64,000 nucleotides of DNA from Deltaproteobacteria bacterium. Its GTDB lineage: Bacteria > Desulfobacterota > DSM-4660 > Desulfatiglandales > HGW-15. The notes under the pieces were generated by a model that was given only the letters and a program-made list of their open reading frames with translations, was not told the origin of the DNA and searched no databases. The translations under genes were made by a program, and so were the position numbers. Positions 1 to 64,000 of this stretch are shown here, piece by piece. Within the stretch, counting starts at the first letter, position 1, and the number at the start of each line of letters is the position of its first letter. The stretch is taken from positions 80-64,079 of the forward strand of contig JAFDHO010000003.1 in NCBI GenBank assembly GCA_019308745.1. The letters run 5' to 3'.

Positions 1-30
1 GAATCGCTTTTCAAACGGCTAAAATGTTAC
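1..30. mobile_element. Right end of a MITE copy (truncated by the window edge)
   Basis: Positions 1-31 (GAATCGCTTTTCAAACGGCTAAAATGTTACG) are identical to 8502-8532, the right terminal inverted repeat region of the 8.35-8.53 kb element. Confidence 0.8.
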
Positions 31-106
31 GAAAATATGAAGCTCAAAGCAGCACCATAACAAACCCCGGCCCTAGATGGAATAGGGGACAGAGGAGAAA
101 GAGCAG

Positions 107-487
107 ATGTTTGGTATCGGGTTGCCCGAATTGATCCTGATCATGGTTATTGCCCTCATTGTTATCGGCCCTGGTAAATTACCCGAGTTGGCGAGGGCGA
201 TCGGCAAAGGGATGGCGGAGTTCAGGAAGGCTACCGAGGAGATAAAGGAGAGTCTCGACCTGGATGAAGATATCCGGGAGGTCAAGAAGGATCTGGCCGA
301 TTCGATCAGCGGCCTGGAAAGACCTTTGGACATCCCCGAACCGTATCCAGGAGAGGGAGGCGGAGCGCTGGGCGAGGGTTCCGAGGCCATAGGAAGTGGT
401 GGGGAAGAGGAAGGAAAAGAGGAGGACGCACCGGATCACGTGGCCGAAGGTGAGACGGCCGAGGAGAACAAAGGCAATGGTGGATGA
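107..487 (+). CDS. tatB: Twin-arginine translocase subunit TatB (TatA/B family)
   Basis: [34 protein letters not shown] signature and acidic tail; directly upstream of tatC. Confidence 0.88.
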
Positions 488-1238
488 TGAGAGGCAGCCC
501 TTCCTGAGTCACTTGGAGGAATTGAGAAAGAGACTCATCGCATGTGCCGTCGCGGCGGGGGCCGGATTTGTTGTCGCCTACATCTTTTCCGAAAGGCTTT
601 TCCGACTCTTGATCTACCCCCTGAAGTCCCAGATGCCCGAAGGGGACAGGCTGATTTTCACAAGCCTTCCGGAGATGTTCTTGACCTACATCAAGGTGGC
701 CTTTGTCACGGGGATCCTGATGTCTTCCCCCTATATCTTTTACCAGCTATGGATGTTCGTTGCACCGGGCCTCTACCAGAACGAAAAAAAATACGTCATC
801 CCGTTCGTTGTTTCTTCAACGATTCTTTTTGTTGGGGGCGCGATCTTTGGCTACTTTGTGGTGTTTCCCTTCGGGTTTCGTTTCTTTTTGGGGTTTGCCA
901 ACGATTACATTCAGGCCCTTCCCTCTGTAAAGCAGTATTTCTCCTTTTCCATCAAGCTCCTCTTTGCATTCGGAATGGTCTTTGAACTCCCGGTCGTGGT
1001 GTTTTTCTTGACAAAAATAGGCTTGGTGACACCGGAACTGTTGAAGAGGAAGCGAAAGTATGCCATCCTGCTCACCTTTGTGATGGCAGCCATCCTCACG
1101 CCCCCTGACGTGGTTACCCAGTGTATGATGGCAGGCCCCTTGATCGTGCTCTATGAAGTGAGTATCTTCATAGCCAGGATTGCAAGGAGGAGGAAGGCGG
1201 AAGAGGATGAACCTTCGGAAGAGGGCGCTGAAGCATAG
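477..1238 (+). CDS. tatC: Twin-arginine translocase subunit TatC
   Basis: [20 protein letters not shown] and AAILTPPD motifs with six hydrophobic segments. Start moved to ATG 477, overlapping the tatB end. Confidence 0.95.
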
Positions 1239-1371
1239 GTGATGCCTGCACAGGAACTCAAGCCCAGCAGGGCGGGATCTTCTTGCGACCGGCATTGCGG
1301 CTCGGTCCACTGTGCGCCTCTCGCAAAGGCATCTCAATCTGGGGGGTTGCGACGGAATGGTCGTGGATATA

Positions 1372-3351
1372 TCAGTGCACGATACGAAAGGTCTTTCCTG
1401 AAATGGTCAGGATCAGGGGGTCCTTTACGACCTCTCCATACCGGTCAAAGGCTATCCACCCGGTAACGCCAAAGAAGTCGGCATAGGATGATATGTGCCT
1501 CCGAAGTTCCCTCCTTGTCTTGACAGGGCCGTTATTGTTGATGATCTCCTTCAAGAATCTCATGGTATCGTAACCGGTAGCGGACAATATGCCGGGCTCT
1601 GATTCAAAACTGGCCCTGTATGTGCTGATAAACTGCTCCAGCTCACGGGATGAATCACCGTCCCCGTGGGGGTAAAATCCCACAGGAATGAGGGCTCCCT
1701 GGAGGTAGTCTCCGGCCAGTTCGATCAATTCCGGTGACTGCCATAGACTGGTTCCGAGAAAGCGGACATCAAAGACGTTATGGAAAGGAAACTGGGGGGC
1801 GATGAGGGCCACGGTTTGATAGTTATCCGGGATGAACACTGCATCGAAGTCCACGAGGGGTTCAGGTTCTTCATCGGTAAAGGGTATATCTTCAATCTTC
1901 TCTTCCGCCCTGAGCCATCTGAATTCCTCCAGCATCCTTGAAACAGACTCCGGGCGGGGATAGTAGAGCCCCACCATCTTCTTTATTTCCACTTCGAAAT
2001 CGGTTTGGTCAGGCCTATAGGTCTCCACCGCCCTTATTTCACCCCCAAGCTCTTCCACCTTGTCCCAGAAGAGGTTCATAAAGAACCGTCCGTAAGAATT
2101 ATCCGGGTAAAGAATCGCAAATCTCTTGAGGTTCATCTTCAGGGCCTTGTCCACGATGCTTTCGACTTGCTTTGAGGGTGTCAAGAAGTTGCGGAATACC
2201 ATGGAGCCCTCGGTGGCGATGCCTTGCCTTTGGGTTAGGGTGATAATGGGGACACCCAGTTCCTGAGCCCTCCTGGCAGCCGCCTGGGCAGGCTTGCTTG
2301 CCAAGGGGCCTATGACAGCGACGGCCTTGTCTTGGGAGGCCAGCTCTTCCAAGGCTCGCACGGCGGTGTCCGGGTCACCCGCAGTGTCCTTGATGACCAG
2401 TTCGAGGGGTTGATTGTCGGTTTTCTCTTGAAACAGCCCCATGCCCAACTGAATTCCGTTCAAGACCTCCTGGCCATAGATGGCAAAGGGGCCACTGAGG
2501 GGGAGGAGGCATCCGATCACGCCCGGTCTTACAGAGAGTTCCTCCTCAATGGTCTTGAGCATGTCACGGCCAATGTCCACCCAAAACTGCTCTGAAGAGG
2601 ATCTGACCAGTGCCGCGGCCGCTTCCTTTGCCTCCGGGAGTTCGCCGGATTCGAGGAATTTAAGGGCCATCTGGTAGTATAGGCTGGGGGCGTAAGGTGT
2701 TCCTGAAACAGAAACTTCCATTGATTGGAGGTCTTGTAGAGACGCTGAATGGACCAGGGCAATTATCAGCTCTTGGATCTCTTTCACGTTTACTGTTCCA
2801 TCATCAGGCCCTGTGACGGCCTGCACATACCATTTGAGGGCCCCCGCCTTGTCTCCTTCCACATCGAGACACCGTCCAAGGTAAGAGGACACCTTTCTTC
2901 TCAGGGGGTGAGAAGGGTGCTTTTCCAACCAGAGGGATGCACTGGCCGCAGATTTCTCATAGTCTCCGCTTTGATAGTAGAGGCGGGTGATGTCGGCCTC
3001 CAGGACAGGCGCATCAGGGTGATCAGGAAATTCCCTCACGGCCCTATCAAGAAGGAGTATGGCTCCTTGGAAGTCGCCCAGCTCTTCCTTGGCCTTGGCA
3101 ATACGATAGAGAGCCGTCCTCTCCTTTTCCCCTTCGGGGTAGAGTTCCAGGTACCGATAGTATCCCTCGATCGCCTTTGCGAACTTCCCTTCCCTGAAAT
3201 CTTGTTCTGCGAGGAGAAAGGGGTCGGGTAGGGGAGGCCTCTCTGGAGGTTTTCTCAGGGCTTCCCTGGGGTAACAACCGGACAAAAAAAAGGCTATCCC
3301 CACCAGTAGAGTGAAGATAGCCTTCGTCTTGGGAATATAGGGAAATCTCAC
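1372..3351 (-). CDS. Lipoprotein with TPR repeats and a type I periplasmic-binding fold (LppC/LpoA penicillin-binding-protein activator family)
   Basis: Lipobox FLSGC; TPR-like helices; [22 protein letters not shown]...YG and FDAVFIPD motifs. Confidence 0.8.
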
Positions 3352-5261
3352 TTCTTTACTTCCTCGAAATCCGCATCCACCACATCCTCTTCTTTGGATG
3401 AATCACTGCTGCCGCCGGCAGAACCTGAAGCTGCTTGCTCGGCACCGGCCTGTCCACTGGCCTGAGCATACATGGCCTCCGCCAGCTTGTGGGAAGCCTG
3501 CGTTAATTCATCCGAGAGGCGCTTGATCTCTTCGGCATTGTCACCTTCCATGGCCTTTTTCAGGTTTTCTATGGCCCTATTGATATCAGATTTCGTGGAT
3601 TCGTCAAGTTTATCCCCGGCCTCCTTGATGGATTTTTCTGTCTGGTAGATAAATGAATCAGCCATGTTGCGTGCGTCCACCAGCTCTCTCTTCTTCCTGT
3701 CTTCTTCGGCGTGCAGTTCGGCGTCCTTGACGAGCTGCTGGATCTCCGCCTCGGAGAGACCGCTGGAGGCAGTGATCTTTATGGATTGCTCCTTCCCCGT
3801 TCCCAGATCCTTTGCAGAGACGTGAACGATGCCGTTCGCATCAATGTCAAAGGTCACTTCGATCTGTGGCACACCCCTGGGTGCGGGGGGTATCCCCACG
3901 AGTTGGAATCTCCCCAACGTCTTATTGTTGGCGGCCATCTCCCGCTCACCTTGTAGGACATGGATTTCCACGGCTGGTTGATTGTCGGCTGCCGTTGAAA
4001 ATACCTGGCTCTTTTTTGTGGGGATCGTTGTATTCTTTTCAATGAGTTTCGTGAACACGCCACCCAGGGTCTCTATACCGAGAGAGAGGGGCGTCACGTC
4101 CAGGAGAAGCACATCCTTCACCTCGCCCTTCAACACACCTCCCTGGATCGCCGCACCGATCGCAACGACTTCATCGGGGTTGACACCTTTGCTGGGTTCT
4201 CGGCCGAATACTTCTTTGACCTTTTGTTGTACTCTGGGCATGCGAGTCATGCCTCCAACGAGGATGACCTCGTCTATGTCATTAGCTTTCAAACCGGAAT
4301 CCTTGAGTGCTATATTGCAGGGGCCAACAACCCTCTCAACAAGATCGTCCACCAGGGCTTCCAGCTTGGCCCTCGTCAGCTTTATATTGAGGTGTTTCGG
4401 GCCGCTTGCATCCGCCGTGATAAAGGGGAGGTTGATATCGGTCTCCTGGGAGCTGGACAATTCCATCTTGGCCTTTTCAGCGGCCTCCTTCAATCTCTGC
4501 AAGGCCATCTTATCGTTTCGCAAATCAATACCCTGGTCCTTCTTGAATTCATCGGCCAGGTAGTCTACGATCCGTAGATCAAAGTCTTCGCCGCCCAAGT
4601 GTGTATCTCCGTTCGTAGACTTCACCTCAAAGACCCCTTCTCCTATTTCCAGGATGGAGATATCGAATGTTCCGCCACCAAGATCGAATACGGCAATCTT
4701 CTTGTCACCTTTCTTGTCCAGCCCGTAGGCGAGGGATGCGGCTGTGGGCTCGTTGATAATCCTCTCAACATTAAGCCCGGCGATACGACCCGCATCTTTG
4801 GTGGCCTGCCTTTGGCTGTCATTGAAATATGCCGGAACGGTGATCACGGCCTCCGTGACCTTTTCTCCGAGGTAATCCTCTGCGGTCTGCTTCATCTTTT
4901 GCAGGATCATGGCAGATATCTGTGCGGGGCTATAACTCTTTCCTCTAACCTCCACATGGGCATCCCCGTTTGAGGCCTTGACGATCTTATAGGGAAGCAC
5001 CTTGATGTCTTTTTGGACTTCAGGGGAGTCATATTTTCGGCCAATGAGCCTCTTGACGGCGAATATGGTGTTGTCAGGGTTGGTGATGGCCTGGCGTTTG
5101 GCTATCTGACCCACCAGCCTCTCCCCCTTTTCATTGAAGGCAACCATCGAAGGCGTGGTTCTGCTGCCCTCCGCATTGGCAATTACAACAGGATCCCCTC
5201 CCTCCATAACAGCTACACAGGAATTGGTTGTCCCAAGATCAATGCCTATTATTTTGCCCAT
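3348..5261 (-). CDS. dnaK: Chaperone DnaK (Hsp70)
   Basis: [17 protein letters not shown] and DLGGGTFD motifs; C-terminal VVDADFEEV. Confidence 0.99.
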
Positions 5262-5343
5262 TTTCTACCTCCTAAGATCATGTGCTCTATTGTGAGCGGA
5301 AATATTGAGTTGTTCAACTCTCTCTTAGGGCAACAGGCCGCTC

Positions 5344-5988
5344 TCAATCGACCCCTTCCCCCCTATCGCCCTCGCCCGAGGCCCTACCTCTGCTCACCAC
5401 CACCATGGCAGGACGGATCAGCCGCTGGTTAAAGAGATAACCCTTTTGCATCTCTTCCAATACCGTTCCGGGCTCAACCCCATCGTCTTCCCTTTCAGAT
5501 ACAGCGTGGTGATAGTTGGGATCAAAGGGCCTGTTTAGTGCTCCTATCTCTTCCAGCCCCGATTTGACCAGGGTATCCTTCAGCCCCTTCAAGGTAAGCT
5601 CCACTCCTTCCCTGAGCGCACTCAGGGAGTTGTTTGAACGGGCGTGGGAAATGGCCAATTCCAAATTGTCCACCACCGGAAGCAACTCTTTGACCAAGGA
5701 CTCATTGGCGTATTTGGCCAGTTCCGCCCTCTCTTTGCTGTTCCTCTTTTTCAGGTTTTCGATGTCGGCCTGGGAGCGGAGGTAAAGATCATAATTCCTT
5801 TTGGCTTCTTCCTGTATTTCCGCTATCTTTTCCATCAGTTCTGCCTTGGTCATCTTTTCCAGAGGCTTTTCTTTATGGTGTTGAACGTCCTCTTTGTCTC
5901 GGCTTTCTCTGATGTCGGCCCTCGCCATCTCGTCCTTGCTTTTCTCTTCTGCGGCTTTTGATTGCGCCTTGTGATCTCCGTTCACCAT
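5344..5988 (-). CDS. grpE: Nucleotide exchange factor GrpE
   Basis: LRSQADIENLKKR, LLPVVDNLE, FDPNYHHAV and QKGY...RLIRPAMVVV motifs; upstream of dnaK. Confidence 0.97.
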   Translation of the reverse strand: MVNGDHKAQSKAAEEKSKDEMARADIRESRDKEDVQHHKEKPLEKMTKAELMEKIAEIQEEAKRNYDLYLRSQADIENLKKRNSKERAELAKYANESLVKELLPVVDNLELAISHARSNNSLSALREGVELTLKGLKDTLVKSGLEEIGALNRPFDPNYHHAVSEREDDGVEPGTVLEEMQKGYLFNQRLIRPAMVVVSRGRASGEGDRGEGVD

Positions 5989-6072
5989 CGTTTACACCAA
6001 TCTGCTCCTTTTTGTGGATTGGGGACCCGGTAGGGGCAAGTGTGCACTATGAGAAAGATTTGATTATGGGAT

Positions 6073-6101
6073 ACGATAAGCATCGGAAAATGCTTTGTCA
6101 A
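6073..6101 (-). promoter_or_regulatory. Putative sigma70-type promoter of grpE-dnaK with a palindromic spacer
   Basis: Minus strand TTGACA-17 nt-TATCGT; AAGCAT-N6-ATGCTT at 6078-6095 fills the spacer. Confidence 0.5.
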
Positions 6102-6122
6102 GGAGAGCCCAATCAGGTTTTT

Positions 6123-6851
6123 TCAGTTATTTCTGAACTTTTTCCAGGCCTCGATCAGGTCTTCCACGGGGTCGGAAGGCCTTTCCCCTGAAGGAGGCGG
6201 AAGGGGGGAGAGGCTTCTGAGGTTGTGGATATGACGATCAATGATCTCGGCAAGCGAGTAGATAAGGCTGGGTGCATATTCCCGGGTAAGGTCCCGGGTT
6301 TGCCGGTCGTCACGGCCCGTAGGTTTGATAAACAGCCCGTCGGCCCCGGCCTTGAACATTTCAACCGCGTCGTCTATCATGCTCTTTCTGGTATAAAAAA
6401 CGGCGGGTACTCCCGGATAGGACCTCCTGACCCGATGGAGGTTTTCGATGCCGTACCTGCTGTTCTGGCCAACCAGATCACTGGCTCTCCTGAAGATACT
6501 CCTCCAGCCCTCGACAATGGCAAATAGCCTCTTCAGGAATTCATTGTTTCGGTCACCCTCGAAGGCATCAAGGCCCCCGTAAACTTCCCGGAGCGTCTTG
6601 ATACGAGAGGCCTGCTCTTCAAGCTCGACCATCGAAGGAATGGCCGGTTTCTTGACCTCGGGATCCTGCCCCCACAGGTCCAACAAGAACAGGAGGGGTA
6701 TCCTTTCGCCCAGCAACTCCCTGGCCTCCTCGAAGGTATAGGCTTGGAGGAATTCCAGCCCGGGGGACCTGGGGGCGATCTCCTGTCTTACGAGTTCGTG
6801 TTCGAAATCAGAGTCGTCAATGAAACAGATAATCAAGTCCATTTTACTCAT
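6123..6851 (-). CDS. Atypical CheY-like receiver-domain protein with a large internal insertion
   Basis: FIDDS acidic pocket, LLDLWG phosphoacceptor Asp, VFYTRK and GADGLFIKP; about 70 extra residues follow the Asp. Confidence 0.7.
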   Translation of the reverse strand: MSKMDLIICFIDDSDFEHELVRQEIAPRSPGLEFLQAYTFEEARELLGERIPLLFLLDLWGQDPEVKKPAIPSMVELEEQASRIKTLREVYGGLDAFEGDRNNEFLKRLFAIVEGWRSIFRRASDLVGQNSRYGIENLHRVRRSYPGVPAVFYTRKSMIDDAVEMFKAGADGLFIKPTGRDDRQTRDLTREYAPSLIYSLAEIIDRHIHNLRSLSPLPPPSGERPSDPVEDLIEAWKKFRNN

Positions 6852-6905
6852 TGGAAATTGTCTGATAATCGGGATTTGGAACTTGGAATTTCCCGTTCAT
6901 CAGGG

Positions 6906-7817
6906 CTAGGGGCCATCTTCCAGACCATGACCTGTAATTCGCTCCAATGCCTCCAGGTATCTCTCCCGGGTCTTTTGGACGATTTCTTCCGGAAGCCCGG
7001 GTGGAGGCGGCTTCTTTTCCCATCCAAGGGAGCTGAGATAATCCCTCAAGAATTGTTTGTCAAAGCTCTTTTGAGGGCCACCGGGGCAATAAGAGTCCAT
7101 TGGCCAGAACCTGGAACTGTCAGGGGTCATAACTTCATCTATCAAGATGACCCCGTCGTCCACGATACCAAATTCAAACTTCGTATCTGCGATGATAATT
7201 CCCTTCTTCTCGGCATATTCGCTTCCACGCTGATATATCCTCAGGCTCAAGGTCCTGACCTGCTCTGCCATGTCCCCTCCGAGTAACTCGACCGCCTTTT
7301 CAAAGGTGATGTTTTCGTCGTGTATGCCCTCTTCGGCCTTGGTACTGGGCGTAAAGATAGGTTCCGGCAGTTTTTGCGACTCGGCCAGGCCCCCCGGGAG
7401 AGGAATGCCGCATATACTGCCTCGCTCTTGATATTCGAGCCAGCCGGAGCCCGAGATATAGCCTCTCACTATACATTCAACGGGCAAGGGCCTTGCCTTT
7501 TTCACCAGCATGCTCCGCCCCTGGAGCTGGTTCAGGTACGAGGGACAGGGATCTGGGTACTCCGATGGGTCGGAGGACACGACGTGGTTTTCAACGAGTG
7601 ACCGGAGGTGATCAAACCAAAAGAGCGATATCTTGGTCAGGATCTTGCCCTTCTCGGGAATCGGATCATCCATGACGACATCGAAGGCTGAGATCCGGTC
7701 GCTTGCCACGATCAGGAAATGCTCGCCCACATCGTAGATGTCCCTCACCTTTCCCCTCTTGTAGAGCTTCAGATCCGGGAGTTCTGACTTTAGCATAGGC
7801 TCAGAGGTCGTTGGCAT
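6906..7817 (-). CDS. purC: Phosphoribosylaminoimidazolesuccinocarboxamide (SAICAR) synthase
   Basis: [36 protein letters not shown] and SFDKQFLRD motifs. Start set at ATG 7817, after GGAGGAGG. Confidence 0.97.
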
Positions 7818-8019
7818 ATGATTCCTCCTCCAGAAACACCCCCCTTTGCTCCCCGGGGGGGGTAATGATTTCAATGGCGATGGATCTTGCTGGGATTGCT
7901 ATCTTTCATGATTCATGACATAATGTCAAGAACGTCTAATCGTCCAGTACTTCCCCGAAGAGAGGCAAGCTTTGAGTCTCCCGCTCTCAATGTCAATCAC
8001 AAGTCCGGAGGAGGAGTCA

Positions 8020-8322
8020 ATGATTATTTCCGGGGAGAAACTCGAGGTACTGAATGCGATTTCTGATTTCGACAGGAGAATCGAGAAGATGCATCTCGAT
8101 TTCCAGAAGTACCGTTCCGGGGTTGAGAAACGAATGCCGGATTGGGAACGGCTCGAGAGGGACTTGTTGACTTTTTCCCGGAGAAGAATCTATGAAATCG
8201 AGATATCCAACAGGTTGGACAGGGTGCTCTACAAGTTCCAGAACAGGAAGAAGATCTGGCTCTCCTGGGTAGATGAAGTCCACAGGAGGCCGGCAAAGGA
8301 AAAGGCCGAAACCCGCCAGTAG
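8020..8322 (+). CDS. Small helical hypothetical protein, resembling the N-terminal part of MXAN_5187 C-terminal-domain proteins
   Basis: Strong SD (GGAGGAGGAG) before ATG 8020; pattern 'HLDFQKYRSGVEKRMP...FQNRKKIW'. Family resemblance is from memory only. Confidence 0.6.
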   Translation: MIISGEKLEVLNAISDFDRRIEKMHLDFQKYRSGVEKRMPDWERLERDLLTFSRRRIYEIEISNRLDRVLYKFQNRKKIWLSWVDEVHRRPAKEKAETRQ

Positions 8323-8351
8323 GCCTCCCTAATCCCTCCCTTTGTTATTTC

Positions 8352-8531
8352 GTAACACTTTAGCCTTTTGAAATGCCTCCTCAGATAGGGAGAACGGGTG
8401 ATGATGCCTTTTCTGGAGTGACTGGCGGGAGGGCGCCGTCTTTTCGCGACTTGTCAGTGAAAAGGCATCATCACCCCCGTTCGTCCATCACCGAGTTCTC
8501 TGAATCGCTTTTCAAACGGCTAAAATGTTAC
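8352..8531. mobile_element. Palindromic MITE (~180 bp) with IS66-like GTAA ends and an 8-bp target-site duplication
   Basis: TIRs GTAACACTTTAGCCTTTTGAAA / TTTCAAACGGCTAAAATGTTAC (2 mismatches); GTTATTTC flanks both sides (8344-8351, 8532-8539); internal arms GGGTGATGATGCCTTTTC / GAAAAGGCATCATCACCC. Confidence 0.85.
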
Positions 8532-8532
8532 G

Positions 8533-8916
8533 TTATTTCTGATTGGTGTCGTTGTCAGATGGGAGTTCACGCAGAGGTCTGTTAATCCTCTCCCTCAGTT
8601 TAGGCGAACATCGAAATCTGACCACTCTCCTGGACCTGAGGATGATGGTTTCTCCTGTCCTGGGGTTGCGGCCCTTCCGTGCCCACTTGAATCGGATCTG
8701 GAACTTCCCGAAATCAGAAAGGAGCACGGACTCTCCCCTTTCCAGGCTATTCTTGATGATATTCAGGGTCGAATTGAGTAGCCTTTCTGCTCGCTTTCTT
8801 GAGAGGGGTTGATAATTGAAGTCGGGAAACAGGGATGGTTGTATGACATGCTTTTCCTTCCAGAGGCGGGTGTTTTTCATCAAGCTATTGATCAGATCCG
8901 CCTTCGTCAGTGTCAT
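8533..8916 (-). CDS. Integration host factor alpha / HU-family DNA-binding protein with an N-terminal insertion
   Basis: MTLTKADLI start; GESVLLSDFGKF, ARKGRNPRTGE and RRVVRFRCSPKL motifs. Confidence 0.9.
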   Translation of the reverse strand: MTLTKADLINSLMKNTRLWKEKHVIQPSLFPDFNYQPLSRKRAERLLNSTLNIIKNSLERGESVLLSDFGKFQIRFKWARKGRNPRTGETIILRSRRVVRFRCSPKLRERINRPLRELPSDNDTNQK

Positions 8917-9212
8917 ATCAGCCCTCGTTTCGAAATGACCATTAATTTTGATTAGTTATTGGCAAAAGATGCCACATTTGATAATGTTTGTCAACAGAGT
9001 CCACGCGAGAAGTCCTGTGGAGGATGGCATTTAGCTCCTTACGCCGTGATTCATTGACTGAATCAGTCGAACGATTTCGATTAGGTATTGCAATCAACAG
9101 GCGTTTTGAGGGTTCAGAGTTCAGGATTGGCGGCAAAACAACAAGCAACGTGATTCGAAGTTGAAGCAAATTTCAAATATGTTTGGCCAGGTCTTAACAG
9201 CCAAGGGGCCCC

Positions 9213-10223
9213 ATGAGACCCTCCTTTACACCACGGTTAGTCAATGATCCGTTCTCGGACCCCGGGTTATTCATCCCCTTTCTCTTTGAGAGGAGGGCAT
9301 TGCTTTTTGACCTGGGAGACCTTCACGCCTTGTCATCCCGGGATCTCCTGAAGGTTTCCCACGTATTCGTAACCCACACCCACATGGATCACTTCATAGG
9401 GTTCGATCATCTCCTGAGGGTCCTGCTGGGCCGAAAGAAGTCGATTCACATCTTCGGACCCCCTGACTTCTTCCGCAGAGTGGAAGGGAGGCTTTCCGGT
9501 TACACGTGGAACCTGGTCCAGGAGTATCCCTACGAGCTAAAGTTAAGGGTTGCCGAGGTCCATCAGGATCGGATTTTGACAAAGACCTACCTCTGCCGAA
9601 AGGGCTTCCAGCCGGAAAGGGGCCCGGAAGTGGGACCCTTTGGCGGTGTGCTCTTGAAGGAACCTTCTTTTCGGATTGAGGCAGCGCTCCTGGATCATCG
9701 CATTCCGTGCCTGGGGCTTTCCCTCGTGGAGAACTACTGCATCAACATCATTAAGGAAGAGCTCAAGAAGATGAAATTGCCCTTGGGCCCCTGGCTTACA
9801 CGTTTCAAGAGGGCCCTTTACGAGGGGAAGGATCTCGGCAGCGAGTTTCCCGTAACATGGGAAGAAGGCGGCCTGATCAAGAAGGCACGGACCTTTCTCC
9901 TGGGGGAGCTGGCGGAGCGTATCACGAGGACATCGCCTGGACAGAAGATAACCTACATCACGGATGTGATCGGCAGTCCTGACAACAGGGAGAAGATGGT
10001 GGAACTCGCCAAAGAGGCTGACAATCTATTCATCGAGGCGGCCTTTCTGGATAGTGAAAGGGAAATAGCCCTGAAGAAATACCACCTTACCGCCCGGGAA
10101 GCGGGTGAGATCGCCCGAAGGGCCCGGGTCAAGCATTTCACCCCCTTTCATTTTTCCCCGCGATATCAACACATGGCAGAGGAAATAAGAGGAGAGGCAA
10201 CGGGGGCCTTCAGCCACGGCTAA
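9213..10223 (+). CDS. rnz: Ribonuclease Z-like metallo-beta-lactamase-fold protein
   Basis: LLFDLGD, THTHMDH, LDHRIPC, YITD, FIEAAF, HLTA and FHFSPRY motifs. Confidence 0.8.
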   Translation: MRPSFTPRLVNDPFSDPGLFIPFLFERRALLFDLGDLHALSSRDLLKVSHVFVTHTHMDHFIGFDHLLRVLLGRKKSIHIFGPPDFFRRVEGRLSGYTWNLVQEYPYELKLRVAEVHQDRILTKTYLCRKGFQPERGPEVGPFGGVLLKEPSFRIEAALLDHRIPCLGLSLVENYCINIIKEELKKMKLPLGPWLTRFKRALYEGKDLGSEFPVTWEEGGLIKKARTFLLGELAERITRTSPGQKITYITDVIGSPDNREKMVELAKEADNLFIEAAFLDSEREIALKKYHLTAREAGEIARRARVKHFTPFHFSPRYQHMAEEIRGEATGAFSHG

Positions 10224-10283
10224 GGGCTCAGGAGGCCAACATGTTAGCGGGAAGGGATATCGCGGGAGAAGACGGATGAGGGA

Positions 10284-11063
10284 TTACGGGCTATTCAACA
10301 CTTGAAGTATGGTGTCATGAACCAGGCCGTTGGAGGCAACTATGCTTTTTTCGTAAGGGGTGTATGGGGTAGCATCGAAGGTGGTCAATTTCCCCCGTGC
10401 CTCCCTGACCATGACGATGCCGGCAGCCGTGTCCCAGGGCTTTAGACCTTCTTCCCAAAAACCATCAAATATTCCGCAAGCGACATAACACAGGTCAATG
10501 GCAGCCGAGCCGGGCCTTCGGACCGAATGGGACCGGACAAGCATCTTTTTGAAGAGCTCAACAGGTCGCTCCGGGTTGTTTTGAACATCATAGGAAAAGC
10601 CGGTCGCGAGAAAAGACGAATCCAGGGCTCCCACCTTGGAGACCCTTATTCTTTTCATGTTTCGAAAGGCCCCGCTGTCCTTCAGGGCCTCGAAATATTC
10701 ATCCAGAGAGGGATTGAAGATCACGCCGAGCACGGGGTCTCCCCCAATCTCGAGCGCGATAGAAACCCCGAAAAAGGGAAATCCCCGGGCAAAGTTGGTG
10801 GTGCCATCTAAAGGGTCAACGAGCCAGACCCTCTCCCGGCCCGGGTTGTGTTCTCCGCTCTCCTCGGTTATGATCCCGTCTCCCGGGAAATGTCGGCCTA
10901 TAACATCCAGGATGACCCTTTCCGACGCGAGGTCGGCCTCTGTAAGGATCTCCGTTTCTCCTTTTCTCGTGATGCTCGGCTTATCCAGGAACATGCGCTT
11001 TTGGATTTCCCCGGCGGCGAGTGCGGCTTTCCTGGCTATGGAGAGTTCATGATTCAGATTCAT
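10284..11063 (-). CDS. suhB: Inositol monophosphatase family protein
   Basis: TEADLASE, WLVDPLDGTTNF, GSAAIDLCYVACG and WDTAAG motifs. Confidence 0.9.
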   Translation of the reverse strand: MNLNHELSIARKAALAAGEIQKRMFLDKPSITRKGETEILTEADLASERVILDVIGRHFPGDGIITEESGEHNPGRERVWLVDPLDGTTNFARGFPFFGVSIALEIGGDPVLGVIFNPSLDEYFEALKDSGAFRNMKRIRVSKVGALDSSFLATGFSYDVQNNPERPVELFKKMLVRSHSVRRPGSAAIDLCYVACGIFDGFWEEGLKPWDTAAGIVMVREARGKLTTFDATPYTPYEKSIVASNGLVHDTILQVLNSP

Positions 11064-11174
11064 TGACCTTCAGCCTTTCTGCACAGACTTCCGTTGGCAC
11101 CGGTCAAATTAGCATCTTGAAAATGTCTTGACAAGCCATTGTTAGGGTAGTAGGAATAATAAATTTGTATACTC

Positions 11175-11251
11175 AATCTCTTCGTTCCGTCCGGGCGATC
11201 GAGCCACGGGTGAGGGCGGGACCATAAATAAATCAAGGCCGAGAGGAGATT
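11175..11251 (+). promoter_or_regulatory. Putative S6:S18 autoregulatory leader of rpsF
   Basis: AATCTCTTC (11175-83) can pair with GAGGAGATT (11243-51), which contains the SD. CCG at 11239-41 lies just 5' of it, as in the known rpsF leader motif. Confidence 0.55.
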
Positions 11252-11256
11252 TTCCA

Positions 11257-11691
11257 ATGAGACACTACGAGACCATCTTTATTCTGAATCCGACCCTCGG
11301 GGAAGACGAATATAAGGAGACCCTGGGGAAGTATTCCACCATAATCGAAAAATCAAAGGGCTCTCTCATCAAGACCGAGGAGTGGGGAAAGCAAGACCTC
11401 GCCTATACGGTCAAGAAATTTGAAAAGGGATTCTATGTCCTCTTTGACTACTGCGGCACCCCCGGAATAACCGACAGAATGGAAAGAGATATGAAGATCG
11501 ACGACAGGGTGCTGAAGTTCCAAACGGTCAAGCTCGCAGACCAGGCAGATCCCGAGAAACTGAGACAGGAGGCGGAATCGGCTTCGAGCGGAAAAGAGGA
11601 GCCCGAAGAAGGGCCGGGTGCCCCCGAGGAAACGGAAACGGGAGCGGAGAAAGACACGACCGGCACTGAAGAGGTAGGCGATGGCGTATAA
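11257..11691 (+). CDS. rpsF: 30S ribosomal protein S6
   Basis: [16 protein letters not shown]...LAY.VKK..KGFY; acidic tail. Confidence 0.97.
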
Positions 11692-11932
11692 TAGAAACAG
11701 GCGAAGAGTTAGCTATCACAGAAGAAAGATATGCAAGTTTTGCGCTGACAGCAGCTTGGCAATAGATTACAAGGACCCAAGGACCTTAAGGACCTTTACT
11801 ACGGAAAGGGGTAAGATTGTCCCCAGGAGGATTTCCGGCAATTGTGCCAAGCACCAGAGGATGCTCACGACGGCAATAAAGAGGGCCAGAAACATTGCCC
11901 TCCTGCCCTTCACGACGTCGATCTTGAGGTAG
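11681..11932 (+). CDS. rpsR: 30S ribosomal protein S18 (Zn-binding form)
   Basis: [29 protein letters not shown] and AIKRAR.IALLP motifs. Confidence 0.98.
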
Positions 11933-12011
11933 GGGACAACCAGGGCTTTTTGCCGAACCCCTAAGTTGCATGGTTTTGGAAACCATTCACGGTTCGCCTG
12001 TCCTGAAATCC

Positions 12012-12950
12012 ATGAAAATAAATGACTTACTTGGCTGTACGGGAGCGGCTTTTGTCCTCCTCTTTGTCTCTTCCTGGGTCCCCTTTGTTGGTCCGTTTTT
12101 TAGCCTGCTGGCACCCTTGCCGTTTCTTTTCTATTCCTCAAAACTGGGCCCCTATGAAGGAATCAAGGTAGGAGTCATTGCCGTTCTTTTGACAAGCCTC
12201 GTTGCCGCGCTGGCGGGGGTTTCTCAGCTCATATTCCTGGCTATTGAATTGGGTCTCCTGGGCATTGTCGTCTCCGAGTGCTATCGGAGGGGATATTCCT
12301 TTGGGTCCACCCTATTGGCTGGGACGACGTTCTTGCTTATATTCGGCGTCCTCATCCTCTTCTCTCTGGGCCTGGCAAAGAACATGGGACCCTTTGAGTT
12401 GGTGAAGAGCTACTTCCAGGTAAACCTCAAGGAGTCCATGACGACCTATGAGAATCTGGGATGGGATGAGGCAAAAATAAAACAGTTTGAGGAGTATGCC
12501 AAGATCCTGGTGAACATCATGGCAAGGATCTATCCCTCATTAATGATTATTGGAGCAGGTTTTGTGGTGTGGCTCAACATGATCCTGAGCAGACACCTAT
12601 TCAGGCTAAGAAACCTTAAATACCCTGATTTTGCTCCCATGGACAGGTGGCGCGCGCCAGAGCACCTGGTGTGGGGGGTGATAGGGGCCGGTTTTTCTTT
12701 ATTTTTGCCCGTAAGTAGTGTAAAGTCCGTGGGCATCAATGTGCTGCTGGTCCTGCTGGTGGTCTATGTATTTCAAGGTTTATCCATCATTTTGTTTTTC
12801 CTAAATAAATACCGTGTCCCGTCCTGGATAAGGGTAGGGATTTACCTGCTGATCCTTTTGCAGCAGATCTTTCTCATTGGGCTGGCCATGGTGGGGCTTT
12901 TTGACCAATGGATCGATTTCAGAAAGATACACAGTAAGAGAAGGAATTAA
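12012..12950 (+). CDS. YybS/DUF2232 family membrane protein
   Basis: Multi-pass hydrophobic ORF with FQGLSI and GLFDQWIDFR motifs, in its usual position between rpsR and rplI. Confidence 0.85.
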   Translation: MKINDLLGCTGAAFVLLFVSSWVPFVGPFFSLLAPLPFLFYSSKLGPYEGIKVGVIAVLLTSLVAALAGVSQLIFLAIELGLLGIVVSECYRRGYSFGSTLLAGTTFLLIFGVLILFSLGLAKNMGPFELVKSYFQVNLKESMTTYENLGWDEAKIKQFEEYAKILVNIMARIYPSLMIIGAGFVVWLNMILSRHLFRLRNLKYPDFAPMDRWRAPEHLVWGVIGAGFSLFLPVSSVKSVGINVLLVLLVVYVFQGLSIILFFLNKYRVPSWIRVGIYLLILLQQIFLIGLAMVGLFDQWIDFRKIHSKRRN

Positions 12951-12974
12951 TCGGAAACAGGAGGCGGTTCTTTC

Positions 12975-13421
12975 ATGAGAGTTATTCTGAGGCAGGATAT
13001 GAGTGAATTGGGCTTGGAAGGGGATATCGTCAACGTGGCGGACGGCTATGCACGAAACTACCTCATCCCCAAGGGGATTGCCCTGGAAGCCAATAGGCAG
13101 AATATCAAATTCTTTGAGACCCAGAAGAAGAAGATCGAGATCAAGAGGCTGAGGGCCACGGAAGAAGCAGAGAAGATCAAGGAAAGGCTGGCCGATGTGG
13201 TCGTTACGATTGCCCAAAAGGCCGGGGAAGAAGAGAGATTGTACGGGTCGGTGACGAGCATGGATATCGCCGGCCATTTGGAAAAGCAGGGCATAACGAT
13301 CGATAGGAAGAAGATCGTCCTCGAAAAACCCATCAAGGCCCTCGGGGAATACGAGGTGCCAATAAAGATCTATCCAGGGGTGGTGGGATCGATTAAGGTA
13401 GAGGTCGTCCAGGAGAAATAG
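12975..13421 (+). CDS. rplI: 50S ribosomal protein L9
   Basis: MRVIL, LG.EGDIVNVADGYARNYLIPKG, LYGSVT and PIKALG motifs. Confidence 0.98.
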   Translation: MRVILRQDMSELGLEGDIVNVADGYARNYLIPKGIALEANRQNIKFFETQKKKIEIKRLRATEEAEKIKERLADVVVTIAQKAGEEERLYGSVTSMDIAGHLEKQGITIDRKKIVLEKPIKALGEYEVPIKIYPGVVGSIKVEVVQEK

Positions 13422-13464
13422 ATCAGCAGGGGGAAAGGCGGAAGACCTTACAGGCAAATAGAGC

Positions 13465-14826
13465 ATGGCTCAAGCAAAGGAAAAGATAATCACTCCGTCC
13501 CTCAAGGTACCACCCAACAACAACGAGGCAGAACAGGCAGTTCTGGCCAGTATTCTGATCAACAACGATGCTATGAACCATGTCATGGACATCCTCTCCC
13601 CCGACGACTTCTATCGGGAACCCCATATCTACCTCTTCCAGGGGATGGTTGACCTTTACAACAACAACGAGCCAATTGATCTCATAACCCTCTCCCAGTA
13701 TCTTTCCAAGAAAAAACTACTGGAAAAATCGGGAGGGAATGACTACCTAGCGTCCCTGGTTGATGCCGTGTCCACATCTGCCGGCGTGGTCTACCATGCC
13801 CGTATTGTCCGTGACCTATCCGTGAGGAGAAAGCTCATCCATCAGTGTTCGGCCATATCGGATGCCTGTTTCCAGGACTGGCATGAGACGGAATCTTTGC
13901 TGGATATGGCCGAGCAGTCCATTTTCGGCATTGCGGAAGAGAAGGTGGGGGAAGGGTTTTCCACCCTCAATGATGTGGTGAAGGAGAGTTTCAAAAGGCT
14001 TGAAAGTGTTGCCGAACACGAAGGTTTTGTCACCGGAGTCCCGACCGATTTCCATGATTTTGACCAACTGACTGCCGGCCTTCAGCCAACAGACCTGATT
14101 ATCATTGCCGGAAGGCCGAGCATGGGAAAGACGGCCCTTGCCCTGAACATCGGCTACAATGCCGCTGCCAAGACCAAGAAAGGGGTGGCCATTTTCTCCC
14201 TGGAAATGTCCAAACTCCACCTGGGGATGAGGCTGTTGGGTTTTCACGCAGGGATCAATGCCACCAAGCTCAGGACGGGCTTCCTGAAAGACACGGACTG
14301 GATGAAACTGACCGAGTCGGCTAATTCCCTCTCTGAGCTGCCCGTTTACATTGATGATGACTCTGGACTGAGTGTCCTGGAAATGAAGGCAAAGTGCAGG
14401 AGGCTCATGAAGAAGCAGGACTTATGCCTTGTTGTTATCGACTATCTCCAATTGATCCAGGGGAGACAGTCCGCTGAGTCAAGGCAGCTCGAGATCTCGG
14501 AGATATCAAGGTCTTTGAAGGCCCTTGCCAAGGATCTGAATGTCCCCGTTCTCGCCCTTTCCCAGCTCAACAGGAAGGTAGAGGATCGTCCCAACAAGCG
14601 CCCTCAGCTCTCTGACCTCAGGGAGAGCGGGGCCATAGAGCAAGACGCCGACGTTATCGCCTTTATCTACAGGGACGAGGTCTATCACCCCAGCACGGAA
14701 GAGAACAGGAACGTGGCAGAGATCATCTTGGCGAAACAGCGCAACGGGCCCACCGGTTACTTCAAGCTGTATTTTGACAAGGAGTACACCCGTTTTCGCA
14801 ATTACACCGAAGAGGAATATCCGTAA
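13465..14826 (+). CDS. dnaB: Replicative DNA helicase DnaB
   Basis: EAEQAVL, AGRPSMGKT (Walker A), FSLEMS, IDYLQL, LSQLNR, SDLRESGAIEQDAD and AKQRNGPTG motifs; no intein. Confidence 0.99.
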   Translation: MAQAKEKIITPSLKVPPNNNEAEQAVLASILINNDAMNHVMDILSPDDFYREPHIYLFQGMVDLYNNNEPIDLITLSQYLSKKKLLEKSGGNDYLASLVDAVSTSAGVVYHARIVRDLSVRRKLIHQCSAISDACFQDWHETESLLDMAEQSIFGIAEEKVGEGFSTLNDVVKESFKRLESVAEHEGFVTGVPTDFHDFDQLTAGLQPTDLIIIAGRPSMGKTALALNIGYNAAAKTKKGVAIFSLEMSKLHLGMRLLGFHAGINATKLRTGFLKDTDWMKLTESANSLSELPVYIDDDSGLSVLEMKAKCRRLMKKQDLCLVVIDYLQLIQGRQSAESRQLEISEISRSLKALAKDLNVPVLALSQLNRKVEDRPNKRPQLSDLRESGAIEQDADVIAFIYRDEVYHPSTEENRNVAEIILAKQRNGPTGYFKLYFDKEYTRFRNYTEEEYP

Positions 14827-14844
14827 ACCACAGGAGTCTCGACT

Positions 14845-16548
14845 ATAGAAAAGGTATACGGCAAGACAAGCGGGCTCAAGGCAAGTCAGCTGAAGCGCCT
14901 CCAGAACATGTACCGACGAAAGGCGTCTCCCCACGAGATCATTTCCCATGACCTAGCACGCCAACTATCTAACATTTCAATGGAAATCAAGAGGCAGGTC
15001 GGCCTCCTGGTGACGAGAAAGGGGGATATGGCCCAGGTCATTGTGGGGGACAACAGGCGTATCTGGATACCCGATCTGAGCAGGTACAGGAAGGGGCCCG
15101 GTCGCTTGAAGGGAGTGAGAATGATCCATACCCACCTGAATGGAGAGGCCCTCAGTGAAGAAGACATCACGGACCTGGTCCTGTTGGGCCTCGACCTCAT
15201 GGTCTGCATCCAGGTGGATGAAAGGGGTATCCCGGGCCCCATCTCCTATGCGCATATTCTTCCCAAGAACCACAGGGGACAGGGCTGGAGCATTACGAAG
15301 GTGCCTGATATCGGCCGGCTGGCCGTGGATTTCCAGGAGATGATAAGGTCCCTTGAGGACGAACTGGCCAAATCCAACGGGTCGAGTTTGGTGGAGGGAG
15401 TCCCTGCAGACAGGGCCGTTTTGGTAAGCGTGACCACTGGATCTCCATGGAAGGCAAGGGAATCTCTTGAGGAATTGAGGGAATTGGCCCTGTCAAATGA
15501 GCTTGAAGTGGTTGACGTGGTCTTTCAGCGCATCAAGAAGGCCGCCCCGGGATTCCTGATCGGGAGGGGAAAGCTCAGCGAATTGGCCCTCAGATGCCTT
15601 CAGGCAGGATCCAATTTGCTGATATTTGACAATGAACTGACACCTGCTCAAGTCAAGGCCCTGACAGATCACACGGATCTCAAGATCATAGACCGGAGCC
15701 AACTCATCCTTGACATATTTGCCAGGAGGGCCGTGACCCGGGAGGGAAAGATCCAGGTGGAGCTTGCCCAGCTCAAGTATCTCCTGCCAAGACTTGCCAC
15801 CAAGAACACGGCCATGTCCAGGCTCACAGGTGGGATCGGCGGAAGAGGTCCCGGAGAAACGAAGCTTGAGATAAACAGGAGGCGCGTGAGGGAGCGAATC
15901 GCACGTCTCAACAAGGAATTGAAGAAGATCAAGGAGCAGAGAGAAGACCGGCGCAAGTTGAGGAACTCCAGGGGCCTGCCCGTCATATCTATCGTGGGTT
16001 ACGCAAATGCCGGCAAATCAACGCTCCTCAACAACTTGACGCTCAGCAATGTCGGGGTCCGGGACCGTTTCTTCGAAACCCTGGATCCGAGCAGTCGAAG
16101 GTTGCGGTTTCCTCGGGAGCGGGAAGCGATCATCACCGATACGGTCGGTTTTATCAGAGACCTTCCAAAGGACCTGTTCGAAGCCTTTGCAGCAACACTG
16201 GAGGAACTCAGGGACGCAGACCTCTTGCTCCACGTGGTAGATGCGAGTAGCCCGCGTATGGAGGAGCAGATAGGGGCCGTTGACCTAATTTTGGAAAAGC
16301 TAAATCTTCTCCAGGTCCCGACCCTCTTGGTCCTCAACAAATGCGATCTCATCGGGAGGCGGAAAGCCACTCGTTACGCCCAGAGGCTGAGCGGAGTCGC
16401 CATCTCAGCCATCCATCAGGAGACCTTTTCCCCGCTGCTCCACAGGATAGAGCAGGGCATATGGCCCGGCTCTACCAGCCCCGGGACCTCCAGAGGGTTC
16501 CATTTCTGGCAATCACGAGGCCCTCGCACTGCCCGATCGAGTCAATAA
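14845..16548 (+). CDS. hflX: Ribosome-splitting GTPase HflX (long form), probable ATA start
   Basis: LILDIFARRA, GPGETKLE, GYANAGKS, TLDP, DTVGF and NKCD motifs. The in-frame extension IEKVYGKTSGLKASQLKRLQN begins at ATA 14845, 8 nt after AGGAG. Confidence 0.93.
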   Translation: MEKVYGKTSGLKASQLKRLQNMYRRKASPHEIISHDLARQLSNISMEIKRQVGLLVTRKGDMAQVIVGDNRRIWIPDLSRYRKGPGRLKGVRMIHTHLNGEALSEEDITDLVLLGLDLMVCIQVDERGIPGPISYAHILPKNHRGQGWSITKVPDIGRLAVDFQEMIRSLEDELAKSNGSSLVEGVPADRAVLVSVTTGSPWKARESLEELRELALSNELEVVDVVFQRIKKAAPGFLIGRGKLSELALRCLQAGSNLLIFDNELTPAQVKALTDHTDLKIIDRSQLILDIFARRAVTREGKIQVELAQLKYLLPRLATKNTAMSRLTGGIGGRGPGETKLEINRRRVRERIARLNKELKKIKEQREDRRKLRNSRGLPVISIVGYANAGKSTLLNNLTLSNVGVRDRFFETLDPSSRRLRFPREREAIITDTVGFIRDLPKDLFEAFAATLEELRDADLLLHVVDASSPRMEEQIGAVDLILEKLNLLQVPTLLVLNKCDLIGRRKATRYAQRLSGVAISAIHQETFSPLLHRIEQGIWPGSTSPGTSRGFHFWQSRGPRTARSSQ

Positions 16549-17518
16549 AGGCCGTTCCTTCTTTGGGATGCATGACAAAGACCCCCGTTGCCAGGGCATC
16601 GGCTTCCATGGCAGAGCGGGCCCTCACCGAAACGCTCGTGTTCAATTCAGGGGAAAGGCCTGTGCGTGGATCCACGATGTGATGGAACATCTTCTCCCTG
16701 TCAAAGTAGATCTCATAGTTGCCGGAGGTGGCAACCCCCCCAGTCCTCACGTGTATGACATCAGGGTAGTTCTTGTTCTTCGAGGGATCTTCTATGGCTA
16801 TTGTCCAGGGCTTGTTTTCGCTCTTGGAACCTCTGGTCATGATATCACCGCCGGCATTGACTAGGTGATTTTGGACGCCCTTCTTGGCTAGCAGCCCGGA
16901 GGCCCTGTCCACGATGTAACCCTTGGCGATTCCGTCGAGGGTTATGCCCATGCCGGGTCTCCTGAACCGTATGCCGCGCCTTTCAAGCTCGATTTTGTCA
17001 CTCCCGACGAGTTGGGCCGCTTCCCTCAGTTTTCTCCGCGGGGGCATTGCCTTGCCTTTCGCGCCGACGGATTCTTGAAAGAGATCCACGATGGGTTTGA
17101 CGGTGACGTCGAAGGCCCCGCCGCTCAAGCGGTAGTAATCCAAGGAACGCTCAAGTACGTGATGCAGTTCGGGGGGGACATCCCGGAGGTATCCCTCCCT
17201 GTTGAGCATGGCAAGGGCTGTTTGGTCACCAAAACGACTCAGCAGTCCGCTCAACCTGTCTATTTCCTCGAATGCCTGCCCCATGGCCTGCTGGGCTTCA
17301 TCCCTGGAAGGGTGTATCAGCGTCATGGATACGAAGGTCCCCATGGCGAGCCTGGTTTCTGAGACCTTGTAAAGCCTTCTGTTGAATTTGACGGCCTCTG
17401 CAGCCACGGGTGCAAGCCCGGCAGAGAAGAGTCCGATTCCAAGCACGCCGGAGAACCTCAAGAATGCCCTTCTGTCCATCATCCTATCCGGGCACGATGA
17501 TTTCGTCCTCTCTTTCAT
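16472..17518 (-). CDS. apbE: FAD:protein FMN transferase with Tat signal
   Basis: DRRAFLR twin-arginine signal; AMGT, GAFDVTV, LDGIAKGY.VD, NAGGD, ATSGNYE, HHIVDPRTG and ADALAT motifs. Confidence 0.93.
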   Translation of the reverse strand: MKERTKSSCPDRMMDRRAFLRFSGVLGIGLFSAGLAPVAAEAVKFNRRLYKVSETRLAMGTFVSMTLIHPSRDEAQQAMGQAFEEIDRLSGLLSRFGDQTALAMLNREGYLRDVPPELHHVLERSLDYYRLSGGAFDVTVKPIVDLFQESVGAKGKAMPPRRKLREAAQLVGSDKIELERRGIRFRRPGMGITLDGIAKGYIVDRASGLLAKKGVQNHLVNAGGDIMTRGSKSENKPWTIAIEDPSKNKNYPDVIHVRTGGVATSGNYEIYFDREKMFHHIVDPRTGLSPELNTSVSVRARSAMEADALATGVFVMHPKEGTAFIDSIGQCEGLVIARNGTLWRSRGW

Positions 17519-17849
17519 GACAATCCTCCGATTGACAAAAATGAGACCTTTTCACGGTTGCCGGGAAATGTGGAGACCTTTGAAGATCTTTCCCGCAAAT
17601 TGCCGGTACCTCCTGGCGCTCGGTGAATCCGGCAGGAACTCCTGCCGTTTTCATTATGCTTTGGACCGGGGCAAGCGCGTTGCCGTCACCAAAATGGGTT
17701 GTCCAAAGGTCTCATATGAAACGCGCTGCGCTTCAAACCCAACACTCGTGGAAAGGGGTTTCCTCTCAAAATGGTTCCCGGACACCGGTTCGTTTTCTAT
17801 CACGTGAAGGGGAAGATGGCAATAGATTTGTTGGTCCCTTTGGATCGAC

Positions 17850-18869
17850 CTATTTGTTTCCCAGGAAAGGCGTCTCTCCTAGGGGCCTGCCGGAGAGCAG
17901 GTTGAGGAGCACGAAAGAGACCAGGCCAAAAAAGATAGTGGGGAAAAAGACCACGGCGTGCCACAATATGGCGGCAGAGAGGGCTTCTTCCCTGCCCACC
18001 CCGAAGAATATGAAACCGTACTGGACAGAAAGGTGAAAGGTGCCCACATAACCCGGTGCCGAAGGGATCATGACCCCAAAGCTCGCCATGCTCATGATGA
18101 GGAAGGCCGCGAGGAAGGGAAGATCGAGCCCCAAGGCCTTTTCCACGAGATCCACCTGGTAAAGGTTCAGGAACCAGACGAAGAGGGAGTAAAAGATGAG
18201 CAAGGCCCATTTCTCAGGGTTTTTCACCATGACAATCCCCAGGCTGAAATTCCTGATTATCTCAACGATCCTTCTTCGGGGTCTGCCGGGGAGGAAGAAC
18301 AGTATCTTTTCGAAAAGCGTCAGGAAGAACTCCGTCTTGTAACGCAGGCACAGGAGGAGCAGGAGGAAGATGAGATAGGATGGAAGCAATATAAAGCCCG
18401 TTATCCGCAATTTGTTTGAGACGGATTGCCATTCGGCCGTGAATTCCGTACCAAGAAGGCCTATCACGAGTATGAGGAGCAGGGTGAAGCCATCGAAGAG
18501 CCTTTCTATCACGATGGTACCAAAGGCCGAGCTGGCGCTGATCTTTTCCCTCTGCCCCAGGTAATTGGCCCTGATGAACTCCCCCATCCTTGCTGGGAAG
18601 ATGCAGTTGGCCCCAAAGCCAATAAGCGTCGTGGCAAGTCTGTTGCAAAAGCCCGTCGCTTTGATGGGCTCCAGCAGGATGGCCCATCTCCAGGTCCGAA
18701 CCACAAACTGGAAAAAGGCCAGGAGAATGATGAGGACAATATAGAAAGGATCTGCCGACCTGGTGAGATCCCAGACCCTCGCCAGGTCCACATCCCTGAG
18801 GGCGAGGTACACGAACAAGGCGCTCAGGAAGAGCCCGATCCAAACCTTCAGGTTTACAGACTTGGTCAA
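17850..18869 (-). CDS. Lysylphosphatidylglycerol synthase TM-domain / UPF0104 flippase-like membrane protein
   Basis: RTWRW, N..FPARMGEF.RA, IERLFD and IPSAPGYVGTF motifs. Confidence 0.85.
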   Translation of the reverse strand: MTKSVNLKVWIGLFLSALFVYLALRDVDLARVWDLTRSADPFYIVLIILLAFFQFVVRTWRWAILLEPIKATGFCNRLATTLIGFGANCIFPARMGEFIRANYLGQREKISASSAFGTIVIERLFDGFTLLLILVIGLLGTEFTAEWQSVSNKLRITGFILLPSYLIFLLLLLCLRYKTEFFLTLFEKILFFLPGRPRRRIVEIIRNFSLGIVMVKNPEKWALLIFYSLFVWFLNLYQVDLVEKALGLDLPFLAAFLIMSMASFGVMIPSAPGYVGTFHLSVQYGFIFFGVGREEALSAAILWHAVVFFPTIFFGLVSFVLLNLLSGRPLGETPFLGNK

Positions 18870-19843
18870 CCTATTCTCGCCCCCTCAACGGATCCCGATA
18901 TGGCAGGTGCCTGACGACCCTTCAGCACCTCTCTGGCGTCCTCGACGTCGCGGGCAATCTGCTGGGCCAGGTCTTCCACGCTCTCGAAGGGCATTTCGTC
19001 CCTCAGGCGATGGATGAAGTTGATCCTGATGGTCTTTCCCAAGAGGTCGCCTGAGAAACCCAGCAGGTGGGTTTCCACGCTCAACGGGTTGTCTCCCCCA
19101 AAGGTGGGGTTGTAACCGATATTCGTTACCCCGTCGTAGGTTCCCTCTTCCAAAAGCACGGTTACGGCATAGACCCCCTTCTTTGGTATCAATTCATCGA
19201 TGAGCCTCAAATTGGCGGTAGGAAACCCCAGGAGCCTCCCCCCTCTGCCGGCCCCCTTGATAACCGTTCCGGAGACCTGGTAGTGTCTCCCGAGGAAGAC
19301 CTCGGCTTCTGCAATCCTCCCCTCCTGAACGAGCTTTCTTATGGATGTGCTGGATACGAGTTTGTTATCGACGTAGACGGGAGCCACAACATGGACGGTA
19401 AACCCCAATTTGTCTCCCAGTTCTCGGAGCAGGGCGATATCTCCCTTACGATCGTACCCGAAGGTGTAGTCGTATCCTACGACGATCTCCTTGATGCCCA
19501 TTTTACCCACGAGGATTTTCTCCACAAAGTCCGGGGCAGAGATGGAGGCAAATTCCCGGGTAAAGGGGGTGCACAGGATCACGTCGATCCCCGCCTCCCC
19601 TATGAGTTCCAATTTCTGTTGAGTCGGGGTGATCAGGGGGGGGCCGTTCCCCGGTTTCATGACCCGTACCGGGTGGGGCTCAAAGGTCATGACGATCGAT
19701 TGGCCTTTCAAGGCCTGTGCCCTTTCCCGGGTCTTGCGAAAGAGTTCCAGGTGTCCCTTGTGGACCCCGTCGAAGTTACCAATGGTAAGAACAGGATTCT
19801 CTAAGGGGTGTCTCAGTTCATCGAGTCCTCTGATGATTTCCAT
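18866..19843 (-). CDS. ribF: Bifunctional riboflavin kinase/FAD synthetase
   Basis: TIGNFDGVHKGH, TFEPHP, VSSTSIR, GFPTANL and NIGYNPTF motifs. Start set at ATG 19843. Confidence 0.97.
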   Translation of the reverse strand: MEIIRGLDELRHPLENPVLTIGNFDGVHKGHLELFRKTRERAQALKGQSIVMTFEPHPVRVMKPGNGPPLITPTQQKLELIGEAGIDVILCTPFTREFASISAPDFVEKILVGKMGIKEIVVGYDYTFGYDRKGDIALLRELGDKLGFTVHVVAPVYVDNKLVSSTSIRKLVQEGRIAEAEVFLGRHYQVSGTVIKGAGRGGRLLGFPTANLRLIDELIPKKGVYAVTVLLEEGTYDGVTNIGYNPTFGGDNPLSVETHLLGFSGDLLGKTIRINFIHRLRDEMPFESVEDLAQQIARDVEDAREVLKGRQAPAISGSVEGARIG

Positions 19844-19988
19844 GTGTCTCGCGTGCTCTCCAAGAAAAATCGGCCCAATATGGATGAGGGACATGCTCAG
19901 CAAACAGGATCAGGCCGTCATTTTAGGGATTGACATGAACTGCCTGATAATATAAATATTTAACAAAAAATATCAACTCTATTTCCGT

Positions 19989-20075
19989 GCCGAAGTGGCG
20001 GAATTGGTAGACGCGCTAGGTTCAGGGTCTAGTGGGCGTAGGCCTGTAGGGGTTCGAGTCCCCTCTTCGGCACCA
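19989..20075 (+). tRNA. tRNA-Leu (anticodon CAG)
   Basis: Acceptor stem GCCGAAG/CTTCGGC plus ACCA; D loop with GG; anticodon arm CTAGG-TTCAGGG-TCTAG; long variable arm; GGTTCGAGTCC T arm. TTGACA at 19930 upstream. Confidence 0.98.
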
Positions 20076-20083
20076 TGAAACTC

Positions 20084-20120
20084 AAAGGGGTCAGCGAAGA
20101 AAGAATCGTTGACCCCTTTT
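20084..20120 (+). terminator. Intrinsic terminator after tRNA-Leu
   Basis: AAAGGGGTCAGCGA ... TCGTTGACCCCTTTT inverted repeat. Confidence 0.75.
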
Positions 20121-20131
20121 CTATCGTCCAA

Positions 20132-20218
20132 AGTAAAGACCACCAGGTGCCTGGACTCGTTCATCCACTGGGCAAGGGTCTGAATCCTCTGGTCCAGATC
20201 TTTCCCCATCATGATCAT
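20132..20218 (-). pseudogene. 5' stub of a Sir2-family NAD-dependent deacylase
   Basis: GGAGG, then [27 protein letters not shown]. The similarity breaks exactly where GAGIS is expected and the frame runs into the tRNA terminator. Confidence 0.5.
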
Positions 20219-20468
20219 GCCTCCACAATGTATCTGGAAGATCATAAAAGACTTCCTGAGCACCTCTCGCCCACACGCTAACACACCACGAACATTTTGT
20301 TTATGAATCTCTTTTTGGAGATGCTCCTGTCTTTAAGCGGTCCAGGAGGGCCCTGGCTCTTCCCAAGGGAACGCTTGGTAAAACAAAAGGCTTCCAGGTC
20401 AAATGGGTCGTCCCTGGCCCCTTCACAATCTTCTCGGGGGAGGGCCTAGAAAGGCTTGGGGAATTGGC

Positions 20469-20942
20469 TTAGCTGTTCTTGGCTTTCAAGAGGTATTCAA
20501 TATCCTGCAGGTCCTTTACGTTTTCCTTCCTTATCTTCTTTGTCTTAATCAGATCATCAATGCAAGGTATGCGAAAAAAAATATCCTGCTCTGGATCTTC
20601 CTTCAAGGTTGCTCTCTCATAGCAGGATCTGAATTCAATCAACTCCCCCTCGATATTTCGTACGGCCTCGTGGAAAAAGAGGTCAATCTTCCTAGGGCCT
20701 GCATAGACATGAATAATGGGTTTGCTGCTTTGCTCGGAGTCGGAAAGGTCACACCCTTTTTTTCCGAAATAGGACAGCACCTTCTCCTTTTGGCTCGAAT
20801 CTACCCAGAAATCGTAGTCTGCTGTCAGCAAAGGGGCCCCGTAGAGGACAACGGCCCTGCGCCCTATGATAAGGTACCTGATCGCCATCCTGTTGAAGTC
20901 CTTGACGATATCGAAGAAATCTAATTCGACTTCCGGCTCCAT
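20469..20942 (-). CDS. Minimal nucleotidyltransferase (Pol-beta superfamily, DUF6036-like)
   Basis: YLIIGRRAVVLYG, TADYDFWV (DxD), IDLF, 'IDDLIKTKK.R....KDLQDIEYL'. Confidence 0.75.
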   Translation of the reverse strand: MEPEVELDFFDIVKDFNRMAIRYLIIGRRAVVLYGAPLLTADYDFWVDSSQKEKVLSYFGKKGCDLSDSEQSSKPIIHVYAGPRKIDLFFHEAVRNIEGELIEFRSCYERATLKEDPEQDIFFRIPCIDDLIKTKKIRKENVKDLQDIEYLLKAKNS

Positions 20943-21109
20943 ATCGTCCCAAACCTTCTTATGTAGTCTTGTAGTGCTGACCATTCCTGTTCAATGTAAC
21001 GAAGCCTTTGGCAAGGGGAGAGTCTCGAGAAGTGAGCAATGTCCCTCTCTAACTCCTCCCGCCTTTCAGCAGGGATCTCTTCAACACTCTTGGGATAACG
21101 GATCTTCAT
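20921..21109 (-). CDS. Small protein overlapping the nucleotidyltransferase start (candidate antitoxin/partner)
   Basis: 62-aa charged helical ORF 'FSRLSPCQRLR', 22-nt overlap with the downstream gene. Upstream promoter-like TTGACA-18 nt-TAGCTT (21224-21195). Start uncertain. Confidence 0.6.
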   Translation of the reverse strand: MKIRYPKSVEEIPAERREELERDIAHFSRLSPCQRLRYIEQEWSALQDYIRRFGTIWSRKSN

Positions 21110-21405
21110 TCCTCCAGATACCCTTTCCAATTGGTCCTGCCCACGCATCATTAAGATGATTCCGATGGTCTCATAACCTACACGAATATACATCAAGCTA
21201 GCATCAGGGTATTGATTTTGTCAATGAGTATCGGAGGCAAACCCCACCACCTGTGCATTGGTATGCATCTCTCCAGCCGCATCTCAAAACAGGGATTCCC
21301 TCATCGGTGCAATGGAACGTAGAGGGCTTGTATTCCCATGTGCATAGGGGCAGGGAAACACCGTGTCCTTGGGCTTATTTCAATTGGGCTGTGGGGTCCT
21401 TGAAG

Positions 21406-21609
21406 CTACAGGGCATCAGGGAGGCGCACTTCCCCGGGAAGAAGGTGGTCCTGATCTGCTATTTGTCGCAGGTCATCGAAGCGATCACCTGCCCTGGCAC
21501 TCACCAGCAGGGGAGGCCTCCACCATCTGGCCGAGGCATGCCCCGACTCTTCTTCCACATACCTTCCGGCAAACTCCCTCAAATCATTGATTGTTAACTC
21601 CAGGGCCAT
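21406..21609 (-). pseudogene. Truncated 5' fragment of an epoxyqueuosine-reductase-like Fe-S protein
   Basis: AAGGAGG, then MALELTINDLREFAGRYVEEE...WWRPPLLVSA..GDRFDDLRQIADQDHLLP. Ends after 67 aa with no Cys motifs. Confidence 0.4.
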
Positions 21610-21698
21610 GGGGCGTCTCTGCCTCCTTCCGTTCGAGCGTGGAATTAGGGAACGATGGCCGAAACAAGCGCGGACCACCAAGGCCCCTAGTTTTAGGG

Positions 21699-22202
21699 TC
21701 ATTCCCTGGCTGCCGTGATGACAAAACCCTGCGGTTGTAATCCGGTCGAAGAGGGTGTCCCGTTCACCTTCGCGAGGTAGGCCGCGCTGAGCTTCTGGAT
21801 GTGCCCGTTCACGTTGTCGAAGTAATTGAGATGGACCTGCTCGTCGTTGATGATGTCCTCGAAGAGCTTGACGCTCGTGCTGTCGCCGTTTTCACTGCAC
21901 ACCAGCAGGAACTGGTTGTATGCCGTGATGGCGCCGTGTTCGCGGTCAACGTCAAAGGGGAAGACGGCTTCCACTTCCTGCCCCTTCACTGTCTTCCCGG
22001 CAGGCTCCGAGGTGGGTTCTCCTCCAAGCTCCTTGATCCGCTCAGCGAACATTTCCGCGTGTCGCATCTCATCAATGGCAATGAGCTTGATGTTCGCGGC
22101 CATCTCTCCGTAGTCCATATCATCGAGGTTGCAGTGCTGGTTCATGTATTGGTGGATGGCCTGGAGCTCCATTGCGCGCGCCTTGCCCAGGACCTCTATC
22201 AC
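21699..22202 (-). CDS. bfr: Bacterioferritin (Desulfovibrio type), N-terminally clipped
   Basis: KVIEVLGKARAMELQAIHQYMNQH, IDEMRHAE.FAERIKELGGEP (heme Met and ferroxidase ligands), DEQVH and GTPSSTG. Confidence 0.9.
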   Translation of the reverse strand: MIEVLGKARAMELQAIHQYMNQHCNLDDMDYGEMAANIKLIAIDEMRHAEMFAERIKELGGEPTSEPAGKTVKGQEVEAVFPFDVDREHGAITAYNQFLLVCSENGDSTSVKLFEDIINDEQVHLNYFDNVNGHIQKLSAAYLAKVNGTPSSTGLQPQGFVITAARE

Positions 22203-22206
22203 CTTT

Positions 22207-22518
22207 TCCTTCCACGCGGAGGCGCCACCGCTCCAGAGAGACCCTGTGGTCGGATAGACCCATGGTTTCGAACTCCTTGAGGGGGGTCAAGTCCAGGTTT
22301 CTGGGATCCAGGTGACCAGGATTCTTGTCAATCAATGCGTCCCTGGAAGTCCGCCTTGGAATGAGGACCTTCTTGGCCCCTGCCACAGCAGAAGAGACGA
22401 GGGAAACCACGGGGGAGGTGAGGATTCCTGCAAAGGCAGCCCATGAGGCCAACCTCGAAAGAAAGGTCCTCCTGCCCATGGGAACTCCTTTTCGGAAAGC
22501 GGTCCTTTTTCTGTCCAT
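22207..22518 (-). pseudogene. 5' fragment of a Tat-exported molybdopterin (sulfite oxidase/MsrP-like) oxidoreductase, joined to bfr
   Basis: GRRTFL twin-arginine signal; 'LTPLKEFETMG.....SLERWRLRVEG' N-terminal motif. Runs out of frame into bfr. Confidence 0.6.
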
Positions 22519-22988
22519 GATCCCATCCTTTCTCGTTAACGGCAGGTCTTCTGGGAGACTTGTCCCCTGAAAGAGGCCTTCCGGGGCACCCAGGTCCTCC
22601 ATGGGGTTTCGCCGCTGGTTCGTCATTTGGACAAACATTTGTTGGGAGACGATTTCAAGATAAGAGATAGTTGAAACAATTTCAATGGAAAAGACTCCAG
22701 AAGGGGAGGAGAGGGCAAAGGTCGTCCAAACCGGGAGCCCTCCCTTGGGAGCAGGAAAAGGGAATGGTCAGTCCGGTCTCAAGGCGTCTGGAGTCCATAA
22801 TTCCTGAGGTTTGAAAGAAAATCGCAGTCCTGTTAAGATCAATTCACGATTCAGGCTGATGGGACATTAGTGGGGTTGGGGTGCTGGAACATCCGATATC
22901 ACCTTGGGGTGAAGGATATGGAGGTCAAGAAAGAGCCCATTGGTCCAGAGACCGGATAGGGACAAAGGGCGAGGGGAAGGTGGAGAAA

Positions 22989-23723
22989 ATGGGGTTTGAC
23001 AGGGCTGGATTAGAAGTCTTTGAAAGGTTCAATTTCGACAGGCCGCCTGTAGGGGTGAAGTTCGTTTCCGAGCTGCCGGATTCAATGGACAGGCTCAATG
23101 ACAAAATGGCCCTTTGTGAGATGCTCAAGAGGGCCCAGGAAGGACATGCCTTTTACGGGGACTCCGACAATCACGCCTGCGGTGCGGGGGCCTATGTGCT
23201 GGGGCTCAAGGATATCCAGGAGCGGTATTTGAATGGGGAGTTCGGGGCCGCATTAGGGATATTCGATTCCCCACGGGCCGCAAGTCGAGTCTATCACTAT
23301 ACCCCCAGGATCGCTCGAGGCGTGGTGAAGTACGTGCTTTTTGCTCCCTTTGAGAAACTCAAATATGAGCCTGATGTGTTCATTTGCCTTGCACGGCCGG
23401 ACCAGACGGAGATCTTGCTCAGGGCCTTGAGCTACCGCACAGGACAGATGTGGACGAGCCGCTATTCCCCTGTCATTGGGTGCGCGTGGATCTTGGTTCA
23501 CCCCTATCTATCCGGGGAGCTGAATTACAGTGTGACAGGACTCGGCCACGGCATGAAGCGCAGAAAACTCTTCCCCCAGGGATACCAGTTGGTGGCCATT
23601 CCCTTTGACCGGTTGCCATCGATGATCCTCTCCCTGAAGGAGATGCCCTGGACTCCGCCCGCCTATCAGCCGGACGGCTTTGATTTTGTGAAGAGAGTCA
23701 TTGACGAATTGGGGCTCGAATAA
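22989..23723 (+). CDS. DUF169 family protein
   Basis: PVGVKF, ALCEM, ACGAG..VLG, PDV, 'GCAW..VHPY.SGE.N' motifs. Confidence 0.75.
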   Translation: MGFDRAGLEVFERFNFDRPPVGVKFVSELPDSMDRLNDKMALCEMLKRAQEGHAFYGDSDNHACGAGAYVLGLKDIQERYLNGEFGAALGIFDSPRAASRVYHYTPRIARGVVKYVLFAPFEKLKYEPDVFICLARPDQTEILLRALSYRTGQMWTSRYSPVIGCAWILVHPYLSGELNYSVTGLGHGMKRRKLFPQGYQLVAIPFDRLPSMILSLKEMPWTPPAYQPDGFDFVKRVIDELGLE

Positions 23724-23994
23724 CACTTTAGCTCTAGGAAAGATGATAGAACTATAGGGGCTCGGGGGGATCTCTTGGAAGAGGTGAACTTGCTTCAGTG
23801 GTACTCCATTCGCATAGCTCAAGGGCCTGGCGGTCGGATAGCCATATCCATTATCTACGGGAAGGAAATCTTGGCATGACGATGAGGTAACCGACCGCCT
23901 GACCGGCACACAATGAGGCATTCCTCCTGATGTCTTTCACCTCTGGAAAGAGATTGCTGAGGCCCCAATTCCTTGAAAAGGGCTAAAATATTGC
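23720..23994. mobile_element. Degenerate second MITE type (~275 bp) sharing termini with the 8.35 kb element
   Basis: Left ATAACACTTTAGC, right GGCTAAAATATTGC; flanks GGGCTCGA (23712-19) and GGGTTCGA (23995-24002); internal complementary arms AGAGGTGAA/TTCACCTCT and ATCTCTT/AAGAGAT. Confidence 0.65.
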
Positions 23995-24017
23995 GGGTTC
24001 GAATAGGCTGAGCAGGC

Positions 24018-25712
24018 CTACATGCGGCCTCGCCTCAGAATGGTCACCAGTAACCAGAAACCCATGATGCCGGCAATGAGAAACCCTGCGAGGCCGATGA
24101 GAGGTATCTCGTGCCATTTCGGGGGGATGCCGGAAAGTACGATGAGGGACGAGCCAATGATAAGGGCTGCCAGGACTATGGCAAAGGCGAGCCTGTTGCT
24201 GATTCGGTCATGCGTGGACAGCATGGGCTCGAGGCCCCGGTGCTCGAATTCCAGCTTGACCCTTCCGAGCCTGGCCTGCCTCAAGATGTCACGGACCTCT
24301 CCCGGGATCTCCATCAGGAGGTGAAGAAAATCTATCCCCGAATCCACCAGATCCGTTCCAATCCTCCTCGGGTGCAACCTTTGCATCTGCACACTTTTGA
24401 TAACGGGTGCGGCCTGACTGGTCGCATCGAAATTGGGATCGAGCTTGCGACCGAGCCCCTCTGCGTTACCAAGGGCCTTTATCATGAGGAAGAGGTCCGG
24501 AGGAATGATGAGTTTGTATCGAGACGCGATCTCCATGAGTTGATGGAGTATCTTCATGAGGTCCAGGTCCTTGAGGGGCCTGTAGAAATGACGGTCTATG
24601 AAGTCCGCCACGTCTCGCTCCAGGCGATCCCGGTCCGGCTCGTCCGTTCTTGTCGTCAGCCTCAGAAAGGCATCCGTGGCCTTGACCTCGTCCCTCCTGA
24701 CGATACTCATGACCAGGTCGGCGAAGTTTTCCCTGCTCTTTCTGCTGATCCGGCCCATCATCCCGAAATCCAGGTAGCATATGACGTTGTTGGGGAGGAC
24801 AAAGATGTTTCCGGGATGGGGATCGGCATGGAAGAAACCATGCACAAAGATCTGCTTGAGGATAAGGTCAAAGCCCCTGCGAGCGATCTCGCGGGTATCG
24901 AGACCTTCCTGCTGCAGTTTCTCAATGTCAGAGGCCTTGACTCCCCTGACATATTCCATTGTTAATACGCACCTCGTTGTGGTTTCACGATAGATTTTGG
25001 GGACATAAATCGTCCGGTCGCCCATGAATTGCATGGCGAACCTCTCCACGTGGGCCGCCTCAAAGGTATAATCCAGTTCCTTCTCAATGGTGCGAGCAAA
25101 TTCCTCCACCAGCCGGGTGGGCCGGTGGACTTCTGCAGCCTTCAAATGGCGCTCCGTCAGGGTAGCGATATGAAGCATTATTTCGAGGTCCACCTCAATG
25201 GTCTTCCGGACATGTGGCCGCTGCACCTTGACAATGACCTCGTCACCATCCATGAGCGTGGCACGATGGACCTGGCCGATGGATGCCGAAGCTAGGGGGG
25301 TCTCGCTAAAGCCCATGAAAGTGTCCCTCAGGGGCGCACCGAGCTCGGTTTCGATGATCTTTTCCACCTCGGGAAACTCTACGGGCGGAACGTGGTCCTG
25401 GAGTTTTTCCAGTTCCTTGATGAACTCCACGGGCAGGAGGTCAGGACGTGTCGAAAGGAACTGGCCCATCTTGACAAAGGTTGGCCCCAACTCCTCCAGG
25501 GCCATCCTGACCCTCTCGGCGCGAGTGAGGGATTCTATCTTTTCCCTGCGCTTTCGAGAGATCATCTGGAGGCCTACTTCGATGTATTGCTCAATCTTGA
25601 GCGTATCCACGAGATCCCCGAAGCCGTACCGAAACAGGACGGCCAGGATCTGTCGGTATCGTTGTACGTGACGGTAGGTCCTTCCGATTATCCCGATCTT
25701 TCGAATGTGCAT
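24018..25712 (-). CDS. UbiB/AarF/ABC1 atypical kinase
   Basis: LGPTFVKMGQ.LSTRPD, ASASIGQVH, VKVQRP, FFHADPHPGN and LDFGMMG motifs; C-terminal TM pair. Confidence 0.92.
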   Translation of the reverse strand: MHIRKIGIIGRTYRHVQRYRQILAVLFRYGFGDLVDTLKIEQYIEVGLQMISRKRREKIESLTRAERVRMALEELGPTFVKMGQFLSTRPDLLPVEFIKELEKLQDHVPPVEFPEVEKIIETELGAPLRDTFMGFSETPLASASIGQVHRATLMDGDEVIVKVQRPHVRKTIEVDLEIMLHIATLTERHLKAAEVHRPTRLVEEFARTIEKELDYTFEAAHVERFAMQFMGDRTIYVPKIYRETTTRCVLTMEYVRGVKASDIEKLQQEGLDTREIARRGFDLILKQIFVHGFFHADPHPGNIFVLPNNVICYLDFGMMGRISRKSRENFADLVMSIVRRDEVKATDAFLRLTTRTDEPDRDRLERDVADFIDRHFYRPLKDLDLMKILHQLMEIASRYKLIIPPDLFLMIKALGNAEGLGRKLDPNFDATSQAAPVIKSVQMQRLHPRRIGTDLVDSGIDFLHLLMEIPGEVRDILRQARLGRVKLEFEHRGLEPMLSTHDRISNRLAFAIVLAALIIGSSLIVLSGIPPKWHEIPLIGLAGFLIAGIMGFWLLVTILRRGRM

Positions 25713-25875
25713 CCCTTTTCCCTTGCCTTCCGCTTCGCTGCGGGCCAGAACAAAGTGGGTGCCCCTTCATGACCCACGCTCAGCACTTGGACCACAATCC
25801 TCCGAGCGACCCTCCCTCCTTACCCTTTTTGAGTCTGCAGGAAGTGACGACATCAGGCGGCGGCCGGAGGAATGT

Positions 25876-26196
25876 CTATTCGTCAGCGGTTCTCTTCTTG
25901 TCCCTTGAAACCCTTTGCTCCAGGCCCTTTATCTTCTTCTCTATCTTATCCACATCTTCTTTCGTGGCGACGTCGATCTTCTCCAAGACCCTGTGGATAA
26001 TCTCTTCGACCCTGGACTCAAAGTCCTTTCTGGCCTCCTCCGACTTTCTCAAGAGTTCATCGATCAACTCCTTGCCTTCTCTTTCCGACATCTTGCCCTT
26101 GTCTATCATTTCTTTGGCAAGGTCCTCGACCTTGTCCTTGGTCATAACGGCAAGGCCTATTCCGGTGAGCATTGTCTTTTTCACGAGATCAAACAT
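25876..26196 (-). CDS. Phasin-like (PhaF/PhaI-related) coiled-coil protein
   Basis: KKTMLTGIGLAVMTKDKVE, KGKMSE.EGKE and ATKED..KIE..I..LE motifs; usual UbiB neighbour. Confidence 0.75.
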   Translation of the reverse strand: MFDLVKKTMLTGIGLAVMTKDKVEDLAKEMIDKGKMSEREGKELIDELLRKSEEARKDFESRVEEIIHRVLEKIDVATKEDVDKIEKKIKGLEQRVSRDKKRTADE

Positions 26197-26356
26197 GTGA
26201 AACCCTCCTTTTGATACTCGCCAAGAAAGTATTTGTTATAGCGAAACAATATTCATTGGAGAGCAGATTTTCAAGTCTTTCATGGAGTTCCCTTAGGGAC
26301 GGCCCGCAGCTTATCGCAGTGAAGCGGAGATCCCGCTTGCGGGGCTGCGGCGAGCG

Positions 26357-29300
26357 CTATTGATCAGATTTCGGGTCCGCAGGCCTAGGAGCTAAGTAGA
26401 CTCCTCCTTTGATAGATGAAATGAGTCCATGGATATCATCCAAGATGACATAACCGCACGGGATCAGGATGAGTGTAATTGCAGTCGCAAAGAGGACCCC
26501 AAAGCCCAGGCTTATTGCCATGGGGATAAGGAAATTGGCCTGGAGGCTCTTTTCCAGGAGCATGGGGGTAAGCCCCCCAAAGGTCGTCAGGGATGTCAAT
26601 ATGATTGCACGAAAACGCAAGGCCGTCCCCTTTAGGATGGCCTCGAAGGTGGTAGCTCCATTGTCTCGTATCCTGTTGGTTGCGTGGACAAGCACCAGCG
26701 AATCGTTCACGACCACGCCGGAAAGCCCCACCATCCCGAAAAGACTCACGACAGTCAGGTTATAGCCTGTTACCATATGTCCCAGGAGGGCCCCCAGAAG
26801 CCCGAAAGGTATGGCGAACATCACGATAAGGGGCTGAGTGAAGGACCTAAAGGGGATGGCAAGAAGGGCGTAGATGCAGAAAAGGGCAATAGCAAAACCC
26901 CTTATTACGTCAGCGAGGGACTCTTTTTGTTCTCTGCCTTCCCCTTCCATGGTATATCTCAAATCAGGAAACCTTGCCTGGAGTTCGGGAAGCACCCTCT
27001 TTTCAAGGTCTGCACGGATTTCATTGGCGTTTGCCGTCTCTTCGTCCACGTCAGCCGTGACCTTGATCACCCTAAGACGCTGAGTGCGTTCGATAGATGC
27101 ATAACCCCTGTCCATCTTGACCTCTGCGACCTGGCTGAAGGGAACCCCTGAGCCGCCGGGGGCGCGTATCCGCATTTCTTCAACATGGCCCAGTGATTTT
27201 CGCTCTGATTCGGGGTATCTGACCAGGACTTTGACCTCATCCTCACCCCTCTGGAAACGCAGGGCCTCTGCACCGTAAAAGGCATGTCTTACTTGCCGCG
27301 CGAGATCTTCTAGTGTAAGGCCCAGGGGCCTGGCGACGGGCCTCAGTTTGAGTTGCATCTCGGGCTTCCCGGCGAGGAAGCTGTCGCCTATGTCGAATAC
27401 GCCCGGGTATTGCCCCAGTTCGTTTTTCAGTCCTTCTGCTGCCGCGAGGAGCAGGTCGTTGTTATCGTGGGATAGATGGACCTCAACGGGGTTCCCGGCC
27501 CGAAAGAGATATGCGGCAAAGGAGACTGACTCGGCATCAGGGATGGGACCGGCCTCCTTTCTCCACAAATTGCCTATCTCGAAGGTGCTCATCTGCCTTA
27601 GTTCACTGTCTATTAGACGGACGATAACTTGGGCCAGGTGGCCGCCCACGCTTGCCCCGCCGGATCCCGGGCCCCGGCCCCCAGCGGACCCGACGATCGA
27701 CTGGATACTTTCAAGGAGGGGCGGTGCCCCGGCTGGCCGCTCTCTGTCAAGTTTACCCAGGGCCTTTTGGGCGGCCTCCTCGAGATGGGTAACGACATCC
27801 ACCGTCCGGCTAACAGGGACTCCGGCAGGCATCGTGACCGTGCAGATCATGGTATCTCCCTCCACCCTGGGGAAGAATGTGAACCTCACCAGACCCCCTT
27901 GCCATATCCCCACTGCCAGGAGAAGTAGGGAAATGCTCAGGGCCACGGTAGCATAGCGCCATCTTATACATAACCGCAGAAACCTGAAATACGGCCCCCG
28001 AATGAAGGCCTTCAGGCCCCGATCAATAGGGTTTTCCCCCTTGCCTTTTCGACGACTCATCTTGGCCGCGGCTTTGCTCCCGGCCAGATGGGAGGGCAGT
28101 ATCATCAGGGATTCAACCAGGGACCCCATCAGGACCAATATGACGACAAAGGGGATATTGCTCATGACCTTTCCCATTCCACCCGAGCCAAGGAGGAGAG
28201 GGTAGAATGCAGCAACCGTGGTGAGCACGGCAAAAATGACGGGACGTCCCACTTCCAGGGTCCCTTCCACAGCAGCCTTCAGGGGAGGATATCCGGCCTC
28301 CTGTTTTCTGAACACGTTTTCGCCCACGATGATGGCATCATCCACCACAATGCCCAGGACCATGATATAGGCAAAGAGGGACATCATGTTGAGGGTGACA
28401 TCGAATTGCGGCAGCAGCCACAAACTTATGGCGAAGGAAACCGGAATGCCCAAGGTCACCCAAAAGGCCAGCCTGATGTTCATGAACAGTCCGAGAATGA
28501 TGATGACGAGGACAAGCCCGATGCCCATGTTCTTGAGGAGGAGGTTAATCCTGCTCTTGAGTACCTGGGACATGTCCCGGGTGATTGCTATTTCAACACC
28601 GGCGGGCATGGTATCTTTGATCTTTTCGACATATTTCTTGACGGTGTTTGCCACGTCGAGGGCCCTCTGATCGGCCACCCTGTAAACCTGGACCAAGGCG
28701 GCCGGTTTCCCGTTGAAGCGGGCGAATCTATCCACGTCTTCGAAGCCGTCTTGGAGTTCTGCTATCCGGCCCAGGGTGACAACACTGCCATCGCCCCTCG
28801 TAATCACCGGGATGTCCCTATAATCGCGGGCATGGTAACGCCGGCCCTTGGTCCGGATGAGGATTTCGCTTCCTGCGGTCTTGATGCTTCCTGCGGGCAA
28901 GTCCAGGCTTGCACGGCGAACCGCTTCGGCCACCTGGCCCAGGGTGACCCCGTACTGCCTGAGGGTCTTCTCGGATACCTCAATGTGGATTTCACCTGTC
29001 CTTACGCCCGAGACCTGGGCAAGTGTAATGCCGGGGAGATTGGTAATATCGTCTTTCACCTTTTCGGCAAGGTGTTTGATGGTCTTCTCCGGGGCATCTC
29101 CATAGACAGCAAGCATAATGACAAAGACCTGCCTGATCATTTCCCTGACGACCGGCTTCTCGGCTTCCTCGGGAAATGTGGTAATGCGGTCCACTTCGGC
29201 CTTCACGCCGTCCAGGAGGTTTTCCAGGTCCCATCCCTTCATGACTTCCAGGATCACGGTTCCCGAGCCTTCCCTTGCAGTAGACTCAATCTTTTTGAGC

Positions 29301-29530
29301 CCGGCAAGGCCCGCGACCCTCTCTTCAATGCGGCGAATGACGGCCTCCTCCACCTCTGCCGGGGAGGCGCCCGGGTAGGACGTAGTGATAGAAATCTGAT
29401 CCAGGGTTGACTCGGGAAAGACCTCCATCTTCATGGTCAAGGCGGTGATGGCACCTGCCAGGAGCATGAACAACATGAGGAGGTTGGCGGCGACATGATT
29501 CTCGGCGAACCAGGCTACGAAGTTTTTCAT
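26357..29530 (-). CDS. RND efflux transporter permease (AcrB/AcrD/AcrF family)
   Basis: 1057 aa; YPGASP.EVE, GIVVDDAIIVGEN, GVVVNDS and RFRAIILTSLTT motifs. Confidence 0.95.
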   Translation of the reverse strand: MKNFVAWFAENHVAANLLMLFMLLAGAITALTMKMEVFPESTLDQISITTSYPGASPAEVEEAVIRRIEERVAGLAGLKKIESTAREGSGTVILEVMKGWDLENLLDGVKAEVDRITTFPEEAEKPVVREMIRQVFVIMLAVYGDAPEKTIKHLAEKVKDDITNLPGITLAQVSGVRTGEIHIEVSEKTLRQYGVTLGQVAEAVRRASLDLPAGSIKTAGSEILIRTKGRRYHARDYRDIPVITRGDGSVVTLGRIAELQDGFEDVDRFARFNGKPAALVQVYRVADQRALDVANTVKKYVEKIKDTMPAGVEIAITRDMSQVLKSRINLLLKNMGIGLVLVIIILGLFMNIRLAFWVTLGIPVSFAISLWLLPQFDVTLNMMSLFAYIMVLGIVVDDAIIVGENVFRKQEAGYPPLKAAVEGTLEVGRPVIFAVLTTVAAFYPLLLGSGGMGKVMSNIPFVVILVLMGSLVESLMILPSHLAGSKAAAKMSRRKGKGENPIDRGLKAFIRGPYFRFLRLCIRWRYATVALSISLLLLAVGIWQGGLVRFTFFPRVEGDTMICTVTMPAGVPVSRTVDVVTHLEEAAQKALGKLDRERPAGAPPLLESIQSIVGSAGGRGPGSGGASVGGHLAQVIVRLIDSELRQMSTFEIGNLWRKEAGPIPDAESVSFAAYLFRAGNPVEVHLSHDNNDLLLAAAEGLKNELGQYPGVFDIGDSFLAGKPEMQLKLRPVARPLGLTLEDLARQVRHAFYGAEALRFQRGEDEVKVLVRYPESERKSLGHVEEMRIRAPGGSGVPFSQVAEVKMDRGYASIERTQRLRVIKVTADVDEETANANEIRADLEKRVLPELQARFPDLRYTMEGEGREQKESLADVIRGFAIALFCIYALLAIPFRSFTQPLIVMFAIPFGLLGALLGHMVTGYNLTVVSLFGMVGLSGVVVNDSLVLVHATNRIRDNGATTFEAILKGTALRFRAIILTSLTTFGGLTPMLLEKSLQANFLIPMAISLGFGVLFATAITLILIPCGYVILDDIHGLISSIKGGVYLAPRPADPKSDQ

Positions 29531-29595
29531 CGGGACCTATCCTCGAGGTTTCACTCTTCTTCGCCAGGATGCCCCGTGCGGAAACAAGGGGGGCT

Positions 29596-29663
29596 TCACT
29601 GGTTCAACAAGTCTGATTGGTTTGATTCGTTTCATTTGTTTGATTGGTCCTATTGGTTGATTC
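29596..29663. repeat. Degenerate 9-bp tandem repeat (consensus TGATTGGTT)
   Basis: TGATTGGTT TGATTCGTT TCATTTGTT TGATTGGTC CTATTGGTT at 29614-29658, plus TCACTGGTT at 29596. Confidence 0.75.
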
Positions 29664-31170
29664 AGCCTGGGGGACCAAAGGAGCTCCTCCTCTTCTGCCT
29701 TTGTTCCTCAAGGTATGTCTCGTACTCGGACAGTTGTTCCGGGGAAAGCACGCCTTGTAGGCGCTTCTTGGTTCTGGCATTTAGCTTCTGCATATTGCTT
29801 GCCAGCTTCTGTATTCCTGAGAATCCCTTTCCGCCAAATCTCCTCCTAACGGAGTCTTGTTCTCTGATATGTTCCAGCAAGATTGGACGAACTTCCATCA
29901 TCTGCTGGTCAGTGAGTTTGAGCCGTGCTCCGATCGTTGCAATTACTTGATCTGTTGACGGGGGCCCCTGTCTTCCCCCACCAGCAGTCCTTATGAGCCT
30001 GCCCTGGGGGTCTGCTGCCCTGACAACCATGCCGTCTGTGACCGCCTGCAGGGTTGAGGTGACGAGGAGGTCCCCCCTTTTCAGACCAGACCGGACAAGG
30101 ACCGTGTTCCCGTGGAATCTCGCCACTTCGACCCTCCTGAAACGGAGCCGGCCGCCAGCATCAACCACCCATACGGTTTTGTCCTCCCGAAGGGACGACC
30201 TGGGGATGACGGCAGCATCCTGTAGCGTCTTGCCTTCCAGGTCGACCTTCACGAAAAGCCCGGGGACCAGGGGAGGTCTTTTTACAAATGGGTCCATGAC
30301 CCTGACCACCACGTTTATCATTCGGGTCCTTTCATCTATCTTTCCCTCCGCTCTCACTACCTGTCCTTCCCACCTGAGCTCCCTTCCGCCCAGGTCAGCT
30401 CTCACTGCTGCCTTGGAACCGGGGCCATCACCTTTGGTAAAGCCGGGAACATCGATCCATTGGAGATCCCTTTCCTCTAACGGCACCATGATTTCCACCG
30501 CGTCCGTGGAATAGATACTCGCAAGGGGTTGGCCGGGAGTCACGTACTGTCCCACATCCACGCTCTCTTGACTCACTCGGCCGTTGAAAGGGGTCTTTAG
30601 TCTGGTTCTCTCCAAGTTCAGCCCGGCCTTTCTCAGGTCTGCCCTGTCAGCGTCCAGGCGCGCCCTGGCAGCTGCAAGCTGGGGTTCTCTTGCCACGAGA
30701 GGGGGTGGCTTCTTCAAGGTGCCGGAGCGTCCATGAATGAGTTTCCACTCCTCTCTCGCAGCCGCAGCCTCCTCTTCTGCGAGCCGCAGCTTGCTCTCGG
30801 AGTCTTTTACCTTGGCCTCTGCCAGGGTGAGGGCCAGCTTATAGTCTGTGGGATCGATCCGAAGCAGAAGGTCCCCCCTTTTGAACTCCCCCCCGTTCAC
30901 CAGGTTGGGAGATACATAGATAACTTTCCCTCCTACTTGGGGAATGACATTTATCTCCTTCAAGGGACGTACTGTGCCCTCGCGCCGGACAATGATAGGC
31001 TGGGTCTTGGGTTCAACCCTTATTGTGCGGACCACCGGTGTCGGCTTTGACGGCATTCTCCTTTTGATCTGGGGTTTACTTGCCTTGAGTTCGTTCATCC
31101 CAAAGTAACCGATCCCGATCAAGGCGACCACGATGAGGAAATGTATGAACAATCTCAGCAGTTTCTTCAT
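29662..31170 (-). CDS. RND periplasmic adaptor (MFP) with a C-terminal Spy/CpxP-like extension
   Basis: N-terminal TM; PQVGGKV, L.IDP.DY, L.TPFNG.V and 'IDERTR' motifs; extra tail with LTDQQ and LSPEQ. Confidence 0.9.
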   Translation of the reverse strand: MKKLLRLFIHFLIVVALIGIGYFGMNELKASKPQIKRRMPSKPTPVVRTIRVEPKTQPIIVRREGTVRPLKEINVIPQVGGKVIYVSPNLVNGGEFKRGDLLLRIDPTDYKLALTLAEAKVKDSESKLRLAEEEAAAAREEWKLIHGRSGTLKKPPPLVAREPQLAAARARLDADRADLRKAGLNLERTRLKTPFNGRVSQESVDVGQYVTPGQPLASIYSTDAVEIMVPLEERDLQWIDVPGFTKGDGPGSKAAVRADLGGRELRWEGQVVRAEGKIDERTRMINVVVRVMDPFVKRPPLVPGLFVKVDLEGKTLQDAAVIPRSSLREDKTVWVVDAGGRLRFRRVEVARFHGNTVLVRSGLKRGDLLVTSTLQAVTDGMVVRAADPQGRLIRTAGGGRQGPPSTDQVIATIGARLKLTDQQMMEVRPILLEHIREQDSVRRRFGGKGFSGIQKLASNMQKLNARTKKRLQGVLSPEQLSEYETYLEEQRQKRRSSFGPPG

Positions 31171-32648
31171 GGCACACCATCCTTTGTGGCACGTTTCTCG
31201 GAGTTTCTATCAGAGGGCACCGGTCCTGGATCACCCCAGCCTCCACCGAGGGCCCTGTAAAGATTGACGCGGTTTGTCAAGAGATCCAGGTCCGCCGCAA
31301 CCAGGTTTTGCTCAGCTTGGAATCTGGTTTGTTGCGCATCCAGGACATTGATGTAGTTGACGAGTCCTTTCATGTAACGGCTTTGCGCGACCTGCTGCGT
31401 TGCCCTGGCCTCAGCCAGGAATTCCAGGATCTTTTTCCGGCGCTCCAGCTGTTCCCTCCTGGTCAGCAGGGCACTCTCCACTTCGGAGAAGGCATTCAAC
31501 AGGCTCTTTGCGTAATCGGCTAAACCTTGTCTGTAACGGGCCTCGGCAGCCCGCTGAGCGGCCTTGAGCTTGCCACCGTCGAAGAGCGGCATGAGAAGGC
31601 CTGCGGCAATTCTCCGGAACTCGCTGGCGGGATTGAGGAGTTCTGCTAGTTCATCACTGGAATATCCATAGCTGCCTGTCAGGGAAATCCTCGGGAAGCG
31701 ATTGGCCTTTGCGATGCCGATCTGCGCATTGAGGGCAACGAGAAGGGCCTCGGACGCCCTGATGTCCGGACGACGCTTCAGGAGTTCGGAAGGGAGTCCT
31801 GGAGGCACGGGCTCGAGTTGTTTGAAGTAATCTGCCGAGTGGGTTCTGGCGGGGCGGGTCTCGGGATATCGACCTACGAGGACCGCGAGTCTCTGCTGAA
31901 GGGTGCCGAGTTGCTGGCGCAGGGCCGGCAGAGAAGCCTCGGTTTGTGCCAGAAGCCTCCGGGCCTGTCTTACGTCCAGTACGGAGGTGAGCCCCCGGCG
32001 ATAACGGTTTTCAACAACCTCCAGGCTGAGCCGATAGCTCCTTATACTTTCCTCGGTTATCTGGATTCTTCTTTCCAGGGATTCTATCTGGAGATAGAGG
32101 GTGATGGTCTCTGCGACGATTGACTGAGCGATGGTGCGCCTGTCCTCTTCTGCCTTCACAAGATTGCCCCGGGCAGCCTCTTCGGCCCTTGCCAGGCGAC
32201 CCCAAAGGTCTATTTCAAAGGAAGCGGGTATGGAAAGGACGTGGCTCCTTGTCGTCTTTCTCGAGGGGGTCGTTCCGAAGGGGCCGGCAGATGCCTGACG
32301 CTGTTTCTGTGCCTGGGCCTGCAGGTCGAATCTTGGCAGGCGCTCCGCGTGGGCCTGGGCAACCAGCGAGCGAACCTCCAGGACACGGGAGGTCGCCTTT
32401 TTTATGTCCCAGTTATTCGCCAGGGCCTCCTCGACAAGCCTGTTCAATTGAGGGTCATGGAAGCTCTCCCACCAGCGATCATCGAGTCCCGGCATGGCAG
32501 ACTCCCTATCGGCCTGTTGATAGGAGGAGGGAACCGTGGCCCCAAGGTCGGGAGCCCCATATTCGGGCCCCAATTTCACGCAGGCTCCGAGGGCAAGAAT
32601 GCCGGCACAAAAAACAAAGTACGAGAATATGACACGTGGCTTGTCCAT
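31167..32648 (-). CDS. Outer-membrane efflux lipoprotein (NodT/OprM/TolC family)
   Basis: Lipobox LGAC; WWESFHDPQLN.LV, FEIDLWG, PSELL.RRPDI and LYRALGGGW motifs. Confidence 0.95.
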   Translation of the reverse strand: MDKPRVIFSYFVFCAGILALGACVKLGPEYGAPDLGATVPSSYQQADRESAMPGLDDRWWESFHDPQLNRLVEEALANNWDIKKATSRVLEVRSLVAQAHAERLPRFDLQAQAQKQRQASAGPFGTTPSRKTTRSHVLSIPASFEIDLWGRLARAEEAARGNLVKAEEDRRTIAQSIVAETITLYLQIESLERRIQITEESIRSYRLSLEVVENRYRRGLTSVLDVRQARRLLAQTEASLPALRQQLGTLQQRLAVLVGRYPETRPARTHSADYFKQLEPVPPGLPSELLKRRPDIRASEALLVALNAQIGIAKANRFPRISLTGSYGYSSDELAELLNPASEFRRIAAGLLMPLFDGGKLKAAQRAAEARYRQGLADYAKSLLNAFSEVESALLTRREQLERRKKILEFLAEARATQQVAQSRYMKGLVNYINVLDAQQTRFQAEQNLVAADLDLLTNRVNLYRALGGGWGDPGPVPSDRNSEKRATKDGVP

Positions 32649-32900
32649 ATTGATAGGTAACTCCGTGCAGTCACATCAATAAATCAATATAATGCCTATT
32701 TGTACTACCATCAATATTTATATGCCCGGCGCACCGCAGGTTTATCCCCTGCAACGAAGCAGGAAACATGCGGAGATGGGGCGGGTCGGAAAAAAGGCAT
32801 GGACGCAAAAGGTCTTGTTCCCGGATGTCTTTGGCTTCAGTCGGTCCCCGGGCACCAGGCCTTTATCGTCCCGGTATATGCTTTTCAAGCCGATACCGGC

Positions 32901-33956
32901 CTAGCGGGGTATCTTCAGCACGCCTGCTCCGTGCATTTTCCCCTCTTTCAATATGACCAGGGCCTGGTTTGCGTGCTCCAGTTCAAACTCCTGGACTTCG
33001 GGGAGGATGCCGATTTCTGCTGCCAGGGGCAAGAACTCCAGGGCATCCCTCCTGGCCACATTGGCCACACTCTTTATCTCCCTTTCGTGCCACAGGTATT
33101 GGGCATAGTCCAATTCAGGTATGGGGCTTATTTTTCTGATGGCATTGATGGTAACCCTTCCTCCCTTCTTCAGCACGCGAAGGGCCTCCCGGACCGGCTC
33201 CCCAACAGGGGTGAAATCAATGGCACAGTCCAGTTTCTCGGGGGGAGCTTCGCCTGTGGCCCCCACCCAGGCGGCACCCAGTTTCTTTGCCAATTCCTGG
33301 TGGGCGGTTTGTCCTTCCCTGGTGAACACAAAGACCGTGCAGTTCCAGTATCTTGCAACCTGAATGGCAATATGGGCCGAAGCACCAAATCCAAAAAGCC
33401 CGAGAACCCCGCCTGGTGTTAGGCCTGATAGTCTCAATGCCCTGTATCCGATTATGCCGGCACACATGAGGGGCGCGGCCTGGGAGTCAGAAAAGACGGT
33501 GGGGATCGGATAGGCAAAATCTTGCGAGACAACCGTGTATTGCCCGTAGCCTCCCGGGGCATCTAGTCCGGTGGCACGGAACCGGTCACAGAGGTTCTCG
33601 TCACCCCTCTTACAAAAGGGACATTGCCCGCAACTGGAGTTTATCCAGGCGATCCCAACCCTGTCACCAATCTGAAATTTGTTGGCCCCAGGGCCCATGG
33701 CGACGATTCTGCCGATGATTTCGTGGCCCAGCACCACGGGGAATTCGGGCGGAACAAGCCTTCCTTCGATCTCGTCCAGCTCGGTGTGGCATATGCCGCA
33801 CCTATCGACACTCACAAGGAGTTGATTGGCCCCCGGCTCTGGGACCGGGATATCTGCAAGGTCAAGGGGATTCCTTTTTAAGGGGAGATCAGGCCTCTTT
33901 CTCTCGCCAGAACCAGTTTCTATCTCACAGATCTCCTTTAGGACCATTGCCTTCAT
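32901..33956 (-). CDS. Zinc-dependent alcohol dehydrogenase
   Basis: CGICHTE, GHE, CGQCPFC..G.ENLC, APLMCAG and GFGASAH motifs. Confidence 0.93.
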   Translation of the reverse strand: MKAMVLKEICEIETGSGERKRPDLPLKRNPLDLADIPVPEPGANQLLVSVDRCGICHTELDEIEGRLVPPEFPVVLGHEIIGRIVAMGPGANKFQIGDRVGIAWINSSCGQCPFCKRGDENLCDRFRATGLDAPGGYGQYTVVSQDFAYPIPTVFSDSQAAPLMCAGIIGYRALRLSGLTPGGVLGLFGFGASAHIAIQVARYWNCTVFVFTREGQTAHQELAKKLGAAWVGATGEAPPEKLDCAIDFTPVGEPVREALRVLKKGGRVTINAIRKISPIPELDYAQYLWHEREIKSVANVARRDALEFLPLAAEIGILPEVQEFELEHANQALVILKEGKMHGAGVLKIPR

Positions 33957-34423
33957 TGTCCCTCCTCCTGGACGCTGATAGATTCCGTCCTGCCGTCACG
34001 GATCATGGACACGGGCCTTGCCGGACGGGCCCCGAGCACAGATACACCCTCCTCATTATGAGTACCGGTCGCCCGAGGTCAAGAGAATTCTCGAACCCTT
34101 CCCTGTCCTCAAACCATCTATCCGCCCCGCGGACAGCCACGGTTTTGGCAGTGGATGAATGCGGTTAAGGGCGGGATGTCGTACCACTAAGTCCTGCCGA
34201 TTGGGAAGCAATTCGACGAGACGAGGGGGTGCCGATGGCTCGCCCGTGGGTCTCCACTTTTCCCTTGACCTTTTGTTACTTGATAATCTAATGTAAGTGC
34301 TCGACGGGTCCTTGAACCTTGGGAAGTCGTGTTCTCCCTTGAGCACAAGAGATGTGTTCTCACGATGAGGGGCGATTCGGGCTTTGGGGACTTAATATCT
34401 TATTTTCTAAGGAGGATAAAGTC

Positions 34424-34624
34424 TTGAGTGAGGGAGTAATCAAATGGTTCGATGCCAAAAAGGGTTATGGGTTTATTAGCCAGGAAGAAGGCCCGGATGT
34501 ATTCTTGCATTTTTCTTCCATAAACATGGATGGCTTCAAGACCCTCAACGAGGGAGACCGGGTCACCTTTGACCTGGAAGAGAGCGACAGGGGCCCGGTA
34601 GCAAAGAACGTAGCAAAACTGTAG
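34424..34624 (+). CDS. Cold-shock protein (CspA family), TTG start
   Basis: AAGGAGG then TTG; GVIKWF..KKGYGFI (RNP1) and DVFLHFS (RNP2). Confidence 0.95.
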
Positions 34625-34653
34625 TCCGCCAGTGTGATCAGAGACCCTCTTGT

Positions 34654-34689
34654 GCATCTCGTCTGGGACAGATGAGGTGCTTTTTTTTT
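34654..34689 (+). terminator. Intrinsic terminator after csp
   Basis: GCATCTCGTCTG-GGA-CAGATGAGGTGC followed by T9. Confidence 0.85.
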
Positions 34690-34882
34690 GTAGATACGTG
34701 GGAAGAACGCTCGCGCAATGGGAGGCGGGGATGCCCATGTTTACAAGAAATGCCTCGTCGCAAGGTGGGCTGCGGCCCGAACATCGCTCTCCGGCACTTA
34801 TCCGACCATGAAGGACACCCCCGGTGCCACAGGGGATCTGTAGGAGCATCGCGGCCTTTGACCCGGGCGCAATGGTGACTCA

Positions 34883-36049
34883 ATGGAAACAAATGAGCAC
34901 AATGTACACCAACTGGCCTCCGATGGAAAGACCATCACTCTGGTGGGAACGGCACACGTCTCCAGAGAAAGCGCGGACCTTGTAAAGGACACCATTCACC
35001 GGGAAAGACCGGATACGGTGTGCCTGGAGCTGTGTCAGGCGAGGTACCAGGCCATGAGAGATCGGGGTGCGTGGCAAAACACGAATCTTCTCACAGTGAT
35101 CAGGGAGAAGAAGGCATCCCTCCTCCTCTTGAACATGGTCCTCGCCTATTTTCAGAAGAAGATTGGAAAAAGGCTGGGTGTCAAACCCGGTGAAGAGATG
35201 ATTCAGGCCATTGAGGCCGCGGATTTGGTTGGGGCGGAGATCTGCCTCGCAGACAGGGACGTGCGCGTCACTCTTTCAAGGGCATGGCGAAAGATAGGCC
35301 TCTGGCCAAAGGTGAAACTCTTCTTTCAGTTGGTGACGTCCTTCGGTCAGATAGACTCCATCAAAGAAGAAGACATTGAAGAGATGAAAAAGAAGGATGT
35401 GCTCGAGGCTTTGCTCTCCGAGATAGGGGAGTCCTTCCCCCAGGTAAGGCGCGTTCTCATCGACGAGAGAGATCGGTACCTGGCTCACAAGATAAGGAGT
35501 GCGCCTGGACACAGGATAGTGGCCGTGGTCGGGGCAGGGCATGTCCCGGGAATCGAGAGGTTCTGGGGCCAGGCCGTTGACATCCACGAACTTGATCAAA
35601 TCCCCAAAAGGAGGGGTTTTACCCGTTACTTGAAATGGGCTGTCCCGGGAATCATTCTTATTCTCATCGTACTGGGCTTCTTTTCTGCCGGGGCAGAGAC
35701 GGGGAAGCACATGGTCAAATACTGGATCCTGGCGAACGGCGTCCTGGCAGGGATGGGTGCTGGAGCAGCCTTTGCGCACCCATTGACTGTTTTCGCAGCA
35801 ATCCTTGCGTCTCCCCTGACCTCACTCAATCCTATGATTGCCGCGGGCTGGGTGGCCGGGATCGTGGAGGTCATCGTGCGGAGGCCGAAGGTCAAGGATT
35901 TTGAGACGCTACCGGAGGATATTTCGTCCCTCAAGGGATTCTGGAGGAACAAGATCACCAGGGTGCTTATGGTCGTCGTGTTCACCAATATCGGAAGTGC
36001 CCTGGGTGCATTCGTTGCCATCCCTTTTATGTTGAAGGTCTTGTCTTAG
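34883..36049 (+). CDS. TraB/GumN (pheromone shutdown TraB) family protein
   Basis: LVGTAHVS, VCLELC, PGEEM, LADRD..TL.R, LIDERD and VVGAGH motifs. Confidence 0.9.
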   Translation: METNEHNVHQLASDGKTITLVGTAHVSRESADLVKDTIHRERPDTVCLELCQARYQAMRDRGAWQNTNLLTVIREKKASLLLLNMVLAYFQKKIGKRLGVKPGEEMIQAIEAADLVGAEICLADRDVRVTLSRAWRKIGLWPKVKLFFQLVTSFGQIDSIKEEDIEEMKKKDVLEALLSEIGESFPQVRRVLIDERDRYLAHKIRSAPGHRIVAVVGAGHVPGIERFWGQAVDIHELDQIPKRRGFTRYLKWAVPGIILILIVLGFFSAGAETGKHMVKYWILANGVLAGMGAGAAFAHPLTVFAAILASPLTSLNPMIAAGWVAGIVEVIVRRPKVKDFETLPEDISSLKGFWRNKITRVLMVVVFTNIGSALGAFVAIPFMLKVLS

Positions 36050-36111
36050 CCGGCTCGTCCTGCTGAGATGTGTGAGGGAGTCCGATTGAGGCAGGTGGTG
36101 GGTCCCGATTC

Positions 36112-37560
36112 CTACTTCCGCCAGTACTCGGGGATCAGGAGTGCCACGACCGTGTATATTTCGAGCCGTCCCACGAGCATGCAGAATATCAATATCCATT
36201 TCCCCAAGGAAGGGATAAGGAGATAGTTTTTCGTGGGGCCAACCATCCCGAGACCGGGGCCGACATTAAAGATGCATGCTGCAACGGATGCGAAGCTCGA
36301 AACCATGTCAAGCCCCAGGGATGCCATGATGATTGCAGAGGTAACGAATATGGCGAGGTAGAGGATAAAGAACCCCCAGATGCTGCTCAACACTTCCTGG
36401 GGTACCCCCTTGCCGCCAAGCTTTACCGTCGTAATGGCGTGGGGGTGGATGATGCGAAATATCTCCTGATAGGCATGCTTGGCCAGCAGAATGATCCGTA
36501 CGATCTTTATGCCGCCCCCCGTAGAGCCCGCCATGGCGCCCAGAAACATGCATAAGACCAGGATTTTCTTGGAAAGGGCGGGCCATTGATCGAAATCGGC
36601 GGTGGCAAAGCCGGTCGTCGTGATAATGGAACTCACCTGAAATGCCGCATATCTGAATGCCTTTGCCAGAGAAGCATAGACCGTGCCATGTAGATTGAAG
36701 GTGAGCAGTAGGATGAATAGAAACACAACGGTAAGATAGACCCTGCATTCCGGATCCTTTCCGAAGATGGCGAGATCACCCCTGAGCAGTTTGTAATGGA
36801 GCGAAAAGTTGATTCCCGCAATGATCATGAAGGCAATGAGGATTCCGTCAAAATAGGAGCTGTTGTAGTGAGCGATGCTGGCATTCTTGGGTGAAAACCC
36901 GCCGGTGGGCATGGTACAGAAGGCGTGAGAAACTGCCTCAAACAGGGGCATTCCTCCCAGGAAGAGGAGGAGGATCTCAAGGGCGGTGATGAGAATGTAG
37001 ACCTTCCAGAGTGTCTTTGCCGTATCCGATATCCTGGGTTTTAGCTTGTCCACCACAGGACTCGGCACTTCAGCCTTATAGAGCTGCATTCCCCCGACCC
37101 CCAGGAAGGGCAAAATCGCAATAGAAAGCACAATGATCCCCATCCCGCCGAACCACTGGGTAATACTCCTCCACATGAGGATGCCCCTGGGAAGCCCCTC
37201 AATGTTCTCCAAGATCGAAGCACCTGTCGTTGTAAAGCCCGACAAGGATTCAAAATAGGCGTCCGTCAGATCTGGTATGGCCCCTGAAAGGATATAAGGA
37301 ACTGCCCCAGCAAAACCCGCAGCAATCCATCCAAAGGTTACTATTGCCACCCCGTCACGATGGCCGAGGACCTTGACCTCCTGATTCCTGGCAATGACGT
37401 AAAGGAAAACGCCAAGGGCCATGACAATTATCATGGAATAGAGGAGTGGCAGGGCATCATGCTCCCCGAAGGCCCAGGACACGATAAAGGGAAAGGCCAT
37501 GGAAAGGCCAAGGAAAAAGACAAGGATTCCAATAAAGCGTATGACGGAATGGGTGTGCAT
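36112..37560 (-). CDS. trkH: Potassium uptake membrane protein TrkH
   Basis: FESLSGFTTTG, TGGFS, TTTGF, GSTGGG.K and NVGPG pore motifs. Confidence 0.95.
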   Translation of the reverse strand: MHTHSVIRFIGILVFFLGLSMAFPFIVSWAFGEHDALPLLYSMIIVMALGVFLYVIARNQEVKVLGHRDGVAIVTFGWIAAGFAGAVPYILSGAIPDLTDAYFESLSGFTTTGASILENIEGLPRGILMWRSITQWFGGMGIIVLSIAILPFLGVGGMQLYKAEVPSPVVDKLKPRISDTAKTLWKVYILITALEILLLFLGGMPLFEAVSHAFCTMPTGGFSPKNASIAHYNSSYFDGILIAFMIIAGINFSLHYKLLRGDLAIFGKDPECRVYLTVVFLFILLLTFNLHGTVYASLAKAFRYAAFQVSSIITTTGFATADFDQWPALSKKILVLCMFLGAMAGSTGGGIKIVRIILLAKHAYQEIFRIIHPHAITTVKLGGKGVPQEVLSSIWGFFILYLAIFVTSAIIMASLGLDMVSSFASVAACIFNVGPGLGMVGPTKNYLLIPSLGKWILIFCMLVGRLEIYTVVALLIPEYWRK

Positions 37561-38918
37561 CAGAAGTATTCCAGTTTGACTGTAAGAAGTTTCTCCAGCT
37601 TTGGGATGACCTTTTGAAGTGCAAAGATGATGAGACGGTCCTTGGGCTTGATCACGCTATCGCCCCTGGGAATAACGATGTCTTCTTCGCGGACTATGGC
37701 CCCAACGAGAGCCCCCTTGGGAAATTTCACCTTGTAGAGGGGTACATTTACGATATCCGACGTCTCGAGGGCCTCTGCCTCGATTGCTTCGGCGTGTTCG
37801 CCCTTTAGGGGTGCTACGGAGATGATCTTTCCCTTGCGGATGTACTGGAGTATCGCCCTGATCGCGGAAAGCCTGGAGCTTACAACCGTATCGATACCGA
37901 TGGCCGAGACGAGAGGGATGTAACTCAGCTTGTCTATCCGGGTGATGTTCTTCTTTGCACCAAGACCCTTTCCGAGCAAGGAGATGAGGACATTACTCTC
38001 TTCATCTCCCGTAATGGCAACAATGAAGTCAGCATCGCGGATATTTTCCTCTTCCAGCAGGTTCTTGTCTGTGCCGTCACCGTTAATGACGATAACCCTC
38101 TCAAGTTTTTCTGCCAGGGCGGTGCATTTCTCGCCGTCCTTCTCGATAATCTTGGCATTGATCTTTGTACGATCAAGGGCCGACGCGAGGGCAGTTCCGG
38201 TCTGACCTCCCCCTACGATGATGACCCTTCGGAGTTCCTCCTCCTTTGGATTCAGTATCTTGTATATGTCGGAGAGTTCGTTGCCCCGGACCACCACATA
38301 GACCAGATCATGGGCCTGTATGGTGTCCTCCCCGTGGGGAATGATGACCTGTTCTCCCCGGACTATGGCCCCGACCAACATCTTCCCTTCCAGGCCCTTG
38401 ACAGAAAGGAGTTGCTTCCCGGCAAAAGGTGAATCGGGTTTAATGGTGATGCCGATCAATTTGACACGGCCGTCCACAAATTCTATGACATCCGAAGCCC
38501 CCGGGAAGATCATGAGATTCATGATCGTCTCGACCATAAAAGATTCCGGGTTGATTATCTGGTCAACACCCAATAGGCTGGGGCTAAAGAGGTCCTCCTC
38601 CTGGAGGTACTCCGGGTTTCGGATTCGGGCGACCTTGAGGATATACTGATTCAGGTTGCGTGCAAGGAGGCAGGCAAGGATGTTTACTTCGTCACTGTCG
38701 GTGGCTGCCACAAGGAGATCCGCGTCCTTTATGCCAGAGGCCTTCAGTATCCCGGGACTTGTCCCTGATCCGAGGATGGCCTGGACATCCAGGTTCTCCG
38801 TGATCCTCTTGATCTTTTCGGGGTCTTTGTCAATGAGAAAGACTTCCTGGCTTTCCTCGGAGAGCTTCTGTGCAATATGAAAGCCGACATCGCCGGCACC
38901 CACTATAATGATCTTCAC
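37560..38918 (-). CDS. trkA: Potassium uptake regulator TrkA
   Basis: Two RCK_N (GAGDVG, GGGQTG) plus RCK_C repeats; overlaps trkH by 1 nt. Confidence 0.95.
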   Translation of the reverse strand: MKIIIVGAGDVGFHIAQKLSEESQEVFLIDKDPEKIKRITENLDVQAILGSGTSPGILKASGIKDADLLVAATDSDEVNILACLLARNLNQYILKVARIRNPEYLQEEDLFSPSLLGVDQIINPESFMVETIMNLMIFPGASDVIEFVDGRVKLIGITIKPDSPFAGKQLLSVKGLEGKMLVGAIVRGEQVIIPHGEDTIQAHDLVYVVVRGNELSDIYKILNPKEEELRRVIIVGGGQTGTALASALDRTKINAKIIEKDGEKCTALAEKLERVIVINGDGTDKNLLEEENIRDADFIVAITGDEESNVLISLLGKGLGAKKNITRIDKLSYIPLVSAIGIDTVVSSRLSAIRAILQYIRKGKIISVAPLKGEHAEAIEAEALETSDIVNVPLYKVKFPKGALVGAIVREEDIVIPRGDSVIKPKDRLIIFALQKVIPKLEKLLTVKLEYF

Positions 38919-39250
38919 GACTTCACTCCAAAAGAGAGATCTTTCAAGACCACCTCGCAGCAGAGAAAATCAATCCCCACAACCCCGGTCTTGCATGCGG
39001 GATCGGTCCACGACCTCCAAACCAAAATTTGATTTGACTGATTGGCAATCTTTATAAAAGAAGGCTGGAAAAGTCAACCTGATTGACATCAACAGGTTAC
39101 CCCCTTTGTCTTGGAGCGGGAAGGGACGTTCAAGAGTCGGGGCGCTCCTCTCGCCTCCAAATTGATTTCTCTGGAAAATCGAACAAAATGGTGCTAAGGT
39201 AAAACGTACCAAAAGGAATAGGAAAAAGCGATAAGGAAGATGAATTAGCC

Positions 39251-40264
39251 ATGATAAAGGAATTAAAACTCAGCGATTTTAATGTTGATGAATTTAGGCA
39301 ATATATTGATAGGTTCCGTGAAACCAACATCCTTGTTTTGGGCGATGTCATTATGGACGAATATGTTTGGGGAAATGTCTCTCGAATATCTCCAGAGGCC
39401 CCGGTGCCTGTTGTGGAGGTGAAAGAGGAGACACAGATGCTTGGGGGTGCGGCCAATGTGATAAACAATATATGTTCCCTCGGCGGCCGCCCCCTCCTTT
39501 GCGGGGTGATAGGAGAGGATAGGACAGGAGAAGACATCCTGAGGGAAATAAAAGGCTTGGGCCTAAGAACCGACGGTCTGATCAAGGTGCCCAACAGGAG
39601 AACGAGCATAAAGACGAGGGTTGTGGCTCAAAATCAGCAGGTTGTGAGATTCGATCGGGAAAACAAGAGGGATTTGGAAGGGGGACATGTCACAAGAATA
39701 TTGGACTTCATCAAAGATAACATCGAGGGACTGGATGCCGTTATTGTCGCTGACTATGGTAAAGGCGTGGTTACAGGAGAAGTAATGAAGGGGATCAGGA
39801 CCCTGATCGAGGATCGGGACATCATCCTGGCCGTTGATCCCAAGACCGACAAATTTGAATACTATAGGGGGATAGACGTGATCACCCCGAACCACCACGA
39901 GGCAGGGGCCTTCTGCCGAATAGCTATCGAAGACGACGTGTCATTGGTAAAGGCGGGCGAGCACATGCTCCGGGAATTGGATTGCAGGTCCGTCTTGATA
40001 ACCCAGGGCAAGGACGGTATGACTCTCTTTGAAAATGGCGGTGAAATCAGTCACATCTCAACGGTTGCAAAGAAGGTCTTTGACGTGACCGGCGCAGGGG
40101 ATACGGTGATCTCCACCTTTTGCCTGGGACTGGCCTCGGGGATGGACCTGAAATCAGCCGCGCTCCTATCCAATTTTGCGGCTGGAATCGTTGTCGGCGA
40201 AGTCGGGACATCCGCGGTCAAGACTGAGGATCTATTGAGCGCCATATACTACCAAATGAAATAG
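39251..40264 (+). CDS. rfaE1: D-glycero-beta-D-manno-heptose-7-phosphate kinase (RfaE domain I)
   Basis: GDVIMDEY..G.V.RISPEAPVPV, GGAANV, DYGKG and DVTGAGDT motifs. Confidence 0.93.
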   Translation: MIKELKLSDFNVDEFRQYIDRFRETNILVLGDVIMDEYVWGNVSRISPEAPVPVVEVKEETQMLGGAANVINNICSLGGRPLLCGVIGEDRTGEDILREIKGLGLRTDGLIKVPNRRTSIKTRVVAQNQQVVRFDRENKRDLEGGHVTRILDFIKDNIEGLDAVIVADYGKGVVTGEVMKGIRTLIEDRDIILAVDPKTDKFEYYRGIDVITPNHHEAGAFCRIAIEDDVSLVKAGEHMLRELDCRSVLITQGKDGMTLFENGGEISHISTVAKKVFDVTGAGDTVISTFCLGLASGMDLKSAALLSNFAAGIVVGEVGTSAVKTEDLLSAIYYQMK

Positions 40265-40281
40265 GGCAGGAGAAGTGTCAG

Positions 40282-41589
40282 ATGAATATCTGTATCGTTG
40301 GAGTGGGCTATGTGGGTCTCGTGACCGGCACCTGTTTTGCCGAATTCGGCAACAACGTGATCTGTGTGGACAAGGACGAGGAAAAGATCGGGGCCCTCAA
40401 AGAGAATAACATTCCCATATTTGAACCGGGACTGGAGGAGATGGTCAGGCGGAATCAATCTGCGGGCAGGTTGCATTTTACCCTTGACGTGGCAGAGGCC
40501 GTCGAGAAGAGCCTCGTCATATTCATTGCCGTTGGGACGCCTTCAGATAGCTCGGGCTTTGCCAATCTGGAGTATGTGTACGCGGTAGCCAAGACCATAG
40601 GCGAACTCATGAAGGGGTATAAGATAATTGTCACCAAGAGCACGGTGCCTGTTGGGACCGGGAAGGAGATCAGGGAGATCGTGGCAAAGTACCAGAGGGA
40701 AAAGATCGCCTTTGACGTGGTGTCCAATCCTGAATTCCTGAGGGAGGGGTCTGCCATTGAGGATTTCCTCAGGCCCAACCGGGTTGTCATAGGGACGGAC
40801 AGCGAACAGGCAAAGGCCGTAATGAAAGATCTTTACTCTCCCCTCTATCTCATCGAGACACCGGTCATCATTACCAATGTCGAAACCGCGGAGATGATCA
40901 AGTACGCGTCCAATGCCTTCCTGGCGACAAAGATCTCTTTTATCAATGAAATGGCCAATATTTGCGAGCTGGTGGGGGCAGATGTCCACCAGGTGGCAAA
41001 GGGGATGGGCCTGGACGGGAGGATAGGCCCGAAGTTTCTGCATCCCGGGCCCGGGTACGGAGGGTCGTGTTTTCCGAAGGACACGAGGGCCATTGTCAGA
41101 CTGGCAGAGGCCCATGGATACCAGTTCAGGATTGTCAAATCGGTCATAGAGGTTAATGAAGAACAACACAAGAGAATGGTGGAAAAGGTGAAAAGGGTCC
41201 TGGGCGGACTGGAAGGCAAACTCCTGGGCATCCTGGGACTCACATTTAAACCCAACACGGATGACATCAGGGAGTCCCCCGCCATAAAGATCATAATGGA
41301 GCTACAAAAGGAAGGGGCACGGATCGCGGCCTTCGATCCTGCTGGCATGTCAAATGCCCAAAAGGTATTGCGAGAGGTCACATTTGTGGAAGACATTTAC
41401 GACGTGGCAGCCGGAGCCGACGCCCTGATGATTATCACGGAATGGAATCAGTTCAGGTTCCTGGACTGGGAGAAGTTGAAATCCCTTCTCAAATCCCCTA
41501 CGGTCATAGATTTGAGGAATATCTACGAACCCAGCAGGATGAAAGAGATGGGGTTTAATTACCACTGCGTCGGCAGATATCATGAGTAG
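40282..41589 (+). CDS. ugd: UDP-glucose 6-dehydrogenase
   Basis: GVGYVGL, KSTVPVGT, SNPEFLREG, GYGGSCFPKD and FKPNTDD.RE motifs. Confidence 0.95.
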   Translation: MNICIVGVGYVGLVTGTCFAEFGNNVICVDKDEEKIGALKENNIPIFEPGLEEMVRRNQSAGRLHFTLDVAEAVEKSLVIFIAVGTPSDSSGFANLEYVYAVAKTIGELMKGYKIIVTKSTVPVGTGKEIREIVAKYQREKIAFDVVSNPEFLREGSAIEDFLRPNRVVIGTDSEQAKAVMKDLYSPLYLIETPVIITNVETAEMIKYASNAFLATKISFINEMANICELVGADVHQVAKGMGLDGRIGPKFLHPGPGYGGSCFPKDTRAIVRLAEAHGYQFRIVKSVIEVNEEQHKRMVEKVKRVLGGLEGKLLGILGLTFKPNTDDIRESPAIKIIMELQKEGARIAAFDPAGMSNAQKVLREVTFVEDIYDVAAGADALMIITEWNQFRFLDWEKLKSLLKSPTVIDLRNIYEPSRMKEMGFNYHCVGRYHE

Positions 41590-42121
41590 TCCAAGGGAGG
41601 CCGGTGACGTTAAGCTGATCTCGAGCGTCTTTTCGGCACGGGAAGCACTGATTGATGCAACAATAGGACAGATGGAAAGGATCTTTGGACCTGCCGACTG
41701 GATCAGCCAGGTGCTTCCCTTTGACCGCACAAGATACTATGAGAGAGAAATGGGGTGGCCGCTTCTGCGGCGCTTTTTGTCCTTCAGAGACCTCATTAGG
41801 CCGGGGAGCCTTGTTGAAATCAAGTTGAAGACCAACGATCTCGAAGGGAAATACGCTCAAGGCAGCAAGAGGAGAGTCAACATTGATCCCGGGTATGTCA
41901 CCCTTGAAAGGTTGGTCTTGGCCACGGGGAAGAACTATACCCACCGCATATATCTTGCCAAAGGGATCTACGCGGATCTCACGCTCATCTTTCACAGGGG
42001 CTCTTTCATACCACTTCGATGGACCTACAAGGACTATGCAGATCCGAAGGTCATTGGGTACTTCAACCTGGTCCGCGAGCGTTACAAGCAACAAATGAAA
42101 GAAGTCGCAGGACAGGGCTAA
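41582..42121 (+). CDS. DUF4416 family protein
   Basis: YYEREMG..L.R, RRVNIDPGY, LATGKNY.HRIYL and WTY.DY motifs. Confidence 0.85.
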   Translation: MSSPREAGDVKLISSVFSAREALIDATIGQMERIFGPADWISQVLPFDRTRYYEREMGWPLLRRFLSFRDLIRPGSLVEIKLKTNDLEGKYAQGSKRRVNIDPGYVTLERLVLATGKNYTHRIYLAKGIYADLTLIFHRGSFIPLRWTYKDYADPKVIGYFNLVRERYKQQMKEVAGQG

Positions 42122-42157
42122 AACATTAGCGCCAATTCGAGGGGGGCGGATAAACTC

Positions 42158-43036
42158 ATGAAGAGCATGACAGCCTACGGTCGGGGTGAATGCGTCAAGG
42201 ACGACAGACGTTTCGTGGTAGAACTCAAGTCCGTGAACAATCGATATCGGGACATAATCATGAGAATCCCCAGATCGCTCCAGACAATGGAAGATGAGAT
42301 GAGATCACAGGTCGGCAAGAGGATAAAGCGCGGACGCATCGAGGTATTCATACAGGTGGAAAGAAACGGAGGCGAAGAGGAATATACCCTGGAACTCAAT
42401 GCGCCTCTTGTAAAGGCCTATATGGGAATCCTGAAGAGGCTCGCCGAGGAGTTCGGCCTCGAGCAAAGGCTCACCGCAGAATCCCTCATTCAGATGAAAG
42501 ACGTGATTCTTATGAAACCCCAGGAGGTTGATGCGGATTCGATTCGCCCCTGTCTACATGAAGCAATGGGCGGCGCCCTCGATTCCTATGAGGCTATGAG
42601 ATTGACGGAAGGGGAGGCGATCGAGTTAGACCTGCAAAGCAGATTGTGCCAGATTGAGGAGCACCTGGAGGAGATTGAAAGGATTGCGTCCCAGACCCAT
42701 GAGGAACATTGGAAGAGGTTGAAGGAGAAGATCAAGAGGATTTCGGAGGACATTGAGATTGATGAGAACAGGCTTCTTCAGGAAGTCGCCCTCCTGGCCG
42801 AGCGAGCGGATATTACCGAGGAAATCGTGAGGGCCAGAAGTCACCTGGACCAATTTCGCACGTACATGAAGGCAGAGGACGCCATCGGAAGGAGGTTGGA
42901 CTTCCTGATCCAGGAGATGAACAGGGAGGTGAACACCATGAGCTCGAAATCCTCCGAGGCATCCATCTCAATGAGGACGGTAGAGATCAAGTCAGAGCTG
43001 GAGAAGATCAGGGAACAGATACAAAATATCGAATGA
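42158..43036 (+). CDS. yicC: YicC/YloC family endoribonuclease
   Basis: [23 protein letters not shown] and [16 protein letters not shown] motifs. Confidence 0.93.
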
Positions 43037-43050
43037 AAGGAGGCACGGGC

Positions 43051-43323
43051 ATGAACCAAAAGCTTGTAAACATCGGGTTTGGAAACTCGGTTGTTTCAAG
43101 AAGGGTGGTAGCCATCATATCTCCAAATGCGGCCCCCATCAAGCGCCTGAGAGATGAGGCCCGGGAAGATAAAAGGCTCATTGACGCAACCCAGGGCAGA
43201 AAGACGAGGTCCGTCATCATAACGGACAGCAATCATGTCATCCTTTCGGCGATTCAGTCAGAGACCATCGCCCAGCGGTTCAGCCCCGACTGCACACTCA
43301 GCAAAGAAGAGATAGAGGAGTAG
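43051..43323 (+). CDS. remA: RemA/DUF370 family regulator
   Basis: LVNIGFGN.V...RVVAI, APIKRL and [25 protein letters not shown] motifs. Confidence 0.9.
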
Positions 43324-43325
43324 CC

Positions 43326-43949
43326 ATGGCTCCTCACATCTTTGTCATTTCCGGCCCTTCCGGTGTTGGCAAGTCCACGATCCTGAACAAAGTCATGGAA
43401 AGGGTAGCAGGCTTGGGATATACCGTGTCCCATACAAGCCGCCCACCGAGAAACAATGAAGTGGACGGAAAGCACTATCACTTCGTTTCCAGGGAGGAGT
43501 TCCGCAGGATGGTCGAGCAAGGGGCCTTTGTGGAATGGGCTCAGGTCTATGATGACTACTATGGGACTTCTATCAAGGAGGTCAAGGAGAAACTGGATAG
43601 GAAATTGGATGTGGTCATGGACATCGATCCCCAGGGTGCAAGGAATATCAGGGGGCATTTCAAAGGATCACTCCTGATATATGTGTTGCCGCCCTCTCTG
43701 GAGGAACTTGAAAGGCGGCTGAAGGGAAGGGCCACGGATGATAAGGATGTTATTGAGAGCAGGCTCGAAAGGGCCCTCAAGGAAATGGAGTCGTGCGCAT
43801 GGTACGATTTCATCGTATTTAACAGGGAGTTGGATGATTCGGTCCGCAAGGTAGAGTCCATCATTCTATCTGAGAGGTGTCGTTCGTCGCATCAGCTCCC
43901 GAGGGTTGAAGAGGTCTTCAAGATAAAGGTTCTTGAAGATGGGGAATGA
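43326..43949 (+). CDS. gmk: Guanylate kinase
   Basis: SGPSGVGKST, SHTSRPPR..EVDG..YHF, YYGT and DID.QGA motifs. Confidence 0.97.
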   Translation: MAPHIFVISGPSGVGKSTILNKVMERVAGLGYTVSHTSRPPRNNEVDGKHYHFVSREEFRRMVEQGAFVEWAQVYDDYYGTSIKEVKEKLDRKLDVVMDIDPQGARNIRGHFKGSLLIYVLPPSLEELERRLKGRATDDKDVIESRLERALKEMESCAWYDFIVFNRELDDSVRKVESIILSERCRSSHQLPRVEEVFKIKVLEDGE

Positions 43950-43989
43950 CCTTGGAAGACATGCGTGAAAAGGAATAGGGATATTGACG

Positions 43990-44778
43990 ATGGGCACAGC
44001 TCAATTTATTCCCGGCATCAACGCGGCCAGGGAGGCCCTCATTCAGGAACATGTCAAGATAAAGGAGGTTTTTGTCAGAGAGGGGAAAAGGGGGCCGCGG
44101 ACCGGGGAATTGATCAAACTGGCCACGGAGCGGGGCATCAAGGTCACGTTCGTCAGTGGGCGGGATCTCGATCAACTCATGCCAGCAGTAACCCACCAGG
44201 GCATCGTTGTCTCGGCGGAAGGATTCCAATACACATCCTTAAAAGAACTCGTGGATAAGGCCCTCCAAGTCCCCGGCTATGCCCTGCTTCTTGCCTCGGA
44301 TCACATCACGGATGAGGGAAACCTGGGTTCCCTGGTAAGGACCGGAGCATTTTTTGGTGCCCAGGGGCTGGTCTTGCCCAAGGACCGATCGGCGAAGATG
44401 ACAGGGACAGTCATCAAGAGATCTGCTGGCGGCTGGTTCACGCTACCCGTATCCAGGGTGGTAAACCTGGGGAGGGCCCTGGATGAGCTTGACAAGAGAG
44501 GGTTCTGGATAGTGGGAGCTTCTGTGGGTGGATCAGAGACGATCTATCAATTTGATTGGAACAGGAATGTGGCCCTGATTTTGGGGAATGAGGCCAAGGG
44601 GTTGAGTCGTTCCGTAGAGGAAAGATGCCATCAGTTGGTGGGCATACCCTCTGTCGGAAGGATGACTTCCCTCAACGTGTCCGTGGCCGCAGGGGTCATA
44701 CTATCAGAGATCATGAGGCAAAGACGTGTGTCCAAAGGTGAGGCTGGAGGGAGTTTTCACAGAGAGGAGAGAAGATGA
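43990..44778 (+). CDS. rlmB: 23S rRNA (Gm2251) methyltransferase RlmB (SPOUT/TrmH family)
   Basis: HQGI, ITD.GNLGS.VRT, LGNE.KG and SLNVSVAAG motifs. Confidence 0.85.
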   Translation: MGTAQFIPGINAAREALIQEHVKIKEVFVREGKRGPRTGELIKLATERGIKVTFVSGRDLDQLMPAVTHQGIVVSAEGFQYTSLKELVDKALQVPGYALLLASDHITDEGNLGSLVRTGAFFGAQGLVLPKDRSAKMTGTVIKRSAGGWFTLPVSRVVNLGRALDELDKRGFWIVGASVGGSETIYQFDWNRNVALILGNEAKGLSRSVEERCHQLVGIPSVGRMTSLNVSVAAGVILSEIMRQRRVSKGEAGGSFHREERR

Positions 44779-44985
44779 CTCGGAGGACATACGCTCCAAG
44801 GAGACTGATGTGTTCACTGGTTGTGGGTTGCCAGGCTCCTGGCGGTCATCATTGCAAGGAAGTAGGCAGCAGAGCCCTTGGCTTCTCAAACACACACAAA
44901 AGTGTATAGCTGTACTGGAGGTCCCTGAAAAACACCCTCTTTTTCTCGTTAGAGCAAAGCCCACGGAAGTAATGTTGGTTCGATG

Positions 44986-45651
44986 CTAGAGCCCATACCA
45001 TCTGACGAATTCCGCTTCCTCTCTCCTCTTGGACTTGTATGCGTTTACCGGTGCGTCAGGGTCAGGGTAGCCGACGGAAATAGCGATGATGATTTCGATT
45101 TCCTCTGGGATTGAGAGTTCTTCCTTTATGATATTTCCATAACGTGTCACTGAGGCCTGAGGGCATCCTCCCAAGCCTTGGGCCTCCAAGGACAAAAGGA
45201 TGCCGTGAACGAAGCTCCCAAGGTCATAAACGGACCAATAGGCCAAGGGCCCATGCATACCCACAAAAATGGCACAGGGGGCATCATAAAACCTGTAGTT
45301 CCTGAGACCGCTTTCACGGACCTTTCCCTCATCATCAGGGTCTATACCGATTGCCCTGAGTCGCAAGAGGGTATGCTCCTCCATCCTCTTAGACAGGGCT
45401 CCGGGCCACTCCTTGGGAGTCGGGAGGGCGGAGCTGGGCGTCTCCCCTGAGATCGCCGCCCGGGTGAGTCTTTCGGCGAGGCGGTCTCTTTTTTCCCCTG
45501 CCACGATGAAGACCTCCCATGGCTGGCTGTTCCTGTAAGAAGGGCTTCTATTTGCAGCCCCCATGACCTTTTTCAATACTGCCCTGTCAACATCTTTCTC
45601 CAAGAACGCTCGATAGCTCCTTCGGCCCTCTATACACTGGAAAAACTCCAT
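44986..45651 (-). CDS. Nitroreductase family protein
   Basis: RRSYRAF, SPS..NSQPW, FYDAP and GYPD motifs; AAGGAGG before ATG 45651. Confidence 0.9.
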   Translation of the reverse strand: MEFFQCIEGRRSYRAFLEKDVDRAVLKKVMGAANRSPSYRNSQPWEVFIVAGEKRDRLAERLTRAAISGETPSSALPTPKEWPGALSKRMEEHTLLRLRAIGIDPDDEGKVRESGLRNYRFYDAPCAIFVGMHGPLAYWSVYDLGSFVHGILLSLEAQGLGGCPQASVTRYGNIIKEELSIPEEIEIIIAISVGYPDPDAPVNAYKSKRREEAEFVRWYGL

Positions 45652-46056
45652 AACGACCTCCTTTAAGGCATTAATAACTGCTCTGCGCACGAATGGACGC
45701 CCCGGGTGTTCCTGCGGCTATTTTCCGGATTGGACTGTTGCTATCCGGTCAGGATTTAATAAACACGGGCATTTGCCAAAGGCTTGATCAACAGCAACAA
45801 CCAAGCGCTCTAGGGACTATTCGGCTCTGCAAAATCCCAATCTGAACATTCCCGGAATTAGGCGAACAACCGTATACCTAGCTCTGCCTCACCCTTGAGT
45901 CAACACTTTTGTCCCGGGTGGAGATGAAGAAGGGGGCTGAATATCCTCAGGAGGTGCGCGGGTCTTCCCTTGCTTTTTAAGGGTTTTGGATTGACAAAAT
46001 GCGGGCTTTGAAGATAAGGTGTCCTGAGATCAGGGAAAGTCAAAGGCCATGATCCC

Positions 46057-48099
46057 ATGAGCACCAGACCCCCAATCGACAAGACCCAGGATGCCCTGCC
46101 GGGCACAGTCAACGATTTCGTCCTCGCCCTTATGAGAGCGATCAACACCGGTCGTCTTTACGCCCCGGGACACGAGCTTCTTGCCCGTCACATCAAACTC
46201 TTGAACGGAGCCCTCCAAAAGGCCATGACGGGGCGCGATTCACTCTTTGTTGGTTTGGGGAGGGATGCGATCTTCTTTGAAGGGTCCTTTTACAAAGCCA
46301 AGGACCCGTCCCTCAGAAAGCTCCTGACCTTCTTCCATTTCCTGGGGATATCCTACCTGTTGATAGGGAAGAGGATCAGCAGCGAGGAGCTCGAGGCATT
46401 CGTAACAATCTTGGCCGGGGCCAAGAAGGGAGAAGGAAGAGATGTCGTGGTTGCCCTGGGACGTGAGAATGTAAAGAACGCCAGGATCGGTTTGCTCGAT
46501 TATGCAATCTTCTCCACTCTGCAGGAGATGGCGTCCCGCATGATCCAGGAAAAGGAAGACGAGGCCCTGTGGCTGCAGCTCATCCTCCAGCCCGCCGGGA
46601 GCGGTTCCTTTGATCTTAGCGAGGAACAGACCCAGTGGTTGATACTCCTCTGCGATGATCGAAAGGGACTCAGAGACATGTTCTTGAAATTGAATCAGGA
46701 TCTCGAAGGGATAAGCCTGAATCAAAGGGGCATACTCTTTAATAACTTTATCCACAATATAGGCAACATATTGTCCAGGGTGGACACGGCAAAAAGAAAG
46801 TCTTTCGCTGTCACCATGGTGGGAATACTGGACTCCCTGGGATCAAGGCTCAAGGTCCAAATCCTGGGATCCACGGATCCGGATGATTTCCTGGACAGGG
46901 AGAGCGACATCGTGGGTGAGGTGCTCGATGAGTTGAAGGACGACCAGTTTCTCGAGGTGCTCCAGGAGGCCGTCAGGGAGGTAGGCATCAGGTCGGCTGC
47001 TTTCAACAATCTGTTCAAGAGTGCCATCTCAAGGTACAGGGACCCGGACCTGCTGTTGGAATCGGTAAGGGCGAAAATCAGGCTCGCCGCTGAGCAGAGG
47101 GCCTCTCAAGACCTGGCTTACTGGCAGAACCTGGAACAGGTCCTCGTCAGACACAAGGAGACCGCTGAATTCCACGCCCGTTATCGGGATCAGATTGAAG
47201 GCCTTGCCGCATCCATCAGCATAAAAGGGCTTACGGTGGAGGACCAGGAGATCGATCGTCTGTTGAGGACCCTGGGAAGGGATTCCTTGAGAAGATCCAA
47301 GGCAGGACTCATCATCGATCTCATTAGTCAAGGCCATGAAGGTCTGGCCAAGAATCTCCTCCCACCGTTGCTTGACAGGCTAGGGGAACTCCTCGGCCAG
47401 TTGCTTGGAAAGAAGCAGTATGGGGTGGCAGGGGATTTGGTTAAAGACGTGTACCTTGCCTTAGGAGACTATCCCGAGGGCCACCCCATCAGGGAGAAAA
47501 CAGACTCCCTGCTAAGCAGTGAAGATGTCAAACCCTTATTCCACGGGCTGCTGGATCAATGCAACACCTATGATGCGAAGCAGACAGGTGCCCTAGATGC
47601 CCTCTGCCACCTATTCCCCCTGAAGGCCGGAGATCTTCTTACGGACCTTTTCCTCGGGCTGGATGATGATCAGGGAGATCAGGCCCGCTGGATACGGACT
47701 TCCCTGACCCGTCTTGGTCCCCAGTTGGGTAAACAGCTCATTCACAGGTTTGGAGAAGCCCGGGACCAGGATATCCCGCGGCTTCTCGACATTGTCATCC
47801 TCTGCGGTAGCCGTAACATGGTAGCGGAAGTGATCGGCTTTCTGCAACATCCTGCGCACGACGTCCGCCTCAAGGCAATTGAGGCCGCCGGCGCTTTGCG
47901 GGCGGAAGAAGCCGTCCCGTTGCTAAAGGAAACTGCCTTGCACAAGTCCTTCCTCAGGACCAAGAAGCAGAAATCCTTGCAGGCGGCTTCCGTGAATGCC
48001 CTGGCAGGAATCGGAACCGAAAGTGCAAGGAAGGTCCTTCGGCAGGTCATTGAGGAGGGTCCGAGGGATCTTAGATCCCTTTGCCAGGATCTTACCTGA
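46057..48099 (+). CDS. Large helical protein with C-terminal HEAT repeats
   Basis: 'LQHPAHDVRLKAIEAAGAL...AVPLL' and 'ALAGIGTESARKVL' HEAT/PBS-lyase-like repeats. Confidence 0.7.
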   Translation: MSTRPPIDKTQDALPGTVNDFVLALMRAINTGRLYAPGHELLARHIKLLNGALQKAMTGRDSLFVGLGRDAIFFEGSFYKAKDPSLRKLLTFFHFLGISYLLIGKRISSEELEAFVTILAGAKKGEGRDVVVALGRENVKNARIGLLDYAIFSTLQEMASRMIQEKEDEALWLQLILQPAGSGSFDLSEEQTQWLILLCDDRKGLRDMFLKLNQDLEGISLNQRGILFNNFIHNIGNILSRVDTAKRKSFAVTMVGILDSLGSRLKVQILGSTDPDDFLDRESDIVGEVLDELKDDQFLEVLQEAVREVGIRSAAFNNLFKSAISRYRDPDLLLESVRAKIRLAAEQRASQDLAYWQNLEQVLVRHKETAEFHARYRDQIEGLAASISIKGLTVEDQEIDRLLRTLGRDSLRRSKAGLIIDLISQGHEGLAKNLLPPLLDRLGELLGQLLGKKQYGVAGDLVKDVYLALGDYPEGHPIREKTDSLLSSEDVKPLFHGLLDQCNTYDAKQTGALDALCHLFPLKAGDLLTDLFLGLDDDQGDQARWIRTSLTRLGPQLGKQLIHRFGEARDQDIPRLLDIVILCGSRNMVAEVIGFLQHPAHDVRLKAIEAAGALRAEEAVPLLKETALHKSFLRTKKQKSLQAASVNALAGIGTESARKVLRQVIEEGPRDLRSLCQDLT

Positions 48100-48116
48100 T
48101 CAGCCAGGAGGCGTTC

Positions 48117-49319
48117 ATGGGCGTTCAGGAGAAAAAAGAAAGACTGCATTCCTTCTATCGGGATCTCTACTTCAGGTTGCTGCGCAGCATTCGCACCGTG
48201 GCACTCTACGGCGAAGACCATGCCGAATCCAAGAGGAGGGTCAAGGAATTCCTCGTACCGTTGAGCAGGTACCTGGTTCAAAGGCCGGCCCTAACAATCC
48301 TTTTCATGCACGGCGAGGTCGTCATAGAAAATATGCCTATTACGGAGCTGACCGATAGTCACATAAAGGTCGTCCGCCGCATGGAGGAGATGAAGCTTCA
48401 GCGGCTTCAGTTCCGCCGGGGCATAACGACAAAGGAACTCACTTTTTTCCTGAAGCTGATGGCGCCCCTTTTGAAGAACCCCGCCAATGGTGACCTCGTC
48501 CTTGCAAAGAACCAGCACAGGTTCCCGCACCTCCTGGCCGGAGCCCTGCCCTATGGGGACACGGCTCAAATCTCTCCGGAAGAGATCCCTGGGGGCGTGG
48601 AGTCAATGCGGCAGGCAGTGCTTTCACTGTCAGGGAGCCTCAAAGACATATTCAACGGTCTGGACGGGCCCCTTTCCGCCAGTAAGGTGTCCTTGGCAAA
48701 GGAGGCCACAGAAAGGCTGGAAGGAATGATCGAGCGCGACGAACTGCCCTTGAAAATGATCCTTTACAGGCGGAGCAGTGATCCTGATCCCTACATCCAT
48801 GCAATCAACGTTTCAGCCCTTTGTATGGCCCTTTCCAGGCAGCTGGACCTTGAGGAGTCCATCATAGAAGAAATGAGCCTCGGCGGTCTCCTGCATGACA
48901 TCGGCATGCATCTGACCCCTACTATCTCGCTGTCAAACAGCCAGGCCTTGAGTCTGGAAGAGAGGAAACGGCGGTGGGAACACCCGGTGCGCGGGGCTGA
49001 AATCCTCCTGGCCACCCCCGGTATGCCGGATTTACCCCCGATCATGGCCTATGAACATCACCTCCATTATGACGGCGGGGGATATCCGAGGAGGGTCAAA
49101 GGAAGGGATCTGACCCTGGCCGGCATGATTGCCTGTGTTGCCGATACCTATGACAATCTGCGGCGGAACCGCCCGACCCAGAAGGCCCTGCCAATGACCA
49201 GGGTCCTCGATTGGATGGACTCCCAGATTGGAAAGCGCTTCCACCCTATCGTCCTCAAGAGATTCCGATCCATGGTCAAGGATCTTTCAAAGGGGGAGGG
49301 GGAGATCAACAACCTTTGA
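48117..49319 (+). CDS. HD-GYP domain protein (putative cyclic dinucleotide phosphodiesterase)
   Basis: HAINV, LLHDIG, HPVRG, EHH..YDGGGYP and VADTYD motifs; AGGAGG before ATG 48117. Confidence 0.88.
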   Translation: MGVQEKKERLHSFYRDLYFRLLRSIRTVALYGEDHAESKRRVKEFLVPLSRYLVQRPALTILFMHGEVVIENMPITELTDSHIKVVRRMEEMKLQRLQFRRGITTKELTFFLKLMAPLLKNPANGDLVLAKNQHRFPHLLAGALPYGDTAQISPEEIPGGVESMRQAVLSLSGSLKDIFNGLDGPLSASKVSLAKEATERLEGMIERDELPLKMILYRRSSDPDPYIHAINVSALCMALSRQLDLEESIIEEMSLGGLLHDIGMHLTPTISLSNSQALSLEERKRRWEHPVRGAEILLATPGMPDLPPIMAYEHHLHYDGGGYPRRVKGRDLTLAGMIACVADTYDNLRRNRPTQKALPMTRVLDWMDSQIGKRFHPIVLKRFRSMVKDLSKGEGEINNL

Positions 49320-49391
49320 TATCCCCGCCCGGTCCGGAAAGAGAAATAACAGGGACAGGCCCTTCATATGATTTGGCTTTCCGGTCTCCAC

Positions 49392-49475
49392 TCGCCTTCG
49401 CCATTCCTCCCCGTGCGAAAGCACGGGGAGGAATGGCGGAAGGTGACCGCGACGTAGCCCGCAGGGCGAAGTCGG
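49392..49475. repeat. REP-like long perfect hairpin plus adjacent GTAGCCC-GCA-GGGCGAAG hairpin
   Basis: CGCCATTCCTCCCCGTGC-GAAA-GCACGGGGAGGAATGGCG: an 18-bp perfect stem at 49399-49438. Confidence 0.7.
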
Positions 49476-49539
49476 GCTGGCTTCGGCGCACTTCCGCTAG
49501 ACTCTGCCACAGATGCCCCGGCTTCTGCCCGGAGAGCTT

Positions 49540-49700
49540 TACTCCTTCGTTAATGATGATCGCCAGGACGGCCAGGACCACGATGCCCGCAAAAACCCCG
49601 GTCACATCAAACATGCCGGAAGCAAAGACAGTATAGAACCCCAGCCCCCCTGTGAGCTGGTCCCTTAAAGAGGAAAATGCGAGCCCGATTGCGGAAAAGG
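49540..49700 (-). pseudogene. C-terminal remnant of a NitT/TauT-type ABC permease
   Basis: GLGFY...ASGMFDVTGVFAGIVVLAVLAIIIN motif with no upstream body. Confidence 0.5.
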
Positions 49701-49792
49701 TTCGCGGCCTTGATCGCAGCGGTAAAATCTTCCCCATAAGAAACCCAGTGATAAAGTGCTATCCCGCCAAGGTGCTCCGAAGCCAAAATAGC

Positions 49793-49835
49793 TTGACAAT
49801 ATGTTTTAACTTGATATATTAACTCTATAGTTAAA
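49793..49835 (+). promoter_or_regulatory. Promoter and palindromic TetR operator
   Basis: TTGACA (49793), TGnTATATT (49812-20), overlapped by TTAACT-N4-AGTTAA (49819-34). Confidence 0.65.
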
Positions 49836-49867
49836 CAATCAGTAGCGTTTCTATGTGGCGGAAAGGC

Positions 49868-50503
49868 ATGGCAAAGAGATCACTCAAGGAAAGGAAGGCG
49901 GATACGATCAGGCGCATCAACGAGGCGGCCAAGGAGGTATTTGCGGAGGTCGGCTTTGAGGGGGCCAGGATCGACGAGATCGCAAAAAGGGCCGGCGTCA
50001 ACAAGGCGATGATATATTACCGAGGGGGGGACAAAGTATCCTTGTATGCCGGTATCATTCATGAAGTGTTTTCTGAAACCCTCGGGCGAATCGTCAAGGA
50101 GGTGGGTGAAGGCAAGGGGCCGGAGGATAAGCTGCGGACCTATATTCACAACCTCAGTATGACGGTGGAAAAGCACCCCTATGTTCCTTCAATCATGCTC
50201 AGGGAACTCGCCTCGGGGGCCACGAACCTCCCAAGCATAGCTCAGAAGGATATCGTTCGGCTCCTTGGGATCATAACAGAGATATTTGAAGAAGGGGCGA
50301 AGAGGGGGGGGTTCAGAAGGGCGAACCCCTTGATTGTTCATACGATGATCGTTGGGGGAATACTCCTTTTTAGCAGACTCCAGTCCGTCAGCCCAAAGAT
50401 TGGTGGCCTGCCCAAGAGAACGAAAGAACTGATCGGGACAGATTCTAAGGATGTGGCAGATAGGGTCACCGAACTCGTGCTCAGGGCGGTGAGGAGGGAC
50501 TAG
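49868..50503 (+). CDS. TetR/AcrR family regulator
   Basis: AAKEVFAEVGFEGARIDEIAKRAGVNKAMIYY helix-turn-helix. Confidence 0.93.
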   Translation: MAKRSLKERKADTIRRINEAAKEVFAEVGFEGARIDEIAKRAGVNKAMIYYRGGDKVSLYAGIIHEVFSETLGRIVKEVGEGKGPEDKLRTYIHNLSMTVEKHPYVPSIMLRELASGATNLPSIAQKDIVRLLGIITEIFEEGAKRGGFRRANPLIVHTMIVGGILLFSRLQSVSPKIGGLPKRTKELIGTDSKDVADRVTELVLRAVRRD

Positions 50504-50570
50504 CAAGGTCTCGACGGGCCAAATTCAAAGTGAGATGAGCAAGCACCACCAGCCAAAGGTTAAATGAATC

Positions 50571-51737
50571 ATGAAAAAGAAGATTATCCCAGTCTTTTTT
50601 GTGGCCCTCCTCGTCGGAGTGGGCTTACTCGTATACATGGGGCAGAGAAAGACAGAGCTCGAAGAGCTCTATTATTCCGGTATCATCGAGTCCAGGAGGG
50701 CGGATCTCGCCTTTCAGGTGACCGGGAAGGTTTCCCGGGTCCTGGTGGACGAGGGGGAGGTGGTGAAGAGAGATCAGCTCCTGGCAGAACTGGATCGATC
50801 CGAATATCTGGTTCGGAACAAGATGGCGATGGCCAACCTGGAGGCCGCAAAGAACACCCTGCGTGGGCTGGAAATTGAACTGGAGATCAAGGAAAAAACG
50901 CTCCCTGAAGAGGTTGAGCGGGCAAAGGCGGGTGTCGAGGCGTTGAAGGCAAGGCTGAAGGAGCTCGAGTCCGGTTACCGCGTCCAGGAAGTGGAGCAGG
51001 CGAGACAGGCCCTTCTCGCTGCAAAGGCGGCCATGGATGAGGCAAAAAAGGACAAGGAAAGGCAGGAAAGACTATATCGTACAGGAATAGTCTCGGAGAA
51101 ATCCCTGGACCTGGCAAAGCTCAAGTTCGAAACCACGTCCAGGGAGTATAAGCAGGCCAGGCAAAGGCTTAGCCAACTCAGAGAGGGGTTCAGAAAAGAG
51201 ACCATCCAGACAACGAGGGCCCGGCTCAAGGAGGCACAGTCCCTCTTGAATCAGGCAGAAAGCAACCTCAAAAGGATAGGCACAGTAAGACAGGACATCG
51301 AGGTGGCAAGGTCCAAGGTGCAGGGCGCTGCAGCAGAAGTTGAATTGGCTGAAACCCTGCTGAGATATACCCAATTGCGTGCGCCCTTCGCTGGGGTCGT
51401 TACGAGCAGAAACATAGAACCCGGAGAAGTCGTATCGCCCGGCCGGGAAGTCATTTCCCTTTCAGACCTATCAACTGTTGACCTCAAGATCTTTGTGGAT
51501 GAGACAGAGATAGGGAAGGTGAAACAGGGCCAGCGGGTCGAAGTGAGGATAGACACCTTTCCTGACAGGAGATACCGTGGCACGGTGATCTTTGTCTCAC
51601 CGGAAGGTGAATTTACTCCAAAGATGATCCAGACCCAAAAGGAGAGGGTCAAGCTGGTATATCTCGTCAAGGTCTCCATTCCAAACCCCTCCCTGGAACT
51701 CAAGCCGGGGATGCCGGCAGATGCGTGGCTCAGATAG
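50571..51737 (+). CDS. HlyD family adaptor (YbhG-like)
   Basis: N-terminal TM, long coiled coil, LRAPFAG, EFTPK.IQT..ER and LKPGMPAD motifs. Confidence 0.9.
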   Translation: MKKKIIPVFFVALLVGVGLLVYMGQRKTELEELYYSGIIESRRADLAFQVTGKVSRVLVDEGEVVKRDQLLAELDRSEYLVRNKMAMANLEAAKNTLRGLEIELEIKEKTLPEEVERAKAGVEALKARLKELESGYRVQEVEQARQALLAAKAAMDEAKKDKERQERLYRTGIVSEKSLDLAKLKFETTSREYKQARQRLSQLREGFRKETIQTTRARLKEAQSLLNQAESNLKRIGTVRQDIEVARSKVQGAAAEVELAETLLRYTQLRAPFAGVVTSRNIEPGEVVSPGREVISLSDLSTVDLKIFVDETEIGKVKQGQRVEVRIDTFPDRRYRGTVIFVSPEGEFTPKMIQTQKERVKLVYLVKVSIPNPSLELKPGMPADAWLR

Positions 51738-51761
51738 AAGGTCACGCAGGCCGAGGAATCC

Positions 51762-52514
51762 ATGAATTCCATAGTACAGTTGAAAGACGTGTCAAAGGAT
51801 TACGGCCCCGTGAGGGCGGTCAGCCAAGTCAGTCTTGAGATATCACGAGGAAATATATTCGGTCTAATCGGCTCTGACGGGGCTGGGAAGTCTACTCTCC
51901 TTCGAATGGTCGCTACCATGATCCCGCCCTCCAGCGGACAAATTTTCATCGACGGTCTTGACGTCCGGAGGGAGAAGAACAGGGTAAAACCCCTTATCGG
52001 GTATATGCCGCAGCGATTCGGCCTTTACAGGGACCTTACCGTTGGTGAAAACCTGGCGTTCTTCATGGATATTTTCGGTATTTCGGGCAAGGAGCGGGAG
52101 GAACGCAGAGAACTTTATCTGGGTTTCTCGAACCTCATACCCTTCATCGATCGTTTGGCAGGGGACCTTTCGGGGGGCATGAGGCAGAAGCTGGGCCTGG
52201 CCTGTGTATTGGTCCACCATCCAAAGGTCCTGCTCCTTGATGAGCCTACAAACGGTGTTGACCCCGTGTCGAGACAGGAATTCTGGGAGATACTTCAAGA
52301 GATGCGGGGAATGGGAATCACCATCATGATATCCACTGCTTACCTGGAAGAAGGTGAGATGTGTGACCATCTGGCCATCATGCACAAGTCCCGAGTCCTT
52401 GCCGTGGGCTCACCAGAGGAGATCAGGGGTCGGAAACCGGACCTTGAAGAGGCGATGATCAGCAGGATAGGAGCGGTGGACGAGGAGCTGGCCCATGAGG
52501 ATTTCAGGTTCTGA
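51762..52514 (+). CDS. ABC transporter ATPase (YbhF N-terminal-half-like)
   Basis: GSDGAGKS, GYMPQRFGLY, LSGGMRQKL and LDEPTNGVDP motifs. Confidence 0.92.
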   Translation: MNSIVQLKDVSKDYGPVRAVSQVSLEISRGNIFGLIGSDGAGKSTLLRMVATMIPPSSGQIFIDGLDVRREKNRVKPLIGYMPQRFGLYRDLTVGENLAFFMDIFGISGKEREERRELYLGFSNLIPFIDRLAGDLSGGMRQKLGLACVLVHHPKVLLLDEPTNGVDPVSRQEFWEILQEMRGMGITIMISTAYLEEGEMCDHLAIMHKSRVLAVGSPEEIRGRKPDLEEAMISRIGAVDEELAHEDFRF

Positions 52515-53250
52515 TGCCGTCTATGTCGAGGGCCTCGAGAAAAGGTTCGGGTCTTTTGTGGCCGTTGACAGGATCTCCTTCTCCGTGAAAAGGGGCGAGA
52601 TATTCGGATTCCTGGGGCCCAATGGGGCGGGGAAGTCCACCACCATCCGCATGCTGTGCGGCCTCATAAGGCCGACCTCAGGCACCGGTCGGGTGGCGGG
52701 TTACGATATCGGAAAAGAGCCTGAGCAGATCAAGCAGAAGATCGGGTACATGTCCCAGAAGTTCTCGCTCTACGAAGATATGACGCCCTATGAGAATATC
52801 AGATTCTATCTCGGTATTTACAACGTGCATCATGACATCTGGCCGGAAAAGGTAGAGTGGGCCCTGAAGATGACCAGGTTGGAGGAGCATAGAATGCGCC
52901 TGACCCGTGAATTGCCCCCTGGGCTCAGACAGAGGCTTGCACTCGGGTGCGCATTGCTGCACTCTCCAGAGATCCTGTTTCTAGACGAACCCACGGCAGG
53001 CGTGGATCCTGTTACCCGGCGCCATTTTTGGAACTTCATTGCCACCCTGGCTGAGCAAGGGGTGACGGTCTTTGTGACCACCCATTACATGGATGAGGCG
53101 AGGAACTGCAAAAGGATCGTCATGATAAACGAGGGACGAATAGCCGCCATTGGGGGCCCATCGGAGATCATCAGGAGAGTGTTGCCTGATGATCCCCGGG
53201 CGGACCTCAATGATGCGTTCCTGCGCCTGATGTCAAGGGGGCACCGTTGA
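52495..53250 (+). CDS. ABC transporter ATPase (YbhF C-terminal-half-like)
   Basis: GPNGAGKS, GYMSQKFSLY, degenerate signature LPPG, and TTHYMDEA. Confidence 0.92.
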   Translation: MRISGSDAVYVEGLEKRFGSFVAVDRISFSVKRGEIFGFLGPNGAGKSTTIRMLCGLIRPTSGTGRVAGYDIGKEPEQIKQKIGYMSQKFSLYEDMTPYENIRFYLGIYNVHHDIWPEKVEWALKMTRLEEHRMRLTRELPPGLRQRLALGCALLHSPEILFLDEPTAGVDPVTRRHFWNFIATLAEQGVTVFVTTHYMDEARNCKRIVMINEGRIAAIGGPSEIIRRVLPDDPRADLNDAFLRLMSRGHR

Positions 53251-54380
53251 ATCCTCTGCAGGTAAGGGCTGTTGCGAGAAAGGAGTTTTACCATCTCATT
53301 AGGGATTTTAGGAGCTTGTATCTGGCCTTTATCATCCCGATTGCTCTGATTTTGCTCTTCGGCTATGCCCTGAGCTTAGATGTGGAAGACATAAAGACAG
53401 TGGTGGTCGACTATGACAGGAGCGAATTGAGCCGTGACTTTGTCAGCAGGCTCAACGCCTCTTCCTATTTCCATGTCGTCGGGTACCTCCCGGAAACTGG
53501 GTTGGCTACAAACTATCTGGATCACGCGAAGTCTACCATAGCCCTGATCATACCGCCGGACTGGACCAGGCGGTTAATGGAGGACCGGGAGGCGCCTCTC
53601 CAGGTCTTGATTGATGCGAGCGACCCCAACTATGCGGGTCTGTCCAGAAGCTATGTGATGGCTTTTGTCGAAGAATACAACAGGGGTCGACTTCTGGAAT
53701 TCCTGAATCGTCAAGGCCTTGACGAAATCAGAGAGCCGGTCGAGGGGAGGTTCAGGGTATGGTTCAATGAAGATCTGGAGAGCAGGAACTTTATCGTGCC
53801 CGGGATCATCGCAGTCATCATCGTTATTGTGGGGGCCCTGCTGACATCGCTGGTGATTGCAAGGGAATACGAGAATGGTACCATGGAGACGATACTGTCC
53901 CTCCCTCTCGGAGGAGGCGAGTTCCTGGTGGGCAAGGCAGTCCCCTATTTCCTGATCGGCCTGACGGATGTCCTAATAGCTGTCCTTATGGGCCAAGTCC
54001 TGTACGGGGTGGTTATCAAGTCCAGCTTTTGGTTGATGGTGCTTGCTTCGTGCCTGTATCTTTCCGTAGCCCTGGGTTTGGGGCTCCTTATCTCCGTGGG
54101 GACAAAGTCCCAGCTTGTCGCCAATCAAGTGGCCATACTTGTGACGTACATGCCGTCCTTTCTCCTGTCAGATTTTGTATTTCCAGTGGAGAACATGCCG
54201 AGGGTGCTACAGGGCATCAGCCACGTTGTTCCTGCCACATACTTCATAGACATACTCAATGGACTGTACCTCAGGAAACTGGGCTTTACACATCTATGGC
54301 ACGACTATCTGGTGCTCCTGCTCATGTGCGTGGGCCTCATGGCGATTACACGTCGCCTCTTGAGAAGGGAAGGAATGTAG
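53247..54380 (+). CDS. ABC-2 permease (YbhS-like)
   Basis: KEF.H..RD, LFGYA, AREYENGTME and PVENMP motifs. Confidence 0.9.
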   Translation: MNPLQVRAVARKEFYHLIRDFRSLYLAFIIPIALILLFGYALSLDVEDIKTVVVDYDRSELSRDFVSRLNASSYFHVVGYLPETGLATNYLDHAKSTIALIIPPDWTRRLMEDREAPLQVLIDASDPNYAGLSRSYVMAFVEEYNRGRLLEFLNRQGLDEIREPVEGRFRVWFNEDLESRNFIVPGIIAVIIVIVGALLTSLVIAREYENGTMETILSLPLGGGEFLVGKAVPYFLIGLTDVLIAVLMGQVLYGVVIKSSFWLMVLASCLYLSVALGLGLLISVGTKSQLVANQVAILVTYMPSFLLSDFVFPVENMPRVLQGISHVVPATYFIDILNGLYLRKLGFTHLWHDYLVLLLMCVGLMAITRRLLRREGM

Positions 54381-54381
54381 A

Positions 54382-55503
54382 ATGATCTGGCTTCGGGTCC
54401 GGGAACTCGTCAGAAAGGAGTTTATTCAACTATTCAGGGACAAAAAGAACAGGCCTCTCCTGGTTGTTGCTCCCTTTGTGCAACTGCTCATGTTCGGATA
54501 CGTCGTCACGACAGACGTGAGGGATGTCAAGGTAGGTGTGGTGGATCTTTCCCGCAGCGTTGAAAGCCGCAGACTCCTGGATGCCCTTGATGCCAACAGG
54601 ACCTTCCGGATCACCCATAGGGTGGGAGATTTCAAGGCGCTGGAACGGCTCCTCCTGAAGAGGCGTGTAAATATTGCCATGAGGATCCCGCCGGATTTCG
54701 CGAGGCGGATCAGGGAGAAGGATTCCGGACAGGTTCAGATCCTGGTGGACGGAAGCATGAGCAACATGGCCTCTGTTCGGATCGCCTATACGGCCCTTGT
54801 CTTGAACCGTTTCAACCAGGAATTCCTTGAGGAACTCTACGCCAGGAAACTCGAATACGGTAAGGTGGATACCCGCTTGAGGACATGGTACAATCCCAAC
54901 CTGGAAAGCAGGAATTTCTATGTGCCTGCCATCGTCGCCGTACTGGTAATGATTCTGTCCCTCTTGCTGACATCCATGGCCATCATCAGGGAAAAGGAAA
55001 AGGGGACCATGGAACAATTGATAGTCACCCCTCTTCGCCCGGTGGAGTTCATCATTGGTAAGACGGCTCCCTATATAGTCATTGCCCTTGGCCAGATGGT
55101 CCTGGTAACTGCATTTGCGGTACTGTGGTTTTCGATCCCCTTTCGGGGTAGTGTGGTCCTCATTTTTGTCGGGACATGCCTCTTTCTCTTGAGCACCCTG
55201 GGAATTGGGCTCTTTATCTCCACCATTTCCTCTACCCAGCAGCAGGCCATGATGACCACCTTCTTTTTCGTGCTGCCCTTCTTCATGTTCAGCGGTTTCG
55301 TCTTTCCCATTGCCAACATGCCAATGCCTGTTCGATGGATAGCCTACCTGAATCCCTTGATGTACTTCCTGATCATTGTAAGGGGGGTCTTTCTAAAGGG
55401 CGTGGGATTTCAGGTGTTGTGGCCCCAGTTCTTTGCCATGTGCGCTATCGGCGTGGCTGTGTTCTTTGGCGCCGTAAATCGTTTTAAAAAGCGGCTTGAC
55501 TAA
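54382..55503 (+). CDS. ABC-2 permease (YbhR-like)
   Basis: KEFIQLFRD, WYNPNL, REKEKGTMEQL.VTP and SGFVFPIANMP motifs. Confidence 0.9.
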   Translation: MIWLRVRELVRKEFIQLFRDKKNRPLLVVAPFVQLLMFGYVVTTDVRDVKVGVVDLSRSVESRRLLDALDANRTFRITHRVGDFKALERLLLKRRVNIAMRIPPDFARRIREKDSGQVQILVDGSMSNMASVRIAYTALVLNRFNQEFLEELYARKLEYGKVDTRLRTWYNPNLESRNFYVPAIVAVLVMILSLLLTSMAIIREKEKGTMEQLIVTPLRPVEFIIGKTAPYIVIALGQMVLVTAFAVLWFSIPFRGSVVLIFVGTCLFLLSTLGIGLFISTISSTQQQAMMTTFFFVLPFFMFSGFVFPIANMPMPVRWIAYLNPLMYFLIIVRGVFLKGVGFQVLWPQFFAMCAIGVAVFFGAVNRFKKRLD

Positions 55504-55769
55504 GAGGCATCTGGTACTTCCCAATCGGCGCGTCTTTACCAACCCAAGGACCAAAACGGGCCGTTGACCAGGACATGCCCCGTTTGTTCAACCCTTTTGT
55601 GGGTCACCTGAGATCATCTGCCGCCCCTTGGGAGGTCTTTTCACAAGGCCCTGTCAAATCCCTCACCAGCCACCCGTGGCAACCCAATCAGAAAGAGTCC
55701 CCATAAGTCGCTGAACCGGAAGCAAGCCAACAGGGCTTTCCTTCTGGTGGAAACCTCGGATCCCCTTCA

Positions 55770-55798
55770 TTGACAGGTTGTTTTTTTTGAGCTAAAAT
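55770..55798 (+). promoter_or_regulatory. Sigma70-type promoter of the cyclase operon
   Basis: TTGACA-17 nt-TAAAAT; the spacer contains T8. Confidence 0.65.
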
Positions 55799-56051
55799 TA
55801 ACAAAATTAACGAGTAATTATAAGAGTCCAGAGGAGGGCCCCTCAAATTATGGGGCTCAAGTGTGCCGGGAACCCGATTGGGAGGCCTCAAGGGGGCTTG
55901 TTGTGTCGTAGGCGGTCTCCATGGGTGGGGAGCGGTCGCGGGCTCGAGGCCCCCCTTAGATTCTTACCGGTTCAAGCCCATTGGGATCACGGGATGTGGG
56001 ATGATGTCCGAAGTCCACGTTCGTACTGGGGATAATCCCTCAGGGAAAGGT

Positions 56052-57599
56052 ATGGCAGATACTGCGGAGACATTGAAAGACAACACTTGGCCTGAAAGGA
56101 GACGCGGGGCTGACAGGCGGTCTGGCGAGGAGCGGAGGAAAAGGCAAGAAGCAACGGATTTCGAAGACAGAAGAAGCGGTAAGGATCGCCGGTTGGGAGA
56201 CCGCCGTATAGGGAGCATCAGGATCCCCATCTTTGCAAAACTCGCCCTCTTGTCCACCCTGCTCATCTTCCTGATAATACTGAGCACGAGTTTCTTTCTC
56301 TTGGAAAGGCAAAAGAGACAGTTTGTCGGTCAATTGATCAATCTGGGAGAAAGCCTGGTGCGAATAGTGAGCAATAATTCGAGGGACAAGCTTTTGGGAG
56401 AGGAGGACCTGGCCCTTTTCCAGCTCGTGAATGATGTTTCACAGAACGAACAGGTCATCTACGCCCTGATTGTGGATCACAGAAATGTCATAAGGGCGCA
56501 CAGCCGAATAGAAGAGGTCAATAAGGCCTACTCGCCCCCAAAGATAAGAAAGGTCCTTCACAGGGCCAAGGACGTGATGACAGGTTATATCAGCCAAGAG
56601 GGTGAGGGTGCGCTCTTCTTTCGGAAACCGATTATCTACCAGGATATCAACGTCGGACAGGTTTATCTGGCCATTACCCAGGAAAAGGTCCTCCAGAACA
56701 TAGAAGACGCAAGGGATTTTACCTGGCTCCTTACGGCGCTGATTACCCTGTTGGGCATTCCCCTGAGCCTGATCCTGAGCATGTATTTTTCAAAGCCCAT
56801 TAGGCAACTGGGCGAAGGTACAAGGGCTTTGGGGATGGGGCAGTTCGATCACAGGGTAAAGATCAAGCGAAATGACGAGCTGGGGGATTTGGCCTATGCC
56901 TTCAATCGGATGGCAGAGGACTTGGAACTAAAGGAGAAGATAAAGGACTCCTTTGGGAGATATGTTACCCCCGAAATAGTGGAAAAGATCCTTGCAAATC
57001 CGGACAACAAATGGTTGAAGGGGGCTAAGGTAGAGGTCACGGTCCTGTTTGCGGACATCCGGGGTTTTACGACCCTGTCAGAGAAGAAGGATCCTGAAGG
57101 TATCGTGGATGTGCTCAACGCCTATTTCTCAGAGGTCACCGAGGCAGTGATGAGGCACGGGGGGCACATTAACAAGTTCGTGGGTGACGAGGCCATGGCC
57201 ATATTTGGGGCTCCTGTCTCGAACCCCATGCACGCCCGGGCCGCGGTCAAATCCGCCCTGGAGATACAAGAGTGTATTTCCAGGCTGAATAGAGAGGACA
57301 AGTTTGGCAAGGAAGTGATACAAGTCGGCATAGGAATCAACACGGGGGAGATGGTTGCCGGTAATCTGGGGTCTCCAAGGAGAATGGAATACACGGTCAT
57401 AGGGGACAATGTCAACGTGGCCTCACGAATCACATCCATGGCAAAAGAAGGCGAGATACTGATCAGTAGCAGCACCCACGAGTTGACCGCCGGCCTCAAT
57501 GAATTCCTGTACGAGGAGGTCGGGAGGGTCATGGTGAGGGGGAGGCAGGAAGGTGTCAGGATCTTCAGGGTGCTCGGACTGTTGGAAGAGGAAGATTAG
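56052..57599 (+). CDS. Membrane-bound class III adenylate cyclase (2 TM, periplasmic sensor, HAMP)
   Basis: LFADIRGFT, INKFVGD and EYTVIGDNVNVASR (Lys/Thr = ATP-specific class IIIb); HAMP motif DELGDLA..FN.M. Start uncertain. Confidence 0.9.
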   Translation: MADTAETLKDNTWPERRRGADRRSGEERRKRQEATDFEDRRSGKDRRLGDRRIGSIRIPIFAKLALLSTLLIFLIILSTSFFLLERQKRQFVGQLINLGESLVRIVSNNSRDKLLGEEDLALFQLVNDVSQNEQVIYALIVDHRNVIRAHSRIEEVNKAYSPPKIRKVLHRAKDVMTGYISQEGEGALFFRKPIIYQDINVGQVYLAITQEKVLQNIEDARDFTWLLTALITLLGIPLSLILSMYFSKPIRQLGEGTRALGMGQFDHRVKIKRNDELGDLAYAFNRMAEDLELKEKIKDSFGRYVTPEIVEKILANPDNKWLKGAKVEVTVLFADIRGFTTLSEKKDPEGIVDVLNAYFSEVTEAVMRHGGHINKFVGDEAMAIFGAPVSNPMHARAAVKSALEIQECISRLNREDKFGKEVIQVGIGINTGEMVAGNLGSPRRMEYTVIGDNVNVASRITSMAKEGEILISSSTHELTAGLNEFLYEEVGRVMVRGRQEGVRIFRVLGLLEEED

Positions 57600-57602
57600 C
57601 CC

Positions 57603-58667
57603 ATGGAAGAAAGAGTCAGGCTCCGGCCAAGACCACCGCTGATTCTCTCAGTGGTCCTCGTGACAGGCCTATGGCTGAACGGGTGCACCCCCTTGGAATC
57701 CGGCAGGGTTGCCGACCTCTTTCCCGTATCTGGGGAAAAGGGGGGCTTGACATTCAAATCAGAGGACTATGTGGTTTACAGATTGCAGGGGTGGGAGACG
57801 GCAGCGGATTTGGCTGAAACCTTCCTGGGGAGTCGCGAAAAGGCCTGGATAGTCGAAGATGTAAATAGAGATGTGCCCTACCAGAAGGGGAGATATGTCG
57901 TCATTCCCCTAAAGGAGGAAGAGAAGGGGGGGCTATGGCCCGAAGGATACCAGGTCGTCCCCATTCTCTGTTACCATGGATTCGGCGAGGATAAGGGCGC
58001 GTCCCTTTCCGTTTCTCCGAAGTCCTTTGAACAACAGATGAAATACTTAAGGGCCCACAACTACAGGGTGATAGGACTGAAAGACTTGAAGGAGTTCCTG
58101 GGATACCGGAAGAGGATACCCGAGCGATCGGTCGTCATTACAGTGGATGACGGCTACCGGTCATTCTATGATGTTGCTCTTCCCGTACTGAGGAAATATG
58201 GTTTCCAGGCCACCATATTCATATATGCCGAATTCATAGGTCAATCCAAGAATGCGCTGGGCTGGGATCAACTCAAGGAGATTAAGGGGCTGGGCTTCGA
58301 GATAGGATCCCACGGACTCTCCCATGATGATTTGACCAAACAGAGGCCGGGCGAGGGCGAGGAGCAATACTTGGAGCGGCTCAGAAAGGAACTTACCGAA
58401 TCCAAGAGGGTGATAGATGGGAGGTTGAACCAAGATACTGAGGCCTTTGCCTATCCGTACGGCAAGGCCAGTCCTCGGCTCTTGATAATGGCCGAGCAAG
58501 CCGGTTACAAACTTGGCCTCACGGTCCAGCCCGGAAGCAACCCTTTCTTTTCAGACCCCATGGCTTTGAAGAGGAACCAAATTGTGAAGGGAGAAATGGG
58601 CCCCTTCATAGCCAAGCTCGTGGTCTTCAAGAAGTTTTCCTTGCGTGAGAACAGCGGTGAGAATTAG
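57603..58667 (+). CDS. Polysaccharide deacetylase (CE4/NodB, PgaB/IcaB-like) lipoprotein
   Basis: Lipobox WLNGC; PILCYH, TVDDGY, GSHGLSH and FAYPYG motifs. Confidence 0.88.
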   Translation: MEERVRLRPRPPLILSVVLVTGLWLNGCTPLESGRVADLFPVSGEKGGLTFKSEDYVVYRLQGWETAADLAETFLGSREKAWIVEDVNRDVPYQKGRYVVIPLKEEEKGGLWPEGYQVVPILCYHGFGEDKGASLSVSPKSFEQQMKYLRAHNYRVIGLKDLKEFLGYRKRIPERSVVITVDDGYRSFYDVALPVLRKYGFQATIFIYAEFIGQSKNALGWDQLKEIKGLGFEIGSHGLSHDDLTKQRPGEGEEQYLERLRKELTESKRVIDGRLNQDTEAFAYPYGKASPRLLIMAEQAGYKLGLTVQPGSNPFFSDPMALKRNQIVKGEMGPFIAKLVVFKKFSLRENSGEN

Positions 58668-59841
58668 CATCTATATATCTGTGGGTGTCCTGCTTTTCCT
58701 CTTGAGCGGCTGCGGAACCGGGAGACAGGCATGGGCGCCCCCTGAAAGTGCAGGAGATAGGCTCGCAACAGAATACCTCAAGAAGGCCCATGAGTATGAA
58801 CGAAAGGCCGACATGGTCCGGGCCTATCGGTATTTCAAACTGGCCCGTACGGTGGCACCATCGAGAAGCGAGGCCGTTGAAGGGGTCAAACGCCTTGAGA
58901 GAGAACTTCGCCGTTTGGCCACCGCACATTACGAAAAGGGGATGAGATATCAGCGGCAAGGGAAATACGGTATGGCACGGCACCAGTTCTTGATTGCCCT
59001 GAGGCTTCGGCCGGGATATGCCGATGTGGTGGAGCTGCTGACAGAGAGGAAAAGGTTCAGGACAAAAAGATATGTCGAGCACACTATCAGGCCCGGGGAG
59101 AGCCTTTCCAAGATCGCAAAGCTCTATTATGGAGACGTCACGAAATTTCCCATCATAGCCCAGTACAACAACTTGACGGATGCCACAAGAATAAGAGCGG
59201 GCCAGAGGATCAAAGTTCCCGAGATAGAGGGCTTGGAGTTCCTGGTTGAAGAGGAGCAGATAGAGGCAGAGAAACAGTACTTTTATGACCAGGGCCAGTG
59301 GGATTGGGAAAGTTCCTTGCTTGAAACCGGATCGGCTCCCCTTCCGGAAGATCCAGGGGGCCTGCAGACGGCCTTCTACAGGGACTACGGAAAGGATCTG
59401 TTTAAGAAAGGGATGTACAATGAGGCAATACGAGAATTTCGTAAAGTCCTGGATGTGTATCCCAGGGACAAGACAGCCCTTGAATACAGCTCAAGGGCTC
59501 ATTTCCTAATAGCCACATCCCTCTTGGAGAAGAAAGAGTACCTGCCGGCCCGTGATGAGTTCAAAAGGGCCCTGGGATACAACCGAGACTGCCGCCAGTG
59601 CCAACGGCTGATGAAGAAGAGCGAGAATCTCTACAAGGAGCACCACTACAAGAGGGGCATGAAATACTACGGGGAGGAAAAGCTGGTAGAGGCGATGGGG
59701 GAGTGGGAACTGGTAAAGAAGATCGATCCCAATTACAAGAGACTTGACTACTTGATCAAGAAGGCCAAGAACATTCTGGAAAAACTGGAAGAGATAAGGG
59801 AGTCAAAGGAGAAGGGAGAGGAAAAGAACGTTTCAAACTAG
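58645..59841 (+). CDS. LysM and TPR-repeat lipoprotein
   Basis: Lipobox LLSGC; HTIRPGESLSKIAKLYYG...IAQYN.L.....IRAGQRIKVP (LysM) flanked by TPR-like helices. Confidence 0.85.
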   Translation: MRTAVRISIYISVGVLLFLLSGCGTGRQAWAPPESAGDRLATEYLKKAHEYERKADMVRAYRYFKLARTVAPSRSEAVEGVKRLERELRRLATAHYEKGMRYQRQGKYGMARHQFLIALRLRPGYADVVELLTERKRFRTKRYVEHTIRPGESLSKIAKLYYGDVTKFPIIAQYNNLTDATRIRAGQRIKVPEIEGLEFLVEEEQIEAEKQYFYDQGQWDWESSLLETGSAPLPEDPGGLQTAFYRDYGKDLFKKGMYNEAIREFRKVLDVYPRDKTALEYSSRAHFLIATSLLEKKEYLPARDEFKRALGYNRDCRQCQRLMKKSENLYKEHHYKRGMKYYGEEKLVEAMGEWELVKKIDPNYKRLDYLIKKAKNILEKLEEIRESKEKGEEKNVSN

Positions 59842-59895
59842 ACGAATAGATCGATCAGAGGGCGTAGGGATTCGAAGTCTCCAAAATGCACTGTG

Positions 59896-60558
59896 TCACC
59901 TCTTCCGGAGCAAGACATAGATCGCCCCGGCACCTCCATCATAGGGTCTGGCAGTGGCAAAGGCCAAGACGATCTTCCTCACCGGACCGCGACTCAACCA
60001 TCGAGGCAGGCCTTCCTTGAGTACCGGGAAGCTATCCGGGGAATTGAGCCCCCTCCCGTGCACGATGAGGACGCATCTCCGCCCCAAGCTCCGACTTCTT
60101 ACCAAGAAATCCCTCACGGCCCTCTCCGCCTCCTGTCTGGTCAGGCCGTGGAGATCTATATAGTCTTGCACAGGGAACTGGCCCATCTTCAGACGCTTCA
60201 TGAGCTTGCGGCTAAAGCCCTTCACTGAGCCTTCGATGTATTCATCGCTAAAGGAGATGTCCATTTCAATGGATCCCTCAAGGAGCCGGTGGAGATGATT
60301 GAGGCCATCTCTTTTGTCGTCCGGCGGGGGATGGGCAGGCTTGATATTGGGCTGAGGGGCTTTCAAGATCTTCCTCTTGGGTCCGTCCAGGGGTGTCACA
60401 TCCGAGATGGCCTTGAGGAAATAGTCTTCATCGTTCTGCGGGGCCTCCGGGGTAGGAGGTCTCTTTGTCTCCTCCTCTTGGATTTGTCCCCGGGCCCTTT
60501 CAATCCTCTCGCGGAGATCTTTGAAAGCAGGGTTGAAATTGGCTTTCTTCTTTTTCAT
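59896..60558 (-). CDS. Smr/MutS2 C-terminal domain protein
   Basis: IDLHGLT, LIVHGRG.NS, VLK..L..WL and DGGAGAIYVLL motifs. Confidence 0.92.
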   Translation of the reverse strand: MKKKKANFNPAFKDLRERIERARGQIQEEETKRPPTPEAPQNDEDYFLKAISDVTPLDGPKRKILKAPQPNIKPAHPPPDDKRDGLNHLHRLLEGSIEMDISFSDEYIEGSVKGFSRKLMKRLKMGQFPVQDYIDLHGLTRQEAERAVRDFLVRSRSLGRRCVLIVHGRGLNSPDSFPVLKEGLPRWLSRGPVRKIVLAFATARPYDGGAGAIYVLLRKR

Positions 60559-60865
60559 CGCAGTAATTTCCCGCACAAGGGTCGGAGAGGTTCCCCTTGG
60601 GATCAGAAAGACTTGATTTTGATTGGATTATAACATAAATACATGTTGTTCGGTAGGCCCGATCAGGTATCAAGGGTTGCCCTCTAACTCCCGGGGCAGT
60701 GGGGTCGCGGATTGAGTAATGCCGAGGTTGCTGTTGGGAGACCGTGTGTCTCCGGTGGAATCGGGCAATGGTCTGTCAAGAAGTGAGGAGGGTGGAGCAG
60801 AAGGAATCCCTGGATTGCTGCATGGTCTTGCGTGGAGATATGGGCCATGGTGTCGGAGGGGCGAA

Positions 60866-61510
60866 ATGCCACGAATCGATGACTACAAACAGGCGCTGGA
60901 AATAGGGAGAAGGGAACTTGTCGGGAAGAACCCCGATCTCGTCGCGAGCCTCTCTGGAGCGAAAGTAACGAGGCACAGGGAAGGGGATATCGCCTTATCC
61001 CTGCTTTTCCTCAATGAAGGCATCAATATTTCTTGGCCGAAAATAGAGTTTACCTGCGAGGATTCAAACAAGGAACTCTCCATCCAGCAGCAGATCTTGA
61101 TCCTTCATTACTTTTTGGGGGCATGGAGAGCGAACGGCCCCGGTATAACCGGGCAGTGGTGTGGTTTCCAAGATATCCCCGATGGGAGATTCTATCTGGA
61201 TGCCTTTGTGAAGAGGGCCAAAGCTCCTTTGCTCAAGGCCTTTGGAACCTGCCCCGAAAGGCTGGTTGAAGCGGCAAAGAGACTCTATGGGGCCGAGCCC
61301 TTCGATCACGGAGATATTTCCGTGAAGGTCAAGGCCTTTCCCCTCGTAAGGGTTGCGCTCATCATCTGGAAAGGAGACGAGGAATTCCCGCCTGAGGGGA
61401 ACATCCTTTTTGATCGAAATATCTCTCAACTCCTCTCTGCGGAGGATATTGCCTGGCTGGCGGGGATGATAGTCTATCCCCTCATGGGATCTGCCGGAGG
61501 GGGGACGTGA
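60866..61510 (+). CDS. DUF3786 domain protein
   Basis: ILILHY, F.DIPDG.FY...F, FP.V...LIIW.GDEEFP..GNILFD and LSAED motifs. Confidence 0.85.
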   Translation: MPRIDDYKQALEIGRRELVGKNPDLVASLSGAKVTRHREGDIALSLLFLNEGINISWPKIEFTCEDSNKELSIQQQILILHYFLGAWRANGPGITGQWCGFQDIPDGRFYLDAFVKRAKAPLLKAFGTCPERLVEAAKRLYGAEPFDHGDISVKVKAFPLVRVALIIWKGDEEFPPEGNILFDRNISQLLSAEDIAWLAGMIVYPLMGSAGGGT

Positions 61511-61684
61511 GCGTAAACCAAATATTGGATTGCGGCAATGTCCGGTGGGATTTTTTTGAGATATGGTCTCGAAAAAACGGGTACGACCCCCTTGGATGGT
61601 GGTTGTTAAGAGCACACCCCACTGGGGTGAACCAAAGACCGGGTCCTTTGGGCCCGGATATTTGCTCGTTGAGAGGAGTCAGGC

Positions 61685-62176
61685 ATGGCGGATACTTCAC
61701 CCTTAGTAGCGGTCGTTATGGGGAGCAGGTCAGACCTGGAAGCCATGAAGGGGTGCGTTGACCAACTGAAAGACCTTCAGATCCCTCATGAGGTAAAGGT
61801 CAGTTCGGCTCACCGGACTCCCGATCAGACAAGGGAGTATGCTGAGTCGGCTGCGGCCAGGGGCATCGAAGTAATTATTGCTGGTGCAGGATGGGCGGCC
61901 CATTTGGCAGGTGTCATTGCGGCTCATACGACCCTACCCGTAATTGGCGTCCCCATTGATTCTTCTCCTTTAAAGGGGATGGATGCGCTTCTTTCCACCG
62001 TGCAGATGCCTCCCGGCATACCGGTCGCAACTGTCGCCATAGGAAAAGGGGGCGCGCGAAACGCTGCAGTGCTGGCAGCCCAGATCCTTTCCCTGAAGTA
62101 CCCCGAAATTGCCCTGAGATTAAAGGACTTCAGGGAAAACATGACCAAGGAAGCCATTCGAAAGTCAAAGCTCTGA
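61685..62176 (+). CDS. purE: N5-CAIR mutase PurE
   Basis: VMGSRSD, SAHRTP, AGAG.AAHL.G and [14 protein letters not shown] motifs. Confidence 0.97.
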
Positions 62177-62182
62177 GCTTCC

Positions 62183-62860
62183 ATGGCAAGCTGCGGGCAA
62201 AGGGCATTGGAAAAGATAGTCCAGGTCGACAACAACAGGAGACGGACAAGAGGGGCTCTGAGAAGGGCGGCGGACATCATCCTGTCAGGCGGTGTTGTCG
62301 CCTATCCAACAGAATCCTTCTATGGGCTGGCCGTCAATATTGAAAACGACAGTGCCATAAAAAAGCTTTACGAAATCAAGAAGCGTGAAGCAGACAAACC
62401 CATATTGATCCTTATTCCGTCCGCGGAAGACCTGCGAACCTATGTGGAAGAAACGCCGGAGGCTGCCTGTAAGCTCATTGAGGCGTTCTGGCCCGGGGGT
62501 TTGACCATCCTATTTCGATCTGCAATGTCCGTATCCCCCTTGCTCACAGCCGGGACAGGAAAGATCGGGATCAGACTGTCGAGTCATCCTGTGGCATCAG
62601 GTCTCGCCCGGGCAGTCGGCAAGGCCATCACGGGAACGAGCGCGAATATTTCCGGTCAGCCTCCATGCCAGGATGCCCGCCAGGTCGAGAAGACCATTGG
62701 TCGGGCTGTGGATCTCATATTGGATGGTGGCGCAACCCAGGGCGGGGGAGGATCTACCATTATCGATGTCACGGTAAGTCCTTCCGTGATCTTGAGACAA
62801 GGAATAGTGGGAAGGCAGGAGATCGAAAAGGTCTTGGGGAAAAGTCTCGCGGCGGCTTGA
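62183..62860 (+). CDS. tsaC: L-threonylcarbamoyladenylate synthase (YrdC/Sua5 N-domain)
   Basis: AYPTES.YGL, K.R...KP, FWPGGLT, TSANISG and STIID motifs. Confidence 0.92.
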
Positions 62861-63097
62861 TCCCCAGAATAGTAGCAGCGGAAGATGAGGGGTCTTTCGA
62901 TCTCCGTTGGTTTGGTCCTGAAAGACAGGGTCCTTTGGGTCAGGATATTTACTTAGAAATGTCGGGGCCTGTGTGTTTCGGACAGCGGACAGGGCCGTGG
63001 CAGCTATTGTCCGGTATGTCGACGGGAGGCTGAACATGGACAGGATCCGGCGCAGATACGGTTGAGCAATTAGAGCCAAAGGGGAGCAAGAATTCCC

Positions 63098-63126
63098 TTG
63101 ACAGATAAAGAGAGAAGTGAGAATGT
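63098..63126 (+). promoter_or_regulatory. Putative promoter of the Tyr leader/acyl-CoA ligase transcript
   Basis: TTGACA (63098-103), 17-nt spacer ending in TGn, then GAATGT. Confidence 0.5.
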
Positions 63127-63163
63127 ATTTAAACAGAATTAGGATGACTTAGAGAGAACCTAG

Positions 63164-63250
63164 ATGCAAAGCATGATGATCAATCAATCCGGGCAAGCAT
63201 ATTATTACTATTACTACGTGAGAGGAGAAGTCTGCCCATGGTTTGATTGA
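63164..63250 (+). CDS. Tyrosine-rich attenuator leader peptide MQSMMINQSGQAYYYYYYVRGEVCPWFD
   Basis: Six consecutive Tyr codons, TAT TAT TAC TAT TAC TAC (63200-63217). Alternative ATGs at 63173 and 63176. Stop lies 19 nt before the terminator stem. Confidence 0.85.
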   Translation: MQSMMINQSGQAYYYYYYVRGEVCPWFD

Positions 63251-63267
63251 TGTATTCATTTGTGGTT

Positions 63268-63306
63268 AGAGGCCGTGGGCAGCATCAAGCCCACGGCCTT
63301 TTTTTT
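63268..63306 (+). terminator. Attenuator terminator (3:4 helix)
   Basis: AGGCCGTGGGC-AGCATCAA-GCCCACGGCCT running into a T8 tract (63299-63306). Confidence 0.92.
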
Positions 63307-63407
63307 AGCCCGTTGGCCCTTGGCTATGGCACGGCAGTAAGGGAGAAGAGCAGACGGGCCTGCTCGGATTGAGGAAGGAGAAAAGGCACGGAAGGGTGGT
63401 AAGAAAG

Positions 63408-64000
63408 ATGATTATTACGGAAATCTTGGAGAGAAACGCAAGGTGTTACGGTCAAGAGACGGCCCTCGTGGAGAGGGACCCGCAAAGGAACAGGAGGAGG
63501 CATATCACCTGGGAAGAGTTTGAGGAAACGGCCAACAGAGTAGCGAGCGCACTGATTCAAAGGGGGGTTGAAAAGGAGGACAGGGTCATGCTGCTCATGA
63601 GGAATTGCCTTGAATGGCTTCCCCTCTATTTTGGCATACTCAAGACCGGGGCATGGGCCGTACCCCTGAACTTTCGCTTTACTCCGGAAGAAATAGCTTA
63701 CTGCGCAGAGGTCTCCGAGGGGAAGACCTTGATCTTCGGTGAGGAGTTTACAGGCGCCATCAGCGAGATCAAAGGCAGACTGGGAAAGGTCAAGGATTAC
63801 GTCTGCGTGGGTCTTGAGGAGGGCTCCCCCCTCTTTGGGGAACGCTTTGAGGACTTTTTGGACAGCGGAAGCAGTGAAAGGCCCGGGGGGCAAATCAGCC
63901 TCCTGGACGATGCAGCCCTCTACTTCACTTCAGGGACCACAGGCATGCCGAAACCGGTCCTCCTTACCCACAGAAACCTTGAATTCTCCTGCGTCGTTGA
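63408..64000 (+). CDS. Acyl-CoA synthetase / class I adenylate-forming enzyme (5' part, runs off the window)
   Basis: MIITEILERNARCYGQETALVE..., N..EWLP.YFGILKTGA.AVPLNFR, and AMP-binding motif YFTSGTTGMPK. Not in the supplied ORF track because it has no stop in the window. Confidence 0.92.
   Translation, partial: MIITEILERNARCYGQETALVERDPQRNRRRHITWEEFEETANRVASALIQRGVEKEDRVMLLMRNCLEWLPLYFGILKTGAWAVPLNFRFTPEEIAYCAEVSEGKTLIFGEEFTGAISEIKGRLGKVKDYVCVGLEEGSPLFGERFEDFLDSGSSERPGGQISLLDDAALYFTSGTTGMPKPVLLTHRNLEFSCVV

What the first reader, a model, noticed from the sequence alone, without database searches (positions are those of the whole stretch)
63164..63306. Complete tyrosine-sensing ribosome-mediated attenuator upstream of an acyl-CoA ligase
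Seen in sequence: an unannotated 28-codon leader with six tandem Tyr codons (63200-17) and three mutually exclusive helices. The 1:2 protector pairs ATCAATCAA (63179-87) with TTGATTGAT (63243-51) and GGGCA (63191-95) with TGCCC (63233-37), leaving the Tyr codons in the loop. The 2:3 antiterminator pairs CTGCCCATGGTTT (63232-44) with AGGCCGTGGGCAG (63270-82), 13 bp with three G-U pairs. The 3:4 terminator is an 11-bp stem plus a T tract. Segment 2 begins about 15 nt after the last Tyr codon, just outside a stalled ribosome, while a ribosome at the TGA would cover it. Established: this is the trp/his/pheA attenuation logic. Inference: low Tyr-tRNA charging switches on the downstream gene. To my knowledge Tyr-codon attenuators are rarely reported, and I know of none controlling an adenylate-forming enzyme in this lineage.
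Basis: partly seen in the sequence, partly recalled or inferred. Interest (0 to 1): 0.93.

Follow-up and report, generated by a model that had tools for sequence, protein, structure and literature searches.

The report
Tyrosine-codon attenuator before a CoA ligase
A short leader with six tyrosine codons and three competing RNA hairpins is a copy of a widespread aromatic amino-acid attenuator that now precedes an acyl-CoA ligase, probably switching it on when tyrosine runs short.

Summary
In detail: the leader ORF, the six Tyr codons, helices 1:2, 2:3 and 3:4, and the T tract are all at the stated coordinates.

It is not an isolated oddity. The same genome holds a paralogous leader with the same RNA scaffold but an FFGFYFW cassette before aroK-aroC. 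A covariance model built from these two leaders hits 92 of 151 genomes of the order. Mixed F/Y/W cassettes mostly precede shikimate-pathway genes. Tyr-only cassettes mostly precede other genes.

A roughly 93% identical contig from another metagenome keeps this Tyr leader before the ligase. It has 6 changes in 143 leader bases against 23 in the 80-base spacer.

No ligase locus at 73% identity or less has the leader: 0 of 29, 0 of 80 and 0 of 80. In those loci the ligase usually precedes iorAB (26 of 29).

Elsewhere in the phylum, a Trp leader of the same family precedes iorAB, an ABC transporter and paaK-like genes, and tandem Tyr leaders precede an NDP-forming acyl-CoA synthetase.

Best reading: a Tyr-starvation attenuator recruited to an aryl-acid-activating ligase. 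The mechanism is inferred from comparison, not tested by experiment. It is a new variant of a known kind.

The parts
62183..62860 (+). Upstream gene tsaC (L-threonylcarbamoyladenylate synthase). It is not part of the element. It differs from the TPR-like gene seen by eye upstream of the ligase in many relatives.
   Evidence: TIGR00057, 183.3 bits against a cut-off of 123.2; by eye, many upstream regions in relatives end in a TPR-like gene (recognised from its sequence, not scanned against any family, not counted).
63098..63103 (+). TTGACA, a likely -35 box of the leader promoter. No consensus -10 box was found.
   Evidence: Read. One search found 0 full sigma-70-like sites in 62850-63450. The stretch 62961-63163 differs at only 6 of 203 places in the roughly 93% identical contig. 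The paralogous aroK leader has TTGACA-17-GATAAT.
63164..63250 (+). Leader ORF. It has 28 codons from the first ATG. The start is more likely ATG 63173 or 63176 (25 or 24 codons). The stop TGA at 63248-50 lies inside segment 2.
   Evidence: 63164 A>G and 63166 G>A in the relative remove the first ATG. Frame 0 (the Ile/Thr reading of the same bases) has no usable start (read by hand).
63200..63217 (+). Six tandem Tyr codons, the regulatory cassette.
   Evidence: the only change in the relative is 63202 T>C (TAT to TAC, synonymous); the paralog has FFGFYFW at the same place.
63179..63195 (+). Segment 1, the 5' arm of the 1:2 helix. A ribosome stalled on the first Tyr codons covers it.
   Evidence: Family count.
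63232..63251 (+). Segment 2. It pairs with segment 1 (protector) or with segment 3 (antiterminator).
   Evidence: No change in the relative. Family counts.
63268..63282 (+). Segment 3, the 5' arm of the terminator and the 3' arm of the antiterminator.
63289..63306 (+). Segment 4 and a tract of eight T (63299-63306). With segment 3 it forms the intrinsic terminator.
   Evidence: 13 pairs, 9 G-C, loop 8. (-26.7 kcal/mol).
63307..63408 (+). Spacer between the terminator and the ligase start. It is poorly conserved and has no promoter-like site.
   Evidence: 21 substitutions and 2 indels within 63307-63386; 0 promoter-like sites.
63409..64000 (+). Start of the 524-aa acyl-CoA ligase (ANL superfamily). 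The gene runs on to contig position 65061, beyond the window.

Best explanation
Window 63164-63306 is a ribosome-mediated transcription attenuator that reads Tyr-tRNA charging.

How it works (inferred):
- Transcription starts downstream of the TTGACA at 63098.
- A ribosome translates the leader (about 25 codons).
- When Tyr-tRNA is charged, the ribosome runs to the TGA inside segment 2. If no ribosome is loaded, 1:2 forms instead. In both cases segment 3 pairs with segment 4 and transcription ends at the T tract.
- When Tyr-tRNA is scarce, the ribosome stalls on the first of the six Tyr codons and covers segment 1. Segment 2 then pairs with segment 3 before segment 4 is made, and RNA polymerase reads on into the acyl-CoA ligase gene.

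Where it came from (shown by comparison): the element is a lineage-specific copy of an order-wide aromatic leader that normally has a mixed F/Y/W cassette before aroK-aroC. Its codon cassette has been changed to pure Tyr.

What it probably serves (inferred, about even odds): the ligase activates an aromatic acid such as 4-hydroxyphenylacetate. Indolepyruvate:ferredoxin oxidoreductase (IOR, iorAB elsewhere in this genome) could then carboxylate the product reductively to 4-hydroxyphenylpyruvate, which is transaminated to tyrosine. This would be aryl-acid salvage switched on by Tyr starvation.
For: ANATOMY
- All parts are at the stated places.
- Helix energies, each region folded alone: 1:2 -21.8, 2:3 -23.3, 3:4 -26.7 kcal/mol.
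- With the transcript ended at 63288 and a 30-nt footprint on Tyr codons 1, 2, 3 or 4, the best fold has 2:3. With the ribosome at the stop codon it does not. With no ribosome, 1:2 forms.

PARALOG
- Contig C300 of the same genome has the same scaffold (78% mean column identity), the same terminator and the cassette LFFGFYFW.
- It sits before a shikimate-kinase-like gene and aroC (chorismate synthase, 403.8 bits against a cut-off of 321).
- The peptide frame through segment 2 differs between the two leaders (CPWFD against LPMD) although the RNA is the same. Selection is therefore on the RNA, not the peptide.

FAMILY
- Model R1 hits 92 of 151 genomes of the order at E<=0.1. It hits 4 genomes outside the order in a phylum sample of 151 at E<=0.001.
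- On 31 aligned members, 1:2+3:4 is paired in 85.9% of cells (slid controls at most 52.1%) and 2:3 in 88.9% (slid controls at most 49.4%). Some changes fall on both sides of a pair.

CASSETTE LOGIC (74 hits outside this genome)
- 33 of 36 mixed cassettes precede aroK, aroC, an aroA'-type aldolase or DAHP synthase.
- 9 of 11 Tyr-type cassettes precede other genes: MBL-fold 5, HGD-D dehydratase 2, NDP-forming acyl-CoA synthetase 2.

NEAR RELATIVE
- A 5410-nt contig of run X1 (75 other letters and 2 gaps over 1040 bases) has the same leader before the ligase.
- It shows 6 changes in 63164-63306, one of them a synonymous TAT>TAC. There are none in the rest of the Tyr run, in segment 2 or in the terminator. 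The stretch 63307-63386 has 23 changes (Fisher p=3.8e-7, on partitions chosen after seeing the data).

TARGET
- 26 of 29 orthologous ligase loci (68-72% identity) are followed by iorA.
- This genome's own iorA scores 789 bits on TIGR03336 against a cut-off of 650.9.
- A WGWWW leader of the same family precedes iorA-like, iorB-like, Liv-type permease and two PaaK-like ligase genes in G228. Two tandem Tyr leaders precede an NDP-forming acyl-CoA synthetase in G156.
- Aromatic amino-acid synthesis from aryl acids through IOR is described for Methanococcus maripaludis (passage in PMC4162585 citing Porat et al.). Synthesis of Phe from phenylacetate in rumen cultures is mentioned in PMC7356843 (passage).
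Against: - No ligase locus at 73% identity or less has this leader or any poly-Tyr ORF: 0 of 29, 0 of 80 metagenome loci and 0 of 80 genome-contig loci. In 18 of 29, a TAGCT-N6-TAGCT element sits before the ligase instead, 17 of them 28-38 nt before the start and one at -93. The link to the ligase is therefore young and narrow.
- In this genome the ligase is not next to iorAB, which lies on contig C97 with its own upstream region and no R1 hit.
- The contig ends 513 nt after the ligase stop, so co-transcribed genes cannot be excluded.
- The ligase's substrate is unknown. It falls below every NCBIfam cut-off (best: long-chain-fatty-acid--CoA ligase subfamily, 431 bits against 476). Its nearest solved relatives are FadD5, a feruloyl-CoA synthetase, FadD13 and 4-coumarate-CoA ligases. 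It is not of the PaaK type.
- No Shine-Dalgarno-like sequence precedes ATG 63173/63176, and no consensus -10 box was found.
- In full-length RNA the terminator is always the more stable fold, so anti-termination must be kinetic, as in known attenuators.
- Alignment A2 was fitted to a model that contains 1:2 and 3:4. The sequences are close kin, so the pair counts overstate independent support.
- There is no expression data.
Confidence: 0.72

Rival explanations
1. The attenuator is real and senses Tyr, but the ligase does not feed tyrosine synthesis. It might activate a fatty acid or a hydroxycinnamate for catabolism. Alternatively it might belong to an unknown Tyr-linked pathway together with the MBL-fold and HGD-D genes that Tyr leaders precede in relatives.
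For: - The best NCBIfam match is the long-chain-fatty-acid--CoA ligase subfamily, below its cut-off.
- The nearest solved structures are FadD5, feruloyl-CoA synthetase, FadD13 and 4-coumarate-CoA ligase.
- Tyr-type leaders in relatives precede an MBL-fold protein (once with a FadB-like protein behind it) and an HGD-D dehydratase with its activator. These look like CoA-ester catabolism.
- In this genome the ligase is separated from iorAB.
Against: - An attenuator opens on shortage of the amino acid. That fits supply of the amino acid, not its breakdown.
- Orthologs are followed by iorA in 26 of 29 loci.
- The same leader family, with a Trp cassette, precedes an iorAB, transporter and paaK-like operon.
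Confidence: 0.2
2. The leader and terminator form a stand-alone unit: a small RNA, a micropeptide gene, or a decaying duplicate of the aroK leader. Under this reading the ligase is transcribed from its own promoter.
For: - The arrangement is found only in this genome and one near relative.
- The promoter and ribosome-binding site of the leader are weak by consensus.
- From memory: attenuator RNAs that act in trans are known in rhizobia. This was not checked here.
Against: - The leader is as conserved as the coding sequence (6 of 143 changes against 42 of 614, p=0.34), while the spacer that would hold a separate promoter is the least conserved stretch (23 of 80).
- No promoter-like site lies in 63307-63408.
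- The Tyr run is kept with one synonymous change.
Confidence: 0.06
3. Chance or artefact: an ordinary terminator of the upstream gene next to a chance ORF, or a chimeric assembly that joins the leader to the ligase.
For: The genome is a fragmented assembly (418 contigs, 5.85% contamination). The flanks of the ligase differ from those in relatives.
Against: - An independent contig from another run carries the same junction, and it has 2504 extra bases between tsaC and the leader region, so the terminator is not tsaC's.
- The fold has z -4.46.
- R1 family members are found in 92 of 151 genomes of the order, this one included.
Confidence: 0.02

Closest known systems
Escherichia coli trp operon and pheA (pheL) leader-peptide attenuators
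   Same: A short leader ORF with tandem codons for the sensed amino acid, helices 1:2, 2:3 and 3:4, a stop codon placed so that a finishing ribosome blocks segment 2, and an intrinsic terminator before the regulated gene (described in passages of PMC11802643, and in the abstract of PMC3082878).
   Different: The sensed residue is Tyr only (six codons). The regulated gene is an acyl-CoA ligase, not a biosynthetic operon. No Rfam family matches. The scaffold belongs to a separate leader family of a Desulfobacterota order.
Corynebacterium glutamicum aroR leader before aroF (Neshat et al. 2014, as summarised in PMC11802643)
   Same: A leader-peptide attenuator with aromatic codons that include Tyr (Phe-Tyr-Phe), controlling the common aromatic pathway. 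This resembles the mixed F/Y/W members of the family found here before aroK-aroC.
   Different: According to the passage read, Tyr availability does not affect that operon. Here the cassette is pure Tyr and the target lies outside the shikimate pathway.
Aryl-acid route to aromatic amino acids through indolepyruvate:ferredoxin oxidoreductase (Methanococcus maripaludis, Porat et al., as cited in PMC4162585)
   Same: Activation of an aryl acid to its CoA ester, then reductive carboxylation by IOR to the arylpyruvate. This is the proposed job of the ligase, whose orthologs sit in ligase-iorA operons.
   Different: That pathway is archaeal. I know of no report of its control by leader-peptide attenuation (recalled; two searches listed none, from listings and passages only). 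The ligase's substrate is untested here.
Tyr-specific T-box leaders of Firmicutes (recalled, not tested beyond Rfam)
   Same: They sense Tyr-tRNA charging and act through competing terminator and antiterminator helices.
   Different: T-boxes bind uncharged tRNA directly and need no leader translation. No T-box or other Rfam match was found here at E<=10.

Membership tests
Ribosome-mediated (leader-peptide) transcription attenuator | A short ORF with clustered codons for one amino acid | tested here: met
   Six tandem Tyr codons at 63200-63217 in a 24-28 codon ORF.
Ribosome-mediated (leader-peptide) transcription attenuator | An intrinsic terminator between the leader and the regulated gene | tested here: met
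   13-pair stem with 9 G-C pairs, then 8 T, ending 102 nt before the ligase start.
Ribosome-mediated (leader-peptide) transcription attenuator | An antiterminator that excludes the terminator, and a protector 1:2 that excludes the antiterminator | tested here: met
   13 pairs in 2:3 and 16 pairs in 1:2. The masked folds switch as expected. Both structures are kept in 31 family members.
Ribosome-mediated (leader-peptide) transcription attenuator | Register: a stalled ribosome frees segment 2, and a ribosome at the stop codon covers it | tested here: met
   The stop codon at 63248-50 is inside segment 2. Segment 2 starts 14 nt after the last Tyr codon. A stall at Tyr codons 1-4 covers segment 1.
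Ribosome-mediated (leader-peptide) transcription attenuator | The leader is translated, and read-through depends on charged tRNA | not testable with these tools
   No RNA run holding the stretch was listed. This needs Term-seq, Ribo-seq or reporter fusions.
Order-wide aromatic leader RNA (model R1, defined here) | The shared scaffold AATCAATCC.GGC ... CTGCCCATGG.TTGAT ... GCCGTGGGC ... GCCCACGGC-T(n), with an aromatic codon cassette in the 1:2 loop | tested here: met
   Alignments A1 and A2. The window's leader was one of the two seeds, so its own score is by construction. The independent evidence is its likeness to 29 members from other genomes.
Rfam amino-acid leader families and T-box | A match to a curated covariance model | tested here: not met
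   No match at the gathering score. The best is Atu_C8, 23 bits against 50. There are 0 matches at E<=0.01 in five leader loci.
ANL superfamily acyl-CoA ligase (the regulated gene) | AMP-binding and AMP-binding_C domains | tested here: met
   PF00501, 255.8 bits. PF13193, 50.5 bits.
PaaK-type phenylacetate-CoA ligase | A match to TIGR02155 and a length of about 430 aa | tested here: not met
   TIGR02155 is not among the 25 best of the 99 NCBIfam families matched. The protein has 524 aa and is of the FadD/4CL type.
Arylacetate-activating partner of IOR | Substrate specificity for 4-hydroxyphenylacetate or other aryl acids | not testable with these tools
   Only gene context is available: 26 of 29 orthologs are followed by iorA.

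The most novel reading that the evidence does not exclude
One leader-RNA scaffold has been copied and re-coded (Phe, Tyr, Trp or mixed cassettes) across a Desulfobacterota order. It marks an unrecognised regulon that responds to starvation for aromatic amino acids.

Besides shikimate-pathway genes, the regulon includes aryl-acid uptake and activation and IOR. It also includes enzymes with no assigned role in amino-acid supply: an MBL-fold protein, an HGD-D-type dehydratase with its activator, and in this genome a GNAT-like protein with a family III CoA-transferase behind a separate Phe-rich leader.

If that is right, these anaerobes make Tyr and Phe from environmental aromatic acids by CoA-dependent routes that have not been described in bacteria. 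The Tyr leader in this window would be the switch for the first step.
Probability: 0.35. Interest if true: 0.8.

Novelty: new variant of a known kind. Interest (0 to 1): 0.62.

Why it matters
Leader-peptide attenuators tie a gene to one amino acid without any experiment. Here a pure-Tyr cassette, which is rare in print, points at an acyl-CoA ligase. Sister leaders point at IOR operons and at enzymes of unknown role.

This gives three things:
- a clean natural example of an attenuator re-targeted by swapping its codon cassette;
- an RNA family that is not in Rfam but is present in most genomes of an order;
- testable candidates for how strict anaerobes obtain tyrosine from aromatic acids in sediments.

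The mechanism itself is textbook, which limits the surprise.

Tried and rejected
- Rfam: nothing at threshold.
- Orthologous ligase loci were searched for the leader and none has it. Counts: 0 of 29 (by eye, 73 by model), 0 of 80 metagenome loci (one hit at E 0.89 on the opposite strand downstream of the ligase in L129) and 0 of 80 genome-contig loci (one hit at E 0.46 on the opposite strand in L238).
- A scan of the 400 nt upstream of the 80 metagenome ligases for short ORFs rich in F/Y/W found no Tyr run.
- My own terminator-plus-leader scan of the genome found the window's leader and one more (C316). It missed the two on C300, so it is not exhaustive.
- The C316 leader is not an R1 member.
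- Orthologs of the MBL-fold and HGD-D proteins that Tyr leaders precede in relatives were not found in this genome. The best matches are 24-27% identical.
- TyrA (PF02153) was not found in this genome. I do not read this as absence. The genome is 91.5% complete, and the aroK-aroC operon, which in several relatives shares its contig with tyrA about 4 kb further on, runs off its 6.5-kb contig. In the order, 84 of 151 genomes score over the cut-off.
- The Ile/Thr reading of the Tyr run in another frame was rejected. That frame has stops and no start (by hand).
- The antisense ORF 63149-63259 was ignored as a by-product.
- Sequencing runs: no RNA holder was listed. X2 gave only two short contigs (195 and 202 nt).
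- No structure prediction, complex prediction, atlas search or homolog-name search was run. None would have decided the question.
- Supplements of papers were not opened.
- The downstream-gene classes rest on my own sequence motifs. HMMs confirmed them only for representatives.
- The 40 weaker R1 hits examined were chosen by me, mostly second or third hits within a genome, from about 100 that were not fetched automatically. The rest were not inspected.

Full report
WHAT IS THERE. On the + strand between tsaC (62183-62860) and an acyl-CoA ligase (start 63409) lie the following parts:
- a TTGACA at 63098-63103;
- a short ORF at 63164-63250, MQSMMINQSGQAYYYYYYVRGEVCPWFD;
- six tandem Tyr codons at 63200-63217;
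- a G+C-rich hairpin at 63268-63301;
- eight T at 63299-63306.

Helix 1:2 (63179-95 with 63233-51) and helix 3:4 are in the minimum-energy fold (-55.7 kcal/mol, z -4.46, 0 of 200 shuffles as good). Helix 2:3 (63232-44 with 63270-82) has 13 pairs, 3 of them G-U. Folded alone, the three regions give -21.8, -23.3 and -26.7 kcal/mol.

DOES THE SWITCH WORK ON PAPER. I masked a 30-nt ribosome footprint and ended the transcript at 63288, when segment 3 has emerged but segment 4 has not.
- With the A site on Tyr codon 1, 2, 3 or 4, the best fold contains 2:3.
- With the ribosome on the stop codon, 2:3 does not form.
- With no ribosome, 1:2 forms.
- In the full-length RNA the terminator always wins. 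Anti-termination must therefore be kinetic, as in the classical cases.

The stop codon lies inside segment 2, and segment 2 begins 14 nt after the last Tyr codon. The other reading frame of the Tyr run (Ile/Thr) has no start codon.

IT IS A COPY OF ANOTHER LEADER. A search of the window's own genome found a second copy on contig C300. That copy has the same scaffold and terminator, but its cassette is LFFGFYFW and its peptide is MTMQNINQSGLFFGFYFWGRRLPMD (78% mean column identity). It precedes a shikimate-kinase-like gene and aroC.

Through segment 2 the RNA is the same in the two leaders but the peptide frame differs. What is conserved is therefore the RNA. On the other strand of the same locus a WWW leader with a terminator precedes trpD. 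This organism uses leader-peptide attenuation for aromatic pathways generally.

THE FAMILY. A covariance model built from the two copies (R1) hits 92 of 151 genomes of the order at E<=0.1. In a sample of 151 genomes from the whole phylum it hits 7 at E<=0.001, of which 4 are outside the order.

On the 31 best members (alignment A2) the pair counts are:
- 1:2+3:4: 85.9% of cells paired, against at most 52.1% when slid, with 10 pairs changed on both sides;
- 2:3: 88.9% paired, against at most 49.4% when slid, with 2 pairs changed on both sides.

Two caveats apply. A2 was fitted to a model holding 1:2 and 3:4, and the sequences are close kin. No Rfam family matches these leaders.

CASSETTE FOLLOWS TARGET. 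I read 74 hits outside this genome: 29 fetched automatically, 40 weaker ones that I chose, and 5 from outside the order. I classed them by a fixed rule.
- Mixed F/Y/W cassettes: 33 of 36 precede aroK, aroC, an aroA'-type aldolase or DAHP synthase.
- Phe-type cassettes: 13 in all. Three (L083, L087, L102) precede chorismate-mutase-like genes as I read them by eye (my motif rule called only L102, no HMM was run). Four precede a long or short MBL-fold protein, two aroK, two aroC and one an aminotransferase; one reaches its contig's end.
- Hits that match only the terminator part precede trpE or trpD.
- Tyr-type cassettes: 11 in all. Five precede an MBL-fold protein of about 310 aa, 2 an HGD-D-type dehydratase with a BcrAD-type activator, 2 (in tandem) one NDP-forming acyl-CoA synthetase, 1 an aldolase and 1 aroK-aroC.

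The representatives were checked with Pfam and NCBIfam. The other classes rest on my own motifs. Pure-Tyr cassettes therefore exist elsewhere in this family. Like the one in the window, they mostly stand before genes outside the shikimate pathway.

IS THE LINK TO THE LIGASE REAL. No ortholog at 73% identity or less has the leader: 0 of 29 loci from relatives, 0 of 80 metagenome loci and 0 of 80 genome-contig loci. Instead, 18 of the 29 carry a TAGCT-N6-TAGCT element, 17 of them 28-38 nt before the start and one at -93. In 26 of the 29 the ligase is followed by iorA. Two of the other three have 150 nt or less of downstream sequence.

In this genome iorAB lies on another contig with a different upstream region. 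The arrangement in the window is therefore young.

It is not an assembly artefact. A 5410-nt contig from another public run (X1, about 93% identical) has the same leader before the same ligase.
- It carries 2504 extra bases between 62827 and 62961.
- Within 63164-63306 it differs at 6 places. Two destroy the first ATG, which moves the likely start to 63173/63176. One changes the Ala codon. One is a synonymous TAT>TAC. Two fall just after the stop codon.
- Segment 2, the rest of the Tyr run and the terminator are unchanged.
- The 80 bases after the terminator carry 21 substitutions and 2 indels. The contrast is 6 of 143 against 23 of 80 (p=3.8e-7). Leader against ligase coding sequence is 6 of 143 against 42 of 614 (p=0.34).

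WHAT THE LIGASE IS FOR. It belongs to the ANL superfamily. It falls below every NCBIfam cut-off. Its nearest solved structures are FadD5, a feruloyl-CoA synthetase, FadD13 and 4-coumarate-CoA ligases.

The conserved ligase-iorA pairing in relatives suggests that it activates an aryl acid for indolepyruvate:ferredoxin oxidoreductase. Two finds outside the order point the same way.
- In G228, a WGWWW leader of the R1 family precedes iorA-like, iorB-like, Liv-type permease, ABC ATPase and two PaaK-like ligase genes.
- In G156, two tandem Tyr leaders precede an NDP-forming acyl-CoA synthetase. The family matches in both loci are below the curated cut-offs.

An attenuator opens when the amino acid is short. 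IOR under a Trp leader therefore argues for the reductive, amino-acid-forming direction. That direction is known as the aryl-acid pathway of Methanococcus maripaludis (passage of PMC4162585) and from rumen work on phenylacetate (passage of PMC7356843).

I put the salvage reading at about even odds. The substrate is untested, and the other Tyr-leader targets (MBL-fold, HGD-D) do not obviously fit it.

WHAT IS KNOWN. My searches for poly-Tyr leader attenuators (listings, plus passages of four papers) found no described case.
- The closest case is the C. glutamicum aroR leader (Phe-Tyr-Phe). According to the review passage read, that leader does not respond to Tyr (PMC11802643).
- A table entry cites Camakaris et al. 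1980 for tyr-tRNA-dependent control of E. coli aroF (PMC2659441).
- Subscription-journal papers, for example comparative surveys of attenuators in proteobacteria, are not in the library and may hold more.

TAXON. The records closest to the ligase are titled Delta proteobacterium NaphS2, Desulfatiglandales bacterium and several Desulfobacteraceae MAGs.

VERDICT.
- Observation: confirmed.
- Interpretation: supported by comparison, not by experiment.
- Novelty: a new variant of a known mechanism, and a member of an undescribed but widespread leader family.
- Interest: moderate to high. The value lies mainly in what the family's cassettes reveal about aromatic amino-acid supply in anaerobes.

Noticed in passing
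L002 (G000:C300), minus strand 1637-1501, and plus strand about 1760-1990: The paralogous aromatic leader (FFGFYFW) sits before aroK-aroC. Divergent from it is a Trp leader, MKRVSKKKSFSLRHWWWLNSC, with two hairpin-plus-T-run elements before trpD. All three aromatic leaders of this genome share a GCCGTGGG...CCCACGGC terminator core.
   Followed up: partly
L272 (G000:C316), minus strand; leader at 3472-3540 of the reverse-complemented contig: A further leader, MSQVTRIFFGFYFFFSGGSPVS, with promoter TTGACA-17-TATAGA and a terminator. It precedes a 531-aa protein with only a weak GNAT match (24.2 bits) and a family III CoA-transferase (381.8 bits). It is not an R1 member. These are Phe/Tyr-controlled genes of unknown role.
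   Followed up: partly
L004-L032, 28-38 nt before the ligase start (L029: 93 nt): 18 of 29 orthologous ligase-iorA loci carry TAGCT-N6-TAGCT (most often TAGCTAAAATATAGCT) between a TTGACA promoter and the ribosome-binding site. It could be an operator or a small hairpin. It is absent from the window's genome (search with an A/T-only spacer).
   Followed up: partly
L001:3562-3577 (about 180 nt after the ligase stop, beyond the window's end): TGGCAC-N5-TTGCT, a textbook sigma-54 -24/-12 promoter by recall, in an A+T-rich stretch without ORFs of 60 aa or more. The contig ends 320 nt later, so its gene is unknown.
   Followed up: no
window 62827-62961: The roughly 93% identical contig of run X1 has 2504 other bases in place of these 133, between tsaC and the conserved region upstream of the leader.
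   Followed up: no
whole genome G000: No match to prephenate dehydrogenase PF02153 (the control search found it in 14 of 14 reference genomes). In the order, 84 of 151 genomes score over the cut-off, and several genomes reported at 97-99% completeness have no match. Absence is not shown for this 91.5% complete assembly.
   Followed up: partly
L063, L067, L072, L078, L082, L280 and the long forms L050, L064, L099: An MBL-fold protein (Lactamase_B and ODP matches; about 310 aa, or fused into proteins of more than 800 aa) repeatedly stands behind Tyr- or Phe-type leaders. In two genomes a FadB-like protein follows it. Its role in aromatic amino-acid supply is unknown.
   Followed up: partly
L273 (G000:C97), reverse-complement 3744-7544: Behind iorAB lie a GntR-family regulator and a three-subunit 2-oxoacid:ferredoxin oxidoreductase. 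Upstream of iorA is a divergent response-regulator gene.
   Followed up: no
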